In this document: positions 1 to 64,000 of the stretch, in pieces
Layout: every line of letters starts with the position of its first letter
Numbering within the stretch: position 1 is the stretch's first letter
Virus record (IMG/VR): IMGVR_UViG_3300020050_007300
Location: 1-64,000 of that record
DNA length: 64,000 nucleotides
Source of the DNA: a virus
Lineage: Duplodnaviria > Caudoviricetes
Strand: one strand, 5' to 3'
The notes under the pieces: generated by a model
What the model was told of the DNA's origin: nothing
Database searches by the model: none
What the model saw: the letters and a program-made list of their open reading frames with translations, nothing else
Made by a program: the position numbers and the translations under genes

Positions 1-87
1 CCTTCTAGCTACCGTACATGGTTGCTAGAACAGGCAGACATTGGACGTGACCTTCGGTTCACGTTGGAAAAGTTGAAGAACATTTAA
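1..87 (+). CDS. C-terminal fragment of a probable ExoX-like 3'-5' exonuclease (partial, 5' end outside window)
   Basis: Frame 1 reads PSSYRTWLLEQADIGRDLRFTLEKLKNI*, resembling the C-terminus of exonuclease X (..YLRWL....LRLTL..); ends just before the GGAG RBS of the next gene. Confidence 0.4.
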   Translation, partial: PSSYRTWLLEQADIGRDLRFTLEKLKNI

Positions 88-97
88 GGAGTAAGCA

Positions 98-448
98 ATG
101 GAAATCATTTTTGAAGACATGGTTCGTGGTTTGAAGAAGCCTGGAGCAAGCATTCTGGCGACACTTACGCCAGAAAGCACTGACCTTCTGCACATGGCAG
201 TCGGTGTGTCGGGAGAAGCAGGGGAGCTGCTGGATGCTGTGAAAAAGTTCACAGTCTACAACAAGCCTCTGGACCGCCTGAACGTGGTGGAGGAACTCGG
301 AGACCTGGAGTTTTACATGGAGGGTGTGCGTCAAAGTCTGGGCATTACACGCCAAGAGACGATTGACGGCAACATCGAAAAACTTGGTAAGCGCTACGCT
401 GCAGGGTACTCTGACAAGGCTGCTCAGGAACGCGCAGACAAACAGTAA
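98..448 (+). CDS. MazG-like nucleoside triphosphate pyrophosphohydrolase
   Basis: GEAGELLDAVKK and EELGDLEFY acidic helices, ..NIEKLGKRY tail; AGGAG RBS. Confidence 0.85.
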   Translation: MEIIFEDMVRGLKKPGASILATLTPESTDLLHMAVGVSGEAGELLDAVKKFTVYNKPLDRLNVVEELGDLEFYMEGVRQSLGITRQETIDGNIEKLGKRYAAGYSDKAAQERADKQ

Positions 449-451
449 CAA

Positions 452-469
452 AAAGGCCTTCGGGCCTTT
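452..469 (+). terminator. Small hairpin, possible intrinsic terminator or attenuator
   Basis: AAAGGCC-TTCG-GGCCTTT, 7-bp stem with UUCG loop just after the stop of the MazG-like gene; short U tract. Confidence 0.45.
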
Positions 470-484
470 ACTATTGGAGAGACT

Positions 485-1012
485 ATGTTAATTGGGTTGA
501 CAGGTAGAGCGGGCGCAGGCAAAGACACAGTAGCTGACATTCTGGTAGCTGAGCACGGGTTTAAGAAGTACAGCTTTGCGGGGCCGCTCAAGCAGGCACT
601 AGCTGTTGTGGGTATTGTAGAGCCTGCAGACAGGGCGCTCAAAGAGCTGCCAATCCCTGGCAGGGGCTACAGCTACCGCAAGGCCGCGCAGACACTGGGT
701 ACAGAGTGGGCGAGAAACCTTGACAGTGAGTTTTGGCTCAACCTAGCCAACGACAAAGTTCCTGACGGAGAGAATTGGGTCATCTCTGACGTTAGGTTTG
801 AGAACGAAGTTCAGTGGGTTAGAAACCGAAACGGTTCCGTGTGGCATGTGACAGGTAGGGCAGTGAAGCTGGCAGACGGTCAGGCTACACACTCTTCTGA
901 GACACCGTTGCCCATCAAGTGTGGGGACTTCATTGTCTACAACGAAGGCACAATGAAAATGCTCGCCGAAGATGTAGCTGACTATTTGAATACGTTAGGG
1001 GTAAACACATGA
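485..1012 (+). CDS. Deoxynucleoside monophosphate kinase (T4 gp1-like)
   Basis: N-terminal P-loop GRAGAGKDT, SFAGPLK, LGTEW, VISDVRFENE motifs. Confidence 0.9.
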   Translation: MLIGLTGRAGAGKDTVADILVAEHGFKKYSFAGPLKQALAVVGIVEPADRALKELPIPGRGYSYRKAAQTLGTEWARNLDSEFWLNLANDKVPDGENWVISDVRFENEVQWVRNRNGSVWHVTGRAVKLADGQATHSSETPLPIKCGDFIVYNEGTMKMLAEDVADYLNTLGVNT

Positions 1013-4000
1013 AGCTGCTGATAGACCTGTCATCCGTTGTCTGGACCTGCCTTTCTGCAGGCACTGACCCAGAAGGTGTCACCGTAGAGTTCGGTGACAA
1101 GCTCGTCACTGTTAACACCGCAGCTTATGGCTACGAGTTTGTAGTTAACTCTCTCAAAGCTTCCCTGGATAAGCGAAACCTTACACCAATGGACATGGTG
1201 CTGGTTGTGGAGGGTATGAACTCCAAGGCGCCAAGGTTGATGATCGACAAAGACTACAAACAAGGTCGAGACAGACCTGTGGAGGCTTACCAAGAGTTTT
1301 GCAAGTTGCGCGACGAGGTTGTGGAGTTGTTCAGAAACCTCGGCGCTATAGCTGTTCAGCAAGACAACTGCGAGTCTGATGATGTGCTGGGGTGGTTCGC
1401 CGAGAACACCAAAGAGGACCTTGACATTGACTCTCGTGACGGAGACATTGCCGTGCTTAACGGTGTGAACCAGCACGGCGCAAGGGTCACGGTTAGCGGC
1501 GGGGCTAACGAGCCGGGTGTTAACAAGTACGGCCTGTTCCCCTGCAAATACATCAGCTTGTACAAGGCTATGGTGGGTGACCCTGGTGACAAGATTACTG
1601 GCATCAAGGGGTTCGGTAAGGCCAAGTGGTTGGACTTTGACCGAGAGTTCGGTGAGGAAGGCATGGCCGAGATGGTCAGGTTGGCAGAACTTGGTAACCT
1701 GGAAGAGTTGGCCCTGGAAGCCACCCAGAACAAGATGGTAGGGAAGCTCTACGAAGGCCGAGCAGATTTTATTAGGTCTTACAAACTTGCTAAACTGCAC
1801 CCCGAGTGGGTCAACCACTTTAAAGACCCGCTGCAATGGATGCCAGGCTTTGTGCATGGCCCGATTACAGATGGGCGGCTGAAGGCCTGGGGTGCTCAGC
1901 GACGGTTGGTGACGGCTTCCAACTGGGCCGAGTTTAAACCTTGGGCGCTGCGTGAAATGGCAAAGCGACCTTGGTATGGCCTGGACATTGAGACCACTAC
2001 CCCAGACGAATCTGACGACTGGCTGGCAGCGCAGGGTGCTGAAGACAGTGTAGATGTTATGGGCTCTACCTTAACCGGAATGTCGCTGACATTCGGCAGC
2101 AACATGCAGTTCACATGCTACGTTTCTGTAGACCACGCTGAGACGGCTAACGTGTCTAAGGCAGAACTGGCTGCATTTCTTTGTGAGATTAAGCAGCAAC
2201 CAGTCATCCACAACACAATGTTTGAAGGACCGGTCCTGTTTAACGAGATGGGAGAGTTGCTAAAGGTTCTAGGCTACGAAGGTTTTCTGCCTAATTGGTT
2301 AGACACGAAGTTAGAGGCCAGCTACGTAGATGAGAACAACAAGCTCGGTTTGAAGAACCTGTCCAAGCGCTGGTTTGGTTACGATCAGGTAGACTACCTG
2401 ACGACCACGACACTTGAGGGGCCTGCAGGCTCGATTCCACGGGGGAGGCATGTAGGCACTTTTCAGAAAGAAGTCGCAGCCGGTGTGTGGGGGGAAGAGG
2501 ACGGCGCTCAGGTATTGATTACGCCTGCAGTCTTTGAGACCTGGGACAGAGTTCGAGTGAAGATGCGTGAGTTGACAGGGCAAGAGGTGCTTGCCTATGC
2601 CTGCGACGACACACAGACATGTACAGGACTGCATAACTTCTTCAAGCTCTTCATGGAACTTGAGGGCACGTACTCCGTCTACCAGCAGGTAGAAATTTCA
2701 GCCTCCTATCTTCACGCACAAAGCTTTGTTAGCGGAGTAAAGTTAGACTTAGCTAAGTTGCAGGTTTTGCTAGCAGAGGACAAGGTGACATACGAGGAAG
2801 CCAAGGTGACGTTGGACGCGTACCTTGTGTCTCAGGGTTGGGCAGGCACTGTTACTCCCAGTTACACGGAAGTCACTGCAGCAAATATCAAAGAAGCCCA
2901 TCTGATAGTTTTCGGCACAGAGCTGAAGACTGCGGTGAGAACCCCGTCGAAGCTTGTCTATCTGTTGCAGCAGGAAGATAAAGCCGTATTCGCAGCAGCC
3001 TGCAGCTCCCCAGAAAAGCTGACAGAGATTGTCTCCCTGTACTTCACAGGTGAGCCTACGTTTAATCCTGGTTCTCCAAAGCAACTGCAGAATCTGTTTT
3101 ATACGGTAATGGGCCTTCCAGTCCGCGTGACGAACAAGCCTACAGACAACATGCGGGCAGCCGGTCTTAGGGTCGGTACGCCTAAGACGGACAACCTTGC
3201 TATTGCTTACGCCTTAAAAGAGTGTACAGAGGAGCAGGCAGCAGTCCTGAAAGCTTTGCGGTTGATGAAGATGGTGGAGACTCGGAGAGGCCTGTACTAT
3301 GAGCCTTACCCAAAGTTTCTGCACTGGAAGACTGGGAAAGTACATAGCTCCCACAATCAGTCGGCCACTAACACCCGAAGAGCCAGCACATCGAAGCCTA
3401 ACGTACAACAACTCTCCAAAAACGAGAAAATTGAAGGGTTTTCTCCTCGTGTACGAGAATTGTTTGTTCCCCACAAAAAGAACGCAGTTATCGTCTCACT
3501 GGACTTCTCCTCACAAGAGATTCTGCTGATGGCGGGGTGGAGCAGAGACCCAGAGCTTGTCGCGCTGTTTGTGGGGGACAACCCTAAAGACATGCACGCC
3601 ATCACAGGGTGTGGAATTTTTAATGCAGGCATTATTGGAGGACCCCCACTAACTTACACAGAATTCGTGGAGATTCTGAAAGACCCAGAAGGTTCACAGT
3701 ACGCTAGAGCAAAGGCCTGCCGTGCTCTAGGGAAAGCTGTTAACTTCGGTAGTCAGTACAGAATTGCAGCAAAAAAACTGTCGTCAATGCTGTTTGTGAC
3801 AGAATCAGAAGCGCAGCTGATGCTGGACGCAAAGGCTGACGCTTTCCCTGTGGCAGAAGAGTGGTCCCAGGCAGAAATGCGCAGGGCAAAACACGAGGGA
3901 GTTGTGGAAACCATGCTAGGGGCCAGGCGACACCTTGGCTACGCCCTTAACTCGTCCGACCCAATCATTTCTGGCAAGGCTGAGAGGCAGGCGATCAGTT

Positions 4001-4320
4001 ACCGAATTCAAGGTAGCGCAGCAGAGCAAACAAAACTTGCTGAGGGCAGGATGTGGGATCAGAGATTAGTACAGAAATTTGACTGTGAGTTCATAGCTCC
4101 TGTTCATGATGAGTGCGTATTCTCTGTAGCGGTCGATGACGTGTTTGAGTTTCTGCCTGCAGCCCATGCGTGCATGGTGGCTAAGTATGCTAACATGGAC
4201 TTGCCTGTCAAGTCCTCTATCAGCATCGGCAGAGACTTCGGAGGGCAGAAAGAAATAGGTAACTATCCTACGCGAGAAGCGATTACTAAGGGTTTGTTGG
4301 AGTTAGGTTTTAATGTTTAA
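1009..4320 (+). CDS. polA: Family A DNA polymerase with N-terminal 5'-3' exonuclease, 3'-5' exonuclease and polymerase domains
   Basis: 5'-exo H3TH motif GDPGDKITGIKGFG; ExoI DIET, ExoIII YACDD; motif A DFSSQE, motif B RALGKAVNFGSQY, motif C VHDE. Confidence 0.95.
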   Translation: MKLLIDLSSVVWTCLSAGTDPEGVTVEFGDKLVTVNTAAYGYEFVVNSLKASLDKRNLTPMDMVLVVEGMNSKAPRLMIDKDYKQGRDRPVEAYQEFCKLRDEVVELFRNLGAIAVQQDNCESDDVLGWFAENTKEDLDIDSRDGDIAVLNGVNQHGARVTVSGGANEPGVNKYGLFPCKYISLYKAMVGDPGDKITGIKGFGKAKWLDFDREFGEEGMAEMVRLAELGNLEELALEATQNKMVGKLYEGRADFIRSYKLAKLHPEWVNHFKDPLQWMPGFVHGPITDGRLKAWGAQRRLVTASNWAEFKPWALREMAKRPWYGLDIETTTPDESDDWLAAQGAEDSVDVMGSTLTGMSLTFGSNMQFTCYVSVDHAETANVSKAELAAFLCEIKQQPVIHNTMFEGPVLFNEMGELLKVLGYEGFLPNWLDTKLEASYVDENNKLGLKNLSKRWFGYDQVDYLTTTTLEGPAGSIPRGRHVGTFQKEVAAGVWGEEDGAQVLITPAVFETWDRVRVKMRELTGQEVLAYACDDTQTCTGLHNFFKLFMELEGTYSVYQQVEISASYLHAQSFVSGVKLDLAKLQVLLAEDKVTYEEAKVTLDAYLVSQGWAGTVTPSYTEVTAANIKEAHLIVFGTELKTAVRTPSKLVYLLQQEDKAVFAAACSSPEKLTEIVSLYFTGEPTFNPGSPKQLQNLFYTVMGLPVRVTNKPTDNMRAAGLRVGTPKTDNLAIAYALKECTEEQAAVLKALRLMKMVETRRGLYYEPYPKFLHWKTGKVHSSHNQSATNTRRASTSKPNVQQLSKNEKIEGFSPRVRELFVPHKKNAVIVSLDFSSQEILLMAGWSRDPELVALFVGDNPKDMHAITGCGIFNAGIIGGPPLTYTEFVEILKDPEGSQYARAKACRALGKAVNFGSQYRIAAKKLSSMLFVTESEAQLMLDAKADAFPVAEEWSQAEMRRAKHEGVVETMLGARRHLGYALNSSDPIISGKAERQAISYRIQGSAAEQTKLAEGRMWDQRLVQKFDCEFIAPVHDECVFSVAVDDVFEFLPAAHACMVAKYANMDLPVKSSISIGRDFGGQKEIGNYPTREAITKGLLELGFNV

Positions 4321-4332
4321 GAAAGAAACAAA

Positions 4333-5175
4333 ATGATCGAAGTAAAAGTAATTGCAGCCTCTGTAGCGCACCACGGCAAACCCCTGTACGCACTGCAGTG
4401 CAAGTACCACAGGTTCATTCACGGAGAAGTGATGACGCACAGAGTTTTCTCACGCAACGCCATGAGCAGTCGGGCAGTACCCGTAAAGGTTATGCTAAAG
4501 CAGGTCTGGAATGACCCCGCTATGCCTGTCCACTGGGGTCAGAACCAGCCAGGGATGCAGGCACACAGCCAGCTTTCAGGCTGGAAAAAGTCAGCGGCGG
4601 TATCTGTGTGGAAAGGTGCGGCGCGGGCGGCAGTCTGCTTTGCCTGGACCCTGGACAAGCTTGGGCTGGCGAAGCAGGTAGCCAATCGAATCCTGGAGCC
4701 TTGGCAGTGGATGCATACAATCATCTCCTCTACCGAGTGGGACAACTTCTTTGAGCTGCGTGACCACCCTGACGCACAGCCTGAGTTTCAGGTGTTGGCT
4801 AAAGCGATGAAGATAGCTATAGACGAATGCATTCCGGAAATACGGGAAAGAGTGGCTGTTACCTACCACCTAGAGAAAGGGCACCTACACCTCCCTTATG
4901 TTACGGAGGAAGAACGAACAGCACTCACCGTTCAAACACTGTTAGAGGTTAGCGCAGCTCGCTGTGCAAGAGTGTCGTACCTGACACACGACAAAAAAGT
5001 ACCGTCCGTAGAGGCAGATAAGGCTTTGTACCAAAGACTTGTGGGTTCTGCCCCTCTGCACGCAAGTCCTGTAGAACACCAGGCGTGGCCCGCGCTACGA
5101 CCAGAGACCGCCTCCGGTAACTTCCGGGGTTGGGTGCAGGCTCGTCACAGTATCTTTTCACATGTCAACCGCTAA
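4333..5175 (+). CDS. thyX: Flavin-dependent thymidylate synthase (ThyX/Thy1), phage type
   Basis: THRVFSRNAMSSRA signature, SAARCARVSY and HASPVEHQA motifs. Confidence 0.85.
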   Translation: MIEVKVIAASVAHHGKPLYALQCKYHRFIHGEVMTHRVFSRNAMSSRAVPVKVMLKQVWNDPAMPVHWGQNQPGMQAHSQLSGWKKSAAVSVWKGAARAAVCFAWTLDKLGLAKQVANRILEPWQWMHTIISSTEWDNFFELRDHPDAQPEFQVLAKAMKIAIDECIPEIRERVAVTYHLEKGHLHLPYVTEEERTALTVQTLLEVSAARCARVSYLTHDKKVPSVEADKALYQRLVGSAPLHASPVEHQAWPALRPETASGNFRGWVQARHSIFSHVNR

Positions 5176-5572
5176 CAGAGGCAAAGTAGCTGAAAAGCTC
5201 CTGCAGAAACACCTGCAGGAGCTTTGTACGTCACAGAAGCGGGCATACTACCGCTTCCCAGACATGATGGCTGGGTCTAGGCAGCCTACACTCTGTGACT
5301 ATCTGTTCCTGGATAACGGGAAACCGTATATGATTGAGTGCAAAGAGACTCAACACGATTACAGACTACCGTACGGCAACTTTGATGCAGCCCAGGTAGG
5401 AAGGATGCGGCTGCTAGAAATGGCAGGAGCACAAGGATTGGTACTTGTTTACCACAGTGGGATAAAATTGTGGAGGGGTTACGGACTGTCAAGGTTTGTA
5501 GATCGTAGCGTAGGTGGTAGTTGGGATTTGCGAGACACAGAACCTAAAACTTTGAAAGAACTTCTAGTATGA
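5162..5572 (+). CDS. RecU-like Holliday junction resolvase (PD-(D/E)xK nuclease)
   Basis: GKVAE...CDY...IECKET catalytic pattern; sits beside the recombination nuclease genes. Confidence 0.7.
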   Translation: MSTANRGKVAEKLLQKHLQELCTSQKRAYYRFPDMMAGSRQPTLCDYLFLDNGKPYMIECKETQHDYRLPYGNFDAAQVGRMRLLEMAGAQGLVLVYHSGIKLWRGYGLSRFVDRSVGGSWDLRDTEPKTLKELLV

Positions 5573-6576
5573 AACTGACTATTCTTAACGACGTACACTT
5601 GGGGGCAAGCCGCTCCGCAGGTACCACCCCAGCTACTCAGCAACAGCTCAAGCAGCATCTGCAAACTTCTTTCGAGGCTCTACTACCTGAGTCAGACTTG
5701 ATGATTCTGGGGGACCTCATGGACAAGGGTACGATTTCTGCTGCAGATTTATTGCCAGTGTTTACAGGTCTCTCCTCGTGGCTTGTAAAGGGTCACCGTC
5801 TTTGGTTAGTAGCAGGCAACCACGACTTAACAAGGACTTCCACGGACCTGTCAAGCTTTGACTTGTTGTGCTCACTACTCTTAAGGCTGTACCCAGACAC
5901 AGTTACAGTTGTCAAAGGTGGCGGAGTAATGACCGACTATGGTTACGTTATCCCGCACGTAGCTAACCAAGACCTCTTCGATCTGGAGATGGCTAAAGTC
6001 CCCGAGTGTGACTATCTGTTTGTTCACGTCAACATTGACAATCACTTCGCAGCGCAAAGCGACCAGTCTCTCAACCTCTGTAAAGACCAGATTGTTGCGT
6101 GCAAAGCCAAGCAGGTTGTTTGTGCTCACGAACATGACCTACGGACATTCGGCAAAGTCACTATTCCCGGCAACCAGATTGCCTCGTCTGTCTCTGATTG
6201 GCTCAACCCCAGTGACAAGTTCTTTGTGGAGATTGAAGATGGAGTGCTGCAACTTGTGAAGTGTGCTGATCGTGACGAGCAGTTTGTGCAGATGGACTGG
6301 AAAGCGTTGGCAGTCACTGACCACAAGTTCGTCCGGGTTATCGGGGCTGCCCCGGCAGACGAAAGCAGTTCGGTCCTGTCTGCCATCAACGCCCTTCGCA
6401 GGTCTCACCCCGCGTTCGTCATCACCAACGCTGTGACCGTGGTTTCTGACGAAGGTGTAGCAGTAGAGTTTGAGCAAAACCTTGAGGCTGTCCAGGCGTT
6501 CTCAGTCTGGGGAGCCTTAGCTGAAGTTCTCAGCGCAGACGAAATCAAAATACTTGAAGGATTGAAAAATGCTTAA
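5569..6576 (+). CDS. Metallophosphoesterase, SbcD/Mre11-like recombination nuclease subunit
   Basis: DVHLG, GDLMD, GNHD, AHEH calcineurin-like motifs; adjacent to an SbcC-like ATPase. Confidence 0.85.
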   Translation: MKLTILNDVHLGASRSAGTTPATQQQLKQHLQTSFEALLPESDLMILGDLMDKGTISAADLLPVFTGLSSWLVKGHRLWLVAGNHDLTRTSTDLSSFDLLCSLLLRLYPDTVTVVKGGGVMTDYGYVIPHVANQDLFDLEMAKVPECDYLFVHVNIDNHFAAQSDQSLNLCKDQIVACKAKQVVCAHEHDLRTFGKVTIPGNQIASSVSDWLNPSDKFFVEIEDGVLQLVKCADRDEQFVQMDWKALAVTDHKFVRVIGAAPADESSSVLSAINALRRSHPAFVITNAVTVVSDEGVAVEFEQNLEAVQAFSVWGALAEVLSADEIKILEGLKNA

Positions 6577-8638
6577 GAACCTAGAACTCACGAACTTCAA
6601 GAAGCATGAGAACCTGTCGCTGAGTTTTACTGCGGGCTTAAACGTCATGAGAGGGCGTAGTGAGGCTGGTAAGAGTTCGGTGAATGAGGCTATCGGCTAC
6701 GCTTTTTACGGGACTAAGGCTTTGCCTATGTCCTTAGATGAGACGGTCACATGGGGTAAGCCTACAAACACCTTGAAGGTTGCTTTGGAGTTCAGTCACA
6801 CAGGAGTTGACTACAAGATCAGTCGTAGCAAGTCCGGTGCGGAACTGTCGTCACAGGGTTTGCTGGTATCCGGCCAGTCAGAAGTCACAGCCTACGTTGA
6901 AAGGTTGTTCAAAGTAAACGCTGCGACAGCCTCTGCCATCATGCTGGCTAACCAAGGTCAGGTCCGTGGAGCGTTAGATGGAGGGGCAGTCCCACTAATC
7001 GAAAAGCTGTCTGACCTTGGGCTGATCGACAGCCTCGTGACACTTGTGCAGGACAACTTGCCATGTGGAAGCACTAAACAACTGGAGCTTAAAGTTGTAG
7101 AACTTGGCAGAGACTTGGTGCAACCGACACTGAATGTGGCAGCGGAAGAAGCTGCAGTGAGCGCAGCTCAACAGGTATTGAGCCAGGCAGCAGACGTACT
7201 TGCCCAGATTGAAGAGCAGTCGCTGGAAGCTGAGGCGAAAATTTCTCAAGCAAACCTGCGGAAAGCTGCAGTGCAGAAAAGTCTAGTTGCAGGGTGGGCT
7301 CGGCAAAAAGCAGACCTAGAGGCAGCGGTAGCTGAGCCACTGCTGCCGGTTGTGGACCTAACCTCGCTAGAAAAAGAAGCATCTGAAGCCGCAGAAGCAG
7401 CGCTACGTCGCAAGGCTCACGCTGCCTGGACCGGCACGTTCCCCCAAGGTCTGTTACACCTGGACAGAACTACTGTAGCAGCAGACCTCAAGAGAGTTAG
7501 TGCGGCAAAGGCAGCAGCAGTCAAGGCTAAGTCTTTGCGGGTTACAGAGAGTGCAGTTGTGAAGGCTTCGGGTATCTACGACGAGTCCTGCGCTTTGTGC
7601 GGTAAGTTGTTGCAGGATGTGCCAGAAGTTGTGGCGGTTAACGAAAAGACTGCAGCAAGACTCAAAGAGCTTGCGGTGGAGATAGCAGAACTTGAAGAAA
7701 TTTTCTTGCAGTCGGAGCAGTCTGAAAAAGAGCTGTTAGCGCTAGAGACTTTCGATCAGCGTTTTCTGCGGTTGGTGGACCAGCACTCGACTTACCTAAC
7801 CCTGGACACCAGCAAGATTCCCTTGGTGGTGGGCTGGAATCCCGAAATCCCTGCGCCCGACCTGTCAAGTGGTCCTGCCCCTGACTACCCGGCTCTGCTG
7901 GCTGCTGGCCGGAAGAGCAGCACCAAAGCCATCCAACACAACGCCGCAATTACTGCAGCCGCAGAAAGCCTTCAAAAGCTGCATCTCCACATAGCAGCTA
8001 CAGAGCTGGTAGCCTACGACGAAGAAAAAGACGCAGCAGTAATCAAGGCAGCTGAAGACAAGGCTTCTGACATTCGCAAGGCAACTGCCGCAGTCTCCGT
8101 CGCAAGGGTTGCTTTCGCAGATGCTCAGTTTGCTTTGAAGTCCGCAACCTTGAGTTACGAGCGTGCTGTAACTGCTTGGAAAGACAAAGTCGCAGCACTT
8201 GCCGAAGCCAAAGTTTCCCTTGATAGCTACAACACACATAACGGTATCATCAAGAAATTGCGGGATGCCCGCCCAGTGGTTGCTAAGAAGCTGTGGAACC
8301 TAGTGCTTGCTTCTGTGTCTCAACACTTCAGCACCATCCGTGGAGCAGCAAGCGTCGTTACACGGGTTGACAACGGGTTCATGATCGACAGCAAGCCTGT
8401 CGCAGCTTACAGTGGGTCCACCAAGGATAGTCTAGGCCTTGCTATTCGGATTGCCTTGCAGAAGACATTCTTGGGTAACATAGGCTTTCTTATCGTGGAT
8501 GAGCCTGCGTCTGGCTGTGACGCAGACAGGGAGACGGATATGCTGGGTGTACTGGTGTCGGCGGGTTACGACCAAGTGCTACTCGTAACTCATAGTTCGT
8601 TGGGTGATGTATTCGCGGCAAACTTAGTGGAGCTTTAA
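6569..8638 (+). CDS. SbcC/Rad50-like recombination ATPase
   Basis: Walker A GRSEAGKSS, coiled coil with CALC zinc hook, signature YSGS, Walker B LIVDEP, LLVTH. Confidence 0.9.
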   Translation: MLKNLELTNFKKHENLSLSFTAGLNVMRGRSEAGKSSVNEAIGYAFYGTKALPMSLDETVTWGKPTNTLKVALEFSHTGVDYKISRSKSGAELSSQGLLVSGQSEVTAYVERLFKVNAATASAIMLANQGQVRGALDGGAVPLIEKLSDLGLIDSLVTLVQDNLPCGSTKQLELKVVELGRDLVQPTLNVAAEEAAVSAAQQVLSQAADVLAQIEEQSLEAEAKISQANLRKAAVQKSLVAGWARQKADLEAAVAEPLLPVVDLTSLEKEASEAAEAALRRKAHAAWTGTFPQGLLHLDRTTVAADLKRVSAAKAAAVKAKSLRVTESAVVKASGIYDESCALCGKLLQDVPEVVAVNEKTAARLKELAVEIAELEEIFLQSEQSEKELLALETFDQRFLRLVDQHSTYLTLDTSKIPLVVGWNPEIPAPDLSSGPAPDYPALLAAGRKSSTKAIQHNAAITAAAESLQKLHLHIAATELVAYDEEKDAAVIKAAEDKASDIRKATAAVSVARVAFADAQFALKSATLSYERAVTAWKDKVAALAEAKVSLDSYNTHNGIIKKLRDARPVVAKKLWNLVLASVSQHFSTIRGAASVVTRVDNGFMIDSKPVAAYSGSTKDSLGLAIRIALQKTFLGNIGFLIVDEPASGCDADRETDMLGVLVSAGYDQVLLVTHSSLGDVFAANLVEL

Positions 8639-9232
8639 ATGGAAAGAGAAGTAAGATATTTAGTGCTGAAAGCTACCGATGCAATCAGAGCTCTTGACGC
8701 AGAAGAGCTTGACACCTTGCTGCGACTAGGCGTGAAAGTTGAGGCCTGCAGGCTGAAGGCAGGCAAGCCTCTTCTGGAGTGCGTGGTAGTCGAAAAAGAC
8801 TGGCCTGAGTTTGACTCTGTGTGGCAGGCTCTAGAGGCTAGGTGTGACCAAGGTAAGCCACCACCTTCGACGGTGGCACAAAAAGGAACTTTAATGCGTA
8901 TTCATACAGATCACAACGGCGTATATGTAAACGCCATCTCTGCTCTGTCAGACGGGACGAACGTGGCAGGGCACGTTTACACGGCGGTGGCAGGGGCGAA
9001 TGTCACAGATGTAAGGTTTCAGATGGGAGGCGTAGCTGACAACGGGGTCAATGGCTTGACCAACGAAGCTTTGCTGGCGATTCTGATTCACCGCACAAAG
9101 CTGCTGGACAACAAGTTCGGCTGCGACGAAAACAAGCGGGCTATCCAGCACATGGAAGAGGCACTTGTGAATCTGGAGGTTCGTAGCGCGAGGCGAATCG
9201 TGCGAGGAGTAGAAGGCAAGGAAGTCGCCTAA
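8639..9232 (+). CDS. tad1: Two-domain protein: unknown ~70-aa N-terminal phage domain fused to a C-terminal Tad1 (Thoeris/CBASS signal sponge) domain; internal in-frame start at 8894
   Basis: C-terminal GHVY..VRFQMG..NGVNGL..LLAILIHR..F..DEN..A..HMEEAL..R..RR..RGVEG matches the Tad1 pattern; internal AAGGA-N6-ATG at 8883-8896. Confidence 0.8.
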   Translation: MEREVRYLVLKATDAIRALDAEELDTLLRLGVKVEACRLKAGKPLLECVVVEKDWPEFDSVWQALEARCDQGKPPPSTVAQKGTLMRIHTDHNGVYVNAISALSDGTNVAGHVYTAVAGANVTDVRFQMGGVADNGVNGLTNEALLAILIHRTKLLDNKFGCDENKRAIQHMEEALVNLEVRSARRIVRGVEGKEVA

Positions 9233-9390
9233 TGCTGTTCCTTGTTCTTTCTGTAGCTATCTGTCTGGGCGGTTGGTGGTTTATCTCTTACACAGACAGG
9301 CGTGACATGGAAGAGGCGGAGAGGGAAGCCCATAAGCATGTCTGCGGCAAGAACTGTAGACCCCCTCCTGACTACAGGCAGCCAGAGTAA
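9232..9390 (+). CDS. Small single-pass membrane protein (52 aa), not in the ORF track
   Basis: TAATG overlap with the previous stop; MLFLVLSVAICLGGWWFISY hydrophobic N-terminus; ends at the palindromic terminator. Confidence 0.6.
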   Translation: MLFLVLSVAICLGGWWFISYTDRRDMEEAEREAHKHVCGKNCRPPPDYRQPE

Positions 9391-9416
9391 TAAAGGGAGC
9401 CTAGGCTCCCTTTATT
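9389..9416. terminator. Bidirectional intrinsic terminator between the convergent replication and lysis modules
   Basis: Perfect 28-bp palindrome AATAAAGGGAGCCTAGGCTCCCTTTATT at the convergence point. Confidence 0.85.
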
Positions 9417-10026
9417 GCTGTTTGTTAGGTGGTCGTGTACCAAACCAAAATAAAGCGCTTACAGTGCTTAAATACAACACGTTGGTAATTATCATCACTA
9501 CAATGTGGCTGACTTGCTCCTGGCTAAGTCCTCCAGAAGCTTTCGTAAGATCAGCTGCCCACACAAAAATGTAGGTAGTCAAGACCACCAAATAAGCAGT
9601 CAGCAACGGCCGCAGTGCACCTCGCATGAAGTCAACTAAGGCCATAAGCATGGTTATAACGGTGCCCCAAAATCCTTTCTGGAGTTGCGCAGCGGGTAAC
9701 AGGTAGGTCGATTTGTCTGCGTCAAACGCAGCTTGCAGGTTGCGAGACTCCGCTTCCGCCTCTCTGGCCTGGGTCTCTTGTTCCGCAACCGCATAAGCAC
9801 CGTCAGCCTGTATCTGAGCAGCAGCTGTATCAGCGTTAGCTCTAATTTGCGCCCTCTCATTTTCCATCTTGCTCAACTCAATGGAGTTAGCAAGGTTTAG
9901 CTTGACTACCTCCACTTCTTGTTGCTTGTGCTTCAGGTCGAAGAACCTTTGCAGCAAGACACCCAGCAAGCCTGTCGCTCCGCCTGAGAGTACGCCGCCT
10001 AATAGTGTGGTGATAAGGTCTAACAT
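9412..10026 (-). CDS. Holin-like 3-TM membrane protein (start revised to 10026)
   Basis: N-terminal TM, coiled coil, two C-terminal TMs ending LFWFGTR as in 3TM holin families; AAGGAG RBS before ATG 10026; in lysis cassette. Confidence 0.6.
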   Translation of the reverse strand: MLDLITTLLGGVLSGGATGLLGVLLQRFFDLKHKQQEVEVVKLNLANSIELSKMENERAQIRANADTAAAQIQADGAYAVAEQETQAREAEAESRNLQAAFDADKSTYLLPAAQLQKGFWGTVITMLMALVDFMRGALRPLLTAYLVVLTTYIFVWAADLTKASGGLSQEQVSHIVVMIITNVLYLSTVSALFWFGTRPPNKQQ

Positions 10027-10027
10027 G

Positions 10028-10342
10028 TTAAACTCCTTCTGGTGAATACTTAAAAGGCAGATCATGTGTCTGCCCGGCCATTGTGTGAGTGCTCTCTGGG
10101 AGAAAAGAAATTTTTCCGTCAGCTACCCAGCTGTGACAAATGTAGGCAACGTCCTTAGTGTCGTCTAAGGTGCACGGTTTAAACGTCTGGAAGAATATAG
10201 ACGGAGACACCGTAGGTTTCTGCGTATCCCCATTCCAATAGAATCCGTTAGGCCCTGCCTGAATCCTGTGCGGCGCTTTGCACGCAGGGCAGTAGAACTT
10301 GAGGCCGTTGTGTGGCAGGCCTGACACTAATTTTTGCAGCAT
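10028..10342 (-). CDS. DUF6527-like Cys/His protein
   Basis: CPACKAPH, WNGD..KPTVSPSI, CHSWV.DGKI, STH motifs (family recalled from memory). Confidence 0.65.
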   Translation of the reverse strand: MLQKLVSGLPHNGLKFYCPACKAPHRIQAGPNGFYWNGDTQKPTVSPSIFFQTFKPCTLDDTKDVAYICHSWVADGKISFLPESTHTMAGQTHDLPFKYSPEGV

Positions 10343-10343
10343 A

Positions 10344-10916
10344 TTAAGTGAGTAGCCCTAGAGCTTTGGCGTAGAGAGCCTGCCTGTGAGCCAGACCGTT
10401 GTAACCTCCGTTAATCCTCTTAGTCAGGCCTGCAAAGTCGTGCCTGTCGCAAAAACTGTTCAGACCCTTGCGCTTCCAAAACAGAGCCGCAGACAGCGCA
10501 GCGTAGCGTTTGTAAGCCAACTGCTCAGGTTGCGCATGAAAGTCAGGGCAACCTGGGAGAATCTTCCGCATCTCTACAGTCATCAAACGGTAGTTGGCTT
10601 CACCTGTGACCTGGATTAAGCCTCGGCCCATGTAACGTTTGCCACTACCTGGAAGTACGTTACCAAGTGTCTTAGCAAGTGTGCTTGGGGGTTCGTATCT
10701 GAGTTGTTGTTTGGTCGGTCCCCATAACTCGACGACGTAGCGAAGTTGCCCTGACTCGTGGCCAACCTGTGCCAGAAAGCAGGCAGCGCGCTGCCTGTTC
10801 TCAATCTCTGCAACTTTGAAAGCCTCTTCCATAAATGGAAGCCATAACCCTGCAGCCTGCGGAGTTATGGCGTAGAGGCTGACAAGTGTGGGAATGTCAA
10901 CTAAAGTACCGTTCAT
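10344..10916 (-). CDS. Endolysin, glycoside hydrolase family 19
   Basis: FLAQVGHESG, YMGRGLIQVTGEANY, FWKRKGLN, TKRINGGYNGL motifs. Confidence 0.92.
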   Translation of the reverse strand: MNGTLVDIPTLVSLYAITPQAAGLWLPFMEEAFKVAEIENRQRAACFLAQVGHESGQLRYVVELWGPTKQQLRYEPPSTLAKTLGNVLPGSGKRYMGRGLIQVTGEANYRLMTVEMRKILPGCPDFHAQPEQLAYKRYAALSAALFWKRKGLNSFCDRHDFAGLTKRINGGYNGLAHRQALYAKALGLLT

Positions 10917-11220
10917 AGAGAGCCTTACCTATCAAGGTCAGCAAGCCTCCTCCGATGACGGTGAGGACCTTCTTTGTCATGTCGTATTTGTAGCCATCAA
11001 CAATTTCTGCCGTCTTGTTGAGCATCAGGTGGTGCTTTCTATGACCATCAAGGTCCGGCTTCTGCAGGTCATTGACTACAAAAGCTGTAAGGGCTTCTAC
11101 CTGCTTGCGCTCAAGCTCCTCCAACCTTGCCTCTATCTTATTCAGCAAGTTCCACACGTGGAACAGTGATAACCTATTTCCGTCAGGAGTTTGATGGTCG
11201 TGTTCATTAACATCCTGCAC
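10897..11220 (-). CDS. Hypothetical lysis-region protein with C-terminal TM (holin/antiholin-like)
   Basis: Coiled N-terminal part then VLTVIGGGLLTLIG TM; directly upstream of the endolysin. Confidence 0.6.
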   Translation of the reverse strand: MQDVNEHDHQTPDGNRLSLFHVWNLLNKIEARLEELERKQVEALTAFVVNDLQKPDLDGHRKHHLMLNKTAEIVDGYKYDMTKKVLTVIGGGLLTLIGKALYERYFS

Positions 11221-11656
11221 GCTTGTACCCCTCAGCTAGAATATATGGGCGAATCCAAATCCAAAAAGAAACTATAGCTACTGCTAGTTCTCCCCCAATA
11301 GCCGCAGGAGGGGGGTAGACTGCAACCAGCATTCCAAAAACTACATAACACCAAAGCAGCATACTGCAAAAAGCGAAGCAACGGGCAAAGCTGTTATGTA
11401 GGTTCCCTGAGATAACTACCCAGGCCTGAGCAAAACTTGTGAACAGAAATACGAAACCCCAAGCCTCTTCTCCTGCAAGCATCGCCATGTTGCTGTAGAC
11501 TGGACGAACAAAGACATTCCCAGGCCACAGTAGCAAAGCACCCCAGAAGAAAGCGGAGAAAGCAAGAACAATCCTTGATGCTATGAGGTCTGTATCCCAC
11601 AGAGCGTGAGATACAGAGCAAATGACACGGTGCTGGCACCGGGGATTGGTTGACAT
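11207..11656 (-). CDS. Four-TM membrane protein, candidate holin
   Basis: Four hydrophobic segments; AAGGA RBS; position in lysis cassette. Confidence 0.6.
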   Translation of the reverse strand: MSTNPRCQHRVICSVSHALWDTDLIASRIVLAFSAFFWGALLLWPGNVFVRPVYSNMAMLAGEEAWGFVFLFTSFAQAWVVISGNLHNSFARCFAFCSMLLWCYVVFGMLVAVYPPPAAIGGELAVAIVSFWIWIRPYILAEGYKRAGC

Positions 11657-11732
11657 GTTGGGTTCCTTTAGGCGTGACAGCGCCCTGAGTTAACCGATAT
11701 TCTAACTCAGGGTCGATTTTGTAATAAGGGAG

Positions 11733-11969
11733 TTACTGAAAGGTGCGCGGCAACTGGCGGCGTGCGACCTCTTGCTCATAAGACAACCGGCAGTGGTCGG
11801 GTTGCCAAAAGAACAAGGTGTCGATGGCGCTGGCCGTCCATCCCCAGTACCTCTGCTTTTTCTGCCGCATACGGTGCGCCCTGCTGGACAGAGTTTCATC
11901 TGGAGCCCCTGCTAACAGAGAGTTAGCAAGTTGGTCCAGAGCAATCAGAAAGTTCAAGATGTAAGTCAT
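11733..11969 (-). CDS. Conserved phage hypothetical protein
   Basis: IALDQLANSLLAG.PDETLSSR...IDTLFFWQ.DHC pattern typical of small genes found after tail fibres. Confidence 0.7.
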   Translation of the reverse strand: MTYILNFLIALDQLANSLLAGAPDETLSSRAHRMRQKKQRYWGWTASAIDTLFFWQPDHCRLSYEQEVARRQLPRTFQ

Positions 11970-12460
11970 GCTACAGTTACAGTAAAGACTGGGACGGCCA
12001 GGAAAGACTTGTCCGGTAGAGTGTAGACACGGTAGCCTGCTTTGAAGGCAAGCCTACCGTTGAGTAGGGGCTTACGAATCCACCACAAAGAGCCTTGGCG
12101 TTGCATACCAAACTCTGGACCCCAAGGTCTTTCCGCAGGTTCCCCAAAAGACGCTGCCAACCCGTGCAACCTGTTACGTATGCCTAACCAATACCACACA
12201 CAGATAAGGCTTCCGAAACGTCTGTACACAGACTTAACAGTAGGTTCGTAAAGACCCCCAGGGAGTCTTTCATCAGGGGTCTCTAGCCAGCGTAACCATT
12301 TAGGCATGTCACCACGTACTGCAGGGTGGTTGTTGCTGCGGTCCAGGCTGAAGCCCCCGTCCCACCGAATGAAGGGCAGGGCTAGGAGCACAAACAGCGG
12401 AGCTAGCAGTGCTGCAAGTTGCAGAAATAGCGCAATAGCGATTGGCTTAATGTAGTTCAT
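11966..12460 (-). CDS. Conserved phage membrane-anchored hypothetical protein
   Basis: N-terminal TM, WLETPD..LPG and W...RN motifs; ATGA overlap with neighbours. Confidence 0.65.
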   Translation of the reverse strand: MNYIKPIAIALFLQLAALLAPLFVLLALPFIRWDGGFSLDRSNNHPAVRGDMPKWLRWLETPDERLPGGLYEPTVKSVYRRFGSLICVWYWLGIRNRLHGLAASFGEPAERPWGPEFGMQRQGSLWWIRKPLLNGRLAFKAGYRVYTLPDKSFLAVPVFTVTVA

Positions 12461-12834
12461 CGAGTTGCCGCGTCCAGGAAAAGATCGTCAAGTTGTTTGT
12501 CAGTCAGGCTCAAAAGTACGCCCATTGCAGCGACCAAGGAAGAATCCCTACGAACTCTAGGTGCGAACTCCCAGGTTTCTCTAGCTTCTTCGCCCTCAAT
12601 CCCAGGCATAGCGGCGATGGCAGCTTTGACTGCGGCAAGGTGCCCGGCGTGCAGGAGAGCAAGTCTTGCTTGGACCATCTCTACGAAAATTGGGACAGGT
12701 TTTGCTTTCGGGGCGAGGTGGTCTGCAACCTCTCCTTCGGTCATAGCCAGCCAACCTTGCTGAATGACGGAGTCTTGTGAACCGTCAGACTCTAGGGCGG
12801 TCACTAGGCCTGCGGGTGTTAGGTAGTATTTCAT
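12457..12834 (-). CDS. Tail fibre assembly chaperone-like protein
   Basis: QARLAL...WEFA..VRRDS.LV..MG..L.LTDKQLDDLF motif; immediately after the fibre gene. Confidence 0.65.
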   Translation of the reverse strand: MKYYLTPAGLVTALESDGSQDSVIQQGWLAMTEGEVADHLAPKAKPVPIFVEMVQARLALLHAGHLAAVKAAIAAMPGIEGEEARETWEFAPRVRRDSSLVAAMGVLLSLTDKQLDDLFLDAATR

Positions 12835-12838
12835 GTGT

Positions 12839-14065
12839 TTACCTGAGTTCCAACCATTGGTTTACGTTTTGGGCGTGCATATTAATGTGGTAGTGGCTAT
12901 TGTTGGGGACAATTGCACATACGGTGTTATGGTCATTACCTACAGACCCAGCAGGGTTGCCTGTAGATGCTATACGGACGTTATCTACATACAAGATAGG
13001 CCCACCATCCGGCCCCTGGCAAATAACAGAGACCATAATAGGCCGACCAGTTGTATTCCAGTATGCGGTGTTAATCGACCTACTCCCAGTAACATCCTGC
13101 CAGCTCTGCCCAAGTCCTATAGCACCTCCTGCGCTGTTAGCGTAGCCTGCGCTGTTTGCGTATCCAGCATTAGCCGCGTAAGCCACACTAAAGTTAGAGG
13201 GGTTGTAAACGTACTGGTCCTCTGGGTTGTTACCACCCCACATCCAGGTAGGTTGGCCTCCTTGGCCTGACCAGTTGAACCGCATAGGGGTAGAACTACC
13301 CCCAGCTCGGAGAAACGCTGCGTTAGTAGCTTCGTTGGCAGTTCCCTGCAGGTTGCCCGCAAGTCCCGCACAATGGAACCACCCGTCAGCGTCGAGGCTT
13401 GCTAGACCTCCTCCTGCAGCGTTGGCCCACAGATGGCACCCACTACCGCCGTTAACCGAGGGTCTGTAGAACATACCCCAGTTAGCGTCGTTGCTGTTAA
13501 TGTGCCCGCTACCGTTACCACTATAGAAATACACAGAATTCTCCAGGCGAATCTCTTTAGCGTAAATGTTCCGCCAGTTGTTGCTCGCCCTTCCTAGGTC
13601 GTAGGAGTTAGTCGCCTGTGGGTACAAAGTCCCTGTGTTGTCGATGACAGTACGGATAACACCCACAGTTCCAAGTGCAATACCCTGGCTCTGGTTGTTT
13701 ACCAGATACAGGTTGCTGTCTGCGTTCATCTCCAGCCGAGCGCCTACAGCTGCGTTGCCAGGACTGCGCAACTGCAGCAAACCGCCTCCACCCCCTACAC
13801 CGTAAGACGTGAGAGTTGTGCCTGTAATGGTGTTCTCTGCCAAGATGTTGCCGAACGGTAGCAACCCCCAGGAAGTGCCGTTGTACTCCTCCCAGGCTTT
13901 TGACGACCTGTTGTAACGCTTGGCGTAAGTAGGCACTGCACCAGTAAAACTTGACTGCACACTGTCAAGGCCCACTGCGAGTGCCAGCAGGTTGGCCCGT
14001 ATACCCTGCGTAAACTGCGTCAGATAGTTATCTGTCGTAGCAGGTTTTGTTACATCAAATGCCAT
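12839..14065 (-). CDS. Tail fibre / receptor-binding protein (start revised to 14065)
   Basis: GAGGA RBS before ATG 14065; Gly/Asn-rich body; FNWSGQGGQPTW..GG and C-terminal GQSWQDVTGSR..NTTGRPIMV tip motifs. Confidence 0.8.
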   Translation of the reverse strand: MAFDVTKPATTDNYLTQFTQGIRANLLALAVGLDSVQSSFTGAVPTYAKRYNRSSKAWEEYNGTSWGLLPFGNILAENTITGTTLTSYGVGGGGGLLQLRSPGNAAVGARLEMNADSNLYLVNNQSQGIALGTVGVIRTVIDNTGTLYPQATNSYDLGRASNNWRNIYAKEIRLENSVYFYSGNGSGHINSNDANWGMFYRPSVNGGSGCHLWANAAGGGLASLDADGWFHCAGLAGNLQGTANEATNAAFLRAGGSSTPMRFNWSGQGGQPTWMWGGNNPEDQYVYNPSNFSVAYAANAGYANSAGYANSAGGAIGLGQSWQDVTGSRSINTAYWNTTGRPIMVSVICQGPDGGPILYVDNVRIASTGNPAGSVGNDHNTVCAIVPNNSHYHINMHAQNVNQWLELR

Positions 14066-14066
14066 A

Positions 14067-17000
14067 TTAGAATCCTCGTGCGCTCCATGAAAAATCTCCA
14101 CCTACGTCTACACCGGAAGTATTGTACAGCCTTACAGTGAATTGTGTAGGATTCGGCACACCAGCGTAGATGACAACTGGGATTTTTGGTGTACTGCCAA
14201 GGGGTTGCACAATAGGTGTGTCGGCGTCTAAGAATGCGTACTTAAAGTACACCACAGTACCGCCCACAGCAGCGACACCTTCGCCAGAATCGTTGCGGAG
14301 CTTGATACTGAGCTTGACGTTGATGCCGGTAACAGAAGCAAGGTTTGCGCCAGCAGTGCAGGTAAAGTTGAACCGTACTTTCAGATACCTAAATGCAGGC
14401 ATAACTGCATTGCTAATCCCTGCTGGCAAGTCAACCCAAGCATCGCCAAGGTTTGTCTTGTAGCTAATGCTGCAGATTGCCGTAACCTCACCGTCAAGGT
14501 TTTGTGACATTAGGCTAACTGCTACTGTTGTAGAAGGTATGACTGCCTCGTAGTCAATTACTTCCTCGTAAGAACCGGTAGCGAGTCCCGGCTCTGGGTA
14601 CAGGGGGTAACCTGCAGCAGTCTGATCGGCAGCAGTGCCAAAACCATTGTCAGAGTAGTGAGAAGCCCAGGTCTGGTTTAAGTTTACAGGGCCAATCCAG
14701 TTATTTGGACTGTCTTGGTAGAAGTTAACCCACGTGCCCGGGAAGTTGGTATTGTAGTCGTCCTGCAGGATGTAGTCTGGAGGTTGGTTAATCAGTGCCT
14801 GGATGTTCACCGCAGGGCCGTAGTTGTTAGCGCTGTCTACTGCGCTAATCCAGTAGACGTAAGTTCCTGCAGTTTGCTCAAAGATTGTCGTAAACGTACT
14901 GTTACCGTTAGAGCCTACAGGAAAACCTAGCGCCCAGGACACACCACGACGAACCTCATAACGGTCGATAGGCAGCTGGTTAGCGTCAATCGTAGGTGCA
15001 GTCCAGTAGAGCAGAGCATTGTTGTCAATAACTTCAGACCTCGCAGGTGCCACAGAGTCAGGCACGCTAATGCTAACTAGCACTGTGGCAGGTTCCCCAG
15101 CGTTACCTGCTGCGTCAATACCTGTGATGTACCAGTTCTGGCTACCACCGAAGTCAGCCTTGATTCGGAACCCCAGAGCCTTGGTACTGTCTACAAAAGT
15201 AGACGTAGCATAGGTTGCTCCCCTGCGAATTTCGTAGAGGTCTACAAGGAACTCGCTGTACGGTGTTTGCCACGTAAGAACAAGGTCTGTTCCTACGAGC
15301 GTAGAGAAGCCTACCGTAGCCACGGGTCCGCCAATCTGGATAGTGGCGATTGCTTCTGTAGCACTGTAGTTGCCAGAGGTGTCGATAGCCTTAATACGAA
15401 CAATCCTGGAGCCCTTGATCTGGAGGTTCCACAGATAGTTAGAGCTGACAGATTGGCCTATCTTGGTGGAGGTTTCCCATGAGCTACCGTTAGTGCGCAA
15501 TTCATAAACTGACAGGTCCGCGTCAGGGATTGGTGTCCAACTAATACGCACGCCTACAGGCTCAAAGGTGTAGCTTACGTTGCTGACGTTTGAAGGGGGT
15601 GCGGTTTTGCCGATTACCTGGGCCTGCACCTGAGTATTCCAATCGCTCACACCCGTACTTGTGCGGGCACGGGCACGAATGATGTAGAAAGCGTTGTCAG
15701 TTACTTCAGCAGTTACAACTGTTGTGTCAGAACCAGACACAACTAGCTGCGTCCATTCCGCCGAGCTGGTAGATAGGCGGTACTGCACCTCAATGCGACC
15801 CCCCTGCAGAACTGCACCGTCAGCAGACTGAGGCCACGAGACGCGCATACGACTGACCACTGTACCATCAGACTGCTTGAGCAACTCTGCTGTACCGCTT
15901 GCAATGGTTAGAGCTCCCACAGGAGCGACCAACCAGGGTTTCGGCAGGTTGGTGTTAATTGCGTAACCTTGCGGAAGGAAGCTGGCGTCTTGAGAAAAAA
16001 TGGCCGCAGAAGTCTCTTTCAGAGTCAGAAGAATAGTACCTTCTGTTGTCCAGGTTCTACCCTGCACCGTAAACACCTTGTCAACCCACCCATAACGAGC
16101 GAGTGTCAGTGAAACGTTATCGAACAACTCAAGCTTGTAGGCGCTCAACTTAAACGGAATTTCTACCGTCAGCGGGTCGCGGGCATCTCGCATGAGAATA
16201 CCGGCTACGTGCAGAGCCTGCGGAGCGTAACCAATCGCAGAGAACTGGAAGTCCTGCACAAGTTCTGCCCCGTCACGGGTGATGAGGTCTGCACCTACTA
16301 GGGGGGTCAGCGAAACCTGCTTAGAGTCCTGCCCCTGGTCCCAGATGACTACCTTGGCAGTGTTAAATTGCTGAGCCCTTGCACGATGTACACCTATCTT
16401 AATAGGTGTCTGCGTAGCGGAAGTGCCTGAACGGTTGACAACTGCAAGGTCTGCCTCTGTCAGGTTCATTACAGGGTTGGTGTAAACGCCTGCACGAACG
16501 AATAAGCTACCGCCAGCGAAAGCCCAGCTACCGGCCATAGCTGTAGCAAGTTCCGTAAAGGCTTCGTCACAGGCACCCCCATAAGGCTGAACCAGGGAGG
16601 CCCTGAACATAGGGTGGGTTACATGCGAAGCAAAACCCACAACCCACTGCGTAGGAATGTCACAGTTATTCGCAGCCGTAGAGATACGCGCGTCTTCTTC
16701 GGCAGTTACCGCAGCCTTACCAAAGAAAGAGCTTGTGTACAGCCACCGCATCATCAGTGCGGGATTTTCTGACCAGCGTGTCTGGCCATCTCGCGGGTCA
16801 TATAGCTTTGCTCCGCGAACTACTGCAGAGATGGCTGGCAGGCCTGACGGGAACGAAGTCTCGTTAAAGGTCAACTTAGCTACAAGGTACGCCACACCCT
16901 GCACAACATGGTTGTCTCCCCACGCGTCGGGGAAAGCCGCCCTGAGCATAGGGTCTACAGTCTGACCGGGGGCACCGAGGTGGATGTTGATTTTTACGTT

Positions 17001-17546
17001 GCTGTGGTACTCGTAAATCTGGTAACTATAGTTGCCCGTGTCTTCGTAACCTTCTTGACTCTCCCCAGAACCACCTCCTCCGAGGCCTCTAAAAATCTTG
17101 TTTACGTTAAAGGCCCCTGCGGGAACTGCAGCAAAGCTAGGGGCTACACCGGAAGCAGTCGACCTAATGCTGTAAGGTTCCGAAGTAACCTCCCCATTGG
17201 CGTTCAACGTAACGAGTTCGTCGTTCAGGTATATAGCTTCTACAGCGTCAATCTCATGGCCTGCCAAAGCAATGGCCATGTACATGTCTTTGTTGTTCTC
17301 TCCTGTACTAGCTTTGTAGAACACCGCACCAGACTTGCGCACACGACCGAAGACGGCATCTCGCTTAGCCACGGTACTAGTTATATTAACAAGTCTGTCA
17401 GTCTGTGCTGCATTAGCCGCCTCCTTGGCCGCTTTCTTAGCTTTACGCGCACGGTCCATGCTATAGGCTGTGCTTACTATAACTATAGCTATCTGAATAG
17501 CAATAACATAGTTAGTTACTATCCAAACTACGACGGCTGCTGGCAT
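14067..17546 (-). CDS. Central tail fibre / host-specificity protein (lambda gpJ-like) with fibronectin type III repeats
   Basis: 1159 aa; FGRVRKSG, VRGAKLYDPR..WSENPAL, several FN3-like WxxP..YEIR repeats; follows tail-tip genes. Confidence 0.85.
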   Translation of the reverse strand: MPAAVVVWIVTNYVIAIQIAIVIVSTAYSMDRARKAKKAAKEAANAAQTDRLVNITSTVAKRDAVFGRVRKSGAVFYKASTGENNKDMYMAIALAGHEIDAVEAIYLNDELVTLNANGEVTSEPYSIRSTASGVAPSFAAVPAGAFNVNKIFRGLGGGGSGESQEGYEDTGNYSYQIYEYHSNVKINIHLGAPGQTVDPMLRAAFPDAWGDNHVVQGVAYLVAKLTFNETSFPSGLPAISAVVRGAKLYDPRDGQTRWSENPALMMRWLYTSSFFGKAAVTAEEDARISTAANNCDIPTQWVVGFASHVTHPMFRASLVQPYGGACDEAFTELATAMAGSWAFAGGSLFVRAGVYTNPVMNLTEADLAVVNRSGTSATQTPIKIGVHRARAQQFNTAKVVIWDQGQDSKQVSLTPLVGADLITRDGAELVQDFQFSAIGYAPQALHVAGILMRDARDPLTVEIPFKLSAYKLELFDNVSLTLARYGWVDKVFTVQGRTWTTEGTILLTLKETSAAIFSQDASFLPQGYAINTNLPKPWLVAPVGALTIASGTAELLKQSDGTVVSRMRVSWPQSADGAVLQGGRIEVQYRLSTSSAEWTQLVVSGSDTTVVTAEVTDNAFYIIRARARTSTGVSDWNTQVQAQVIGKTAPPSNVSNVSYTFEPVGVRISWTPIPDADLSVYELRTNGSSWETSTKIGQSVSSNYLWNLQIKGSRIVRIKAIDTSGNYSATEAIATIQIGGPVATVGFSTLVGTDLVLTWQTPYSEFLVDLYEIRRGATYATSTFVDSTKALGFRIKADFGGSQNWYITGIDAAGNAGEPATVLVSISVPDSVAPARSEVIDNNALLYWTAPTIDANQLPIDRYEVRRGVSWALGFPVGSNGNSTFTTIFEQTAGTYVYWISAVDSANNYGPAVNIQALINQPPDYILQDDYNTNFPGTWVNFYQDSPNNWIGPVNLNQTWASHYSDNGFGTAADQTAAGYPLYPEPGLATGSYEEVIDYEAVIPSTTVAVSLMSQNLDGEVTAICSISYKTNLGDAWVDLPAGISNAVMPAFRYLKVRFNFTCTAGANLASVTGINVKLSIKLRNDSGEGVAAVGGTVVYFKYAFLDADTPIVQPLGSTPKIPVVIYAGVPNPTQFTVRLYNTSGVDVGGDFSWSARGF

Positions 17547-17547
17547 C

Positions 17548-17958
17548 TTAGACTTTCCAAACGTGGGTGGCTTCTGACATACTGACTGTCATTATACCTT
17601 CGGCGGCTACGCAAAGAATGTTATCACCGTTGCAGATGCCCAAAGTGACCTCGCCCAAAGTCAGGAATGCAACAACATCACCCACGGCGGCGAATCCTGG
17701 CGATTTTGGAGCGCCTAAAACTTTGACAACTGCCTCATGTAGTGTCTGACCATCAGATAAAACCTGAATTGCCCTCAATGCTTCTTTAGCAGTTCGCACT
17801 GCACGCAATTCCGGTGGAGCGTAGTCCGTACCAGTGATAGCAATTAAGGCATCACACACGAAAGTAGTGCAGTCGTTTGTACCCCATGCAAAAGGTAGGT
17901 TCTTACGCGCTTTGTAGAACTCTGCAAAGTAGGTAGCCCAGTTAGTGCGGCGTGTCAT
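17548..17958 (-). CDS. Tail tip NlpC/P60-like protein (start revised to 17958)
   Basis: FAWGTNDC..F..D...AITG.D papain-like motif; position between gpL-like and gpJ-like genes. Confidence 0.7.
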   Translation of the reverse strand: MTRRTNWATYFAEFYKARKNLPFAWGTNDCTTFVCDALIAITGTDYAPPELRAVRTAKEALRAIQVLSDGQTLHEAVVKVLGAPKSPGFAAVGDVVAFLTLGEVTLGICNGDNILCVAAEGIMTVSMSEATHVWKV

Positions 17959-18527
17959 TGGTAGTAGAAAGCCTTGGCAGGCCAAATAATAGGTTTATCA
18001 ACTTGGTCAACAACGTACTTAAAAGCCCCGTCGTAAGGGTTAACTCTCGCTTGGTCCTCTACTGTGTATAGCCACGAGTTTCCTGATATTAGGTCTGCCG
18101 CCTTAGACTCTGCAGTTACTGAAATTGCACATGTTTCCCCGTCCTCGGAAATAGACATAATATCAAGTCTCCCTACCCACTCTAGGGGGGCGTCTAAAAT
18201 TTGGTAGGTTTCAGAGTTTAGGATTGCTGTTCGGATAGTGCACACAGTACCCTGCACAAGGTTTGCCTCGTCTAGTGCTAGGGCTACTGAAGCCGCATCC
18301 CCAAACAACTCAAACGTCAGACCTTCGACCTCCCCCGGCTTGTCGTTGACGGGGCTAACTGTGCCAAGGCCTCTTGCACCTTTGTACGTGACTCCGCCAA
18401 AGTCTAAGTCCCAGGTTGAGGTGTTCAGGGCTACAGGTGTAGTAGAGAAAGCGAAGTAAATAAGTTGCACGATAGCCAACTGGCCGCTATTAAGCGCTGC
18501 CAGTGTAGGTGCCGACAGGTTCTTCAT
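17955..18527 (-). CDS. Tail tip / hub-associated minor tail protein (gpL-like)
   Basis: Synteny; GVTYKGARGLG and YT.EDQ...P.D..F.YV..Q.DK.I.W motifs. Confidence 0.6.
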   Translation of the reverse strand: MKNLSAPTLAALNSGQLAIVQLIYFAFSTTPVALNTSTWDLDFGGVTYKGARGLGTVSPVNDKPGEVEGLTFELFGDAASVALALDEANLVQGTVCTIRTAILNSETYQILDAPLEWVGRLDIMSISEDGETCAISVTAESKAADLISGNSWLYTVEDQARVNPYDGAFKYVVDQVDKPIIWPAKAFYYQ

Positions 18528-19117
18528 ATGGCTTCTCCAAACGTAAACGAAGAGTCTTCTACAACTGCGCCGCTGTAGTTAACTCCCGAAGTATCCATCA
18601 GACGAAAAGGTACCGAGGGTTTGTCCCATATGACAGGTGTACCAGCGGCGCAGGCTTTGCGCAGGCGTTGGGCAAGTGCTACCTCTATCACACCTCCGAT
18701 TGCTGTAGCATCCTGTCGCACCATCACTAGCATACCGTTGAAGCCTAGCATATCCCCCTCTAAGAGAGTGCCGTTAGCAGGAGACACACCTGTAATTCGC
18801 AGGTACTGCTCACCCTGCAGACGACTAACCTCAAGTGTCATACTGCCCCTAGCCGTGCCCGAAGGCGCAGGCCGCACGAAGTGGTGCAGGTTTACAAAGT
18901 TTGTCTGCCCACGCAACGCACCTATGAAGGATTCCAGTTTTGCGCCTGACTGATAAGACATAAGCTGAACGGTGGCAGAGCAAGTCCACCTGTCGTTCAG
19001 CATGTCCACCGCCTGCTCGCTTCCTCCAAAGTTGGAGGAAGCTACCCGCTGGTTAGTCACACTTTTAAATACACAGGTGCTTGGGATAAACACTGCTGGT
19101 AGGGCTATGATGCTCAT
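18524..19117 (-). CDS. Distal tail protein
   Basis: Directly downstream of tape measure; beta-rich; GDMLG.NG.L.MV motif. Confidence 0.6.
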   Translation of the reverse strand: MSIIALPAVFIPSTCVFKSVTNQRVASSNFGGSEQAVDMLNDRWTCSATVQLMSYQSGAKLESFIGALRGQTNFVNLHHFVRPAPSGTARGSMTLEVSRLQGEQYLRITGVSPANGTLLEGDMLGFNGMLVMVRQDATAIGGVIEVALAQRLRKACAAGTPVIWDKPSVPFRLMDTSGVNYSGAVVEDSSFTFGEAI

Positions 19118-22100
19118 GATGTGTAAGCTCCACCATATACTTTAGAGCGCTGAACGATTGCTGCCATACGTTTCTCAGAGTTGGCCACCGCCTCTCGGAC
19201 AGTGGAGATTGAAGCTACATCACCGACGGTGAAGTTTTGGGTTACGTTGATTGTTTGGCCTGCCTCCGCAGAATCCTTGGTGTAAGGGTTCGCGTAGGGG
19301 TTGCTTGCTGCTGGCACGATACGTTCACCCTTGTGAATCTTAGCCATCATATCATAGGGGACGTAGTTTGTACCTACGTCAAAGCCTATTGGTGCCCTAA
19401 GCCCAATCCCGGAGCTGACACCGCTGCTGAGTCCGTAACCGCCAGAAGCTGCAACTATGCTGCTGCCGGCACCTAGGCTGCTGCCTGCACCTACACTCGT
19501 AGCACCAAGCAAGGAACTGCCGATGCTCAAGATAGAACCAAAGAGGCTGGAGCTAGCAGACTGAATTGCCATGCGGACTAGACCTTCGATCACCGAGTCT
19601 ACCAAACTGCGAAAGCTCAGCTTACCCGTAGTGACGAACTTGACCAAGGCGTCTTCCATGTTTCCGTATGCCGTTGTGAACACTTTTTCAGTCTGAGCAG
19701 CAACGTCTTCATTATTGCGCATGTAGGTACGCATAGCGTTCGTTGCGGCATCGCCATAAGAACCATTGGCTTTAGCTGCGGCTGCAGCGTCGAAAGCGTT
19801 ACCTGCAACAACACCCTTGTCGTCTACTCTTTTACCTGCAATTTTTTCGTAGTCCTGAATTAGCTGTCGCAGTTTAGCCATGCGAGACTCAAGGTCTGTC
19901 AGGGTGCCAGAGTTAGCTATCAACTCTCCCTTACCGAACAACGTGTCGTAAGAATCCTTTGCCTTAGCAAGCTCTGAGGTCAGACTCTGCAGGCCCTTGT
20001 CGTAGTCAGCCACAGCCTCTACGCGGGCTTTGTAGACCGCCACTTCCCTGTCGCCCATGCTTTTAATAGCAATGTTCATGGCGTTAACTGCTGCTAGCTT
20101 TTCTTCTGCGTCAGTATCTTTCTGCCAGAAGTCACGACTGCTAGCGGCAGCAGCGTCTAAGACTTTCTTAGTCTCCGCAACAGACGCCTGATACATCTTC
20201 TGCTGGGTCTGAATATCGTCGTCAAGGATTGCCTTGTTGGCGTTAGCCGCCGCTTGGGCGAGCATGGCCGCATCGTCTTTAGACGGCTTAGTCTTACCTT
20301 CCATCAAAGCCTTAATGTCCGACAAGGTCTGAATGCTCGCCCTTCTTACTGCTGTAAGGTTCGCGGTGGATGCCGCTTCCTGTGCAGCAACTTCGCTGTA
20401 GCGCCTGGAGGTGTCCAGAATAGCTTCAGCTTTATTTTTGATCCTGTCCTGCTCTTTCTCTAGGTCGGACTTGGGCGTGCTTGCGCCAGACCCTTTAGGG
20501 GTTCCACCTGTGAGTGTACCTTGCAAAGCTTTAATATCTGCGTCTGCCTTTTCTTTGGCTTTACGTATGTCCTCAGCTTCTTCCAAAGCAATCTTTGCAT
20601 TCGCTTTGCCAAGTGCCATACGTTTGTCTGTCAGCTCCTGCTCAGATTTGATAATCCTTGCGTTAAGAACTTCGAGCGTCGAAGCCTGCATTTTAGCTTG
20701 TATGGTGTTACCTGGGGTTGCTTTAGCAACCTTGTCACGATCAGCCTTGGCTATGTCAAGTGCTGCCTGCGAGGCGTTGACGGATTCGCTCAGTGCTGCG
20801 AAAGGCGCTGCAGGTTGGCTGCGCAACTTCCTTAGCAAAGTAAGCTTTTCAATTTCTTTGTCGAACTGCTTCAAAGTAACCGCACCCTTGGAGACAGCTT
20901 CCGCAGTAGTCTCTGTAAGCGAAGTCTTAGCGGCATCCCTGCTTGTGTACCAGGCCGCAGCAAGCATCCCTAAACCCAAGATTAGGCCTGTAACAGGGTT
21001 AGCAAGAATCAAAGCTGCCCGTCCAAGCAGGCCCATAGATGTGGCCGCACCTGCGGCTGCCACACCGGAGGCTGTCAGGGAAGAAGCTGTACCCATGCTT
21101 ACAGCGCTCATAGTCTGAGCCGCCAGGGTCGCTCTTTGGAAAGTTGCTGGCAACCCTGCAAGAACTACCGCTAAACCGCCCAACGCCGCCTGGGCCAGAG
21201 TGATAGCTTTGTACCCTACCCACAGCTGCAGGAAGGTAACAGCCACAGGTGTAACTGCGACTACCACGTCAAACAACTTACCTACGGCCGAGACCATCTG
21301 GTAGACACCCAGACTGAAAGACTCCGACTTCACGGCTTTGTCCAGAGTCTCGATGAAACCCTTGAACTTACCGGAGTTGACTTCAAAAACCTTGTCAAAC
21401 ACACTGACTAACGAACCTGACAACAGGTTCATAGCACCCTTCGTGGTGTCCATCAGACCTTTCTGAGCCTTGAACAAATCCACTTCTGAAGCTTTCTCTA
21501 TGGTGCCAAGCATCTTTTCCAGGTCTACAGTGCCTTCACGGATAGCTGCAAATAAAAGCTTAATACCACGGTTGTTCGTCAACCGCTCCATGTACTGCAT
21601 TTGCTGCTCAGGCTTAAACTGATTCAGGGCATTTTGAAGTTCTTTGATACCTTCGATGGTGGACTTCTGCGAACCATCTTCCTTAAACATCGTGAACTTC
21701 CAGGGCTTCTCCCCTACAGCACGAGTTTTATTGATCTGGTCAGCCATGTCGGCCATCGCCTTCTTAGCTGGGCCAAGTGGCGTGGACACATTACGCAGGA
21801 AGTTGATGAACGCCGTACCGCCTGCGCTGTCTTTGATGCCAGACTTAGCCAGAGCCGTCAGCAGAACCAAGGTCTCGCTCAAGGTCTTCTTGAAACCTGT
21901 GTTAACTTCGGATGCACTCTTAAGAGAGCCTGCAAGGTTCTCTACGTTTAAGGCACCTTCCTTAGTTGCAACAAACAGTTGAGCAGCCGTCTTGCCTGCG
22001 TCGTCAGACGACCGCCCAAACAGGTTGTTAGTCTGCATAACAAGGTCTGTCGAGGTTTTGAGGTCTACCATGCCTACAGTAGCCAGGGCTGCAGACGAGC

Positions 22101-23232
22101 GGACGACCTGGAGAGAACTTGCTACGTTGAGGCCCGACTGGCCCACACGCACCATTGCTTCCGCAAGTTCCTTCTGAGAGAACAAGGTTTCCTGGTCTAT
22201 GTCCCTCAGTGCTTGACGAACTACTGCTCCCTGCTCCTTGGTTGTTTGGCCAAGAACTTCCATGAATTTGATGTTGTACTCAATCTCTGAGCCTGTATCA
22301 TAAACCTTACGAGTCACATTACTGATCGCAGCGCCTGCAATTAGTGGCAGCACTCTGCCGTAAGTCAACCACATAGCGTCAAAACCTGACGCTACACCGC
22401 GCAAACCTGCATGTAGGTCAGCACTGTCTGCGCTCAGGCTCCGCATACTGCTGCCCATGCCCGAAAGCTTCTCACGGGCCGCTGCTGCCTCTGTGGCTAG
22501 AAGTCGTGTTGCAGAAGCTGAAGGAGTGACAGCAATGGCCTGTACGGGAGTGTTGGCATCGAATATTGAGTCTACCCTGCGCTGTGCAGCAAGCATCCTG
22601 CTGCTCTCCTCGTAAGCCGTTAACAGGTCCGCAGCGTTTTTCTTTACGGCGGCTACTTGCCTTTTACCATTCTCCAACGAAGTAGCCTGGTAAGCTTTAC
22701 GAATAGCATTTTCAGAAGCAGAAGCGGCTTCTAGTTTTTGCAGACCTGACTGCAGAGCATCAACTTCCATTTGAAGGTAGCTGTCTCTTGAAGGCCTAGC
22801 CGGTAAGTTTGCATCAGGGGTCTGCGCAGAGGCGAAGAGCTTGTCAGCAAGGTTTTGCGCATCCTTCGCTTTTTGCGTGACAGACCCTACCCCATATAGC
22901 TTCGGTGTCTCAATCGCTAGCTCCATACTCAGCTTCTGAGTCCGCATGTAAGCCTGCATCTCGGTCATCAGGGCTTTGAGGTTACGTGTAACCGCCGTTT
23001 GACTGCCAGACGCACCAATCTTGCTAAGCTCTTTTTCGGCTTTCTCTGCAAGCTCCTTGACTTTAGCAACGCCAACGGTAGACAGTTGTTGGAACTCTTT
23101 GGCCAACCCTGTGAGGTTGCCCTTGTCAACTTTCTGCACCATCAACAACAACTGGTCGAGCGCGTTCTCCAGGTTCTGAACCTGCTTAACTGTGCCTGCC
23201 GTGTTAAAGTCGAAACCTTCTTCTGCTGCCAT
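19114..23232 (-). CDS. Tail tape measure protein
   Basis: 1372 aa, Ala-rich helical, TP901-type core (ET.FSQ.ELAEAM..VGQSG), TM region, lambda-type C-terminal block (EDALVKFVTTGKLSF.SLV.S). Confidence 0.92.
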   Translation of the reverse strand: MAAEEGFDFNTAGTVKQVQNLENALDQLLLMVQKVDKGNLTGLAKEFQQLSTVGVAKVKELAEKAEKELSKIGASGSQTAVTRNLKALMTEMQAYMRTQKLSMELAIETPKLYGVGSVTQKAKDAQNLADKLFASAQTPDANLPARPSRDSYLQMEVDALQSGLQKLEAASASENAIRKAYQATSLENGKRQVAAVKKNAADLLTAYEESSRMLAAQRRVDSIFDANTPVQAIAVTPSASATRLLATEAAAAREKLSGMGSSMRSLSADSADLHAGLRGVASGFDAMWLTYGRVLPLIAGAAISNVTRKVYDTGSEIEYNIKFMEVLGQTTKEQGAVVRQALRDIDQETLFSQKELAEAMVRVGQSGLNVASSLQVVRSSAALATVGMVDLKTSTDLVMQTNNLFGRSSDDAGKTAAQLFVATKEGALNVENLAGSLKSASEVNTGFKKTLSETLVLLTALAKSGIKDSAGGTAFINFLRNVSTPLGPAKKAMADMADQINKTRAVGEKPWKFTMFKEDGSQKSTIEGIKELQNALNQFKPEQQMQYMERLTNNRGIKLLFAAIREGTVDLEKMLGTIEKASEVDLFKAQKGLMDTTKGAMNLLSGSLVSVFDKVFEVNSGKFKGFIETLDKAVKSESFSLGVYQMVSAVGKLFDVVVAVTPVAVTFLQLWVGYKAITLAQAALGGLAVVLAGLPATFQRATLAAQTMSAVSMGTASSLTASGVAAAGAATSMGLLGRAALILANPVTGLILGLGMLAAAWYTSRDAAKTSLTETTAEAVSKGAVTLKQFDKEIEKLTLLRKLRSQPAAPFAALSESVNASQAALDIAKADRDKVAKATPGNTIQAKMQASTLEVLNARIIKSEQELTDKRMALGKANAKIALEEAEDIRKAKEKADADIKALQGTLTGGTPKGSGASTPKSDLEKEQDRIKNKAEAILDTSRRYSEVAAQEAASTANLTAVRRASIQTLSDIKALMEGKTKPSKDDAAMLAQAAANANKAILDDDIQTQQKMYQASVAETKKVLDAAAASSRDFWQKDTDAEEKLAAVNAMNIAIKSMGDREVAVYKARVEAVADYDKGLQSLTSELAKAKDSYDTLFGKGELIANSGTLTDLESRMAKLRQLIQDYEKIAGKRVDDKGVVAGNAFDAAAAAKANGSYGDAATNAMRTYMRNNEDVAAQTEKVFTTAYGNMEDALVKFVTTGKLSFRSLVDSVIEGLVRMAIQSASSSLFGSILSIGSSLLGATSVGAGSSLGAGSSIVAASGGYGLSSGVSSGIGLRAPIGFDVGTNYVPYDMMAKIHKGERIVPAASNPYANPYTKDSAEAGQTINVTQNFTVGDVASISTVREAVANSEKRMAAIVQRSKVYGGAYTS

Positions 23233-23274
23233 TTGATGCCTTTAAAAATCGCGTGCCGCGATTTTAATTCCAAC

Positions 23275-23303
23275 CAAAGAAAAAGCCCGCATCAAGCGGG
23301 CTT
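23275..23303 (-). terminator. Intrinsic terminator after the chaperone genes, upstream of the tape measure gene
   Basis: Minus strand AAGCCCGC-TTGAT-GCGGGCTT followed by TTTCTTT. Confidence 0.65.
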
Positions 23304-23579
23304 CTCCTGTTGGGCTTCTCGTGACTTGGCTACTTCTGTTAGCCATGCTGCGTCAATCTTGGCTATTTGCTGCCAGAGGTTTGGAATCTCTAGTCGGCTA
23401 TACCCGTGGGCAAGTCCCCACATGCAGACCTCGCTAAACGGGATAGGCTCTGGGCCACCAAAACTGTGGTGCCTAGACCCTGCAAGGTCTTTCCATATCC
23501 TGTAAAAGTGTAGAAGTTCACTGTCCAGTGCGGGTCTGTTCTTGAGTGCGTCTGGGGTGGTGCCTGTCTCTTCTTCCAT
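23292..23579 (-). CDS. Tail assembly chaperone, gpT-like C-terminal part reached by -1 frameshift
   Basis: Open -1 frame runs from the slippery site at 23639-23645 (KKLSELFEWQNRWGGKIDFLLA) into MEEETG..; no good RBS before its own ATG. Confidence 0.8.
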   Translation of the reverse strand: MEEETGTTPDALKNRPALDSELLHFYRIWKDLAGSRHHSFGGPEPIPFSEVCMWGLAHGYSRLEIPNLWQQIAKIDAAWLTEVAKSREAQQEKPA

Positions 23580-23635
23580 TGCTAGAAGAAAGTCTATCTT
23601 CCCGCCCCAGCGGTTTTGCCACTCAAAAAGTTCGC

Positions 23636-24052
23636 TTAGTTTTTTTCGTCTTCTTCGTCTTTGACCAACTTGTAGTTCTCAAAGTTGTCAGCGGCAGCTT
23701 TCACATCTTCCAAGAACTGCGCATGGCTCAGCAGGGTCTTGGCATTCTCTTTCGAGTAAGCAAGGTTTTGGTCCTTGTATTTCACTTCGCCTTCCCAGCC
23801 CAGCAGGATGGTCTCAGCAAAAACACGAACCATCAACTCCTTAGACTTAGCCTTGGCCTCAGGAGTCTTACTATCCAGAACAGCCTTGTTCTGCTTGACC
23901 AGCTTGGTAATGAGGCGGGCGAAGTCTTCGTTGTTGGAACGGGCGATGGAGAACAGCTTCGCGCCCATACGGGGCAGCGTAACTTTTGCGCCTTTTTCTT
24001 CGGCTACTTCGTCAGTAGCGTAGGCGGCAAAGAAGTCAATTGCGTCGGTCAT
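23636..24052 (-). CDS. Tail assembly chaperone (gpG-like)
   Basis: Between tail tube and tape measure genes; ends GAA AAA AAC TAA containing an A AAA AAC slippery heptamer. Confidence 0.85.
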   Translation of the reverse strand: MTDAIDFFAAYATDEVAEEKGAKVTLPRMGAKLFSIARSNNEDFARLITKLVKQNKAVLDSKTPEAKAKSKELMVRVFAETILLGWEGEVKYKDQNLAYSKENAKTLLSHAQFLEDVKAAADNFENYKLVKDEEDEKN

Positions 24053-24091
24053 TTGGAATCCTGTTGGTTGTTGAGCCGGTATCGTAACACG

Positions 24092-24121
24092 AAAAAAGGC
24101 CTCGGTGTTGCCACCGAGGCC
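24092..24121 (-). terminator. Intrinsic terminator after the tail tube gene
   Basis: Minus strand GGCCTCGGTG-GCAA-CACCGAGGCC-TTTTTT, 10-bp stem with GNRA loop. Confidence 0.85.
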
Positions 24122-24159
24122 AAAACAACCAACTCACCTACCAGGAACTAAGTGGACAC

Positions 24160-25371
24160 TTAGACAGCGACGCCAATACGGTCAATGAAGATAGACTTAC
24201 GCAGAGCGGCGTTTGCGTTACCGCTGTCATTCAAACCAGTCATGTCAATTGACACCATCTGGTCTTGGTCTTTTGCAGAGGCATTCGTCTTGAAGGACGA
24301 AATGTTGCAAATTGGAATCGTGAAGATGTAGCCGTTACCAGCGTTGTCGGTAGAGCTGAAGATCAGGCTCGTGTTGACGTTCTGGCGGAACTTGGTGAAC
24401 AAGTCCTTGTTGGCGAAGTACACTTCGAGTTGGCCAGTCAAGTTGATCGTGCCGCTACCGATAGCTACTGCGCCCAGAGTGCCGACTGCTTCCTGCGAGC
24501 GCAGAGCGTTGTCATAGCTCAGAGACACAGACTTCACGAAAGTGCCGGTCAATGGTACTCCGTCCATCCACACGGCGTTTGTTGCACCGCCAACCCCTGA
24601 GTGAATGTCGTAGTTTGCGGGTGCAATTGGAGTGCCAGGCAGCAAGGTCGTGTTGCTCTCCAGGCCAGACTTACCCATGAAGTCAAAGCTCAGATCACTC
24701 AGTGCCCCAGACGCCACCTTAATGTCCACTTTGGAAGGGGTCATGCCGGTGTAGGCAATGAACACACCAATGTCGGTGTTGTTACGTTCGATGGTCCAGC
24801 TAGACTGGGTAGTACCATTAGTCAGCCGTGCCGACTGAATCTGGATGCTCTCGCCTGCGCTCACTGCGCCGGGGGTGTTCGGGTCAAGCGTGATGACCGT
24901 AGCGGTTGGGGCAGTCACAGTGCTGACACGCAGGATTTTGCCGTTGTTAGCGCCAGCACTAACAATGCGGAACCACTGGCCGGGTTGCAGCAGGGTGAAC
25001 AGGTTCACACCCGAAGTCGCAGCAGACGCAGTAATCAGAGTCGCACTGACAGAGGTGGTGGCAGTAGCTGCACCAACGCCGTTCGTGCCAAACTCAGCAA
25101 ACGTGTTTTGCAGAGTCGATTCCAGGAAGGGCTCAACAGAGTCGTAAGTCATTTCCATGGTCAGACCGCCAGAAGACTTGGCAGTAACAGGCACCACACT
25201 AGACACGGTACGAGTGGCGTTGATTTCCTTGGAAGACTCCTTGGTGATATCGAATGAAAGGGTCTCGCCGGTTACCCGGAGATTGAGGGGGTTGCCCGTG
25301 TTGGGGGTCACGCCAAAGATGGCTTCCTTGATGGCGCGGACGGCTACAGAACTGGATGAGGCTAATGGCAT
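24160..25371 (-). CDS. Major tail tube protein
   Basis: 403 aa Thr/Ser/Gly-rich, strongly biased codons, LRVTGETL and GQLEVYF..KDLF.KF motifs; upstream of G/GT chaperones. Confidence 0.8.
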   Translation of the reverse strand: MPLASSSSVAVRAIKEAIFGVTPNTGNPLNLRVTGETLSFDITKESSKEINATRTVSSVVPVTAKSSGGLTMEMTYDSVEPFLESTLQNTFAEFGTNGVGAATATTSVSATLITASAATSGVNLFTLLQPGQWFRIVSAGANNGKILRVSTVTAPTATVITLDPNTPGAVSAGESIQIQSARLTNGTTQSSWTIERNNTDIGVFIAYTGMTPSKVDIKVASGALSDLSFDFMGKSGLESNTTLLPGTPIAPANYDIHSGVGGATNAVWMDGVPLTGTFVKSVSLSYDNALRSQEAVGTLGAVAIGSGTINLTGQLEVYFANKDLFTKFRQNVNTSLIFSSTDNAGNGYIFTIPICNISSFKTNASAKDQDQMVSIDMTGLNDSGNANAALRKSIFIDRIGVAV

Positions 25372-25453
25372 GTGGATGCTCCGTTAAATGTGCTTGAGTT
25401 TAAAGGCTGTCAGCTAGACATGTATGACACTTTGTGATTCTGCACTTTCCATC

Positions 25454-25873
25454 TTACACTCCGTAGGTTTTGTCATACCAAAAAGGTATGAGCGCAGGGG
25501 TGTAGTCCCAACCTAGTTGGGTCTGTGTGCGAGAAAAAGAACTCATTAGAGTTCTCACACCCCCAAGTGTTTTCTTTTGTAGGTGCGGGTAGAAAAACTC
25601 AAGTAGCTCGTTGGCCTGTTTAGTGCCTGAGCCTTCTTTTGTTGCGGCAGCAATGTGTATCTGCCCAATAAATCTGTGGAGGGGGTCGTCAGATACGTTA
25701 ACCTGCTCGGCACCCAAAAGGAGTATCCGCACCTGTAAGAACGGATTTTGCTGTGTACGAGTATCCACAAGGATACGGTTGTCGTACTCAACCACCAAGG
25801 GGTAAGAAGTGAATGCAGCAGCTCTGGCTTCTACGGCCGTGACAATACCTTGGCGAATTAGCTCTAAGCTCAT
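25454..25873 (-). CDS. Tail terminator-like protein
   Basis: 139 aa, synteny directly upstream of tail tube; G.GT..ANELLE motif. Confidence 0.55.
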   Translation of the reverse strand: MSLELIRQGIVTAVEARAAAFTSYPLVVEYDNRILVDTRTQQNPFLQVRILLLGAEQVNVSDDPLHRFIGQIHIAAATKEGSGTKQANELLEFFYPHLQKKTLGGVRTLMSSFSRTQTQLGWDYTPALIPFWYDKTYGV

Positions 25874-26346
25874 AGCTTTCCTAAATATTTAAACTTTGTG
25901 TTAAGGTAGGCTACTACACCTTCTGGTGGAGAAATCAAATTCTCTGGACGGAAAGTAATCTGTCCGCTAGCAAGCAGAGGTGCTGTAGGCGAGTAGTTGA
26001 CCAGACGGATTATGCTATTCCATTTAACGTAAGGCAAAATTACGTCTCTGGAATATCCCAGAGAGTCTGCAATTACCTCTACGTCCCCCGCCTGCTTTCG
26101 TTCCCCTACAGGTACAGCTTTCCAGTTGTAACCTGGGGGCTTAAACTTGTTGTCGTAACTGCCCTCTTGCCGGTTAACCTCAAGTTTCCAGTTGTAGGCG
26201 TAGTCTCCTGAAAACTGCGGGCTAACCCTCACAGCTTCCTTAAGCACAATCATTGCCTGTCGACGCACGTACTCAGTAGCGCTAGCCTTAATCTTAAGCT
26301 TAGCGCTTTCTGTCTTGGCTTTCCATGCGTTGATGTTTTTTATCAT
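25870..26346 (-). CDS. Neck / tail completion protein (HK97 gp10-like; start revised to 26346)
   Basis: SPQFSGDYAYNW motif; ATGA overlap with upstream stop. Confidence 0.55.
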   Translation of the reverse strand: MIKNINAWKAKTESAKLKIKASATEYVRRQAMIVLKEAVRVSPQFSGDYAYNWKLEVNRQEGSYDNKFKPPGYNWKAVPVGERKQAGDVEVIADSLGYSRDVILPYVKWNSIIRLVNYSPTAPLLASGQITFRPENLISPPEGVVAYLNTKFKYLGKL

Positions 26347-27173
26347 TGCCTGCGGATGTGGTACTTCCAACCATCGAGTTCCGCAACCTTGTTTTGGACT
26401 CTCCAACCTGCTCCTGCAATAGCCAAACTTTGCCCAACCTGCAGCTCTACAGCAAGGACTAGTGACATATCTCCTGCCAGCATCTTTGCGTCAGCTTGTG
26501 AGGAATACTCAAAAGCTTTGTACAGGTTGAAAAATATGCCATCTACGACGGTCGTGCCGCCTGTGTAGCTATCACTGATCGGGTCGTAAACCCCAGAGTT
26601 TGCAAGTGTTACGGGTACGAGAGCAACTGCGTCCAGGGAATCGCAGCTTGCAAGTCCCATGCCGTTAATGTCTCTGTGCGACTCCCTGACCCTGAGAAAC
26701 TCAGAGCCTATACGGATATAGCTGTTCTTAGTTGGCATCTCAGCAAGGTTCATGAACACGTTGTAGAACTGGTCGTACTGTGCATCCGTCACGGTGTTGA
26801 TCGTGTTCTGCAGGAACACCCTGTGCAGGCACAGGTCCACGCCTGCCGCGCTGTTGCAGACCTGGGCAGGGGTAAGGGCCTGCCCAACGTCCGTGACCCT
26901 CTTGAGCCAGTACGTCGTTCGCACTGTTACATTTTGGAAGGCGTCAGACGTGCCGTCGCCAACAATCCACTTACCGCCAATAACGGTAAGAACCCTGCGA
27001 GGAGGGATAGTAAGGTCAGGGTGCAGGGATAGGGTTCTACGTTTAGACGTAGTGCCATCAATAGCAGCTTCGTCAAACGTACCAAACTGACCTCTGAAAA
27101 GGTACTGGTTAGAGTACCCATCGTAGAGGTCTGTGTCGTCAAACCACGTAGCTATGTCAATGAACTCAGGCAT
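26343..27173 (-). CDS. Head closure / neck protein
   Basis: 276 aa, synteny within the head-tail joining cluster. Confidence 0.45.
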   Translation of the reverse strand: MPEFIDIATWFDDTDLYDGYSNQYLFRGQFGTFDEAAIDGTTSKRRTLSLHPDLTIPPRRVLTVIGGKWIVGDGTSDAFQNVTVRTTYWLKRVTDVGQALTPAQVCNSAAGVDLCLHRVFLQNTINTVTDAQYDQFYNVFMNLAEMPTKNSYIRIGSEFLRVRESHRDINGMGLASCDSLDAVALVPVTLANSGVYDPISDSYTGGTTVVDGIFFNLYKAFEYSSQADAKMLAGDMSLVLAVELQVGQSLAIAGAGWRVQNKVAELDGWKYHIRRQ

Positions 27174-27663
27174 TGGTGACAGGGTCCACAGAAAGGGAAG
27201 CGGTTAGCATTGTGGTAAACCGGCTAGCAGTAGTTACCGCGCCAGCCGAGCCGTCAAGTGTGTTGAACGCGGCTGCAAGTCTCAGCCTTAGCGCCTGCAT
27301 CATACCATCTACACCGGAGGCTACAGACATGTAAGCATCCCGCTGACGTGTAAAAGATGCCCTACCGTCAGTGACCTCCAGCACAGCAAACATAGGCAGA
27401 GACACCAGCAGTTGTTTAGCTATGAGGTAGGGCGCGTACAAGGAGACTAGATCAAAGAACCTAGCCTGCTGCGCTGTGCGGTCACTGGCCGGTAGGGCAG
27501 AAACTGTAGTGAATAATGCGGGGATGCCTTGAGCTATGTCTTCTAAGCCCATAGTAGCAACTGTGTAGTAACCTCTAACACTGAGAGTCGCGTCTGTCAA
27601 TTCCAGACTATTAACTCCGAGGATTGCCCGGACTTCTTCAGGAGTCGTGTAAGCTCTTAGCAT
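27166..27663 (-). CDS. Head-tail adaptor-like protein
   Basis: YTTPEEVRAILGV N-terminus typical of adaptors; synteny. Confidence 0.5.
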   Translation of the reverse strand: MLRAYTTPEEVRAILGVNSLELTDATLSVRGYYTVATMGLEDIAQGIPALFTTVSALPASDRTAQQARFFDLVSLYAPYLIAKQLLVSLPMFAVLEVTDGRASFTRQRDAYMSVASGVDGMMQALRLRLAAAFNTLDGSAGAVTTASRFTTMLTASLSVDPVTNA

Positions 27664-27968
27664 TGAGGTTTAACTCCTGTGATGGTGCCAGAAAGAATAA
27701 TCTCCCTGGAAGCTGTGATAGCTTTGCAGCGCAGGACGTAGCAGCTTCCAAGAACTGCGTTCCCTACAGCCTGATTAATGACCTGCCCGTCAATCTGCGG
27801 ACTGCCAATTTTGAAGTTGGAAGGGTTGGAGTCTGTGCCGTACATCAAAACAACTTCTGTGGAGGCCGCAAGGATTGTTTCCCCTACCAACTTAGAGGCA
27901 AAGTCGAAAGAGATGACGTCTTTCTCCCCTACGTCCAGGGGCTCCAGTGTTGTGCTAACTCTTGTCAT
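27657..27968 (-). CDS. Small virion structural protein (fibre adaptor-like)
   Basis: KD..SFDF...L.GETI motif, beta-rich; in accessory structural cluster. Confidence 0.5.
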   Translation of the reverse strand: MTRVSTTLEPLDVGEKDVISFDFASKLVGETILAASTEVVLMYGTDSNPSNFKIGSPQIDGQVINQAVGNAVLGSCYVLRCKAITASREIILSGTITGVKPQC

Positions 27969-29140
27969 GACTTTACCACCCGTCTTCCTGTTGTTGATCT
28001 GACTACTCTAGGGTAAACACCTCGTAGCATAACAGCTACTTCTAGGTTCACTACCCCTGAGACTTTGCCATAAGTTGCAGTGAGCATTGCGATCTTGGTA
28101 GCAATGCTTACCGCCGTAGAGGGCTTGCTGGCACTGTTATATGCCAGTTGTGCTCCTGTTGCCCCCAGTGTAACAGAGGAGTCGGCAGCGCTCGCGGAAC
28201 TGTAGGCCAGCCTTACAGCAGTCTGCAGTGAAGTCACTGTGTTATTCTGCGCTGACGCAGTGCTACTCAAACGTACCTGGGTAGTCAGAGCTGCGGTACT
28301 ATTGTTACTACTGACAGAGTTTACGGCTAGCCGTACAGAAGTAGCCAAAGAAGCCGTGCTGTTATTAACAGCAAGGGAAACTGTGGCGATTCTTACAGCA
28401 GTTGCAAGTGCAGCAGTGCTGCTGTTGACTGTGCTAGAGCTGCTAGCAACCCGCACAGCAGTGGTCAAACTCGCTGTGCTGCTGTTAATTGACTGGCTGG
28501 CATAAGACAGACTTACAGCGCTGCCGTCTAACGTCACAGAGTTGGAGTTTGCCGACTGCGAGACATAGGCAAGTCTTACTGCGGTAGTCAGTGCTGTTGT
28601 GCTACTGTTAACCGTGGTACTGCTAGAGGCTACTCTTACTGAAGTGTTTAGTGCTGCAGTGCTGCTATTTGTCGTAGTAGCGCTGGAAGCTACAGCAATT
28701 TTCGTCGTGAGGTTTGCTGTAGAAGAGTTTACTGAGACACTGGTAAAAGAAAGCGCAGAGCCAATTGCCAGAGTAACAGAGTTACTGTTCTGGCTGACGC
28801 TATTGCTACTCAGCCGAATGGCCGTAACAAGTGCTGCCGTGGAGGCATTAACCGTTGTGGAGTTGCTAGCGACTCTAACAGAGGTGGTAAGAACTGCGGT
28901 GGAACTATTGACAGTCGCAGAATTACTCGCCAACCTTACTGCAGTAGCAAGGTTTGCCGTGGAAGAGTTTACGGTGGCGCTGTTGCTTGCTACACGTACA
29001 GAAGTGGAGAGGGCGGCTGTAGAGGAATTTACCGACGCACTGACCCAGGCGAGCGGAGTGGCATCGCTAACGGGTTTGGTTAGCCAGGCATCCCTGCGCA
29101 GCCTTACCTGCGGCTGCGGGGGTCGTCGGTAAATAGCCAC
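27965..29140 (-). CDS. Ser/Thr/Ala-rich protein built of ~16 tandem 20-aa repeats; probable virion fibre or decoration
   Basis: Repeat consensus STAxLxTxVRxAxxSxxxNS read directly from the translation. Confidence 0.7.
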   Translation of the reverse strand: MAIYRRPPQPQVRLRRDAWLTKPVSDATPLAWVSASVNSSTAALSTSVRVASNSATVNSSTANLATAVRLASNSATVNSSTAVLTTSVRVASNSTTVNASTAALVTAIRLSSNSVSQNSNSVTLAIGSALSFTSVSVNSSTANLTTKIAVASSATTTNSSTAALNTSVRVASSSTTVNSSTTALTTAVRLAYVSQSANSNSVTLDGSAVSLSYASQSINSSTASLTTAVRVASSSSTVNSSTAALATAVRIATVSLAVNNSTASLATSVRLAVNSVSSNNSTAALTTQVRLSSTASAQNNTVTSLQTAVRLAYSSASAADSSVTLGATGAQLAYNSASKPSTAVSIATKIAMLTATYGKVSGVVNLEVAVMLRGVYPRVVRSTTGRRVVKS

Positions 29141-29143
29141 GGC

Positions 29144-29629
29144 TTAGATTTCGCGGTAGATGATGCCGAAAGTCCAACCAGTCAGAACTGCGGGAGCTGC
29201 AGGAAGGTGCAGACCAAAGCCTGAAGTGGAGCCTGCGTTCAACACTACACGTTCTTCAGGGGTGGGAATCCAGACCCAGCCAGAAAGGATGTTAAATGCG
29301 TCAGGCAGAAGAATGGTCTTAGCGCCAGCACCTTCTGCAGAAGCGTTAATGCCGCAGGTTCCTGCTGCACCTGATGTTCCACCTGCCAGAAGTGATGCAG
29401 GGTCGTTCTGCTTCAACTTTACAGGCGTAGCGGCTGTCAGAGTTGGAAACGCCGCAACTTGGGTGTTCAGTTGTACCCTTTGCTGGGCACTGGCCGTACT
29501 ACCAGACTGGGACACCCAGGCTCGCAAAATCTCAATAGAGGCCGTAGCGCCTGGGGTGAGAAAGGCCAAAGTTACTGGCTGGTTTGCCAGGGTGACGTTT
29601 GAACCGGAGAGAATGTATTCGCGTGACAT
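29144..29629 (-). CDS. Hypothetical structural protein
   Basis: 161 aa beta-rich ORF with biased codons in the late operon. Confidence 0.6.
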   Translation of the reverse strand: MSREYILSGSNVTLANQPVTLAFLTPGATASIEILRAWVSQSGSTASAQQRVQLNTQVAAFPTLTAATPVKLKQNDPASLLAGGTSGAAGTCGINASAEGAGAKTILLPDAFNILSGWVWIPTPEERVVLNAGSTSGFGLHLPAAPAVLTGWTFGIIYREI

Positions 29630-29640
29630 TTGAAAGTTCC

Positions 29641-30660
29641 TTATTGTGCAAGTATAGGGCCGATTACTGGCTGCATGTTTCGTAAAAGTGGACTACTACC
29701 AGAAACTGAACCTGCGATTTCCCAGGCTCCTGGAGTCGGTGCAGTGAGGCTTCTTGGTTGAGCCATAATGTCTAAATCGTTTGTATAGGCTTGGACTCTT
29801 ACACCAGCCCCTGCTAAAACAGAAGTAGCCGCAGGACGTACATCTAGGGTTAGGCTAGCAGCGTTGGTAAGCTCAGTAACCACTGGCACATTGAGCAGAC
29901 TGTTCACTCCAGGGGCTGACGCATCAGAGGAGACGTTATTACTTGACTGTGCAGAGTATGTGATAGCCTTAAAACACTCCCCAAAAGGTCCTAAAACGAC
30001 TACGTTCTGCATCAAGGGTGAGTTTGGGTAGTCGTAGTGAACCCCAAAACCTGCGGCAGGTAGGTCAGCAGGTCTAATTAGCGTCATGTTTATCAGGGCA
30101 CAGTTCCCTGTTGCACTGATAGCCCGTGAGCCTCCTCCAAGCAATATACTTACGCAGTTAACTGCTGAAGAACTGGCGTTGCCCATAAAGTAACCCTGCC
30201 CACCATCGCGCCTACTCTGAAATAGGCACTCTGAGAACCTTTGGTTGCTGCCAAACATACCTCCAGGCTTAAAGTAGTTGCTAGGGTAACTTGTGTCGTA
30301 AAAAAACTGGACACCCTTAACCTTGAAAAAGGAGGTATCGAAGGTCAGCTGATTCTTGTAGTTGCCCTGCACACGAAAGCCAACCCCGTTAGCTATGTCA
30401 TAGCGCAGAGCATTCGTCAGCTTATTTACATTGTCAGTGAATGAGTGCCCAGTGGCGCAGGTCAGGATAGGGTAGCAGGCAGCACTAGATGTAATACCAG
30501 ACACAGTTAGCGTATCCGTAAACTCCGAATCGTTATAGCACTCCCCGTGCCATATCTGATCTACAGCGACAAGGTCTGTGGGGCACGCGGCAACCCAGGC
30601 GTTGACTGTGCTGTAGTCCCTGCCTGCAGTGCCTATGCTGTGAACTATGGTCGTAGTCAT
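29641..30660 (-). CDS. Probable right-handed beta-helix (pectin lyase-like) virion protein
   Basis: IGTAGRDYST N-terminus; Asn/Cys ladders (FSEC, AVNC, LINM, MQNV). Confidence 0.55.
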   Translation of the reverse strand: MTTTIVHSIGTAGRDYSTVNAWVAACPTDLVAVDQIWHGECYNDSEFTDTLTVSGITSSAACYPILTCATGHSFTDNVNKLTNALRYDIANGVGFRVQGNYKNQLTFDTSFFKVKGVQFFYDTSYPSNYFKPGGMFGSNQRFSECLFQSRRDGGQGYFMGNASSSAVNCVSILLGGGSRAISATGNCALINMTLIRPADLPAAGFGVHYDYPNSPLMQNVVVLGPFGECFKAITYSAQSSNNVSSDASAPGVNSLLNVPVVTELTNAASLTLDVRPAATSVLAGAGVRVQAYTNDLDIMAQPRSLTAPTPGAWEIAGSVSGSSPLLRNMQPVIGPILAQ

Positions 30661-31064
30661 TCAAATATGTTGGGGTCAGCCAACCTCACTTTTTCGACCT
30701 TGAGTGCCAAAAGTTTCTCAGGGCTCATAGAGGCTTTGAACAGAGGGTTGCGCCTTTTAGGGTCTTCCAGGTTTGCGACTACACCCGGAAGACCTTCCAG
30801 GTCCAATTTAAACGCCCTCAATCTCAGCATTTTGCTGGGGTTGGTAGGGTCTGTGTCTAGCTCAGGTCCCAAAAAAGCGCTGGCCTGCGACACAGTTACG
30901 CGTGGGACCTTAATAATGCGGAACAGTGGGTTGACTAACTCCTGCTTCCCCCAAAGCCAACCGTCTGGCCGTATAGCCACAACGTCGCCACGCTTGTACT
31001 GCTTAGCGTCCAGGTACGGGTCATCACTAACCTTATCTAAAGCCAGTACAAGAATTTCGCACAT
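30657..31064 (-). CDS. Hypothetical protein (start revised to 31064)
   Basis: TAATG coupling to upstream cupin stop; YKRGDVVAIRPDGW.WG motif. Confidence 0.6.
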   Translation of the reverse strand: MCEILVLALDKVSDDPYLDAKQYKRGDVVAIRPDGWLWGKQELVNPLFRIIKVPRVTVSQASAFLGPELDTDPTNPSKMLRLRAFKLDLEGLPGVVANLEDPKRRNPLFKASMSPEKLLALKVEKVRLADPNIFE

Positions 31065-31399
31065 TACAAGTAGCCTTCCATCCAACCGTCGTAGGGTTGA
31101 ACAATCTCCCCTTGAGGATTCCTGTGAGCGTAGATACAATGACCCATGCTGCCATCTTCAAGTGCTGTCAATCGGTGCAGAACCCCTGCTTTAATCAACA
31201 CCCAGTTGTGGCCGTCTTTCGCCGACTTAACCGCCGACTGCTTGACAGAGCCGTCTACATTTAACGACTCAATCTTCAGGGTCCCACGCGCAACATAGGT
31301 AGTATGGTCGAAGTTGTGTGCGTGCCCGTCAATGACCTCCCCTGCTTTCAGGAAGGCCATCTCACGAATGAAAATATTTCCGCTGACGTACTCCATCAC
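31064..31399 (-). CDS. Cupin-domain protein
   Basis: GHAHNFDH.TYVARG and IKAGVLH metal-binding cupin motifs. Confidence 0.75.
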   Translation of the reverse strand: MMEYVSGNIFIREMAFLKAGEVIDGHAHNFDHTTYVARGTLKIESLNVDGSVKQSAVKSAKDGHNWVLIKAGVLHRLTALEDGSMGHCIYAHRNPQGEIVQPYDGWMEGYL

Positions 31400-31719
31400 T
31401 GCACCGCCAGTTGCTTTTCTCGGACAACAGCCAGCACACCCAGCATCACCATAGCAAGGCTAGTGTCTGCTCCTAGGGCTGACCCGTCCTCCAGGTTCAC
31501 CAGGGGGATGGGGTCCATTGCGTCATTCTGCAGGTCTAGGGTGCTGGAAATAGGCTCAAGGTCTTCTAGCTTACGCACCGAACCGTCGGCCATCTTGACA
31601 GCCAGACTTTGCTCAATCGCCACACTCGGTAGTTGGCCGTTGTCTGGGTAGTTGATCGTAATTCGGTGCGCCCGAACATAGGGCACACCAACCTGAGAGG
31701 CATCATAGTTGGTGGTCAT
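31396..31719 (-). CDS. Hypothetical protein
   Basis: 107 aa ORF, translationally coupled in the late operon. Confidence 0.6.
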   Translation of the reverse strand: MTTNYDASQVGVPYVRAHRITINYPDNGQLPSVAIEQSLAVKMADGSVRKLEDLEPISSTLDLQNDAMDPIPLVNLEDGSALGADTSLAMVMLGVLAVVREKQLAVQ

Positions 31720-31727
31720 AGCAGCTC

Positions 31728-32366
31728 TTAGTTGTCCAGGGTGTACACAGCGCCAGCAGCGGCGATGGTGGGAGCAGGGTCACCGCTGTTAACGGTTTTT
31801 GCGGCAGTCAACGGGCTGACCAGCATCATGTTACCGCCAGTAGTCGCATCGTACACTGCCGAAGCCCACACAAACGAAGGGCCTGAAGTGGGGGCAGAAC
31901 CGAAAGTCACCACACCGTTATTGCTGGTAGTCGTGGCAGCTGTACCGGTAGAAGCGACGGTTGTGCCTGCACCTTGAGTACCCGCCCAGTTGGCAAGTGT
32001 TGCTGCAGTGTTCGCACGGGCGTAGCCAGAGTAGGCAGCTTCGACGCATGTGCCTGCACGCATGGCGGCTGTTTGCTCTGTCAGAGTTGCCGTACCATCG
32101 ACGATGGCTTCGTTCATGTTGCCAGGGAACAGCGATGCTTGCGCAGCGGCCGACGTACCTGCAGTCGTCACCTTGTAGAGGTGGGTCTTACCATCGTTGG
32201 CAGTCAGCGAAAGGGTGTCGTTGAGTGCGTAGACAGTGGAGTTAGCTCGTGGGCCGCGAGTAGACGTCAGCAGGCCAATGGAGAAAGTAGCGGCGGGGAA
32301 GGTGTAAGCCTGGCCACGGAACAACTGGTCCAGAAGCTTGTTGCCGAAATAGGAAGTGAACTGCAT
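31728..32366 (-). CDS. Virion fibre/collar-type structural protein
   Basis: MQFTSYFGNKLLDQLFRG, YSGYAR, VYDATTGGNM, KTVNSGD pattern seen in phage fibre-associated proteins; AAGGA RBS. Confidence 0.6.
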   Translation of the reverse strand: MQFTSYFGNKLLDQLFRGQAYTFPAATFSIGLLTSTRGPRANSTVYALNDTLSLTANDGKTHLYKVTTAGTSAAAQASLFPGNMNEAIVDGTATLTEQTAAMRAGTCVEAAYSGYARANTAATLANWAGTQGAGTTVASTGTAATTTSNNGVVTFGSAPTSGPSFVWASAVYDATTGGNMMLVSPLTAAKTVNSGDPAPTIAAAGAVYTLDN

Positions 32367-32378
32367 GTTTGGTCCTTG

Positions 32379-32621
32379 TTACTTGGAGGGTTTTACTGGC
32401 GTTTCTGGCGCAGCTTTGGGCAGCACTAGGGCTGGTTGGGTTTTGGTCCAGTCGGTGACTTCAGCCTCAGTGTCTACCAAGGGTAAAAACACGACATTGC
32501 TGGTGGGGTCTACAAGTCTGAAGGGGCACTTGTTGTAAATCGCTGGCATAGGGTTTCCGTAAAGGTTGGATTTTACCTCTCTAGGCATTGGAGGCCTAGG
32601 GGACTTACTTACTGTTGGCAA
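32379..32621 (-). CDS. Small Pro-rich hypothetical protein
   Basis: 80 aa ORF filling the gap in the late operon. Confidence 0.5.
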   Translation of the reverse strand: MPTVSKSPRPPMPREVKSNLYGNPMPAIYNKCPFRLVDPTSNVVFLPLVDTEAEVTDWTKTQPALVLPKAAPETPVKPSK

Positions 32622-32633
32622 TTGCTGAAGAGG

Positions 32634-32666
32634 ACTAAAAGACCTGTTTTAAGTAGGTCTTTTAGT
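32634..32666 (-). terminator. Hairpin, possible terminator
   Basis: ACTAAAAGACCT-N9-AGGTCTTTTAGT, 12-bp inverted repeat in an intergenic gap. Confidence 0.5.
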
Positions 32667-32700
32667 GCAGTGGGTCTTACCTCACCGGCAGGGGATGGGA

Positions 32701-32853
32701 TTACTCTGTCGGAACTTCTGTGCCCACAAGGCGATACTTGCCCTCTTCTGTGCGCTCCCAGCCATACAGCAGCTCGGTTGTGCCCTCGGGGTGCAGCTCG
32801 CGGAACATCTGGTTCGACGCTGCTTCTGCCTCTGCTTGTGTGTCAAAAATCAT
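32701..32853 (-). CDS. Small hypothetical protein (50 aa), not in the ORF track
   Basis: GGAGG RBS and TAATG coupling; MIFDTQAEAEAASNQMFRELHPEG.. Confidence 0.55.
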   Translation of the reverse strand: MIFDTQAEAEAASNQMFRELHPEGTTELLYGWERTEEGKYRLVGTEVPTE

Positions 32854-34046
32854 TACATTACCTCCTGTGCTTGTACTTGAATCATCCAGCGGATTGTGTT
32901 TGTGCCAGCGCCTGTTACGTTGATTGCGAGAGCCCCGTTGGTGGTGTCAGCCGCTGCGGCTACGACCCAAGCGGAGGCACCCGCGTCTGCGAAAGAGCTG
33001 ACTACAGACGAGTTAACCAGCACTGTTGCCGCAGCGTTAGCGCCCCGGCGAATAAGCCCCGTGACTTCCCACTCTTTAGTCACCAGCGCTACAGCATCAA
33101 ATGCCACGACTTGTGCAGTAAATCTAACTGCGGACAGACTGCGGAGCGCTAGCTGATTTGTAGCTGAGCCGCTAGCTGCATCGGCTGTGGCCCGTGTGAG
33201 TGTTGCACCTACTGTGGACTGCCGCAGGCCTGTGCGTGTACTTTGGTAGCGGCCCAGTGCGTCGGAGTTGTGGCCGAAGGCCACTTGTCCGGCGACTGAG
33301 TTGGTATTTGCGTATGCACCACCAACGGTTATTGTTCTAGTACCTATTGCCTGGTTTGCGTACCCACCTATTGAAGCCGCACCAGCTCCATTTGAATAAC
33401 AGTTATCTCCCGCAGCCAAGGCCGCTATTCCGTTAGCAGCGGACAAGACTCCTGCGGTAAATGTGTAATCCCCAGCCGAGAGATTACCGTTGCCAACGGA
33501 GTAGGACCATTGCCCTGATGCAGTATTATTCCTACCGAATACCGTGCTGTAGTTACCGGATGCTGTGTTATCCGAACCCGCAGCGAAAGATTGCACACCA
33601 CTGGCTACTCTTGTAGCCTGCGAGCGCTGTAGCTGCGAATCCACCGCGCAAGTGCCTCGCTTATTCCCGCCGTACACAGTGCCGTCTGGTATAGCCAGCA
33701 TGAAACTGCCTGTACTGCCTTTCGGGACAACAGCAATATCAATATTCGCTGACGCGCCGGAGGCTAGCAGTGCGTCTACTGGGACAGAAGCGTTAGGGGC
33801 TGTGGAGACTTCGGATTGTGTGAATGTGCCAGCCCCTGACACCGGAGTAAACACTGCGGAGCCATTAACACCTTGCAGGGCGCACAGTTGCCCTGTGCCC
33901 TTGTTGGTCAAGGTGCTGCCTAGCTTCGGCCTGTAGCCGTCCGAAGCTATCGCCACGTTTATTTGCGCGATTTCTGCACTGGTGTACTCACCCAGGTATC
34001 GTTCATCGCTGTCTAGGTTTTGACGTAAAAAGTCTAAAGATGCCAC
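32853..34046 (-). CDS. Probable head fibre / adhesin with YadA-head (Hep_Hag-like) repeats
   Basis: ~14-residue repeats (SGNYSTVFGRNNTA SGQWSYSVGNGNLS AGDYTFTAG..); first gene after the capsid terminator; AGGAG RBS, GTG start. Confidence 0.65.
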   Translation of the reverse strand: MASLDFLRQNLDSDERYLGEYTSAEIAQINVAIASDGYRPKLGSTLTNKGTGQLCALQGVNGSAVFTPVSGAGTFTQSEVSTAPNASVPVDALLASGASANIDIAVVPKGSTGSFMLAIPDGTVYGGNKRGTCAVDSQLQRSQATRVASGVQSFAAGSDNTASGNYSTVFGRNNTASGQWSYSVGNGNLSAGDYTFTAGVLSAANGIAALAAGDNCYSNGAGAASIGGYANQAIGTRTITVGGAYANTNSVAGQVAFGHNSDALGRYQSTRTGLRQSTVGATLTRATADAASGSATNQLALRSLSAVRFTAQVVAFDAVALVTKEWEVTGLIRRGANAAATVLVNSSVVSSFADAGASAWVVAAAADTTNGALAINVTGAGTNTIRWMIQVQAQEVM

Positions 34047-34072
34047 TGGAACTTCTCCTGTTTAAACTAATA

Positions 34073-34102
34073 AAGAAAAGGCCCCAATCGGGGCCTTTTC
34101 TT
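34073..34102 (-). terminator. Intrinsic terminator after the major capsid gene
   Basis: AAGAAAAGGCCCC-N4-GGGGCCTTTTCTT; on the minus strand the GC stem is followed by TTTTCTTT. Confidence 0.85.
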
Positions 34103-34114
34103 AGCTAACTATGT

Positions 34115-35338
34115 TCACGAGATTGTGAGCACGTCAAAAGCACGCGTATCGGTGTCACCAAAAGTCCGGTAGCAGCTTTCCGAATAGTCGAACCTCATGG
34201 CCGTGCTACGACGCAGGGCAAAAGCCTCACTGGCGCTGTAGGTTGCACCAACGTTGGTCACACGGGTGATAGCCTTGCGGGAATCAAGCGCCCAGATCGT
34301 GTTAGCTGGTACTGGACCACCTTCGGCTGCGGAGTCAACGATGAAGAACTTCACGTTGTTGCCGAAACCTACGTTCACTTGGTTAGCTGGAATGGCTTGT
34401 GGGTCAATCACAGCCAAGCGTGGGTCGTAAGCCACCGTACCTGGACGACCGGCGCGACCTTCAATCTTCAGGTAGGTGTCAATGTCGCAGACGATGTAGT
34501 CGATGTTGCGGAACTTGCGGTTACGCGCCAGGAACTTCACCCAGGCCTTGTGGGTCAGCACACCACCGGTAGCAGCAGCGTCCAAGGACGTGCTGGTCAC
34601 GGCAGCAATAGCGCCAACTACGAGGTCGTTGTCACCCGAGAACAGTGCGCTCAGGTAACCGTAGACGCGTGCGTCCTTTTCCACCTGCATGTAGCGAGCT
34701 ACGCTCAGGGCCACAACGTCAATGGTCAAGGCTGCGCGGGCTTTATCGCTGAACTCGATACCCATGCCAAAAGCGGGCAGGGAGCGAATGCGCTCGGCGG
34801 TGGACAGGCGCAGCATTGCGCCGGGTTCCGCAAACTCCGTCACGCGCTGGGCACGGGCTTGTTCAGGACCGCCAACGGTCTGGTACGAGATGACAGGCTG
34901 GATGAAGTTTTCGTTGGGGATGGACATTTCTTGGCCAACCATCTGATCGAACACCACGGTGTCCGTATCACGGTCCTTAGCCAGAATGTCTTCCACCATG
35001 TCCACGATAGCAGCAGGGTACAGCGAACGAGCAGCCACACCGAATGGCGAACCACGGTCAGAAGCGTTGTTCATACCAGCGGCTTGCATACCAGCTTTGC
35101 CATCCAGAATGTCATTCACGGTAGCTGCGCGGATACCGAAGTCATTCGCACCGGGCAAGATCAAGCCCTCCGAAGCGCACAGCTGTTTGAAGGCCGAACC
35201 CTTAGAAGTGTCAGCGTTCATGTACTGACGGTTGATGTAAGTGGGGACAGACATGCCGGCATCAAAAGAGGCCTTGTGAATGTCAGCGGAAATTTCTACG
35301 TGTTGGGCAACGCCGTCACGGTCAAGGAAGAAAGCCAT
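34115..35338 (-). CDS. Major capsid protein
   Basis: 407 aa, strongest codon bias, AGGAG RBS, position after protease and cement genes, followed by a terminator. Confidence 0.8.
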   Translation of the reverse strand: MAFFLDRDGVAQHVEISADIHKASFDAGMSVPTYINRQYMNADTSKGSAFKQLCASEGLILPGANDFGIRAATVNDILDGKAGMQAAGMNNASDRGSPFGVAARSLYPAAIVDMVEDILAKDRDTDTVVFDQMVGQEMSIPNENFIQPVISYQTVGGPEQARAQRVTEFAEPGAMLRLSTAERIRSLPAFGMGIEFSDKARAALTIDVVALSVARYMQVEKDARVYGYLSALFSGDNDLVVGAIAAVTSTSLDAAATGGVLTHKAWVKFLARNRKFRNIDYIVCDIDTYLKIEGRAGRPGTVAYDPRLAVIDPQAIPANQVNVGFGNNVKFFIVDSAAEGGPVPANTIWALDSRKAITRVTNVGATYSASEAFALRRSTAMRFDYSESCYRTFGDTDTRAFDVLTIS

Positions 35339-35366
35339 TTGTTAAACTCCTGAATTTGGTTATTGA

Positions 35367-35846
35367 TTACAGCTTTTCCAGGCACAGACGAGTGCCGACA
35401 GCGCCAGTACCAGCGGTGCCCAGACTCACGACGCGCCAAGCGTGACGGACCAGGGTTTGGGACGTGGCCTTGCAGACTTTGGGGTAAGCAGCCAGAGCCG
35501 TACCCTTAGCCGTCAGCGTACCCACGACAACCAGATCACCCAAAGCGATAACGCCGGTGCCTGGGGTACCTTGCAGGCCGTCAGCAGTGGCGAACATGTA
35601 GCCGTTACCTTGGCCGGTAGCAACACCACCAACAGTGTAGCCAGCGGAAGTGCCAGACTCGACTTGGGTGATGACGCCTTCGATGGCATCACCAGCAACT
35701 GCCAGCACGTACTGGCTTTCACCAGACAGCTTCACAGCTTTGCCGACTTCCGTGTCGGTGTATTTGTCGGCAGGGCCGGTGCCCAGACGAGCGGCAATCA
35801 CCTTGCCAATTGGCAGGGTGGGCACGATGAAATGATTTGCGGCCAT
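35367..35846 (-). CDS. Capsid cement / decoration protein
   Basis: 159 aa Gly/Ala/Thr-rich between protease and MCP, GKAVKL...YVLA..GDAIEG motif. Confidence 0.7.
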   Translation of the reverse strand: MAANHFIVPTLPIGKVIAARLGTGPADKYTDTEVGKAVKLSGESQYVLAVAGDAIEGVITQVESGTSAGYTVGGVATGQGNGYMFATADGLQGTPGTGVIALGDLVVVGTLTAKGTALAAYPKVCKATSQTLVRHAWRVVSLGTAGTGAVGTRLCLEKL

Positions 35847-35858
35847 GTAGATTACTCC

Positions 35859-36368
35859 TTATTTGGCTTTTTGGGTGGATGCGACGGCTGCAAGAAACAT
35901 AGGATTCACTGCAGCTTTAGCCTTAGTGGTATCCGTGGTGGTGGCAGCCACACCGCCCACCTTAAACTTGGACTGGAACAAGGCGCTCAGACGGCCGTGC
36001 TCTGACAGAACTTCCGCAGGCGACAGAGCGGCAGCGGTGTCCGCAGACATACCGAAGTGCAGACCCATAGTCTTGACCGAAGCGCGGGCGATTTCAATCG
36101 AACCTTGTGCTTGCAGCTTCAGAGCAGCCAACTCAGTTTTGGAAGTAGAGGCTTCCATACGAGCAGTCAGCAGTTCCGCTTGGGCGGTTGCCAGCATCGA
36201 CTGCAAAACAGTCAGAGCGTCTGGAGCAGCGGCGGCAGGGGCGGCGTCTGCCTGGGCAGGCGTTTCAGGCACTACTTCAGCGGCTGGTGCAGCGGCATCG
36301 GCTGCAGCGGGCAATTCAATGCCAGCAGCCATTGCGTCGATCTGTTCTTGGGAAAGGGGTTGAGGCAT
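35859..36368 (-). CDS. Nested in-frame scaffolding protein (lambda Nu3-like, 169 aa)
   Basis: Internal AAGGAA-N5-ATG at codon 304 (MPQPLSQEQIDAM..) after a low-complexity linker. Confidence 0.7.
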   Translation of the reverse strand: MPQPLSQEQIDAMAAGIELPAAADAAAPAAEVVPETPAQADAAPAAAAPDALTVLQSMLATAQAELLTARMEASTSKTELAALKLQAQGSIEIARASVKTMGLHFGMSADTAAALSPAEVLSEHGRLSALFQSKFKVGGVAATTTDTTKAKAAVNPMFLAAVASTQKAK

Positions 36369-37277
36369 GTGGGTTCCTTGAGAATTGGCATGATTATCGG
36401 CCATAGAAACAAGGTTTGCGTCTGCTCCTGCTTGAACATAGCCGTTGTTGATAGTTCCTTGGGCTGGTCGGGACTTTTTATCCCCCAGCTTTACAGCAGC
36501 AGCGAAGGCATCCTCAAAGCTACCTACCTCGTCAATAAGGCCAGCTTTCTTTGCGCCTTCCGCCAGAAAGTCCACACCTTGGCCGAAGTTCTTATCTGCG
36601 ACAGCAGCCGACACGCCCCTGCAATCTGCAGCGTAGTTCAAGAATATGTCGTACATTTCTTGTGCCCTAGCCTCCAGACCTTGCCGGGCTTTATCCGACA
36701 AAGCCTCATACGGAGTAGCAAGCGCCTTCTCTGTACCTGCACGAATGACCGTCACTTTGATGCCTGCTTTTTCAAGCATCTCGGACTTGTCTGCGTGCAC
36801 CATGATGATGCCAAGGCTTCCAATTTCTGCAGTCTCTGCTCCGTAAATCTTGCGGCCTGATACGCCCAACCACAAGCAGGCGCTACCCATAGTAGCGCCT
36901 GCATAGGTAACTACAGGTTTAACCTTGTTCACACGACGAATCAGTTGTGCGGTTTCGTGGCAACCTGCCACAGCACCACCGCCGGAAGCCATGTTCAGGA
37001 GGATGGAGGTAACTTCTGGCTTAAGCAACGCCGCAGTCAGTGCGTCACGAATGTCGCTGTAACCGCACTGGCCAAAGTACAGGCCCCAACCTGCATTCCC
37101 AGGAACGAGAGAACCTTGGATGCTGATGATACCCACACTGCCTTGCACTTCCAGCAGTGGTGGCAGACTAGCTGGTTCTTCTCCTGCGTTCATGCGAGCT
37201 TCAGCTTTTGCAGAAGCTTCGATGCTTGCTTCGTAAGAGGATTGGCTACCCAGCCAGAGGGATAATTTATGAGGCAT
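35859..37277 (-). CDS. S49 (SppA/lambda gpC-like) prohead protease with C-terminal scaffold domain
   Basis: SGGG, MGSACLW, IGSLGI, AGTEKA S49 motifs; Ala-rich helical C-terminus. Confidence 0.9.
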   Translation of the reverse strand: MPHKLSLWLGSQSSYEASIEASAKAEARMNAGEEPASLPPLLEVQGSVGIISIQGSLVPGNAGWGLYFGQCGYSDIRDALTAALLKPEVTSILLNMASGGGAVAGCHETAQLIRRVNKVKPVVTYAGATMGSACLWLGVSGRKIYGAETAEIGSLGIIMVHADKSEMLEKAGIKVTVIRAGTEKALATPYEALSDKARQGLEARAQEMYDIFLNYAADCRGVSAAVADKNFGQGVDFLAEGAKKAGLIDEVGSFEDAFAAAVKLGDKKSRPAQGTINNGYVQAGADANLVSMADNHANSQGTHMPQPLSQEQIDAMAAGIELPAAADAAAPAAEVVPETPAQADAAPAAAAPDALTVLQSMLATAQAELLTARMEASTSKTELAALKLQAQGSIEIARASVKTMGLHFGMSADTAAALSPAEVLSEHGRLSALFQSKFKVGGVAATTTDTTKAKAAVNPMFLAAVASTQKAK

Positions 37278-37289
37278 ACCAGATTCTAA

Positions 37290-38753
37290 CTACGTTGCAG
37301 CTTTATTGTTCTGGGACTTCACGCCTTTTGGCTGGTCCGAAGACATTGCACTGTTGTTGGAAGTCGGGTTACCGCCTGTTTGGGCAGTAGAAGACTTAAA
37401 CATAGTACCACTTAAAGGTGTGAAACCTGCTGGAGGTAGGTTACCAGTCAACAGTATGCAAGCCTCCTCGTCAAGCATGTAACCAAGGCTCGTAAGCTCC
37501 AGGATGCGGGACTGTTGGATGGCCCTGAAAGCCTCAAGTTCTGCCTCGGGGCGTAAGTCTATCGCTGCGTAGGTGAACTCCACGTAGCAGTCTTGGCCCA
37601 GCAAACGCACAGCCACGCTCAGGGCTCGACTGTACATCTCATTAAGCTTCACCCGAATACCGTTAGCCTGTTTAATGTACAGCAAGCTCTCTGTGGACGA
37701 AGCCATACTGTTGCTGCCGTGCCCCAGGATAACAGGCAAGGTCTTTGCGCCAGACGCAAGTTTTCCGTTCAGCACGCCCTGAATCTTTTGGATGATCGCA
37801 GAAGGGTCCCCACCTCCGTCAATGTAGCTGTATTTCACTGTGTCGTAAGTGACATAGCTGTCTTCCGGTGCCGAACCGTTGATAGTCGACTGGATTTCTT
37901 CGAGCAGTGTGGTGTAGTAAGCAGCACACTTGGCAGGGTCTTGCAACACATCCGGTGGCATCATCTTCTTGACTTTCTCAAAGTCAATAGAAGCAACCGT
38001 GCGTGGCAGCACAGCACGCTTGAGCGCCCTGCGAATGTCGTTGTTAAACTCAATGTCCGCGAGTACCGGCTGAATAGCCGACTCTATGTAACCGCTAGGG
38101 TATGAGTCCGTTTGAAACTTGTCAATCGTAGTGTAGATGACTGTAGGAAGGTCAAGGTCTATCTCTTCCCCTCCGATAAGTTGTACCAGACGGAAAGAAT
38201 TTTCTTCTTCGTACTGCCTTAAGGTGGTTACAGAGACAGGGTTCATGCTGGCAGGCACTCTAGCTTTGTCAAGGGCTACTTCCAGGCAAGCTGCTCCGTC
38301 CATAATCAGCTCAAGTGCCAGGGACTCTGACAGGGTCTGCAGGCCCATCTGGGTGCCGAACGAACCGTCTGCATTGCCAAGGTACGTCATGCGGCGCAGC
38401 AGTTCCTGCGCTAACTGTGTCGCAGGTACGTTAATTTTTCCGTCCATATCCCTAGCGACAGTTGTGTACTTCTCAGGAATACCTGTACGAAGTAGGAAGC
38501 TTACTGCTGCACTTAGGTCTGGGCTGGATTTGACGAGTTCTCGCAGAACTTTTGGGGTAGAGCCTTGGTCCCTTGCCGTTAAACGATTGGTGTTGGCAAG
38601 TTGCCGGTCAGTTTTCGCCACCACTGAAGTCTTGGGGGCTACGTTTGTGCGGTCACCTGGGACAGCTTGTGCGCCTTTAGGCGCTTTTGGCATGGGCATC
38701 GGCGGCAGCGTGCTGGCGTGCCACAGGCTTCTTACTTTGGAAAAGATGTTCAT
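37290..38753 (-). CDS. Portal protein
   Basis: 487 aa between TerL and protease; helical; typical size and position. Confidence 0.75.
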   Translation of the reverse strand: MNIFSKVRSLWHASTLPPMPMPKAPKGAQAVPGDRTNVAPKTSVVAKTDRQLANTNRLTARDQGSTPKVLRELVKSSPDLSAAVSFLLRTGIPEKYTTVARDMDGKINVPATQLAQELLRRMTYLGNADGSFGTQMGLQTLSESLALELIMDGAACLEVALDKARVPASMNPVSVTTLRQYEEENSFRLVQLIGGEEIDLDLPTVIYTTIDKFQTDSYPSGYIESAIQPVLADIEFNNDIRRALKRAVLPRTVASIDFEKVKKMMPPDVLQDPAKCAAYYTTLLEEIQSTINGSAPEDSYVTYDTVKYSYIDGGGDPSAIIQKIQGVLNGKLASGAKTLPVILGHGSNSMASSTESLLYIKQANGIRVKLNEMYSRALSVAVRLLGQDCYVEFTYAAIDLRPEAELEAFRAIQQSRILELTSLGYMLDEEACILLTGNLPPAGFTPLSGTMFKSSTAQTGGNPTSNNSAMSSDQPKGVKSQNNKAAT

Positions 38754-38834
38754 GGTGTTGACCTCTGAGCGCAGGAATCCGGCCCTTGGCCGGATTCTAG
38801 CTTCTTACACTTAAACCTTTACGGCAGATTTGAA

Positions 38835-40505
38835 CTACTGTTGGCGTCTAGGTTTGAGCACGGTTAGCATAGGCAGCGCTCCTACATTTACCCACCCACT
38901 CGCTGTACCTGCAAGTTTTGTGGCTATGTAGAAGTAGTGTAGGGCGTGGTGGTAGTGGTCCTCCCCTTTCGTCTTCTCCCACTTATACTTGAAGCCGTCT
39001 TTAGTAAGTACACGTACACGTTTCATATCTCTCAGATGTGAGACAAACTCTTCGTCATCTGGTTGCTTCTTGATAGCGATGTTCAAAGCTTTAAACTCAG
39101 CCATCAAGCCGTCAAACGAAATGTCCCGGTTAATGTTAACTCGTGTTACGTTCAGCTTTCCTTCTTCCGGCTCAGCCTCTGCCCTTGTCACTGTGTAAGT
39201 TTCACCAACCTTTCGGTCTACATAAATTGCACCGTAAGCATTTGGGTCGTAAGTGGTGATTCGGTTAACAAGGTCTGTGTACGGAAACATATCGTGCACT
39301 GACACCGTTACGCGAAACTGTTTGCACAACTCCTGCCTACGTTCGATGAACTTTGTGTAGTTAATCCTTTCTCTGTGCACTACCAACACTTTACCGTCTG
39401 AGGCTATTCTGCCAATGACAACGTGGCAGGTTAAGCCCATATCAGCACCTAAGAAGTGAACCGTTGACTCTGTGAAGTCAGCATCAACTAGCGACTTTCT
39501 TACGTCTGATTCTAGTAACGACTCTTCTCCGTCTTCCGCAGTCAAGCCCAGGGCTTGGTTGCAGAACTCTGACCACTTGGCAAATGTCGCGCTAGTACGC
39601 ACCAGATAAGCAGGTGTAATGATACTCGGCGCACAGAAGGGACTAACGTAGAGAGCCTTCTCGTCGTAGTTATCGCCTGGGTTCTCAAGCACCCAGTTTC
39701 GGTACTTCAGGTCAGTTCTGGGCTCTCTGCCGCAGCAGGGGCACAGCAATTTAGACGCCTGCCAGTCAAGGTCTTTCAGGACCGTCTTGGTAATCTCTTT
39801 CTTTGGTCTGTCCCAACCAGGAATTTTTACGTCTTTCTCGTAGCTAGGCAGCCACAGGTGGTTGCACTTGTCGCACTTCCACATCTGGCGATAGCGTTTT
39901 GCTGTCTCCGCGAGGAGTGAGACCCCGTATTTTTCTACTGTGGGGGTGGAGAAAACCCTGCGCATCTTGGTGGGTTTGTGTTGCAACCGACTGACGTAAG
40001 TTGCAATATTGTCCATGTCTGACTTGTCGTATTCGTCGTGAATCAACAAGTCTGCAGGCACTGACAAGCCGCCTGTCTCCGATATAGTCCCCCGCACATA
40101 GGCAAAACTGTTCGCACCGAATTGCTTTAACGCTACAGTGTTTATGCTCTTGCTCATCATGCGGCGAATCTCAGCACTGTCCGCTATGATTGGGTCGATA
40201 CGAGTTCGTGTAAAGTTTTCCGCGTCTGTGCTGGTAGGGAACGTCCACATCAAGGTGAAGTTCTCTTGGGTGCTGACACAGGCAAGTGCCCACCGTGCGA
40301 AGATCTCGGAGAGTCCGGTTTGCGCAGCTTTTACTACGATCAGGTTCTTTTCTAGGTCGCCAATAATGTCTTTTTGGTACTCATGTCCCTTAAAAGAGAA
40401 CGGCTTTCCCTCGATTTTGGTGTGCTTAACAATCCAATCCGCAAGGTTTCCCAGTGTGTAGGTGTTGTTGACCCCGTCTTTCAGGCGCCGAATGTGGTCA
40501 TGCAT
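38835..40505 (-). CDS. Terminase large subunit (GpA-type)
   Basis: FSFKGHEYQ, KAAQTGLSE Walker A, IHDEYD Walker B, FSTPT motif III, CxxC pairs, GADMG and DHYHHA nuclease motifs. Confidence 0.9.
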   Translation of the reverse strand: MHDHIRRLKDGVNNTYTLGNLADWIVKHTKIEGKPFSFKGHEYQKDIIGDLEKNLIVVKAAQTGLSEIFARWALACVSTQENFTLMWTFPTSTDAENFTRTRIDPIIADSAEIRRMMSKSINTVALKQFGANSFAYVRGTISETGGLSVPADLLIHDEYDKSDMDNIATYVSRLQHKPTKMRRVFSTPTVEKYGVSLLAETAKRYRQMWKCDKCNHLWLPSYEKDVKIPGWDRPKKEITKTVLKDLDWQASKLLCPCCGREPRTDLKYRNWVLENPGDNYDEKALYVSPFCAPSIITPAYLVRTSATFAKWSEFCNQALGLTAEDGEESLLESDVRKSLVDADFTESTVHFLGADMGLTCHVVIGRIASDGKVLVVHRERINYTKFIERRQELCKQFRVTVSVHDMFPYTDLVNRITTYDPNAYGAIYVDRKVGETYTVTRAEAEPEEGKLNVTRVNINRDISFDGLMAEFKALNIAIKKQPDDEEFVSHLRDMKRVRVLTKDGFKYKWEKTKGEDHYHHALHYFYIATKLAGTASGWVNVGALPMLTVLKPRRQQ

Positions 40506-40860
40506 TGCTTAAGGCCTCTTCATAAGCCGCAAAGAAGGCCTCACTCAGCTCTGGAAATTTCTTCAAAACTGTGATTAGTGTGCCTTCGTAGAGCTTTAAA
40601 CGCTCTGCGTCATACAGTTCTGTCTGGTTTTTAGTGATGCTAGTTAGGATACTGTTGATAGTGTTTAACAGTTGAGCCTTTTGGCTTAGCGGTATTTCTT
40701 CGTCGTACTCTGTAGCTTCCCTCAGAATCAAGGCGTTCTTGTACTGAGCCAGCAACTCTCCGTCAAGGTCTAGCTCTGCCAGTTTTGTGGCGTGAACTCT
40801 ACTTGGTGGAAGCGTGTTCAGCTTTTCTGTTGGTTTAGGTTCGTCAAAAGAGTCAAACAT
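40498..40860 (-). CDS. Probable terminase small subunit
   Basis: 120 aa helical protein overlapping the TerL start. Confidence 0.45.
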   Translation of the reverse strand: MFDSFDEPKPTEKLNTLPPSRVHATKLAELDLDGELLAQYKNALILREATEYDEEIPLSQKAQLLNTINSILTSITKNQTELYDAERLKLYEGTLITVLKKFPELSEAFFAAYEEALSNA

Positions 40861-41287
40861 GCTTCTCTTTCCTTGCGTAGTTCATGCTGAGTTTGCGCTG
40901 CTCTAGCAGGATTTGCTCGTAACCTTCAACAAGTTCTGGGTAGCGCTTCTTTGCTTTAGCAAGGTGCCTCCACATGGTGTGGTAGCTGACACAGCACTTC
41001 TTTGCTGCACCATCAATGGACAGTCTGCCTTCAAGGATTTCTTTGGCCACGCTGAGTTTGAAGTCCTTGCGAGCCTCTATCAGAACACCCTTGTCAACTA
41101 TCGGCTTCTTGCCTGGGAACGCAAAGCTCAAGTGTTTTTCGTGTACGTCAAGCACCTTGGCAAGTTCCCTGGTCGTGATGTTTCGGTTGTACAGGTCCAG
41201 CTTCTGCTGCTCTGTGATACGGCTTTGCAGTGCGTTGGGCCGTCTGGGGTTGGCCTTGCGCCAGGAGCTGGGGTATTTGTCTGTCAT
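40853..41287 (-). CDS. Helix-turn-helix DNA-binding protein, first gene of the late operon (start revised to 41287)
   Basis: Two HTH-like segments (ITTRELAKVLDVHEKHL; LSIDGAAKKCCVSYHTMWRHL); basic. Confidence 0.65.
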   Translation of the reverse strand: MTDKYPSSWRKANPRRPNALQSRITEQQKLDLYNRNITTRELAKVLDVHEKHLSFAFPGKKPIVDKGVLIEARKDFKLSVAKEILEGRLSIDGAAKKCCVSYHTMWRHLAKAKKRYPELVEGYEQILLEQRKLSMNYARKEKHV

Positions 41288-41293
41288 GCGGGG

Positions 41294-41322
41294 ATTGTAC
41301 GGGAGATTTTGGGTTATGCTAA
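41294..41322 (-). promoter_or_regulatory. Sigma70-type promoter predicted to give a leaderless transcript
   Basis: TTAGCA (41322-41317) - 17 bp - TACAAT (41299-41294); predicted +1 is about 41287, the A of the ATG. Confidence 0.55.
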
Positions 41323-41401
41323 TAGTGACTGTTGTGTAGTGGCTGTTGAAAGTCAATTTGTGGTGGAAATTTTGAAAATTTTTCCGGAGGGGTAAGGCGC
41401 G

Positions 41402-41870
41402 GTATACACTTCTGTATACAAAAGTAGGTGTACGTCACTTTGTATACAACACCCACCCCTACCCTCACACTGTATACAATCCCACACTGTATACAATCTC
41501 CACATACAAAGCAACACCCCTCACCTCTCGATTGTATACACCAAACCCGACTCTACCTTCAGTGTATACACCATCCCATACACCATCCCATACACCGTCA
41601 GTACACAACACCTGAGACTGTATACACAACCCGTGCACAACCCGTACACCATCCCCTATAGTGTATACACCATCCACATACACACCTAGCATACCGTATC
41701 TCACATTGTATACACAATCTCCGTACCCCCATCTCACACTGTATACACACCTAGCATACACAACCTAACATCGTATACATAACCCGTACACAATCACACC
41801 CAGTGTATACATAACCCGCATACACCCTCTCACACTGTATACACACCTAGCATACACATGCCCCTACACT
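41402..41870. repeat. Array of 14 GTATAC palindromes in G-poor (+ strand) low-complexity DNA, including a 31-bp direct repeat
   Basis: GTATAC starts at 41402, 41414, 41442, 41472, 41489, 41534, 41564, 41620, 41663, 41708, 41741, 41773, 41805, 41837; identical 31-mers at 41732-41762 and 41828-41858. Confidence 0.9.
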
Positions 41871-41949
41871 TGACATAACTACTGACCTAGGATATTCGCG
41901 TGCATGGGCGCGCACCTTGTTAATTAGGCATACCCTAGTCCCTACGCTA

Positions 41950-41965
41950 TTACAAATTGTTACAA
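41950..41965 (+). promoter_or_regulatory. OmpR/PhoB-family type direct-repeat box (copy 1)
   Basis: TTACAAATTGTTACAA, TTACA half-sites with 11-bp period; 15/16 identical to 45126-45141. Confidence 0.45.
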
Positions 41966-41995
41966 ACTATCCCGGCTTAACTGCCCTTATACCTA

Positions 41996-42001
41996 TATAA
42001 T
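41996..42001 (+). promoter_or_regulatory. -10 element of the promoter for the candidate ncRNA / early region
   Basis: Consensus TATAAT; predicted +1 about 42008-42009 coincides with the first hairpin; no recognisable -35. Confidence 0.55.
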
Positions 42002-42008
42002 CCACTAC

Positions 42009-42881
42009 ATGCACCGGGCAACCGGGGCATAACGGGTAAGCCTAGCAACTTACCTAAAAATAAATTCTGGTAAGGTTTAAAAACCATGCTAGAATAGATA
42101 CCAGAACGAAACGATAGGCGTATAACCCGATAAGGGAAAACCCCTAGAAGATAGTTCTAAAACCTAGGTTATAATCTAACCTAAGCGAAACGGCCTGATC
42201 GTAGGCTGTAGTGGTAATAAAGGGTGGCACGGTCCTAGGGAAACCTATCGGATATAGCCTGCTGCCCCGTAAAGCACAACGCGGAAGTTCTTTAAAAATT
42301 GACGTGCATAGTAAAAAACAGTGTCGGTTAACCGCGACACAATGTAATAAAGGTTTGAAGCAACTCGCAAGAGTCTCGGCGTAGAGTGATCTAAAAAAGC
42401 ATTGTGACAAAGTAGCAAACGCTATTAATAGCCCAAAGCGGGCAACATCCCTAGGGTGTTGGATGCACGTTACATATTAAACTTAGGGGACCACTTACGA
42501 CACACCGTAGGCCCGTGCCCTATTTCCACCCCCATGCTGTAAAGTGTTTTCGTTGCTAAACGAGGCATGAGCGCAACCTGAGTGCGCTACAGTAGCGGGG
42601 TGGTATGGATGGTAAAAACCATTGCCACTAGTGCGCAGAATGACTAGTAACGTAACCCTGCCCGACGTTGAATAACGGGCTTAACTATTCAATAGAGGGT
42701 ATCCCCATTCAAACTTTGATTCATCCGGCCTAATCCCCGGTCAAACCGTGCCCCTGCACATATGCTGCATCATAGGGGTTTGCCAAAAACCATTGTTTTA
42801 ATAACGATGTATCGGCACGCACGATAAATAAATACGCTTTAACCGCCTCTCTATGGATAGGCGGTTGCGTCGTGTTTATTT
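42009..42881 (+). ncRNA. Candidate giant (~870 nt) structured non-coding RNA
   Basis: No + strand ORF of 60 aa or more; near-continuous stems; four GNRA-capped hairpins; long-range helices; H-type pseudoknot at 42660-42692; terminator-like 3' hairpin at 42826-42881. Confidence 0.62.
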
Positions 42882-42897
42882 CACTTTGGAGAAAAAT

Positions 42898-43083
42898 ATG
42901 CAATTCATTCGCTGTCAGATTTTGAGCGCTGCAATCGCTTTAGTGCCCACTTCCATCTTGGCCTATGCGCTTAACGTACAAAGTGTTACGTTAGACTTGT
43001 TCGTTATTTTTAGCGTCACAACCACTATTGCAACAGCCACTATTGCAACGGCTACTTGCTTTATTTTGACCCGCAAAGTCTAA
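42898..43083 (+). CDS. Small two-TM membrane protein, paralog A (61 aa; start revised)
   Basis: GGAG RBS; hydrophobic; shares a 26-bp exact repeat with paralog B. Confidence 0.6.
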   Translation: MQFIRCQILSAAIALVPTSILAYALNVQSVTLDLFVIFSVTTTIATATIATATCFILTRKV

Positions 43084-43096
43084 CCATAAGGTAACT

Positions 43097-43261
43097 ATGA
43101 AAATTGTCGCTTGCCTGATTGCAGCCGCTGCAATCGCTTTAGTGCCCACTTACGCTCTTGCCCATGCGGCAGACGTAAGCACTCTAACGTTTGGCTTGTT
43201 CGTTACTTACAGTGGCGTAACAATCTTTGTTGCCACCGCAATCGCAGTGCTTACAGAATGA
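43097..43261 (+). CDS. Small two-TM membrane protein, paralog B (54 aa), not in the ORF track
   Basis: TAAGG RBS; MKIVACLIAAAAIALVPTYALAHAADVSTLTFGLFVTYSGVTIFVATAIAVLTE. Confidence 0.6.
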   Translation: MKIVACLIAAAAIALVPTYALAHAADVSTLTFGLFVTYSGVTIFVATAIAVLTE

Positions 43262-43383
43262 AACAAGCCGAAAAGGCGCTGCAAATTCAGCGCACATTAG
43301 GAACCCGTGCCGCTGCGGGTTACTTGCGAAACCGTGGATGGTGCATTACTTATGCACTGCATCTACTAACAAGGGTGAAATGA
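43258..43383 (+). CDS. Small early hypothetical protein (41 aa; start revised)
   Basis: ATGA coupling; GTRAAAGYLRNRGW motif. Confidence 0.55.
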   Translation: MKQAEKALQIQRTLGTRAAAGYLRNRGWCITYALHLLTRVK

Positions 43384-43517
43384 TGTTCACCTTTGAATGC
43401 TGGTTGAACCCTGAACACTGTAACCGCATAACGGTTACAGCCCTTAATCTGTTTTTAGCTGAACAGATTGTTATAGGCCGGTTTGCGCCTCTATACCTGC
43501 AACATTTACCCGATTAG
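43380..43517 (+). CDS. Small hypothetical protein (45 aa; start revised)
   Basis: ATGA coupling; AAGG RBS. Confidence 0.45.
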   Translation: MMFTFECWLNPEHCNRITVTALNLFLAEQIVIGRFAPLYLQHLPD

Positions 43518-43525
43518 AGCCTACC

Positions 43526-43546
43526 AAATAGCCCCCTAGGCTATTT
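43526..43546 (+). terminator. Hairpin (terminator or processing site)
   Basis: AAATAGCC-CCCTA-GGCTATTT. Confidence 0.4.
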
Positions 43547-43604
43547 AGTGCGTTTTGCACTGATACCGCGCCAATATCTAGGCGCAACTTAAGAGGAATC
43601 TACC

Positions 43605-44267
43605 ATGAGCAACATCACCAAGTTCGATGCATCCTGCACCACCATCGCAGTCGCAACCAAGAAAGGCACCACGGAGCGCACCTTGTTGGGCGTGATTATG
43701 TCCACCAGCAAGGCCGCTAAACAAGCTGGCTCCAAGCATCTGGCCGAAAAGTGGTGGAGCAATGGCCAATTTGCACCGTTGGCACGTGAGTGCGCTAACG
43801 TGTTTGGTGCGTTGTTCACTGACTTTGTGACACACCCTGCTATTGCTATGGACGTTACCACGGGCCGTATTACCAACCCCCATATGACGAACCGCGCAGC
43901 ATGGGATAGCGTTATCGCGGGCTTGAATGCCAAAGACCAAGCCCTGAATAAGAAGGGCTTGCCTGCACCATTCAAGGGTGAAAAGCGTATGTTGTTGGAC
44001 TCTTTGAACCATGCGGTTTTGGTTTTTGAGATGAATCAGAAACTGGCTGAAGAAGCGGCGGCAAAGCAGTTTGACGACAAAGTGGCCGCAGTGCAGTTTG
44101 ACGCGGTAGAGGGTACGTCGGCATCCACCGACGTATCCGGGGCCGTTGTGGGCGGTTTGGATGCCCTTGCCTTGCCCTTGCTGGAAGGCACGGTGCTGGA
44201 TGCCGCAATCGCGGAGCAGTTTGCCGCCCTCGAAGCCGCACCAGCCCTCGAAGAAGCCCCGTTCTAA
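43605..44267 (+). CDS. Early hypothetical protein with acidic Ala-rich tail
   Basis: 220 aa; GAGGA RBS; biased codons. Confidence 0.75.
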   Translation: MSNITKFDASCTTIAVATKKGTTERTLLGVIMSTSKAAKQAGSKHLAEKWWSNGQFAPLARECANVFGALFTDFVTHPAIAMDVTTGRITNPHMTNRAAWDSVIAGLNAKDQALNKKGLPAPFKGEKRMLLDSLNHAVLVFEMNQKLAEEAAAKQFDDKVAAVQFDAVEGTSASTDVSGAVVGGLDALALPLLEGTVLDAAIAEQFAALEAAPALEEAPF

Positions 44268-44413
44268 TGCTGCACCCCGCCTTGATTAGCAAGGTTTGTT
44301 TGATGGCGGTATCGGCAACGATAGATGCCATCAACCCCTACACCCCCATTTACTATGCACGCCACAATCTGCAATGGTTTTGTGATGTGCGCTTAGAGTG
44401 GATAAAAATATGA
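44267..44413 (+). CDS. Small hypothetical protein (48 aa)
   Basis: TAATG coupling; fills the gap between neighbours. Confidence 0.4.
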   Translation: MLHPALISKVCLMAVSATIDAINPYTPIYYARHNLQWFCDVRLEWIKI

Positions 44414-44592
44414 CTGCCTCTGGGGAATTTTCTTACGTGTGTTTCTTCTATACAGTGGAAGGTTTTCGCACCTTTACATATAGAAACCATCGTACAAATG
44501 GCAAGGGTACTGTTTTGCCCTTGCATTATGGCGGCGGTAATGCGGACTTTAACAAGGTCTTTGTTTGTACTTCCTTGTTGCGAAAGGTTTGA
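44410..44592 (+). CDS. Small hypothetical protein (60 aa)
   Basis: ATGA coupling. Confidence 0.4.
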   Translation: MTASGEFSYVCFFYTVEGFRTFTYRNHRTNGKGTVLPLHYGGGNADFNKVFVCTSLLRKV

Positions 44593-44746
44593 GGTATGCC
44601 TTAAATAAACCTAAACCTCTAGTTGTTAGGCGGGTATTCTACCTTTGGTGTGGCGAGCCATTAACGCATAAGTAAAGCCTTAAACCTCGATCTCTACGGG
44701 TGAAATACCGCCGGATAAACGTAACCGGCATCAATTGGAGTTTCAA

Positions 44747-44893
44747 ATGAAACCATGCCACCCAGCCGTCGCCGCTGCAATTGCTGAATACCGTCAGGCT
44801 TTGTTGATGGTCCGGCAAGGTTTGCTAGGCAATGCCCAAATTTCCCGTGACAAAGTTCGTTTGCTGCATAGGCTAATCCATGTTCACCATTGA
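44747..44893 (+). CDS. Small hypothetical protein (48 aa), not in the ORF track
   Basis: GGAG RBS; MKPCHPAVAAAIAEYRQALL.. Confidence 0.5.
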   Translation: MKPCHPAVAAAIAEYRQALLMVRQGLLGNAQISRDKVRLLHRLIHVHH

Positions 44894-45119
44894 CTCTTAC
44901 GTGAGCGCAGTTATCGCTCACTCTAAAACAAAGACTTGGTGGAACTGCACCGTGGAAGTTTCGCACGGCGGAAAAATCCATACCGTAGGCTGCAAAGCTT
45001 TCGGTTTGTGGGTTCAAAGAGTCGAATGCAACGGCATTCGCTCAGACGTTCCTGAATGCAAAACGCAAAGGGCTTTTCGAGAGGCGTTTGTTCGCGAACT
45101 TGAAAAGATTTTGCGGTGA
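44880..45119 (+). CDS. Hypothetical protein
   Basis: 79 aa ORF overlapping the previous stop. Confidence 0.55.
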   Translation: MFTIDSYVSAVIAHSKTKTWWNCTVEVSHGGKIHTVGCKAFGLWVQRVECNGIRSDVPECKTQRAFREAFVRELEKILR

Positions 45120-45125
45120 TTAACT

Positions 45126-45141
45126 TTACATATTGTTACAA
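45126..45141 (+). promoter_or_regulatory. OmpR/PhoB-family type direct-repeat box (copy 2)
   Basis: TTACATATTGTTACAA contains TACATNTNGTTACA exactly. Confidence 0.45.
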
Positions 45142-45193
45142 TTTTCAGCTTTTAATGGCCAAATTTGTGCATTTTGTGACATACAAAGGAAAA

Positions 45194-45353
45194 TGACTAT
45201 CTAAGGACGGTCATTTTGTCCTCAAATATTGTGATTTTTGTAAATTTTCGTATTTTTAAGGATGGTTATTTGTGACTGACTATCTAATTCTGACTATTTC
45301 TGCCTCTTGTATTTGCGCTGAGATTTGTGCTCAGGATGAAAATCGACTATTTA
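45194..45353 (+). repeat. Cluster of (T/C)GACTAT(C/T)T short direct repeats (iteron-like)
   Basis: Copies at 45194, 45277, 45291, 45344 in AT-rich non-coding DNA; fifth copy at 46299. Confidence 0.5.
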
Positions 45354-45420
45354 CCAGCGTTTGTTTCGCTCGCCTTGGAAATACTTACAGCTTGTCAGCC
45401 TGTTTCTTCGGAGAAAATTT

Positions 45421-45855
45421 ATGGAAAATAGTTTGAGCAGCGCTTACTTATCCATAGCTAAAGCGCTTAAAGATACGTCTGCAAGTCCAAAGACTTGTCA
45501 AGCTGTTTACTCTTGTCTTGCAACCTATAACAAGTCTTTAAGCCAGCAAGATTTTCTTGCGGCTTGTGGGTTTTCACCAGCAAGGCTGTTTGTAATTGCC
45601 TACGTTAACTGGTTAGATTCTGGTGCCGAAGAAGGCAAGCCTTTTTCTCGCAGGTTTGGATTGTGTGGAAATTCTGACCTGCCGTTGTTTGACCTATTCG
45701 ACGGCTTGCATCCTTTAGTACCGTTTAATTCGGATGAGAATTTAGTACCACTTGAGAAAACCCATCCGGAATACTTGTTTTCTGAGTTTAAAGAAGCAAG
45801 AGCCCATTTAAACCCACGGAGAATTGCTTGGGCAAGGTCTTTTGCGGGCTTTTGA
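45421..45855 (+). CDS. Hypothetical protein (start revised to 45421)
   Basis: GGAG RBS; 144 aa; F.RRFGLC motif. Confidence 0.6.
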   Translation: MENSLSSAYLSIAKALKDTSASPKTCQAVYSCLATYNKSLSQQDFLAACGFSPARLFVIAYVNWLDSGAEEGKPFSRRFGLCGNSDLPLFDLFDGLHPLVPFNSDENLVPLEKTHPEYLFSEFKEARAHLNPRRIAWARSFAGF

Positions 45856-46317
45856 GCCGTTTTTTGCTTTACCGCAGGCTTCGTATTGGCAAGGTTTAAG
45901 AAGCGCGCTATCAAGCGTTTTGATGCCTCGCCTCTGCCTTGTCAGCCTTCTTTGCGGTCTGCTTCCTCAAGGTCTAAGAATTCCCTGGGTCAAGTTCCCA
46001 GAAACCTAAACCTAAACCATAAGTAGTACAAATAAGTAGTTTAGTCCTCGATTTTGTGGTTTTTAACCCCCCCCCAGGGGGATTTTTGCTTTTTTCGACT
46101 TTTTGGAATTTTCATTTTTCATTTTTCACTTCTTATGGCACCACACTTGAAAACCTCAACTCCTAAACCTTTTTCAAAAAGAGGTTTAGTTTAGATTTTT
46201 CTCCTTTACACGGCTTCCCCACACTTGACAAGCCTTTTCGCAACAAACACGGCAACAAGCACTGCAATTCAACCAAAATACAACACCAAAAAGAGACTTG
46301 ACTATCTACCAACGTAG

Positions 46318-46363
46318 AAACTATTCAAATATTTAGTGAAATATCTAAATATTTGAATAGTTT
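46318..46363. repeat. Perfect 19-bp AT-rich inverted repeat with 8-nt spacer
   Basis: AAACTATTCAAATATTTAG-TGAAATAT-CTAAATATTTGAATAGTTT. Confidence 0.85.
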
Positions 46364-46675
46364 AGAATATGTCAGCAGCAACCGTCTAAGAAAATTCAAA
46401 ATTAGCAAAGTAGCCCATTTTCTAGCTACTGAAATAGAAATAGATGTTTGATGATTTTTTACCTGTCCAAATCGGGACTTAACAGCGTAGAAAAAATTCT
46501 AATATGTCCTCACAAACGACGAAATTTTTGACCAAACAAGTGGGGTTTTACGCAAAACCCCACAAAAACCCAGAGATAGTGACAAATTGAGCAGACCTGC
46601 CAGTGTTAGCCTGTAAACGTAAATTACCGTGCAAAAACGGAACACCGGAAAAATGCCTCGTTTACTTGAGAAGTT

Positions 46676-46704
46676 TTGCAAAAGAAACGTTTCGGGTGTA
46701 AAAT
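46676..46704 (+). promoter_or_regulatory. Sigma70-type promoter for the Bro-N operon
   Basis: TTGCAA (46676-46681) - 17 bp - TAAAAT (46699-46704). Confidence 0.7.
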
Positions 46705-46733
46705 TCCAGCTCCTTAAACTCCGGACTACTCCC

Positions 46734-47462
46734 ATGACTTCCACCAGCTACCTTGCGCTACCCTCCAACGAGATAGTCACCGCGCACTTTGAAACTTCAC
46801 TTGTGCGTGCTTACAGAGACCCTGATACCACCCGAGAAAATTCCTTTTGTTTCGTGCTGAGCGACATTTGCGAAATACTGGGGCTGGCGAATCCACGACA
46901 AGCCTTGACAACAGTGCAGGAACGTGGACGGGTAAAGCTGCTTATTGACACCAGTAAAGGCGTTCGGGAGGTAAACGGGCTGAACATGGGGGGATTCTTT
47001 GAACTTGTTACCAAATCCCGCACAGAGAAAGCTAACAGGTTCAAAGACTTTGTTAACTACACCCTACTGTGGAAAATCGCCGATCAAGGTCACTGGAGCC
47101 ACAGCCCTAAAGTGCTTCTTAAATTTCGGAGAAACCACAACAAACTGCTAGACAGCATGGCAAGGGAGCTTAAATCCTCTTACCTTATGTACGAAGAGCA
47201 GGTAGAAAACAGACGTGAGGACTACAAAGGGGTAGACCTGCAACAAGCTGCGGCAGGCCTCGTAACCGACGCATACAGACTTGCAATGCACCTTCAAGAG
47301 GAAGAGCGTAACGAATACGTAGAGCTGCTGGGAGACCTGGCATACTGTGTAATAACTGAGAAACCCCGAGAACTCAACCCTAGTCACTACCCAATACGGC
47401 TAATAAAGCCCGACGTTTACGTCATGAACCCTAAACTTCAGATAGTAAATGAGCTACGTTAA
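46734..47462 (+). CDS. Bro-N domain DNA-binding / antirepressor-like protein (start revised)
   Basis: FVLSDICEILGLANPRQAL..GFFELVTKSRTEKANRFKDFV Bro-N pattern. Confidence 0.8.
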   Translation: MTSTSYLALPSNEIVTAHFETSLVRAYRDPDTTRENSFCFVLSDICEILGLANPRQALTTVQERGRVKLLIDTSKGVREVNGLNMGGFFELVTKSRTEKANRFKDFVNYTLLWKIADQGHWSHSPKVLLKFRRNHNKLLDSMARELKSSYLMYEEQVENRREDYKGVDLQQAAAGLVTDAYRLAMHLQEEERNEYVELLGDLAYCVITEKPRELNPSHYPIRLIKPDVYVMNPKLQIVNELR

Positions 47463-48186
47463 AGTGAGTAAACACACAGGCCGTATATGCGGCACATGGG
47501 TTGTCCAAGGACTTGGGGACCGCAGGACGCTGGGGGGTGGGGCGTACCTACTTGTGGCCTGCCGAAAATGCGGCCACAAGGCTGAGAGGGAGGCGCAGCA
47601 GATGCTCAAGCGCCCCCCAAAGTGCCCAATCTGCAAGCAAAACGTCGTCGTAGAGGTTGCCAAACCTCCAGCGCTACGACGAATGGTCATCACACTTGGC
47701 GAGCGGCCACTGCAAATTGTGGAAAACCTTGAGTTTGACGATTGGGTGAAGATAACCCTTGTCTCTAGGTTAGCCTACCTCGAAAGGGCAGGCGCCAAAG
47801 TCTACCTTGGCAACACAGTAGACGGGCTCTCTATAGAGCCTATGGTAAATCCCTGGGAGCGGGCCAAGTTAGTCAGAGTCTTTGCTAAAGGTCAAGAAGT
47901 TGCACCAGAGATGGCCCTAACACCTCTGCCACCACCGACAAGCAATGAACCTGACCGCCCTTTCCTGAAAATTAAGGAAGAGGACCAAGGGGTTTTTACT
48001 GACGATGGCAAGAGAATGCCTCAGTACATTGCACAGTGGGCGGAAACAATCCCAGACCTTGGCGAGATGACCTTTAACTTCCAGTTTGCGGAAACTGGTT
48101 ACCTTTATGTAACCTGGGACCGCCCGGAACCGCGAAGACTTGTCGAGATACCAGACTTCGACATACCCCTCCAACTAGCGGATTAA
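47449..48186 (+). CDS. Zinc-ribbon DNA-binding-like protein
   Basis: TGRICGTWVV..ACRKCG..CPICK resembles the N-terminal module of HNH homing endonucleases; no HNH core visible. Confidence 0.55.
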   Translation: MSYVKVSKHTGRICGTWVVQGLGDRRTLGGGAYLLVACRKCGHKAEREAQQMLKRPPKCPICKQNVVVEVAKPPALRRMVITLGERPLQIVENLEFDDWVKITLVSRLAYLERAGAKVYLGNTVDGLSIEPMVNPWERAKLVRVFAKGQEVAPEMALTPLPPPTSNEPDRPFLKIKEEDQGVFTDDGKRMPQYIAQWAETIPDLGEMTFNFQFAETGYLYVTWDRPEPRRLVEIPDFDIPLQLAD

Positions 48187-48188
48187 CT

Positions 48189-48542
48189 ATGCGCCACAAA
48201 GAAAACGCCCAAGCCGCACTTGAATTCATTCAAGACCTGCCTGAAAAGTACATAGACCTGGAAGATTACACAACCGAGGTCATCGAAGGAGACGGAACAA
48301 AGACCGTAGCGCACTGCCTTGGCGGTTGGCTGCCTCACATAGGCCACTTCAAAGAGCTTGGCGTGGTTGCATCTAGCGGGGGTTATCCGTTACTGCACAC
48401 CGGCCCAGTCACAAGAGACCTATTTGGCAGTCACCCAGTGTTTTACTACGGTAAATGGCGGGAGTTTATGGAAGACTTCCCAGAGACTGCCACGGACAAA
48501 GAAGAAGTAATTCAACGCTTGTTGTGGGTTATTAACCAATGA
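48189..48542 (+). CDS. Hypothetical protein
   Basis: 117 aa; T.AHCLGGW motif; coupled to neighbours. Confidence 0.65.
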   Translation: MRHKENAQAALEFIQDLPEKYIDLEDYTTEVIEGDGTKTVAHCLGGWLPHIGHFKELGVVASSGGYPLLHTGPVTRDLFGSHPVFYYGKWREFMEDFPETATDKEEVIQRLLWVINQ

Positions 48543-48901
48543 AAACTCCATTTTCTGATCTGGTAGGCCATACGCTCACCAGCATCACACACGAAAAAGA
48601 ACACGCTTTGAGGTTTCGAGGCGAGTCACTGGTCTTTCAGTCCAAAACTGCTAAATGGACTCAGAACTTCCACGCGGACGAAAACGACCTTGACATTTAC
48701 ATTGAGTCCATCGTAGGTGACTTCAAAGACCTGCTCGAAACACCAATCTTGGTGGCGGAAGAGTGCACAGGTTCCTGCGAAGAAGGGACCTACACCTTCT
48801 ACAAACTTGCTACGGTGAGGGGTTGGGTGGATATTCGTTGGGTTGGAGAATCCAACGGTTACTACAGCGAAACGATGGAAACCTACAAGGAGACCAAATG
48901 A
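48539..48901 (+). CDS. Conserved phage hypothetical protein, paralog of 54065-54451
   Basis: Shared GD..DLL..PILVAEE..TFYKLATV.GWVDIRW.G.SNGYYSE. Confidence 0.75.
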   Translation: MKTPFSDLVGHTLTSITHEKEHALRFRGESLVFQSKTAKWTQNFHADENDLDIYIESIVGDFKDLLETPILVAEECTGSCEEGTYTFYKLATVRGWVDIRWVGESNGYYSETMETYKETK

Positions 48902-49266
48902 AGACACTGCAACAAATCTTTGACCAAGCCTACAACGGCATCCTTGCCCAAGGTGGGCAGTCCAGCGACACAGTAGGGCGCTGCATGTACCGTGGGCCAG
49001 GAGGGCGAAAGTGTGCGGTAGGACACTTGCTACCTGATGCACTGTACCACCGCAGCATGGAAGGCCAGGCAGTTGACTATTCTACAAGGGTACTTGGCTC
49101 CGCCCTGCTTCAAGCAGGAATTGACATGGAGGACAGACCTACGAAAAACCTTGTTATCCGTATGCAAGCCATACATGACGACATTTACGGAGGAAACTTC
49201 CTTGAGGAATTCAAGTCCTCGATGCGGGCTCTTGCAATAGAGAACAACTTGGAGGTTCCCCAATGA
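48898..49266 (+). CDS. Conserved phage hypothetical protein (start revised)
   Basis: GGAG RBS; CMYRGPGGRKCAVGHLLPD motif. Confidence 0.7.
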   Translation: MKTLQQIFDQAYNGILAQGGQSSDTVGRCMYRGPGGRKCAVGHLLPDALYHRSMEGQAVDYSTRVLGSALLQAGIDMEDRPTKNLVIRMQAIHDDIYGGNFLEEFKSSMRALAIENNLEVPQ

Positions 49267-49841
49267 CACCCTTCAACACTGTCTACCACCGAGACAAAGC
49301 TTACAAACGTTACGGCTTGCGGTGGTGCGACGCAGAAAAAGACCACCTCAAAGAGCTGTACCTATCTGGTGCGACTATCGACACCATCTGTAACAAGCTA
49401 GAACGCGCTCCAGAAGGCGTTACAGCGCGGCTACTTGCCCAGGGCTTGATAGTTAAAGTGGACGGACTTCACTTCCGTACTGATTCCGAACCTACAAAGG
49501 AACACATGAGCATCGAGTTAACCTCTTTTGGTCGCAGAGACCCCACAACCCTCAGCTCTTCCACGCTAGTGGAAAGCGCCTTCTGCGTAGACCCCCGACC
49601 CAACTTCATGCAACATTTCAAAGGACCATCCAAAATGGAAAACATCAAGAACATCACACTGATCGACGGCCAAGACGCAGCAAACCTCAAAGACGATGCA
49701 ATTTTCAAGAAAATTGCAGTGCTTGAAAAAGAAGTTGCAGTCTGGAAGACCATCGAAAACAAGCCCAAAAAGCTGCAACTTGCTATCGACAAGCTGCAGG
49801 AAGACATTAAAGCCCTTGTGGCTTATGTAGATGCACGGTGA
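49263..49841 (+). CDS. Hypothetical protein with N-terminal Myb/HTH-like segment
   Basis: RW...E...LKELY..G..I..I..KLER pattern; GGAGG RBS. Confidence 0.65.
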   Translation: MTPFNTVYHRDKAYKRYGLRWCDAEKDHLKELYLSGATIDTICNKLERAPEGVTARLLAQGLIVKVDGLHFRTDSEPTKEHMSIELTSFGRRDPTTLSSSTLVESAFCVDPRPNFMQHFKGPSKMENIKNITLIDGQDAANLKDDAIFKKIAVLEKEVAVWKTIENKPKKLQLAIDKLQEDIKALVAYVDAR

Positions 49842-49924
49842 TGTGGGACTTCATGGCAGGTTTCATCGCAGGCTCTGTACTGCTTGCAGTGCTGGCCATC
49901 TTGGTAGCTAACAGTGAAGGTTAG
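49841..49924 (+). CDS. 27-aa single-TM micropeptide
   Basis: MWDFMAGFIAGSVLLAVLAILVANSEG; TGATG coupling. Confidence 0.5.
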   Translation: MWDFMAGFIAGSVLLAVLAILVANSEG

Positions 49925-49925
49925 T

Positions 49926-50009
49926 ATGGAAGAATACCTAATAGGCTTCGGGACAGGAGTTGCCCTGTCTGTTGGAGCTTTCGTTCTGGTCCTCCTGCTT
50001 GATAGCTAA
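49926..50009 (+). CDS. 27-aa single-TM micropeptide, paralog-like to the previous one
   Basis: MEEYLIGFGTGVALSVGAFVLVLLLDS; GAAGG RBS. Confidence 0.5.
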   Translation: MEEYLIGFGTGVALSVGAFVLVLLLDS

Positions 50010-50189
50010 ATGGACTTATTCATTTTTGTCGCACTGCTGCTAAGTTACCACTGGCCCGAACCAGTAACTAAGGTAGCTCTTCCAGCAGTGCGGCGGGCAG
50101 CTTGCCCGTCAGGCCGAGAGCGATGTTGGTGCGGGCTAGTGGGGTACTCGGGTGCCCTACATCCCGCCCAAAAGTTGCTAACAGGTTAA
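50010..50189 (+). CDS. Small protein with hydrophobic N-terminus (59 aa)
   Basis: Starts immediately after the previous stop; MDLFIFVALLLSYHWPEP.. Confidence 0.4.
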   Translation: MDLFIFVALLLSYHWPEPVTKVALPAVRRAACPSGRERCWCGLVGYSGALHPAQKLLTG

Positions 50190-50237
50190 CAGCCTGTTAG
50201 CTTTAAACCCCAAAGAACCTGCTAAGACCAGGTTCTT
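50177..50237 (+). other. Two adjacent hairpins upstream of a gene (processing site or terminator)
   Basis: GCTAACAGG-N7-CCTGTTAGC and AAGAACCTG-N7-CAGGTTCTT. Confidence 0.45.
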
Positions 50238-50275
50238 TGTTTAAGCGACACCGTTTAAACAAAGAAGGAGAAACC

Positions 50276-50539
50276 ATGATTCACAAACTTGAACTCAAAG
50301 TTGGCTGGGCTACCGTACCTAAGAGCTGGAAACCGCTCAGCGTGCAGCTGCAAGAGGGCTTCCCTATGTTGTGGTACTCCTTTAACGGAGAAGATACGAT
50401 GACCATCTACATCGAAGAAGGCTGGACAGGTTGGTCGACACCTAAAGGTATTTATATGGGGACTACAGTGATCGAGGGCCTTGTCTCTCACTGGTACTAC
50501 CAGGAAGAACTTGTCTTACCGCAGTTGCCTTTGTTGTAG
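50276..50539 (+). CDS. Conserved phage hypothetical protein (start revised)
   Basis: AAGGAG RBS; LSVQLQ.G.P.LW...GTG-like..Y.GT..GLV.H pattern. Confidence 0.7.
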   Translation: MIHKLELKVGWATVPKSWKPLSVQLQEGFPMLWYSFNGEDTMTIYIEEGWTGWSTPKGIYMGTTVIEGLVSHWYYQEELVLPQLPLL

Positions 50540-50548
50540 GGGCCTGTT

Positions 50549-50968
50549 ATGTCAACTAACTCACAAATCATCACCAGACTCACAGACGGCTCTTATCGTG
50601 GCGTTTATTGCCATTTCGATGGGCATCCTGCAGGGGTAGGAGCAGAGCTGTTGAAGCACTACAACTCCCAAGAACAAGCAGAACGCGTCACTTCCTTGGG
50701 GGCACTAAGTGAGCTAGGCGCTTCTATGGAGTGCCCGGAAGGGCATTCCTACAGTAAGCCTGTCAAGGGTTACACCGTTGCGTTTCACCGGGACAGAGGG
50801 GAAGAATTGCTTTTCGCAGAAGCTGAAACTCTGCAAGGTTGTTTAGACGCTCAGCCTTTTGGTGGGGCAGAGTATTTCTATGTCTGGGAAGGCTCGTGGC
50901 GCACAATGGCAGAGTCGGACTTGATTGCACTGGGCATGGAGTCTGCTATGGGTGAAGGTTACCTATGA
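50549..50968 (+). CDS. Conserved phage hypothetical protein
   Basis: MST.S.I...GVYCHFDGHP.GVG..L..HY motif. Confidence 0.75.
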   Translation: MSTNSQIITRLTDGSYRGVYCHFDGHPAGVGAELLKHYNSQEQAERVTSLGALSELGASMECPEGHSYSKPVKGYTVAFHRDRGEELLFAEAETLQGCLDAQPFGGAEYFYVWEGSWRTMAESDLIALGMESAMGEGYL

Positions 50969-51120
50969 CCTCGGAAGACGACGTAATCATCTGGCCCTGC
51001 AGCACTTGGTGCTACAGAACAGACTTGCCTGAGTACAGTCACAAGTCTGACGACTATCAGGTTCTGAAAACAGATTCCAGGGAGTGGCAGGTGTTCCTGG
51101 AACTCGTAGGAGAGCACTAA
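50965..51120 (+). CDS. Small hypothetical protein (51 aa), not in the ORF track
   Basis: GAAGG RBS, ATGA coupling; DDVIIWP..TWCYR..SDDY. Confidence 0.6.
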   Translation: MTSEDDVIIWPCSTWCYRTDLPEYSHKSDDYQVLKTDSREWQVFLELVGEH

Positions 51121-51121
51121 T

Positions 51122-51445
51122 ATGAAAGCCTCAGAAGTTTACTTAGCTGCTGCCGAGATTGTAGAAGAGAGCTACTACGGAGCTTGTTACGCTATTTCCG
51201 TAGCTCACCGAGGGGTCACACCTTTTCCGGTGCGATCGGCGATGGCCAAAGCAAACATAAAACACTTTGAAGAAGTGTTTGACCACTCACGAGGAGAGTT
51301 CGCCTACTTCATGGGTCCGACACGCTGGCACACGGGAGACCCTCTTGAGGCAGAAGTGATAGAAGAAGCTTACCAGCGAAGGGTGTACGCCCTTCTTTTA
51401 ATGGCAGAAATTGCAAAGGATGAAGAATGCGACTCCCAGGTCTAA
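51122..51445 (+). CDS. Hypothetical protein
   Basis: 107 aa; GGAG RBS. Confidence 0.65.
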   Translation: MKASEVYLAAAEIVEESYYGACYAISVAHRGVTPFPVRSAMAKANIKHFEEVFDHSRGEFAYFMGPTRWHTGDPLEAEVIEEAYQRRVYALLLMAEIAKDEECDSQV

Positions 51446-51864
51446 TAATCGACGACTGCCACTACGCTGGCATCGCTACTGATGGCAAGCGCCACTGGCA
51501 TTTGCTTGTCCCTATGCACCAAGACTTGCCAAAGATGGTGTGGGGCGAATACGGCCAAGATGTTCCTGATGCACAAAGCCGCTTCGACGGCCTCGCCAAC
51601 ACCTTGGCTATGGCCGAAGCTGGCAGCAAACTGGCCCAGCTTATTCGCACAAAGGGTGATTGCTACCTGCCTAGCCAAGCAGAAATCACTCTTTGCGCAG
51701 CGACCATACCGCACGCATTTAAAGACGGATACCACTGGACCAGCACGCAGCTCTCCCGCCACGACGCGTTTGTGCAGGACTTTGAGAACGGCGGCAGCTA
51801 TTGGGACCTCAAGGACGACGAGTTCCGTGCCGTCGCCGTCCGTCGCATCATGATTGGAGAATGA
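51427..51864 (+). CDS. DUF1566 (Lcl C-terminal)-like protein
   Basis: DGLANT.AM, YLPS..E, HWTSTQ, AFVQDF..G, RAVAVRRI motifs. Confidence 0.7.
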   Translation: MRLPGLIIDDCHYAGIATDGKRHWHLLVPMHQDLPKMVWGEYGQDVPDAQSRFDGLANTLAMAEAGSKLAQLIRTKGDCYLPSQAEITLCAATIPHAFKDGYHWTSTQLSRHDAFVQDFENGGSYWDLKDDEFRAVAVRRIMIGE

Positions 51865-52250
51865 CTATGGACGAACATACAAAGAGCCTGCTGCAAGCGT
51901 TGATTGACGACAAGCAGTTGGAGAGCGTTGATAACGACGGCAAGTGGAAGACTGTCGTGGACTTCCCCTTCACTGCTCTTTACCTCTTTTGTCACGATAA
52001 GTTGCGCGTCAAACAACCCACCATTCGCATTGGCGAAGTGGATGTGCCTGAACCCTTGCGGGTAGCACCTGCGAAGGGCACGGAGTATTGGGTCGCCAAT
52101 ACTATAGACGAGAGGTTCTACTCCCCTATGTCATGGTCCAACCACGGCATTGACCGCCTGCTGCTCAGCAGGGACCTTGTCCACACGAGCCAAGAAGCTG
52201 CCGTTGCTCACGCCAAAGCGCTGATTGCAGTTAGTGGGGGTACGGTATGA
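51861..52250 (+). CDS. Hypothetical protein, related to 52881-53294 (start revised)
   Basis: PEPLRVAP..GTEYW..LVHT..EAA.AHA.AL. Confidence 0.65.
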   Translation: MTMDEHTKSLLQALIDDKQLESVDNDGKWKTVVDFPFTALYLFCHDKLRVKQPTIRIGEVDVPEPLRVAPAKGTEYWVANTIDERFYSPMSWSNHGIDRLLLSRDLVHTSQEAAVAHAKALIAVSGGTV

Positions 52251-52567
52251 ACCACGTAACCGTACTTCAAGACGCTAAACAGGTTCTTGTGGGCGCAGGA
52301 AACCGATCAATCGGCAGTTACGCTACGGATAAGAATGGCTTTAGCGTTGCGGTAAATAGCCCTACGGCTGTGTGCTTTTGCGCTATTGGGGCAGTTCGAC
52401 GTGTGACCAAGGGGTTAACGTACTCCGTAGTGACGAACCAAGTGATGCCGATTTTAAGAAACAACATGGGCGGGAATATCGTTAAATTCAACGACAACAG
52501 CACTTACGAAGAAGTGCTAGCAGCCTTCGACGTAGCGATTAAGGAGGCGCAAGAATGTCTGACGTAG
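52247..52567 (+). CDS. DUF6197-like protein, paralog 1
   Basis: CFCAIGAV..FNDNSTYEEVLAAFDVAI. Confidence 0.7.
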   Translation: MNHVTVLQDAKQVLVGAGNRSIGSYATDKNGFSVAVNSPTAVCFCAIGAVRRVTKGLTYSVVTNQVMPILRNNMGGNIVKFNDNSTYEEVLAAFDVAIKEAQECLT

Positions 52568-52884
52568 CAAGTGTTTTGAAAGCAGCTAAAGAGCTGATTT
52601 CGGATGAGAGCAGGCACGACAAAGGATTCCTTGCTAGGGATAAAGAAGGGTTCCTTTGCCACCCTAACAGCAAAGATGCCCACTGCTTTTGCTCTCTGGG
52701 AGCGGTGTGCCATGTGGCTGGAAAAACCGCCAAGACTACTGGGGGCTACGATCACCTCAAAAAAGAGTCGCTTTTGATTTTGCGTAAGCACATGAGTGGG
52801 AGTGTTACAGAGTTTAATGACACCAAAACCCACGCAGAAGTCCTCGCCGCGTTTGATGCTGCTATCGAAGAGAGTTCAAAATGA
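52555..52884 (+). CDS. DUF6197-like protein, paralog 2
   Basis: CFCSLGAV..FNDTKTHAEVLAAFDAAI. Confidence 0.7.
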   Translation: MSDVASVLKAAKELISDESRHDKGFLARDKEGFLCHPNSKDAHCFCSLGAVCHVAGKTAKTTGGYDHLKKESLLILRKHMSGSVTEFNDTKTHAEVLAAFDAAIEESSK

Positions 52885-53294
52885 AAGAAGCAACCAAAGT
52901 CTTCATGCAAGCACTGCTTGCCGGTGAAACGTTGGAGTACCAGGACTGGACAACGGGTATTTGGCTTGCTGCCGAAGAGCCTCTGGCTATCTTGCAGGCC
53001 TGGGAAGAAAATGACACTACTCCAATTCGTGTAGCGCCGAGAACGATCACCATAGGAGGCAAAAAACTGCCAGGGCCATGCGTAGAAGCCCCGGAGCCAG
53101 GAAAAATCTACTGGTACATCACACTAAGACACCCCCACCAAGCCGAAACTTCCAAGTGGGAGAACCACGTTGTAGACAGAGGCTACCTCCAAAGCGGCAA
53201 CGTGTTTAAAACACGAGAAGACGCAGAAGCTGTAGCAGAACACCTTGTTTCCCTCCTTACCCAAAACCACCCCAAAACAGAAAGTACCAAATGA
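52881..53294 (+). CDS. Hypothetical protein, related to 51861-52250
   Basis: PCVEAPEPGKIYW..GNVFKTREDAEAVA. Confidence 0.65.
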   Translation: MKEATKVFMQALLAGETLEYQDWTTGIWLAAEEPLAILQAWEENDTTPIRVAPRTITIGGKKLPGPCVEAPEPGKIYWYITLRHPHQAETSKWENHVVDRGYLQSGNVFKTREDAEAVAEHLVSLLTQNHPKTESTK

Positions 53295-53704
53295 AAAACG
53301 CCCTCCTCGTTCTCGCAGTCACCGCCACCCTTGCCGCTTGTGGCAAAGACCAACCTGTCAGCTTTGACACCCTGGAAACCAGTCGCAGCACAGCAAAATC
53401 CAATGCGGAGTACAACGCTCAGAAGTACCGTGCAGAGTCTCCGCAGTTTGCAAACTTTGCACTGGAAGTCCAGGGTGATTCCACCCAGTCCCCAACCTGC
53501 CCACAAGGTGACGGCTGGGCAAGTGCCAAGCTGGTAGACAAAGCAAACCCCTTGGTCAAATCGGCACTGAAGTGTTCCACCGTCTCCAGCAGCGTTGGCT
53601 GTATGACGGCTGACGATTTCCAGAAAAAGCCCTACGCTACCGATGATGGCTCTTGCCAGCCGGTTACCAAGGTGCCCTTCCCGCTGCCCAAGGTGGCAAA
53701 ATGA
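53291..53704 (+). CDS. Lipoprotein with four additional Cys
   Basis: Signal II MKNALLVLAVTATLAAC lipobox; CPQGDGWA motif. Confidence 0.8.
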   Translation: MKNALLVLAVTATLAACGKDQPVSFDTLETSRSTAKSNAEYNAQKYRAESPQFANFALEVQGDSTQSPTCPQGDGWASAKLVDKANPLVKSALKCSTVSSSVGCMTADDFQKKPYATDDGSCQPVTKVPFPLPKVAK

Positions 53705-53997
53705 GCCACGAGCAGGCACGACAAGGCTTTGAGAAGTGGTACAGCGGAGCATTCTCGGTTTCCGAAAAAGAGCTGCTCAACAACAGAGACGGAAATGACT
53801 ACCGCAACGACCAACTTGACGCTGCCTGGGGAGCTTGGCAAGCAGCGCTGAGTGCCAAACACCTGCCGCTTGCCACGAATGCCTGGATTGTCCAACACGA
53901 AGACCCTAAAGCCTTTTGCACAGTGGCTGCGTTTAAGACTGAGGAAGAAGCGTTACAGGTGCTAAGTGCTGTAACACCTGCAACCCTCTTTCACTGA
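53701..53997 (+). CDS. Hypothetical protein (start revised)
   Basis: AAGG RBS, ATGA coupling; FEKWY..AWGAWQAA. Confidence 0.6.
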   Translation: MSHEQARQGFEKWYSGAFSVSEKELLNNRDGNDYRNDQLDAAWGAWQAALSAKHLPLATNAWIVQHEDPKAFCTVAAFKTEEEALQVLSAVTPATLFH

Positions 53998-54017
53998 CAG
54001 CAGACGGCTTAGGCCGT

Positions 54018-54053
54018 TTGTTTACCTTAGCCTTAGAGGGCTAAGGTAAACAA
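54018..54053 (+). other. 15-bp perfect hairpin immediately upstream of an RBS (RNase III-type processing site or terminator)
   Basis: TTGTTTACCTTAGCC-TTAGAG-GGCTAAGGTAAACAA then CAGGAG. Confidence 0.55.
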
Positions 54054-54064
54054 CAGGAGAATAC

Positions 54065-54451
54065 ATGGTATATGCTACGAAAAGCTTTTCTTCCCTGGTT
54101 GGAGAGACCCTTACAGGTGTCGAAGGGTTGTCTTACGGGTCGGATAAAGTTACCTTTACCAGCCTGTCAGGCCGGACTTTTCAGCTGCATCACATACAAG
54201 ATTGTTGTGAATGCGTAAGCGTTGAAGATGTTACAGGGGACAGCAAAGACTTGTTAGGCTCACCAATTCTGGTGGCTGAAGAGGTTTCAGACGCACCCAG
54301 ACCCGAGGGTCACAAATACGCCCCCGCTGAGTCAGAGACCTGGACGTTCTACAAACTTGCCACTGTAAAGGGTTGGGTAGACATTCGTTGGTGGGGCGTG
54401 TCTAACGGTTACTACAGTGAACGAGTTGATTTTGTAGAGGTGTTGCCATGA
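54065..54451 (+). CDS. Conserved phage hypothetical protein, paralog of 48539-48901
   Basis: HIQDCCECVSVEDVTGD..DLLGSPILVAEE..WTFYKLATVKGWVDIRW. Confidence 0.75.
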   Translation: MVYATKSFSSLVGETLTGVEGLSYGSDKVTFTSLSGRTFQLHHIQDCCECVSVEDVTGDSKDLLGSPILVAEEVSDAPRPEGHKYAPAESETWTFYKLATVKGWVDIRWWGVSNGYYSERVDFVEVLP

Positions 54452-54948
54452 ACTACCCAGACACGGCTATCTACACATCTCTTTACCAGTTGTCAGGTAA
54501 CGTCAAGGACATTAACAGAGTTGTCATTACTGTGGAGGAGTTGCGTGCCCTGTTAGACAAAGATCGAGCTGAACAAGCTACCAATGCCAACCCTTGCTCC
54601 AAGGCCCACGGTGCGGTGGAGCTGGGTTTTGCCTCAAAACCGGAAGTAACTCCAACAAAGGAAGACCTTAAACAGTTGCACTCGTTTTTCTTTCAGATTA
54701 TTCACGGAGATCTTCTGGCAGATAACCCGAAAGACCTGTCAGAGGCGCTCAAGGCAAGTGCAACTGCTCACACATTAATAGCAACCTTCTCTTCGCCAGA
54801 GGTAACGCGCTATCGTTGGCTTAGAGGTGAGGCAGAGCGCGACTATGTTGAGTTTGGCGACGCGTGGCATGAGTCAGCCGAGGATCTGGACGCAGCAATT
54901 GACAGAGCTATTGCCGCCGCCCCCACTACTTCAAAGGAAGCACTGTGA
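54448..54948 (+). CDS. Hypothetical protein
   Basis: 166 aa; GAGG RBS; RYRWLR..DLDAAIDRA tail. Confidence 0.6.
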   Translation: MNYPDTAIYTSLYQLSGNVKDINRVVITVEELRALLDKDRAEQATNANPCSKAHGAVELGFASKPEVTPTKEDLKQLHSFFFQIIHGDLLADNPKDLSEALKASATAHTLIATFSSPEVTRYRWLRGEAERDYVEFGDAWHESAEDLDAAIDRAIAAAPTTSKEAL

Positions 54949-55172
54949 GCGAAGCCGAATTACTTGCACTTATAGGCGAGTTGGCTCCAGAGAGCCCTAT
55001 GAATCAAGATGAAATGGGTGGCTGTGTGCATTGCAAGGGTGGTCCGCCTGGAGAGCGCTATGGCTATGCCGACCGCTATCTATCGGACCATGGAGAAAAT
55101 TGCGTTTGGGTGAAAGCCCGTGTTGCATTGGGCGATCAGCTCCCCGCCGCCCGAATGGACCTAAAGGATTGA
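54945..55172 (+). CDS. Small Cys/His-containing hypothetical protein
   Basis: GCVHCKG..H...CVW; AAGGA RBS, GTG start. Confidence 0.6.
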   Translation: MSEAELLALIGELAPESPMNQDEMGGCVHCKGGPPGERYGYADRYLSDHGENCVWVKARVALGDQLPAARMDLKD

Positions 55173-55173
55173 C

Positions 55174-55554
55174 ATGACTTCAGAACGACTAGAAGCGCAC
55201 CGGGTGCGGTTTGAGCAGAGATACCGTGAACTGAACGGTAAAGGGTTGCAGCTAAATCGCTTTCAGGCAGGGAGCTACAAGGCCCCGCAAGTGGAACTGG
55301 CGTGGCAAGCCTACCAATGGGCACTAGCTGACGCTACCCAGTCACACCAACAGAGTGTGCAGCCGGTAGCAGATTCCGACCTGGAGAAGTTAGCTACTAA
55401 TTTGGAACTCTATTCCGATTATGAAAAGGGCCGGAGCCAAGCGGACTTCCTAGACCCGGTTTTGTTTGGACGGGCCGCGATTGCTCTCTACGCAGCCGTG
55501 CAGCCAGTAGAGGTGCAGCCTGTGGCATATGCGTTGAAGTGGCCGCATGGTTAA
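55174..55554 (+). CDS. Hypothetical protein
   Basis: 126 aa; AAGGA RBS. Confidence 0.55.
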   Translation: MTSERLEAHRVRFEQRYRELNGKGLQLNRFQAGSYKAPQVELAWQAYQWALADATQSHQQSVQPVADSDLEKLATNLELYSDYEKGRSQADFLDPVLFGRAAIALYAAVQPVEVQPVAYALKWPHG

Positions 55555-55582
55555 ATGGTGCCGGGTTTACACAGGAGCCTTT

Positions 55583-55753
55583 ATGCGATTATTCTTACTG
55601 AACGCCATTTTCTTCTCAGTGCTCGACATTGTTTACTGGGTGCTCATCTATACCGGCAAAGTCGTCTACAGCCAGAACCTGATAGACCTTGTTAGCTTTG
55701 TACTGGTTGCAGCATGGGCGGTTCTTCTCCTTGTTGAAGAAAGCAGAAAATGA
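55583..55753 (+). CDS. Small two-TM membrane protein (start revised)
   Basis: AGGAG RBS; two hydrophobic segments. Confidence 0.6.
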   Translation: MRLFLLNAIFFSVLDIVYWVLIYTGKVVYSQNLIDLVSFVLVAAWAVLLLVEESRK

Positions 55754-55947
55754 CTCACCTAATTTTCACCATAGTAGTGAACAGCGTGTTACTCGTACTG
55801 TCTATACTGGCGATGAACTACCATGACTACCACTACGCCCCTAAGCCCACCTACTGGCAGAAGATTGCGGGAGGATTGATGGCAAGCCTTGCTCTTTTCA
55901 TCGCCATACTCGTCGTTTGGGCAGCTTTCAAAATTCTTTACTCGTAA
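55750..55947 (+). CDS. Small two-TM membrane protein
   Basis: Two hydrophobic segments; ATGA coupling. Confidence 0.6.
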   Translation: MTHLIFTIVVNSVLLVLSILAMNYHDYHYAPKPTYWQKIAGGLMASLALFIAILVVWAAFKILYS

Positions 55948-55950
55948 ACC

Positions 55951-56208
55951 ATGTTCCTCAAACACAAAGACACCGGCCTTACAAAAGAGGCTTTCCAAGG
56001 GTTTTCTTGGACTACGTTTTTCTTCGGCTGCTGGCCTGCCCTGTTTCGTGGCGACGTACTCTGGTTCATCACAGGCTTTGTAGTGGTGACAGCAGGTATG
56101 CTGTTTACGGAAGGCATCGGCAGTTTTGTTTACTGCCTGACTATGGGCTTCTGCTACAACGACATTCATATGAACAACCTGCTGGAAAAAGGTTACGAAA
56201 AAGTGTAG
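55951..56208 (+). CDS. Small membrane protein (HrgC/DUF2628-like)
   Basis: GFSWTTFFFG.WPALFRGD..YN..H...LLEKGY. Confidence 0.65.
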   Translation: MFLKHKDTGLTKEAFQGFSWTTFFFGCWPALFRGDVLWFITGFVVVTAGMLFTEGIGSFVYCLTMGFCYNDIHMNNLLEKGYEKV

Positions 56209-56216
56209 CCAGGACA

Positions 56217-56244
56217 CTTAAGCAAGTCTCCGGGCTTGCTTAAG
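56217..56244 (+). terminator. Intergenic hairpin
   Basis: CTTAAGCAAG-N8-CTTGCTTAAG. Confidence 0.4.
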
Positions 56245-56303
56245 CGACTGATAACCGCTTAATTTCGTAGCAACGGCTACATAACCCTTGATAGGAATCC
56301 ATC

Positions 56304-56951
56304 ATGCACATGTTTATCACTGAAGCCCAGGGCCGGGAACTTCTGGCCAACCGCAGCAACAGCACAACAGGTAACGGAAAGCGAAAGTACGATCGCACTG
56401 GAAAGCAGATCAAAGCGCGGGTTTTCGCTGCCATTCGTTCTGCTCACGGCATTGCCAAGTCGCAGAAATTCAAGATGTACGTGGAGAACCCGGACAACCC
56501 GGACTACCTGAAAATCCGCGACAGACGCACAGGAGAGCCACTTGACAACGGCATTGCCGCCCCGGCACCAGCCCCTGTGGTGGTGGTGAAGGCTGCTCCA
56601 GCGAAGAAGGCAGCTCCGGCGAAGAAGCCCGCAGCTAAGGCCGCTCCAGTGAAGAAGGCTGCCCCTGTGAAGAAGGCCCCTGTAGACAAAAAGCCTGTGG
56701 CTAAGGTCGCTGCACCTGCCAAAACGCCAGCAAAAGCGGCCAAACCTGTCAGTAAGGTAACCACCACTGTGTCTAAAACAAAACCTGCGGCTAAGGTAGC
56801 GGCTGTTAAGGCAAAGCCGGTCGCAGCCAAGGCAAAACCTGCGGCAAAGCCAGCACCGGCTAAAAAGGTCGCTGCAAAGCCTGTGGCTAAAAAGGTAGCT
56901 GCAAAGCCTGCAGCGAAAGCACCTGCGAAGAAGGTAACCAAGGCTAAGTAA
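56304..56951 (+). CDS. Histone H1-like Lys/Ala/Pro-rich DNA-binding protein with a folded basic N-terminal domain
   Basis: C-terminal ~125 aa of KKAAP/AKPAAK repeats; AGGA RBS. Confidence 0.8.
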   Translation: MHMFITEAQGRELLANRSNSTTGNGKRKYDRTGKQIKARVFAAIRSAHGIAKSQKFKMYVENPDNPDYLKIRDRRTGEPLDNGIAAPAPAPVVVVKAAPAKKAAPAKKPAAKAAPVKKAAPVKKAPVDKKPVAKVAAPAKTPAKAAKPVSKVTTTVSKTKPAAKVAAVKAKPVAAKAKPAAKPAPAKKVAAKPVAKKVAAKPAAKAPAKKVTKAK

Positions 56952-57024
56952 GCAAGTTAAGCGGGTAAACTTCTAAGTGCGGTTTCATACCCACTATCCG
57001 CTCCACCATAACTAAAGGTGTGAG

Positions 57025-57549
57025 ATGCCAACAATCCAAGACGAGTTATTGAAGGTGCGCAAAGTTCTGAGCAGCAAACCCCTGCACGAGCAGATTTGGT
57101 TGTACCTGCGAGACAATCCAGACAAGACTGCGGCACAAGTTTTCCCTCTGTACGGGAAATCTACTTATCAAGCCCTGCACCACCTTGAGCTGCGCAAGAT
57201 GGTCACCTCAAAGCTTGAGGAGCGCTTCACCGGTAAGACTGGTCGAAAGCACATAAAAGTCTATCGGGCTATTGGCAAGGTCTACGAGTTGCTGCCGCTG
57301 CCTGCCAAGGTTAAGCTAGTGCCGCAACCGGTCAAGACCCTGCAACCTGCGCCACAACCTGCGGCCAACCCGTACCTAGTCACAAGTCCTCCTCCTCCTG
57401 CTCCTCCCCCTCCTCAGAAGAAGGTGGACGACCCTGCTACAGCGCCACAGACAGCCCAGCAAGAGATTGATGGCTGGCCCCTGTCCAAAGCCTTTGCTAC
57501 TTGGCAGTACCTGGACACAAAGTTCAACTCGAAAGAAAACCATGAATGA
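57025..57549 (+). CDS. Hypothetical protein with winged-HTH-like N-terminus and Pro-rich linker
   Basis: EQIWLYLRDNPDKTAAQV..YQALHHL pattern. Confidence 0.6.
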   Translation: MPTIQDELLKVRKVLSSKPLHEQIWLYLRDNPDKTAAQVFPLYGKSTYQALHHLELRKMVTSKLEERFTGKTGRKHIKVYRAIGKVYELLPLPAKVKLVPQPVKTLQPAPQPAANPYLVTSPPPPAPPPPQKKVDDPATAPQTAQQEIDGWPLSKAFATWQYLDTKFNSKENHE

Positions 57550-57742
57550 AGAAGTCAACGCAGCTAAAATGACAGAGGCAGCCGCAAAACTTGCCACTGC
57601 AGCAAACCTCATGACTGATACAGACCTCAAGAAAACTGGCTACTCCCAGGCGTTCCTGATTAATCAGGCATTGAATAACACGGCAAACGCCCAGATTCTT
57701 CTGGCACAGGCCCAGGGCATTTTGGAGCGTTTGCGAACGTAA
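57542..57742 (+). CDS. Small helical hypothetical protein (start revised)
   Basis: 66 aa; overlaps previous stop. Confidence 0.55.
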   Translation: MNEEVNAAKMTEAAAKLATAANLMTDTDLKKTGYSQAFLINQALNNTANAQILLAQAQGILERLRT

Positions 57743-57747
57743 GTTTA

Positions 57748-57822
57748 CTGCCCTTAGTACAGCGGACAGTACACCGGCCTTCTAAGCCGTAAACACAGGT
57801 TCGATTCCTGTAGGGCAGACCA
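57748..57822 (+). tRNA. tRNA-Arg(TCT)
   Basis: Acceptor CTGCCCT/AGGGCAG, D-stem GTAC/GTAC, loop CT-TCT-AA, T-arm ACAGG-TTCGATT-CCTGT, encoded CCA. Confidence 0.9.
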
Positions 57823-57827
57823 ATACC

Positions 57828-57902
57828 CTCAGCATAGTCTAATGGATAAGACAAGCTCCTCCTAAGAGTTAGATACAGGTTCGATTCCTGTTGCTGAGAC
57901 CA
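57828..57902 (+). tRNA. tRNA-Arg(CCT)
   Basis: Acceptor CTCAGCA/TGCTGAG, D-stem GTCT/AGAC, loop CT-CCT-AA, T-arm ACAGG-TTCGATT-CCTGT, encoded CCA. Confidence 0.92.
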
Positions 57903-57905
57903 AAC

Positions 57906-58003
57906 GTAACTGTCTTTCAAAGGACTAGGAAAACAGGGCCCGAACGTAATAGTTATAGGGAATCGCCCAGTTAATGCAGGTTCGAGCCCTGCCAGTTACA
58001 CCA
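57906..58003 (+). ncRNA. 98-nt tRNA-like RNA with an expanded anticodon arm
   Basis: Perfect acceptor GTAACTG/CAGTTAC + A + CCA, T-arm GCAGG-TTCGAGC-CCTGC, D-stem TTTC/GAAA, but about 25 nt in place of the 7-nt anticodon loop. Confidence 0.65.
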
Positions 58004-58038
58004 TCGAGCAGCAATGCTTAACTTTAAAGGATAGAGCC

Positions 58039-60081
58039 ATGTCTCTTAAAGAAGACCTGTCAGAAAAAATTGACACGGAAGAAAAATACAAGACGTTATG
58101 TCTCAACCACGGCATATCTTTCCGGCGGAACCTGTTCAGTTTTGCGGGGGCGGGCAGTTCTGTGAGTTCTCATTGGTGGGCGGCCCGGGAGAAGGCCAGA
58201 ACTACTTACGGGGTTTACGAGACAAGCTCGGTGATTGACCGGCTGAACGATAACGTGTTTATGTTCCTGCACGTATCGCTGCAGGACCGCACTATGGTGG
58301 CTTACACCCCAGACGCTCGGGCAGGCGAGTCCGACCGGCAACTGCAGACCTCTCTGGGCCGATTCTTGGTCAAGTTCTTCCCTGTGCTGTCGGATGAGTA
58401 CATCCAGGAACTGGTCGCTACGCACCTAGCAGAAATCTCTACTGAGGTAGAGTACGTCACAGGGGCAGAGAATCTCAAAGCGGCTTACCTCAATGGTGTG
58501 CATTCCTGCATGGCCAAAGAGTTCCCTGGCCTTCCGTGCCACCCAGTAGAGGCCTATGACGTACCGCAACTGTCTCTGGCTGTGCTGCGGGACAAAGCAG
58601 GAAAGATAAACGCCCGTGCACTTGTGTTTGATGGCCCAAAAGGCAAAGTTTACATCCGTGCCTACGGGGACACAAAGCTGGTCAAAAGACTTGAGCGCCA
58701 AGGTGTGCAGCAGGGAACTTTGGAAGGCGTCAAGCTCAAAGTTCTGCCTACAAGCAACGAGAACCAGTTTGTTACCCCCTACTTAGACGGAGGTGCCACA
58801 GCACTTGCACGGATTGACAATGAGTTAGTGGTAGTCTCCTCGACCACAAGGGCTGGGATTTACAGCCTTAACCCTCGCGCCGTTACAACCAGCACTGGGG
58901 CGTCGGGCGTTACTACGCTGGAAAATATGGACTCAACAGGCTTTACCTGCTATGACTACCTGACTGGCGAAGTTATCAACAGGTTGGTAGACTCTACTGT
59001 AGTCGTGTTGCACGGAGGGGTGCTCAGGCGGATAAAGACCTGCAACAGTCCACAGATGAAACTAGCGAAGAGTAACAACGGCGGCTCTTGGGAAGAGGTA
59101 CTTTGCTTCGATGAGACCTTCTTTGTACCGGAGTATCCGTACAGCTACAGTTCTCGTTTGTGGGTGGAGAACGAACAGACACGGCAAGCCCTGGGGTTCG
59201 TTCGACTGAGTGCATTTCACTACCCTGAGAGCCAGGAATGGGTACGAAACGGTTACAGGACGTCTGAGTATGTAGCTACTCCAGAAGGTTTTGTGAAATT
59301 GGCGGACGCTGTTGAGGTAGTGAGTGCTAATGGTTCAGCTGCTTACGCTCACAAAAGTGCCAAGCAAAAAGCCTGGGTACAGCTTCACGCAAACACTCGG
59401 GGTGTTAAGGCTTTTGCCTCTGACCCTTCAAGTGTCGTTCGTACTCGCTCAGGCCGGAAAGTTGTGGTCGCTTACAACGAAGTCTACGAGATGTGGGACA
59501 GCACCTACGACTTCCAAAGGAACGCTGTCTACCTAAACGTGCTGGGGATGACCTTTTACAAGGGTAGAAACGAGCGCGTAGACATGTCCCCAGGTTCGGA
59601 GCTGTTCAACCGGGCCATGGACGCGGTACTGTCTGGCTACAAGCAACTGGAGAAGGGGGTTGCTAACCTAATAGATGCTTTGGGGGCTGAGGTAGCAATC
59701 CCTGTAGACGGTTACCGACGCTACCTGTCTCACCAAGATCCTGCAATGGTGGTAAAGCATTTTCCTGTTTTTATTACAGCGGTGCTGGATAGGGGGGCTC
59801 ACGACCCTCGGGTAGCAGCGGTGTTTGATTACTACTACAAGAAGAAAGCAGAGATGCAGGCAGAGTCTTACGACAATGCAGGCAATCTGACCACCACCAA
59901 AGTGCCTACACCAGAGCAGACTCTGGTAGAGCTTACCGCAACCATTTCTCAAGATCATGACCAAACAACGGAAACCCCCCATGTCGAAATCTACCGCACC
60001 CTCCCAACCCTCACAGTCCTCCCTACAACAGCCGCCCCCTCAGTCCCCACCCTCGAAGGAAGCACAACCTATGACTTCTGA
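58039..60081 (+). CDS. Large hypothetical protein (680 aa), partner of the downstream peptidase
   Basis: AAGGA RBS; SCM..HPVEAY..ARALV..YIRAYG motif block. Confidence 0.8.
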   Translation: MSLKEDLSEKIDTEEKYKTLCLNHGISFRRNLFSFAGAGSSVSSHWWAAREKARTTYGVYETSSVIDRLNDNVFMFLHVSLQDRTMVAYTPDARAGESDRQLQTSLGRFLVKFFPVLSDEYIQELVATHLAEISTEVEYVTGAENLKAAYLNGVHSCMAKEFPGLPCHPVEAYDVPQLSLAVLRDKAGKINARALVFDGPKGKVYIRAYGDTKLVKRLERQGVQQGTLEGVKLKVLPTSNENQFVTPYLDGGATALARIDNELVVVSSTTRAGIYSLNPRAVTTSTGASGVTTLENMDSTGFTCYDYLTGEVINRLVDSTVVVLHGGVLRRIKTCNSPQMKLAKSNNGGSWEEVLCFDETFFVPEYPYSYSSRLWVENEQTRQALGFVRLSAFHYPESQEWVRNGYRTSEYVATPEGFVKLADAVEVVSANGSAAYAHKSAKQKAWVQLHANTRGVKAFASDPSSVVRTRSGRKVVVAYNEVYEMWDSTYDFQRNAVYLNVLGMTFYKGRNERVDMSPGSELFNRAMDAVLSGYKQLEKGVANLIDALGAEVAIPVDGYRRYLSHQDPAMVVKHFPVFITAVLDRGAHDPRVAAVFDYYYKKKAEMQAESYDNAGNLTTTKVPTPEQTLVELTATISQDHDQTTETPHVEIYRTLPTLTVLPTTAAPSVPTLEGSTTYDF

Positions 60082-61156
60082 GACCCTGGAGAAACCTCTG
60101 ATCGACCCACTGCTGCATCGCATCCTGAGCACACGACGCTGCCATAAGAGCAAGGGTGACACAGACTTCCGCTTGTGGTTGAACGCCTACATCAAGAGCC
60201 TTGGCTACAGCCCGGTGATTGGAGTTGAAGGTGTTATCACTGTGGTGACTGACGAGACTAGTCGAACACTGTTCAGCTGCCACGTAGACACCTGCCATTC
60301 GATGGCAGAAAGTGATGGCACTCCGCAACCACTGTCTTTTGACCCTACTATGGGCCATTTGATGCTGCTGAATAAGCAGACTTCAGGTTGCTTAGGTGCG
60401 GACGACGGTGCAGGTATCTACATCATGCTGAAGATGCTGGAGGCTAAGGTTCCCGGTGGCTACATCTTCAACACTGGGGAGGAAAAAGGGGGTATTGGCT
60501 CTCGGGCGTTCTTGGCCAAGTCCAAAGAGTGGCTTGAAAAGTACCACCGTGCTGTGGCTTTTGACCGTGCAGACACCTACGAAGTTATCTGCACTCAAGG
60601 GGGCTCACCCTGCGCTTCGGTACCTGCAGGGGAAGCCCTGTCTGCAGACCTGACGCAGTACATGGAAACTGAGTACACAGTTTCCCATCGGGGTTCGTTT
60701 ACTGACACTAAGGTTTTCGCCCAGGTTATCCCTGAGTGCTTCAACATTGGTGTTGGCTACATGTACCAGCACTCACCACAAGAGTACCAAGATGTTGACC
60801 ACCTGGAAGCACTTGTTGCTGCGGCTATTAAGGTCAAGTGGGAGAGCATTCCGACTGTGCGTAAGTGCCCTGTGATGCCACCACAGACAGAACCGAAGTA
60901 CCCAACGAGCAAGAGCTTCTTCAAGGGCCAGGACTCTTTGTGGGAGGCTGGGCCGGTCAAGGTTCCTAAAGCCTCACAAAAGGCTCAAACTCCCTCTCTT
61001 TCTCTCATGGAAGAGATTGAGGGCTACTCTTACGACGACTTCCTGGCCCTGGCGGAAGAAGAACCTACGATTACAGCGGACCTGCTGTGCTTGCTTTTTG
61101 CGAAAAAGAAAGCCCTGCAGGCGGAAGTTGACGTACTCACACGGTTCCTGAGCTGA
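60071..61156 (+). CDS. M28/M20-family zinc peptidase-like protein (start revised to 60071)
   Basis: CHVDT, GADDGAG, GEEKGGIGS, AFDR, YQHS metal-ligand set; GAAGGA RBS. Confidence 0.85.
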   Translation: MTSETLEKPLIDPLLHRILSTRRCHKSKGDTDFRLWLNAYIKSLGYSPVIGVEGVITVVTDETSRTLFSCHVDTCHSMAESDGTPQPLSFDPTMGHLMLLNKQTSGCLGADDGAGIYIMLKMLEAKVPGGYIFNTGEEKGGIGSRAFLAKSKEWLEKYHRAVAFDRADTYEVICTQGGSPCASVPAGEALSADLTQYMETEYTVSHRGSFTDTKVFAQVIPECFNIGVGYMYQHSPQEYQDVDHLEALVAAAIKVKWESIPTVRKCPVMPPQTEPKYPTSKSFFKGQDSLWEAGPVKVPKASQKAQTPSLSLMEEIEGYSYDDFLALAEEEPTITADLLCLLFAKKKALQAEVDVLTRFLS

Positions 61157-61530
61157 TGGCTACGACCCTCCACCAAGAGGGTTACATAGAGGTCACAGAC
61201 CTTGGCGTAACCCTCCGCACACTACTTGCGGTTGCTGCTGACGGATACAAAGTTAGGCAGCGTCGCAAGTGGAGTGTGCGTTACAAGGGCGCTGTGATCG
61301 GTTGGCTGCAGATTAAAGACGACCACCTTAAACTGGTTAAAGGAAAACGCAATGACGTTAATCGAAGTAATCCCACATCTACAAGCAGGCAAGCAGGCGC
61401 ACTGCCTGGACTGGGGTTGGAGGAAAGAGGCACGAGTGTACGCACTCAAGGGTTTCCCTGTCCTGCAGATTCGGAACGGAGGCTGGACACACCCGGATGT
61501 GTACGAGATGTACACACCGACGATTCCTGA
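61156..61530 (+). CDS. Hypothetical protein (3' part overlaps the next gene)
   Basis: TGATG coupling; first ~65 aa look protein-like, the tail overlaps 61352-61567. Confidence 0.45.
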   Translation: MATTLHQEGYIEVTDLGVTLRTLLAVAADGYKVRQRRKWSVRYKGAVIGWLQIKDDHLKLVKGKRNDVNRSNPTSTSRQAGALPGLGLEERGTSVRTQGFPCPADSERRLDTPGCVRDVHTDDS

Positions 61531-61567
61531 ACTTTTGTCTGACAGATGGGAAGTCTGTGCAGTTTAG
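61352..61567 (+). CDS. Tad2-like (DUF2829-type) small protein, candidate signal sponge
   Basis: MTLIEVIPHLQAGK..DW N-terminus and YTPTIPELLSDRWEV C-terminus; AAGGA RBS. Confidence 0.55.
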   Translation: MTLIEVIPHLQAGKQAHCLDWGWRKEARVYALKGFPVLQIRNGGWTHPDVYEMYTPTIPELLSDRWEVCAV

Positions 61568-61752
61568 AGACTACAAAGGTGAAAGGCCTGTAGTCGTTGT
61601 TACCGATTCAGGTGCAAAAGTTGCAGGTTTTTTCTCCATTAAGGCAGCAATTCCAACAGCGATGGAAGGCAGGTCGCGGCACATACTGGTTATGAAGCAC
61701 TCCCTGTGGACCATCTATTCCTCATACTACAAGGGTAGGAAAGTAAAAACTT

Positions 61753-62088
61753 ATGAAGTTCATCACAAACATGTTCAACCCCAGCATCGAAACACTTGTT
61801 CAGCGGGAGCTGGAGCGGAATCAGGTAGCCCTGCTGCAGGCCTACGGAACCCTTGAGTCCTGGCAAGCCCAGGTGACAATGCTGGAGGCCAAGGTCAAAC
61901 GACTCGACGCGCAGAAACAAGCTTTTGCGGCAGCTTCGGGCCTTGTAGGTGAGTTCGATCTGAAGGTCACGATGGAAGAACCTGCAGCACCCAAAGAGGC
62001 AAGGCAAGGCTTTCAGCGGGGAGAGAAAGTAACCCCTGCAAAGGCCTCAACAAAGAAGCCTGTAAAGGCTAACGAGCAACCCACCTGA
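61753..62088 (+). CDS. Coiled-coil hypothetical protein
   Basis: FNP..ETLVQRELE..LLQA..LEAKVKRL. Confidence 0.65.
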   Translation: MKFITNMFNPSIETLVQRELERNQVALLQAYGTLESWQAQVTMLEAKVKRLDAQKQAFAAASGLVGEFDLKVTMEEPAAPKEARQGFQRGEKVTPAKASTKKPVKANEQPT

Positions 62089-62139
62089 CTTATGTGGAAA
62101 ATACGCAACAGATCACCTCCTGAAAAATAGTTAAAACTT

Positions 62140-62169
62140 TTCACCATTCTCAGATTTTCTCGTTATACT
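62140..62169 (+). promoter_or_regulatory. Possible sigma70 promoter
   Basis: TTCACC - 18 bp - TATACT upstream of 62202. Confidence 0.4.
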
Positions 62170-62201
62170 AACGACTTCAACCAACCAAAAGGAATTTTCA
62201 A

Positions 62202-62513
62202 ATGTCTATCGTCATCCAAGCCGCCAAAATGCCCGCCCTGGTCCGCATGTCCACCAAGGGTTCCAAGTACGACTTCTCGACCCTGGTTGCAGGTTCCGGT
62301 GAAGCTGTCCTGGAAACGGAAGTTGGTGATGTGTCGAAGGTGCAAGCCCGTTTGACCAGCGCCCTGTCGGCCTACAAGAAGCGCACCGGTGACAAGGGCC
62401 GCTTCACCGTTCGCCCCATCGTCGAAGCTGGTGTTGTGGTCGCTGTTGGTGTGTGGAAGCTGGCTGACGCCGCTGCTGTCGCCACTGCTGTCGCCACTGC
62501 CTCGGCAGAGTGA
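62202..62513 (+). CDS. Small basic, probably nucleic-acid-binding protein
   Basis: SKYDF..F.VR..GVWK pattern; AAGGA RBS; strongly biased codons. Confidence 0.7.
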   Translation: MSIVIQAAKMPALVRMSTKGSKYDFSTLVAGSGEAVLETEVGDVSKVQARLTSALSAYKKRTGDKGRFTVRPIVEAGVVVAVGVWKLADAAAVATAVATASAE

Positions 62514-62713
62514 AGAACCCAGAGCGGTGTAATGGCACCGCAGTCCTAAGCAGGTCTTAGGTGCGCCAATCAGCGATAACGTCAATGTGTCAGCGTAGAC
62601 AGTCCCTTAAGCAAGGGCTGTCACTTTAGCAATCAGACTCCTTGCCAGGGCATCACCCTCTAGTGTGCAGGTTTAGTTAGATTGCTAAAGTGACAGAATG
62701 CAATATTTTGTTT

Positions 62714-62793
62714 CCCGACTTAGCTCAGAGGGAGAGCGGCACTAGTTGCGCAGCTAGTGTGCGTCGTAGGTTCGATTCCTACAGGAGGGGCCA
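62714..62793 (+). tRNA. Atypical tRNA-like RNA (7-bp anticodon stem, 8-nt loop TTGCGCAG, two acceptor mismatches)
   Basis: TAGCTCAG..GAGC D-arm, GTAGG-TTCGATT-CCTAC T-arm, G+CCA end. Confidence 0.6.
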
Positions 62794-62800
62794 ACCATTT

Positions 62801-62876
62801 GGCAGGGTAGCTCAGCAGGTAGAGCGCCGGGTTCATAACCCAGAGGTCGGAGGTTCAAAACCTTCCCCTGCAACCA
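62801..62876 (+). tRNA. Initiator-type tRNA-Met(CAT)
   Basis: Anticodon loop TT-CAT-AA on three G-C pairs, unpaired 1:72, T-arm GGAGG-TTCAAAA-CCTTC, encoded CCA. Confidence 0.9.
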
Positions 62877-62880
62877 CTTT

Positions 62881-62987
62881 CAACATCCCCGGCCTGCGGT
62901 TTAGCTCCGCAGGCACAAACGTCTGTGCTTACCACTCAGACTACCCAAACGCTAAAGCAAGCTGCTTCATGCTAACGGGGTTAGTTG
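62881..62987 (+). ncRNA. Candidate ~105-nt structured RNA after the tRNAs
   Basis: Closing helix CCCCG/CGGGG, hairpin GCCTGCGG-N7-CCGCAGGC, further small stems; non-coding gap. Confidence 0.3.
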
Positions 62988-63008
62988 AAACTTTTCAGAA
63001 AGAGTCTT

Positions 63009-63191
63009 ATGAATTGCAAACGATGCAACACCCCAGTTATTCTCGTCCCTTCTGCGGAAGAACGAGCTAAAAAATATGGAGGCCGTGCTGAGGATTACAC
63101 ACGGCTATTCCAATACCACAATGAGTGCCAACTTGCTTTGCGCAGGGAGCAGACACGAATTTTGATGCAGAAAGGCAGGGTCACAGCATGA
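63009..63191 (+). CDS. Small Cys-containing hypothetical protein (start revised)
   Basis: CKRC..H.EC; 60 aa. Confidence 0.6.
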   Translation: MNCKRCNTPVILVPSAEERAKKYGGRAEDYTRLFQYHNECQLALRREQTRILMQKGRVTA

Positions 63192-63352
63192 TCGTAGTAC
63201 GTGAAAAAGTTGTCAATGCAGCCTACGCTGCAGCAGGTTTAGCTCTTGCAGGCCAGACAGTGTGCAACCCTTACCCGTGCTGGTCAGGTGCTGCGGTGCT
63301 GTGGGACCAAGCCTTCCAGCAGGCTATCTCCGAGCGAGACATGGTGGCCTAG
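63188..63352 (+). CDS. Small hypothetical protein (start revised)
   Basis: ATGA coupling; NPYP..W...F pattern. Confidence 0.55.
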   Translation: MIVVREKVVNAAYAAAGLALAGQTVCNPYPCWSGAAVLWDQAFQQAISERDMVA

Positions 63353-63353
63353 T

Positions 63354-63548
63354 ATGGGCAGCAAATACTCTAAAAAGCTAGCCAAACCCGTACTGAAGCA
63401 AGGCGGGTTCGTCGCTAGGCCTGTCACACCTGTGTGCACTAACTGCGCCTACTCTCCAGGGTTTGCCGGTCCCTACAGCAAGTGTCGCTGTGGTGGGACG
63501 TTGCAGACTTTCGGAGTGAAGTCTTCTAAAGCAGGGAAGAAACCATGA
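63354..63548 (+). CDS. Small basic zinc-finger-like protein (start revised)
   Basis: CTNC..CRC; 64 aa. Confidence 0.5.
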   Translation: MGSKYSKKLAKPVLKQGGFVARPVTPVCTNCAYSPGFAGPYSKCRCGGTLQTFGVKSSKAGKKP

Positions 63549-63775
63549 GAGGCAATAAACTACTAGTCTTTTGTGTTATTGTGCAGATGTGTACTTTAGT
63601 GTACACTTATGTGCAGTTTAAGCAAGACCTGTCTGACGCCTTCAACAAGGGCTACCAAAAAGGCATCTACAGCGTAGACGCTAAAGAGTTACTTAAGCGT
63701 GACGGAGTGAACTCTGTTTGTTATTCCTGGTGGTTTAAGATGGACCACAAAGACCGAAAATTGGAGAAGCTGTGA
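63545..63775 (+). CDS. Small membrane-anchored protein
   Basis: N-terminal TM; ATGA coupling. Confidence 0.6.
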   Translation: MRGNKLLVFCVIVQMCTLVYTYVQFKQDLSDAFNKGYQKGIYSVDAKELLKRDGVNSVCYSWWFKMDHKDRKLEKL

Positions 63776-64000
63776 GCAAACCTAACGAACTTGTGTATGA
63801 CCCAACTAAGTCTATGGAGGAAAATATTACTGCCTTAAAGGCAGTCGCCAAAGAACTTGGCGACCGATTAATCTCTTTGAACCAAGAGGTTCCTGCCACA
63901 GGTGATGAGACTTACTGGTTTCCTGGTACAGTTTCTCCGGTGCGTGTAGGTCTTTATCAAAAATTGTGGGAAATAAACGGTGAAAAAGCTCTTTTCTGGG
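63772..64000 (+). CDS. Hypothetical protein (partial, runs off the window)
   Basis: GGAG RBS, GTGA coupling; open to the window end. Confidence 0.55.
   Translation, partial: MSKPNELVYDPTKSMEENITALKAVAKELGDRLISLNQEVPATGDETYWFPGTVSPVRVGLYQKLWEINGEKALFW

Follow-up and report, generated by a model that had tools for sequence, protein, structure and literature searches.

Large structured RNAs in phages and bacteria

To our knowledge, bacterial and phage RNAs longer than 500 nt with conserved complex folds number only a handful, and none of them has a settled function. They include GOLLD, a phage-borne RNA of the ~800-nt size class found in freshwater metagenomes, with many hairpins and multi-way junctions, one conserved and one variable part and no assigned function, as well as ROOL and OLE, likewise large and ornate, of which OLE works with a membrane protein. 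Smaller structured RNAs and leaders also bear on the locus described here: the early region of phage T7 is read by the host polymerase and its RNA is cut by RNase III; the known RNA antiterminators are 70-120 nt long; and ColE1 RNA II, ~550 nt made from a constitutive promoter, is used by a family A polymerase and depends on its fold. In the Staphylococcus Kayvirus phage K, two abundant intergenic lncRNAs, lnc001 and lnc002, have lengths of 635 and 1154 nt and an unknown role, and one of the two, transcribed from an early promoter of its own, exceeds all other phage RNAs in abundance (PMC9241854).

We analysed bases 1-64000 (the window) of a 73,929-bp IMG/VR virus record and focused on a gene-free stretch, 42009-42881, that is probably a new large structured non-coding RNA encoded on the plus strand. 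It shares with GOLLD the size class, the phage carrier, the freshwater metagenomic occurrence, the abundance of hairpins and multi-way junctions, and the division into a conserved and a variable part. Unlike GOLLD, it forms a 5' leader before an ORF, it has no Rfam match, and the tRNA genes are distant (57748-57902 and 62714-62876, that is, 15-20 kb away). It resembles ROOL and OLE as a large ornate RNA, and OLE also in that small membrane peptides follow it in two of three lineages, but it differs from both in lacking an Rfam match, in having a soluble protein as its neighbor in phage B, the closest informative relative, and in hosts and habitats. Unlike the phage K lncRNAs, which come from RNA-seq with no structure model, this stretch is known from structure and conservation alone.

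Searching Rfam 15 with cmscan across 41300-43300 gave no relevant match at the gathering score or at E values up to 10, and the same search of the homologous contigs L020, L002, L023, L019 and L022 gave none at E up to 1. The families without a match were GOLLD, ROOL, OLE, group I and II introns, RNase P, tmRNA, 6S, HEARO and riboswitches; ARAGORN found no tmRNA at the stretch either. GOLLD membership was rejected on the missing covariance-model match and the lack of adjoining tRNA genes, ROOL membership on the missing match in the window and the homologues, and OLE membership on the missing match together with a downstream membrane peptide that is not conserved in phage B. The proposal of the first-pass annotation that the RNA might be a divergent member of the GOLLD or ROOL class thus found no backing in Rfam 15, either in the window or at four homologous loci, whereas its other suggestion, a large structured non-coding plus-strand RNA of a new class heading the early arm, is supported. 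A CsrB-like sponge was also rejected, as only about five GGA motifs could be counted by eye, fewer than expected by chance. By analogy, we file the stretch as a putative new family within the large structured phage RNAs, most akin to GOLLD, ROOL and the early lncRNAs of phage K.

Genomic setting and non-coding character

The termini of the record are arbitrary, because its 3' end cuts through an ORF that continues past it, and we rejected them as physical genome ends. Genes are arranged in two divergent arms, the late genes running leftward from 41356 (a terS-like HTH protein, a 120-aa protein, a GpA-type large terminase, then the portal and others) and the early and middle genes running rightward from ~42000. 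The gene content of the phage includes a family A DNA polymerase with a weak 5'-3' exonuclease domain, an SbcCD-like pair, ThyX and Bro-N/Ant-like proteins besides four tRNAs, and the nearest cultured phages share only ~29% identity in TerL. The region between the arms, which the stretch closes on its early side, contains the following features, given with the start of the first early gene.

41412-41858, between the arms: array of 14 or more copies of the TGTATACA palindrome
41896-41916, between the arms, 3' of the TGTATACA array: conserved G+C-rich quasi-palindrome
41996-42001, plus strand: TATAAT, the -10 box of the presumed promoter, ending 7 nt before 42009
42888-42891 and 42898-42900, plus strand: Shine-Dalgarno sequence and ATG of the first early ORF

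The order is thus palindrome array, quasi-palindrome, TATAAT and then the stretch. The idea that the quasi-palindrome is a candidate cos site, which would make the stretch the first-injected end of the genome, was set aside.

A start about 7 nt after a perfect TATAAT, as first annotated, is borne out by the position of the box, which lies at an equal distance from the start region in phage B and in the more distant relative L020 and, as a one-off variant, in a fourth phage, L019. No -35 element is recognizable upstream, and because of this poor -35 a sigma-70 consensus scan misses the promoter. Within the stretch, no internal plus-strand promoter or terminator was predicted, nor was a minus-strand promoter or antisense regulator. 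Terminator-like hairpins are present in the long early arm at 43526 and 44279, and no plus-strand terminator is predicted between the stretch and 43526, so the simplest reading is a single early transcript that starts with the 0.87-kb RNA. Three RNA-library contigs, all short and of low depth, come from this region: X16 and X20 overlie parts of the stretch, X16 also spans the upstream array, and one of the three lies on the array upstream of the promoter, with DNA carry-over being possible.

Judged by its sequence, the stretch is non-coding, and coding is excluded. In agreement with the first-pass annotation, there is no plus-strand ORF of 60 aa or more within 42009-42881, the longest having 57 aa and a GTG start, and no ORF is common in position to the four homologues. 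No codon phase is seen in the substitutions that separate the window from phage B (p 0.42 and 0.33), and the gaps between the two, with lengths of 1, 1, 1, 2, 1 and 12 nt, include frame-breaking indels.

Relatives in uncultured freshwater phages

Apart from a 99.9% identical and therefore uninformative JGI contig (L018), the closest relative is phage B, an uncultured freshwater phage represented by contigs L002 and L023. On L002, whose TerL is 90% identical, the array and promoter are followed by a copy of the 5' module (42005-42480) at 75% identity, after which the contig ends. The first 121 nt of L023 overlap that end at 100% identity, and L023 continues into a 90%-identical copy of 42614-42895; both modules are therefore conserved in phage B. 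L020 and L019, with HTH proteins 60% and 67% identical, are more distant and show the same order of parts: a TGTATACA-type array, a G+C-rich box, a -10 box and then ~1.0 kb without genes, inside which the L019 contig ends. The layout of the related phages is accordingly a palindrome array, a -10 box, 0.87-1.05 kb free of genes, a long hairpin and the RBS of the first early ORF. A Logan contig with an 82%-identical TerL has the same 1.56-kb gene-free gap, known from its gene map alone, and parts of the stretch are present in public freshwater metagenomes of 12 studies. In another contig, L022, the middle and 3' parts and the peptide genes are joined to other DNA without the 5' module; the junction consists of only ~12 nt of shared sequence plus an inverted duplication, and the contig may be chimeric or rearranged. 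Contig L026, which ends before the region, was left out.

Beyond these phages, sequence searches returned next to nothing. The RNAs of the window, L020 and phage B had no blastn match among 50,697 phage records. Exact-pattern scans with conserved blocks recovered only the phage B contigs among viral contigs and no match among metagenome contigs and genome contigs, and no TerL relatives were found in the genome contigs. The stretch was thus absent from the searched cultured phages, GTDB genomes and further IMG/VR contigs. Comparing the four RNAs with 15 distant loci (TerL 53-64%) by nhmmer and blastn gave nothing significant, the best match being a 16-nt exact match in L011/L013 with E ~0.1. 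A covariance model of domain B (R1) found no distant homologue; a model of the 5' domain (R2) detected a single homologue, L019 (E 1e-4 to 2e-5), but not L020, whose homology was recognized by eye and with MAFFT. More distant relatives have DnaA-box-like repeats at the same locus.

Fold stability and borders

The plus strand of 42009-42881 has a predicted minimum free energy of -283.3 kcal/mol, compared with -242.4 +/- 8.8 kcal/mol for dinucleotide shuffles (z -4.63), whereas the minus strand reaches z -1.88 in the same test; the expectation that the stretch would fold better than shuffled sequence thus held. The homologous RNAs behave similarly on the plus strand (L020 z -5.9, phage B z -4.5). 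However, their opposite strands are also highly stable (phage B z -6.1, L020 z -5.4), so that whole-RNA z-scores alone cannot give the strand, and the 3' module taken alone folds slightly better on the minus strand. In 200-nt windows, plus-strand z-scores range from -1.2 to -3.3 across 41900-42700 and are near 0 just before 41900 and after 42900. Because z is ~0 immediately outside and the structured zone ends at ~42000 and ~42900, the borders of 42009-42881 given in the first-pass annotation appear well chosen.

Selection on plus-strand base pairing

Covariation was assessed on two to four informative sequences, too few for R-scape. For the 5' module of the window and phage B, RNAalifold gave a consensus of 112 pairs, 20 of them with double changes, at a consensus energy of -96.6 on the plus strand and -69.4 on the minus strand. 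Because a consensus of two sequences is biased, we used a non-circular test in which one sequence is folded alone and the substitutions of the other are scored on that fold, with permutation among same-base columns as the null. On the window MFE structure of the plus strand, substitutions in phage B broke 31 pairs, compared with 46.1 +/- 4.0 after permutation (P<0.0005), and produced 12 double changes, compared with 4.5 (P=0.002). The reciprocal test on the phage B MFE structure gave P=0.004 and P<0.0005. On the minus strand, nothing was significant in either test of the 5' module (P 0.58, 0.38, 0.10, 0.21). The 3' module, for which the test rests on 26 differences, gave the same but weaker picture, again on the plus strand only, with 5 broken pairs (10.5 expected under permutation; P=0.006) and 2 double changes (0.24 expected; P=0.02).

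A third variant, from Logan contigs X4/X20 of two freshwater runs, differs at seven paired sites within 42162-42314. All seven remain paired, as G-U, G-C or A-U, and the changes are mostly C-to-U opposite G, so the pairing works only in the plus-strand RNA. Strand-specific covariation with G-U pairs argues for RNA rather than duplex DNA. Together, these tests show selection on base pairing of the plus-strand RNA, not on protein or double-stranded DNA. The covariation among homologues that the first-pass annotation called for was therefore found, and on one strand only.

Predicted anatomy of the RNA

The modeled fold of the plus-strand transcript shows a 5'-terminal hairpin, only a few bases from the presumed start, a 5' module, an exchangeable middle, a 3' module and a terminal hairpin of ~22 bp at the RBS. 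Much of the detailed fold should be read as a provisional model. The elements of the 5' module (42005-42480) are as follows.

42010-42029, plus strand: 5'-terminal hairpin with a GCAA loop (GUAA and a G-U pair in phage B)
42034-42051, plus strand: second hairpin, kept in all four phages with arms shifted or extended
42064-42095, plus strand: local hairpin, in place of the helix once proposed at 42065/42106
42123-42146, plus strand: 24-nt invariant block, identical in the window and phage B against a 75% background, with a 3-bp hairpin and a 5-nt loop
42165-42183, plus strand: 7-bp hairpin; its L019 counterpart is a 9-bp helix of other sequence with a 41-nt insert
42190-42209, plus strand: AUCG-loop hairpin, loop and closing bases invariant in four phages
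42213-42269, plus strand: branched domain with several double changes relative to phage B; the contig variant keeps all changed pairs
42300-42472, plus strand: domain B, a 10-bp closing helix (42300-42309/42463-42472) around ~150 nt

Several of these elements keep their shape while their sequence changes. At the site of the 5'-terminal hairpin, L019 and L020 have hairpins of different sequence, and the second hairpin likewise recurs in L019 and/or L020 with its sequence changed. The local hairpin 42064-42095 has changed in phage B from G-C to A-U, from G-U to A-U and from U-G to C-G, and has an entirely different stem in L020. Three stem positions of the AUCG hairpin vary among G-C, A-U, G-U and C-G across the window, phage B, the X4/X20 variant, L020 and L019. 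In domain B, the inner helix 42338-42344/42400-42406 carries three consecutive double changes relative to phage B, and in L020 the same closing helix surrounds only ~22 nt. Domain content also differs: L019 lacks ~100 nt of the 5' domain and has its 41-nt insert elsewhere, and a 40-nt block, identical in phage B and L020, is absent from the window. A block related to the 24-nt block 42123-42146 is present in L019.

The remainder of the stretch consists of three parts.

42481-42613, plus strand: variable middle domain; 42526-42532/42597-42603 close a three-way junction in the window
42614-42825, plus strand: 3' module, with 90% identity to phage B and 97.5% to L022
42826-42881, plus strand: terminal hairpin of ~22 bp, A/U-rich at the base, G/C-rich at the top and interrupted by an internal loop

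In phage B, the middle 42481-42613 is replaced by an unrelated domain of 285 nt, partly shared with L020. The 3' module has two double changes, one in helix 42627-42648 and one in a helix near 42791-42809, and its 90% identity to phage B contrasts with ~62% for the neighboring proteins. The Shine-Dalgarno sequence of the first early ORF follows the terminal hairpin by 7 nt. This hairpin is no canonical terminator, none being predicted there on the plus strand, and L020 has kept its shape with a different sequence in the top stem.

These comparisons bear unevenly on the helices drawn in the first-pass annotation. All nine quoted stem sequences are present in the window, the second coordinate quoted for each being the end of the 3' arm. 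Of the hairpins with GNRA loops, the GCAA hairpins at 42014-42025 and 42363-42374 are kept in phage B, the latter, inside domain B, with a double change, whereas the GAAA hairpin at 42236-42247 retains one of its four pairs. The helix 42065/42106 keeps five of eight pairs in phage B and gives way to the covarying local hairpin 42064-42095; the helix 42121/42173 is half kept, with a competing local hairpin supported. The ~290-nt-range helix joining 42226 and 42519 finds no support, its 5' arm being changed in phage B and having no alignable partner. The helix 42526/42603 closes the window-specific middle domain, which is replaced in phage B; that at 42747/42819 could be kept there, though only with a shift and one G-U pair. 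As for a single RNA of ~870 nt, structure does extend over the whole of 42009-42881, but with the middle swapped and domain sizes differing in L019 and L020 it may not be one fixed unit.

Model of the early transcript and its fate

Considering the evidence together, we slightly favor the reading that the stretch represents a new modular RNA family, 0.87 kb here and ~1.0-1.05 kb in relatives, that occupies the 5' end of the first early transcript and is cut off to act in trans as a stable RNA. Host RNA polymerase would start a few bases after the conserved TATAAT at 41996-42001, and the first early transcript would carry the RNA as its untranslated 5' part. It would then be cut in the long terminal hairpin, much as RNase III cuts T7 early RNA, which would leave a stable RNA with hairpins at both ends. 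Like the T7 early leader, the stretch heads the early region and has a long irregular hairpin of about two helical turns just before an RBS; unlike it, the T7 leader consists mostly of promoters rather than a conserved 0.9-kb fold, and cleavage here would be by analogy.

A predicted irregular hairpin of at least ~20 bp, as expected for a T7-like leader processed by RNase III, stands between the RNA and the RBS in both the window and L020, and 42826-42881 is a candidate RNase III site. The sequence match with phage B in this part stops at the Shine-Dalgarno sequence and ATG (42888-42900), a different gene following thereafter, and the mosaic junction coincides exactly with the 3' end of the terminal hairpin. 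The length of the hairpin, about two helical turns, and the end of the match at its 3' side suggest a cut there and a stable species. Behind the shared hairpin and RBS, phage B encodes a soluble protein of 86 aa instead of a membrane peptide, whereas in L020 the long hairpin and RBS precede a small membrane peptide; the link between the RNA and membrane peptides drawn in the first-pass annotation is thus not conserved.

In the weakest step of this model, conserved loops and A-rich single strands would bind a host or phage partner early in infection. The blocks that are invariant on a 75% background (among them the 24-nt block, both arms of the closing helix and the AUCG loop), together with the A-rich single strands, point to specific contacts rather than mere stability. 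That the RNA would act in trans as a stable molecule, and not only as a switch in cis, is something we infer.

Alternative explanations

The main rival is a purely cis-acting 5' leader that stays attached to the early mRNA, conferring terminator resistance in the manner of HK022 put or lambda nut, or affecting timing or stability, with no separate stable RNA. This is possible, although we rate it clearly below the trans-acting model: the place is right and the size is wrong. The only conserved -10 box and the first RBS flank the stretch directly, no plus-strand terminator is predicted before 43526, the terminator-like hairpins at 43526 and 44279 lie further along the long early arm, and the hairpin/RBS junction is conserved in phage B and L020. 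Like put and nut, it is a structured RNA right after an early promoter, and the small 5-nt-loop hairpin in the 24-nt invariant block resembles boxB-type loops, a likeness that we treat only as a lead. However, put and nut measure 70-120 nt, and 0.9-1.05 kb far exceeds what an antiterminator of that kind needs. Inspection by eye found this one 5-nt-loop hairpin in 42123-42146 and no boxA, and no put-like or boxA/boxB pair was identified. Moreover, the RBS of the first ORF is left unsequestered in the predicted fold, and the RNA is kept while the downstream genes differ between relatives.

We regard as rather unlikely a string of independent neighboring elements (the 5' module, exchangeable inserts and the 3' module), each functioning separately and perhaps having a promoter of its own. 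Such an arrangement would fit the unequal conservation of the modules relative to phage B (75% and 90%), the swapped middle, the whole domains that are lacking or shrunken in L019 and L020, and the 40-nt block identical in phage B and L020, which could be a DNA site. Because in L022 the middle, the 3' module and the peptide genes adjoin other DNA and the 5' module is missing, the stretch may indeed be several elements, but with its ~12-nt junction and inverted duplication that contig may be chimeric or rearranged. No internal plus-strand promoter or terminator is predicted, and the full-length homologues share one order of 5' hairpin, AUCG hairpin, closing helix and terminal hairpin. Such fluidity in domain content typifies large RNAs that combine a core with peripheral arms, and also leaves room for separate elements.

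Less probable still is a part in replication or packaging, whether as a pre-primer like ColE1 RNA II, as an origin activator near the repeat array, or as DNA that is itself functional. The stretch adjoins the array of 14 or more TGTATACA palindromes and the conserved G+C-rich quasi-palindrome, more distant relatives have DnaA-box-like repeats at the same locus, and, as with RNA II, a structured RNA occurs together with a family A polymerase, here one with a weak 5'-3' exonuclease domain. Against this stands the strand-specific covariation with G-U pairs, which favors RNA over duplex DNA. Unlike RNA II, the stretch has no antisense RNA I equivalent, regulator or promoter that we could find, and it ends at an RBS; transcript-primed phage origins also need no ~900 nt of conserved structure.

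Finally, a chance or neutral spacer with functionless stems is hardly credible: many stems can always be drawn in large RNAs, and several proposed helices fail in phage B, but the z-scores and permutation tests are significant, the AUCG loop is invariant over flipped stems, and the 3' module is 90% identical next to proteins at ~62%.

Implications

The trans-acting, stable RNA that we favor can be extended to a bolder version, which we put forward tentatively and with much less confidence. Giant, ornate and unrelated to GOLLD, ROOL and OLE, the RNA could define a new class in phages. It would be the first product after DNA entry and would form a stable, hairpin-capped RNA or RNP, possibly self-assembling, that captures a host factor or blunts defense; the evolution of its exchangeable domains would parallel that of the variable arms in other large RNAs.

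A further unrelated class of this kind would be a new and experimentally convenient case, with a defined place, clear ends and natural domain swaps. Its place is the start of the early arm in a lytic-type phage, and it would help to ask what large RNAs do during infection. More generally, these observations indicate that long gene-free leaders in the genomes of uncultured phages can be under selection at the level of RNA.

Other gene-free stretches of the early arm

Behind the two peptide genes, the intergenic stretch 43262-43604 is predicted to be strongly structured (z -4.8), with 200-nt windows reaching z of about -4 to -6 on both strands. It contains a terminator-like hairpin at 43526-43546 and is conserved in L022, a JGI contig with the middle and 3' parts of the RNA, and in L023, a contig of phage B, the closest informative relative. 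A second long gene-free stretch, at 45860-46630, is low in G+C (about 41%) and contains a C8/G5 hairpin and AT-rich palindromes; Rfam returned no match for it. Further along the window, ARAGORN called a tRNA at 62714-62793, adjoining tRNA-Met, with an 8-nt anticodon loop and the anticodon gcgc, which scored only 35 bits with Rfam.

An inverted match to the closing helix and a rearranged contig

The 5' arm of the closing helix of the RNA (42300-42315) has a 16-nt inverted match (15/16) at 44349-44364, in the untranslated region ahead of an ORF at about 44398-44411. This match is kept in L022 but absent from phage B and, because of that absence, may be a chance resemblance.

In L022 (JGI 3300020044), positions 1-1410 start with window 43589..42614 in reverse complement, continue with the middle domain of phage B and then pass to the window from 43440 onward. 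The result is an inverted duplication of 150 nt whose copies are 88.7% identical; the sequence shared at the junction is only about 12 nt long. The contig is either chimeric or a natural variant that has been rearranged. L022 also carries a 40-nt block that the window lacks; the block is identical between phage B and L020, a much more distant phage. This block could be folded as a small hairpin whose loop would pair with the bases after it, giving a pseudoknot-like arrangement.

Copies of the 40-nt block
L002:20-60, minus strand, phage B copy
L020 about 4745-4706, minus strand

Elements upstream of the RNA promoter

The RNA promoter, which lacks a -35, is preceded by TGTTACA-type direct repeats (41949-41968) that phage B and L020 share and that may be activator or operator sites. 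A similar motif lies at 45131-45141, in the next AT-rich gene-free region. In the relative L019, degenerate G+C-rich tandem repeats are inserted between the G+C-rich box and the promoter (about 700-900, minus strand); gene calling had assigned an ORF of 88 aa to the other strand of this insertion.

In the interval that separates the terS-like gene from the RNA promoter, an array of TGTATACA palindromes occupies 41412-41858; phage B, L019 and L020 have such an array too. At the same locus in more distant relatives, DnaA-box-like TTATCCACA / TTGTCCACA repeats replace the palindromes.

DnaA-box-like repeats at the array locus
L011 about 4700-5010
L015 about 180-260

The contig of L015, an 83-kb relative, has a long GGTGTCT tandem repeat at its end (L015:1-160), and the terminase gene follows about 1.7 kb downstream of this repeat.

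In the window, a G+C-rich quasi-palindrome (41896-41916) separates the array from the -10 box; it is kept in all four related phages. Its placement relative to the array and terS resembles that of lambda cosN/cosB. Were this element to mark the end of the genome, the last-packaged, first-injected DNA would include the RNA gene.
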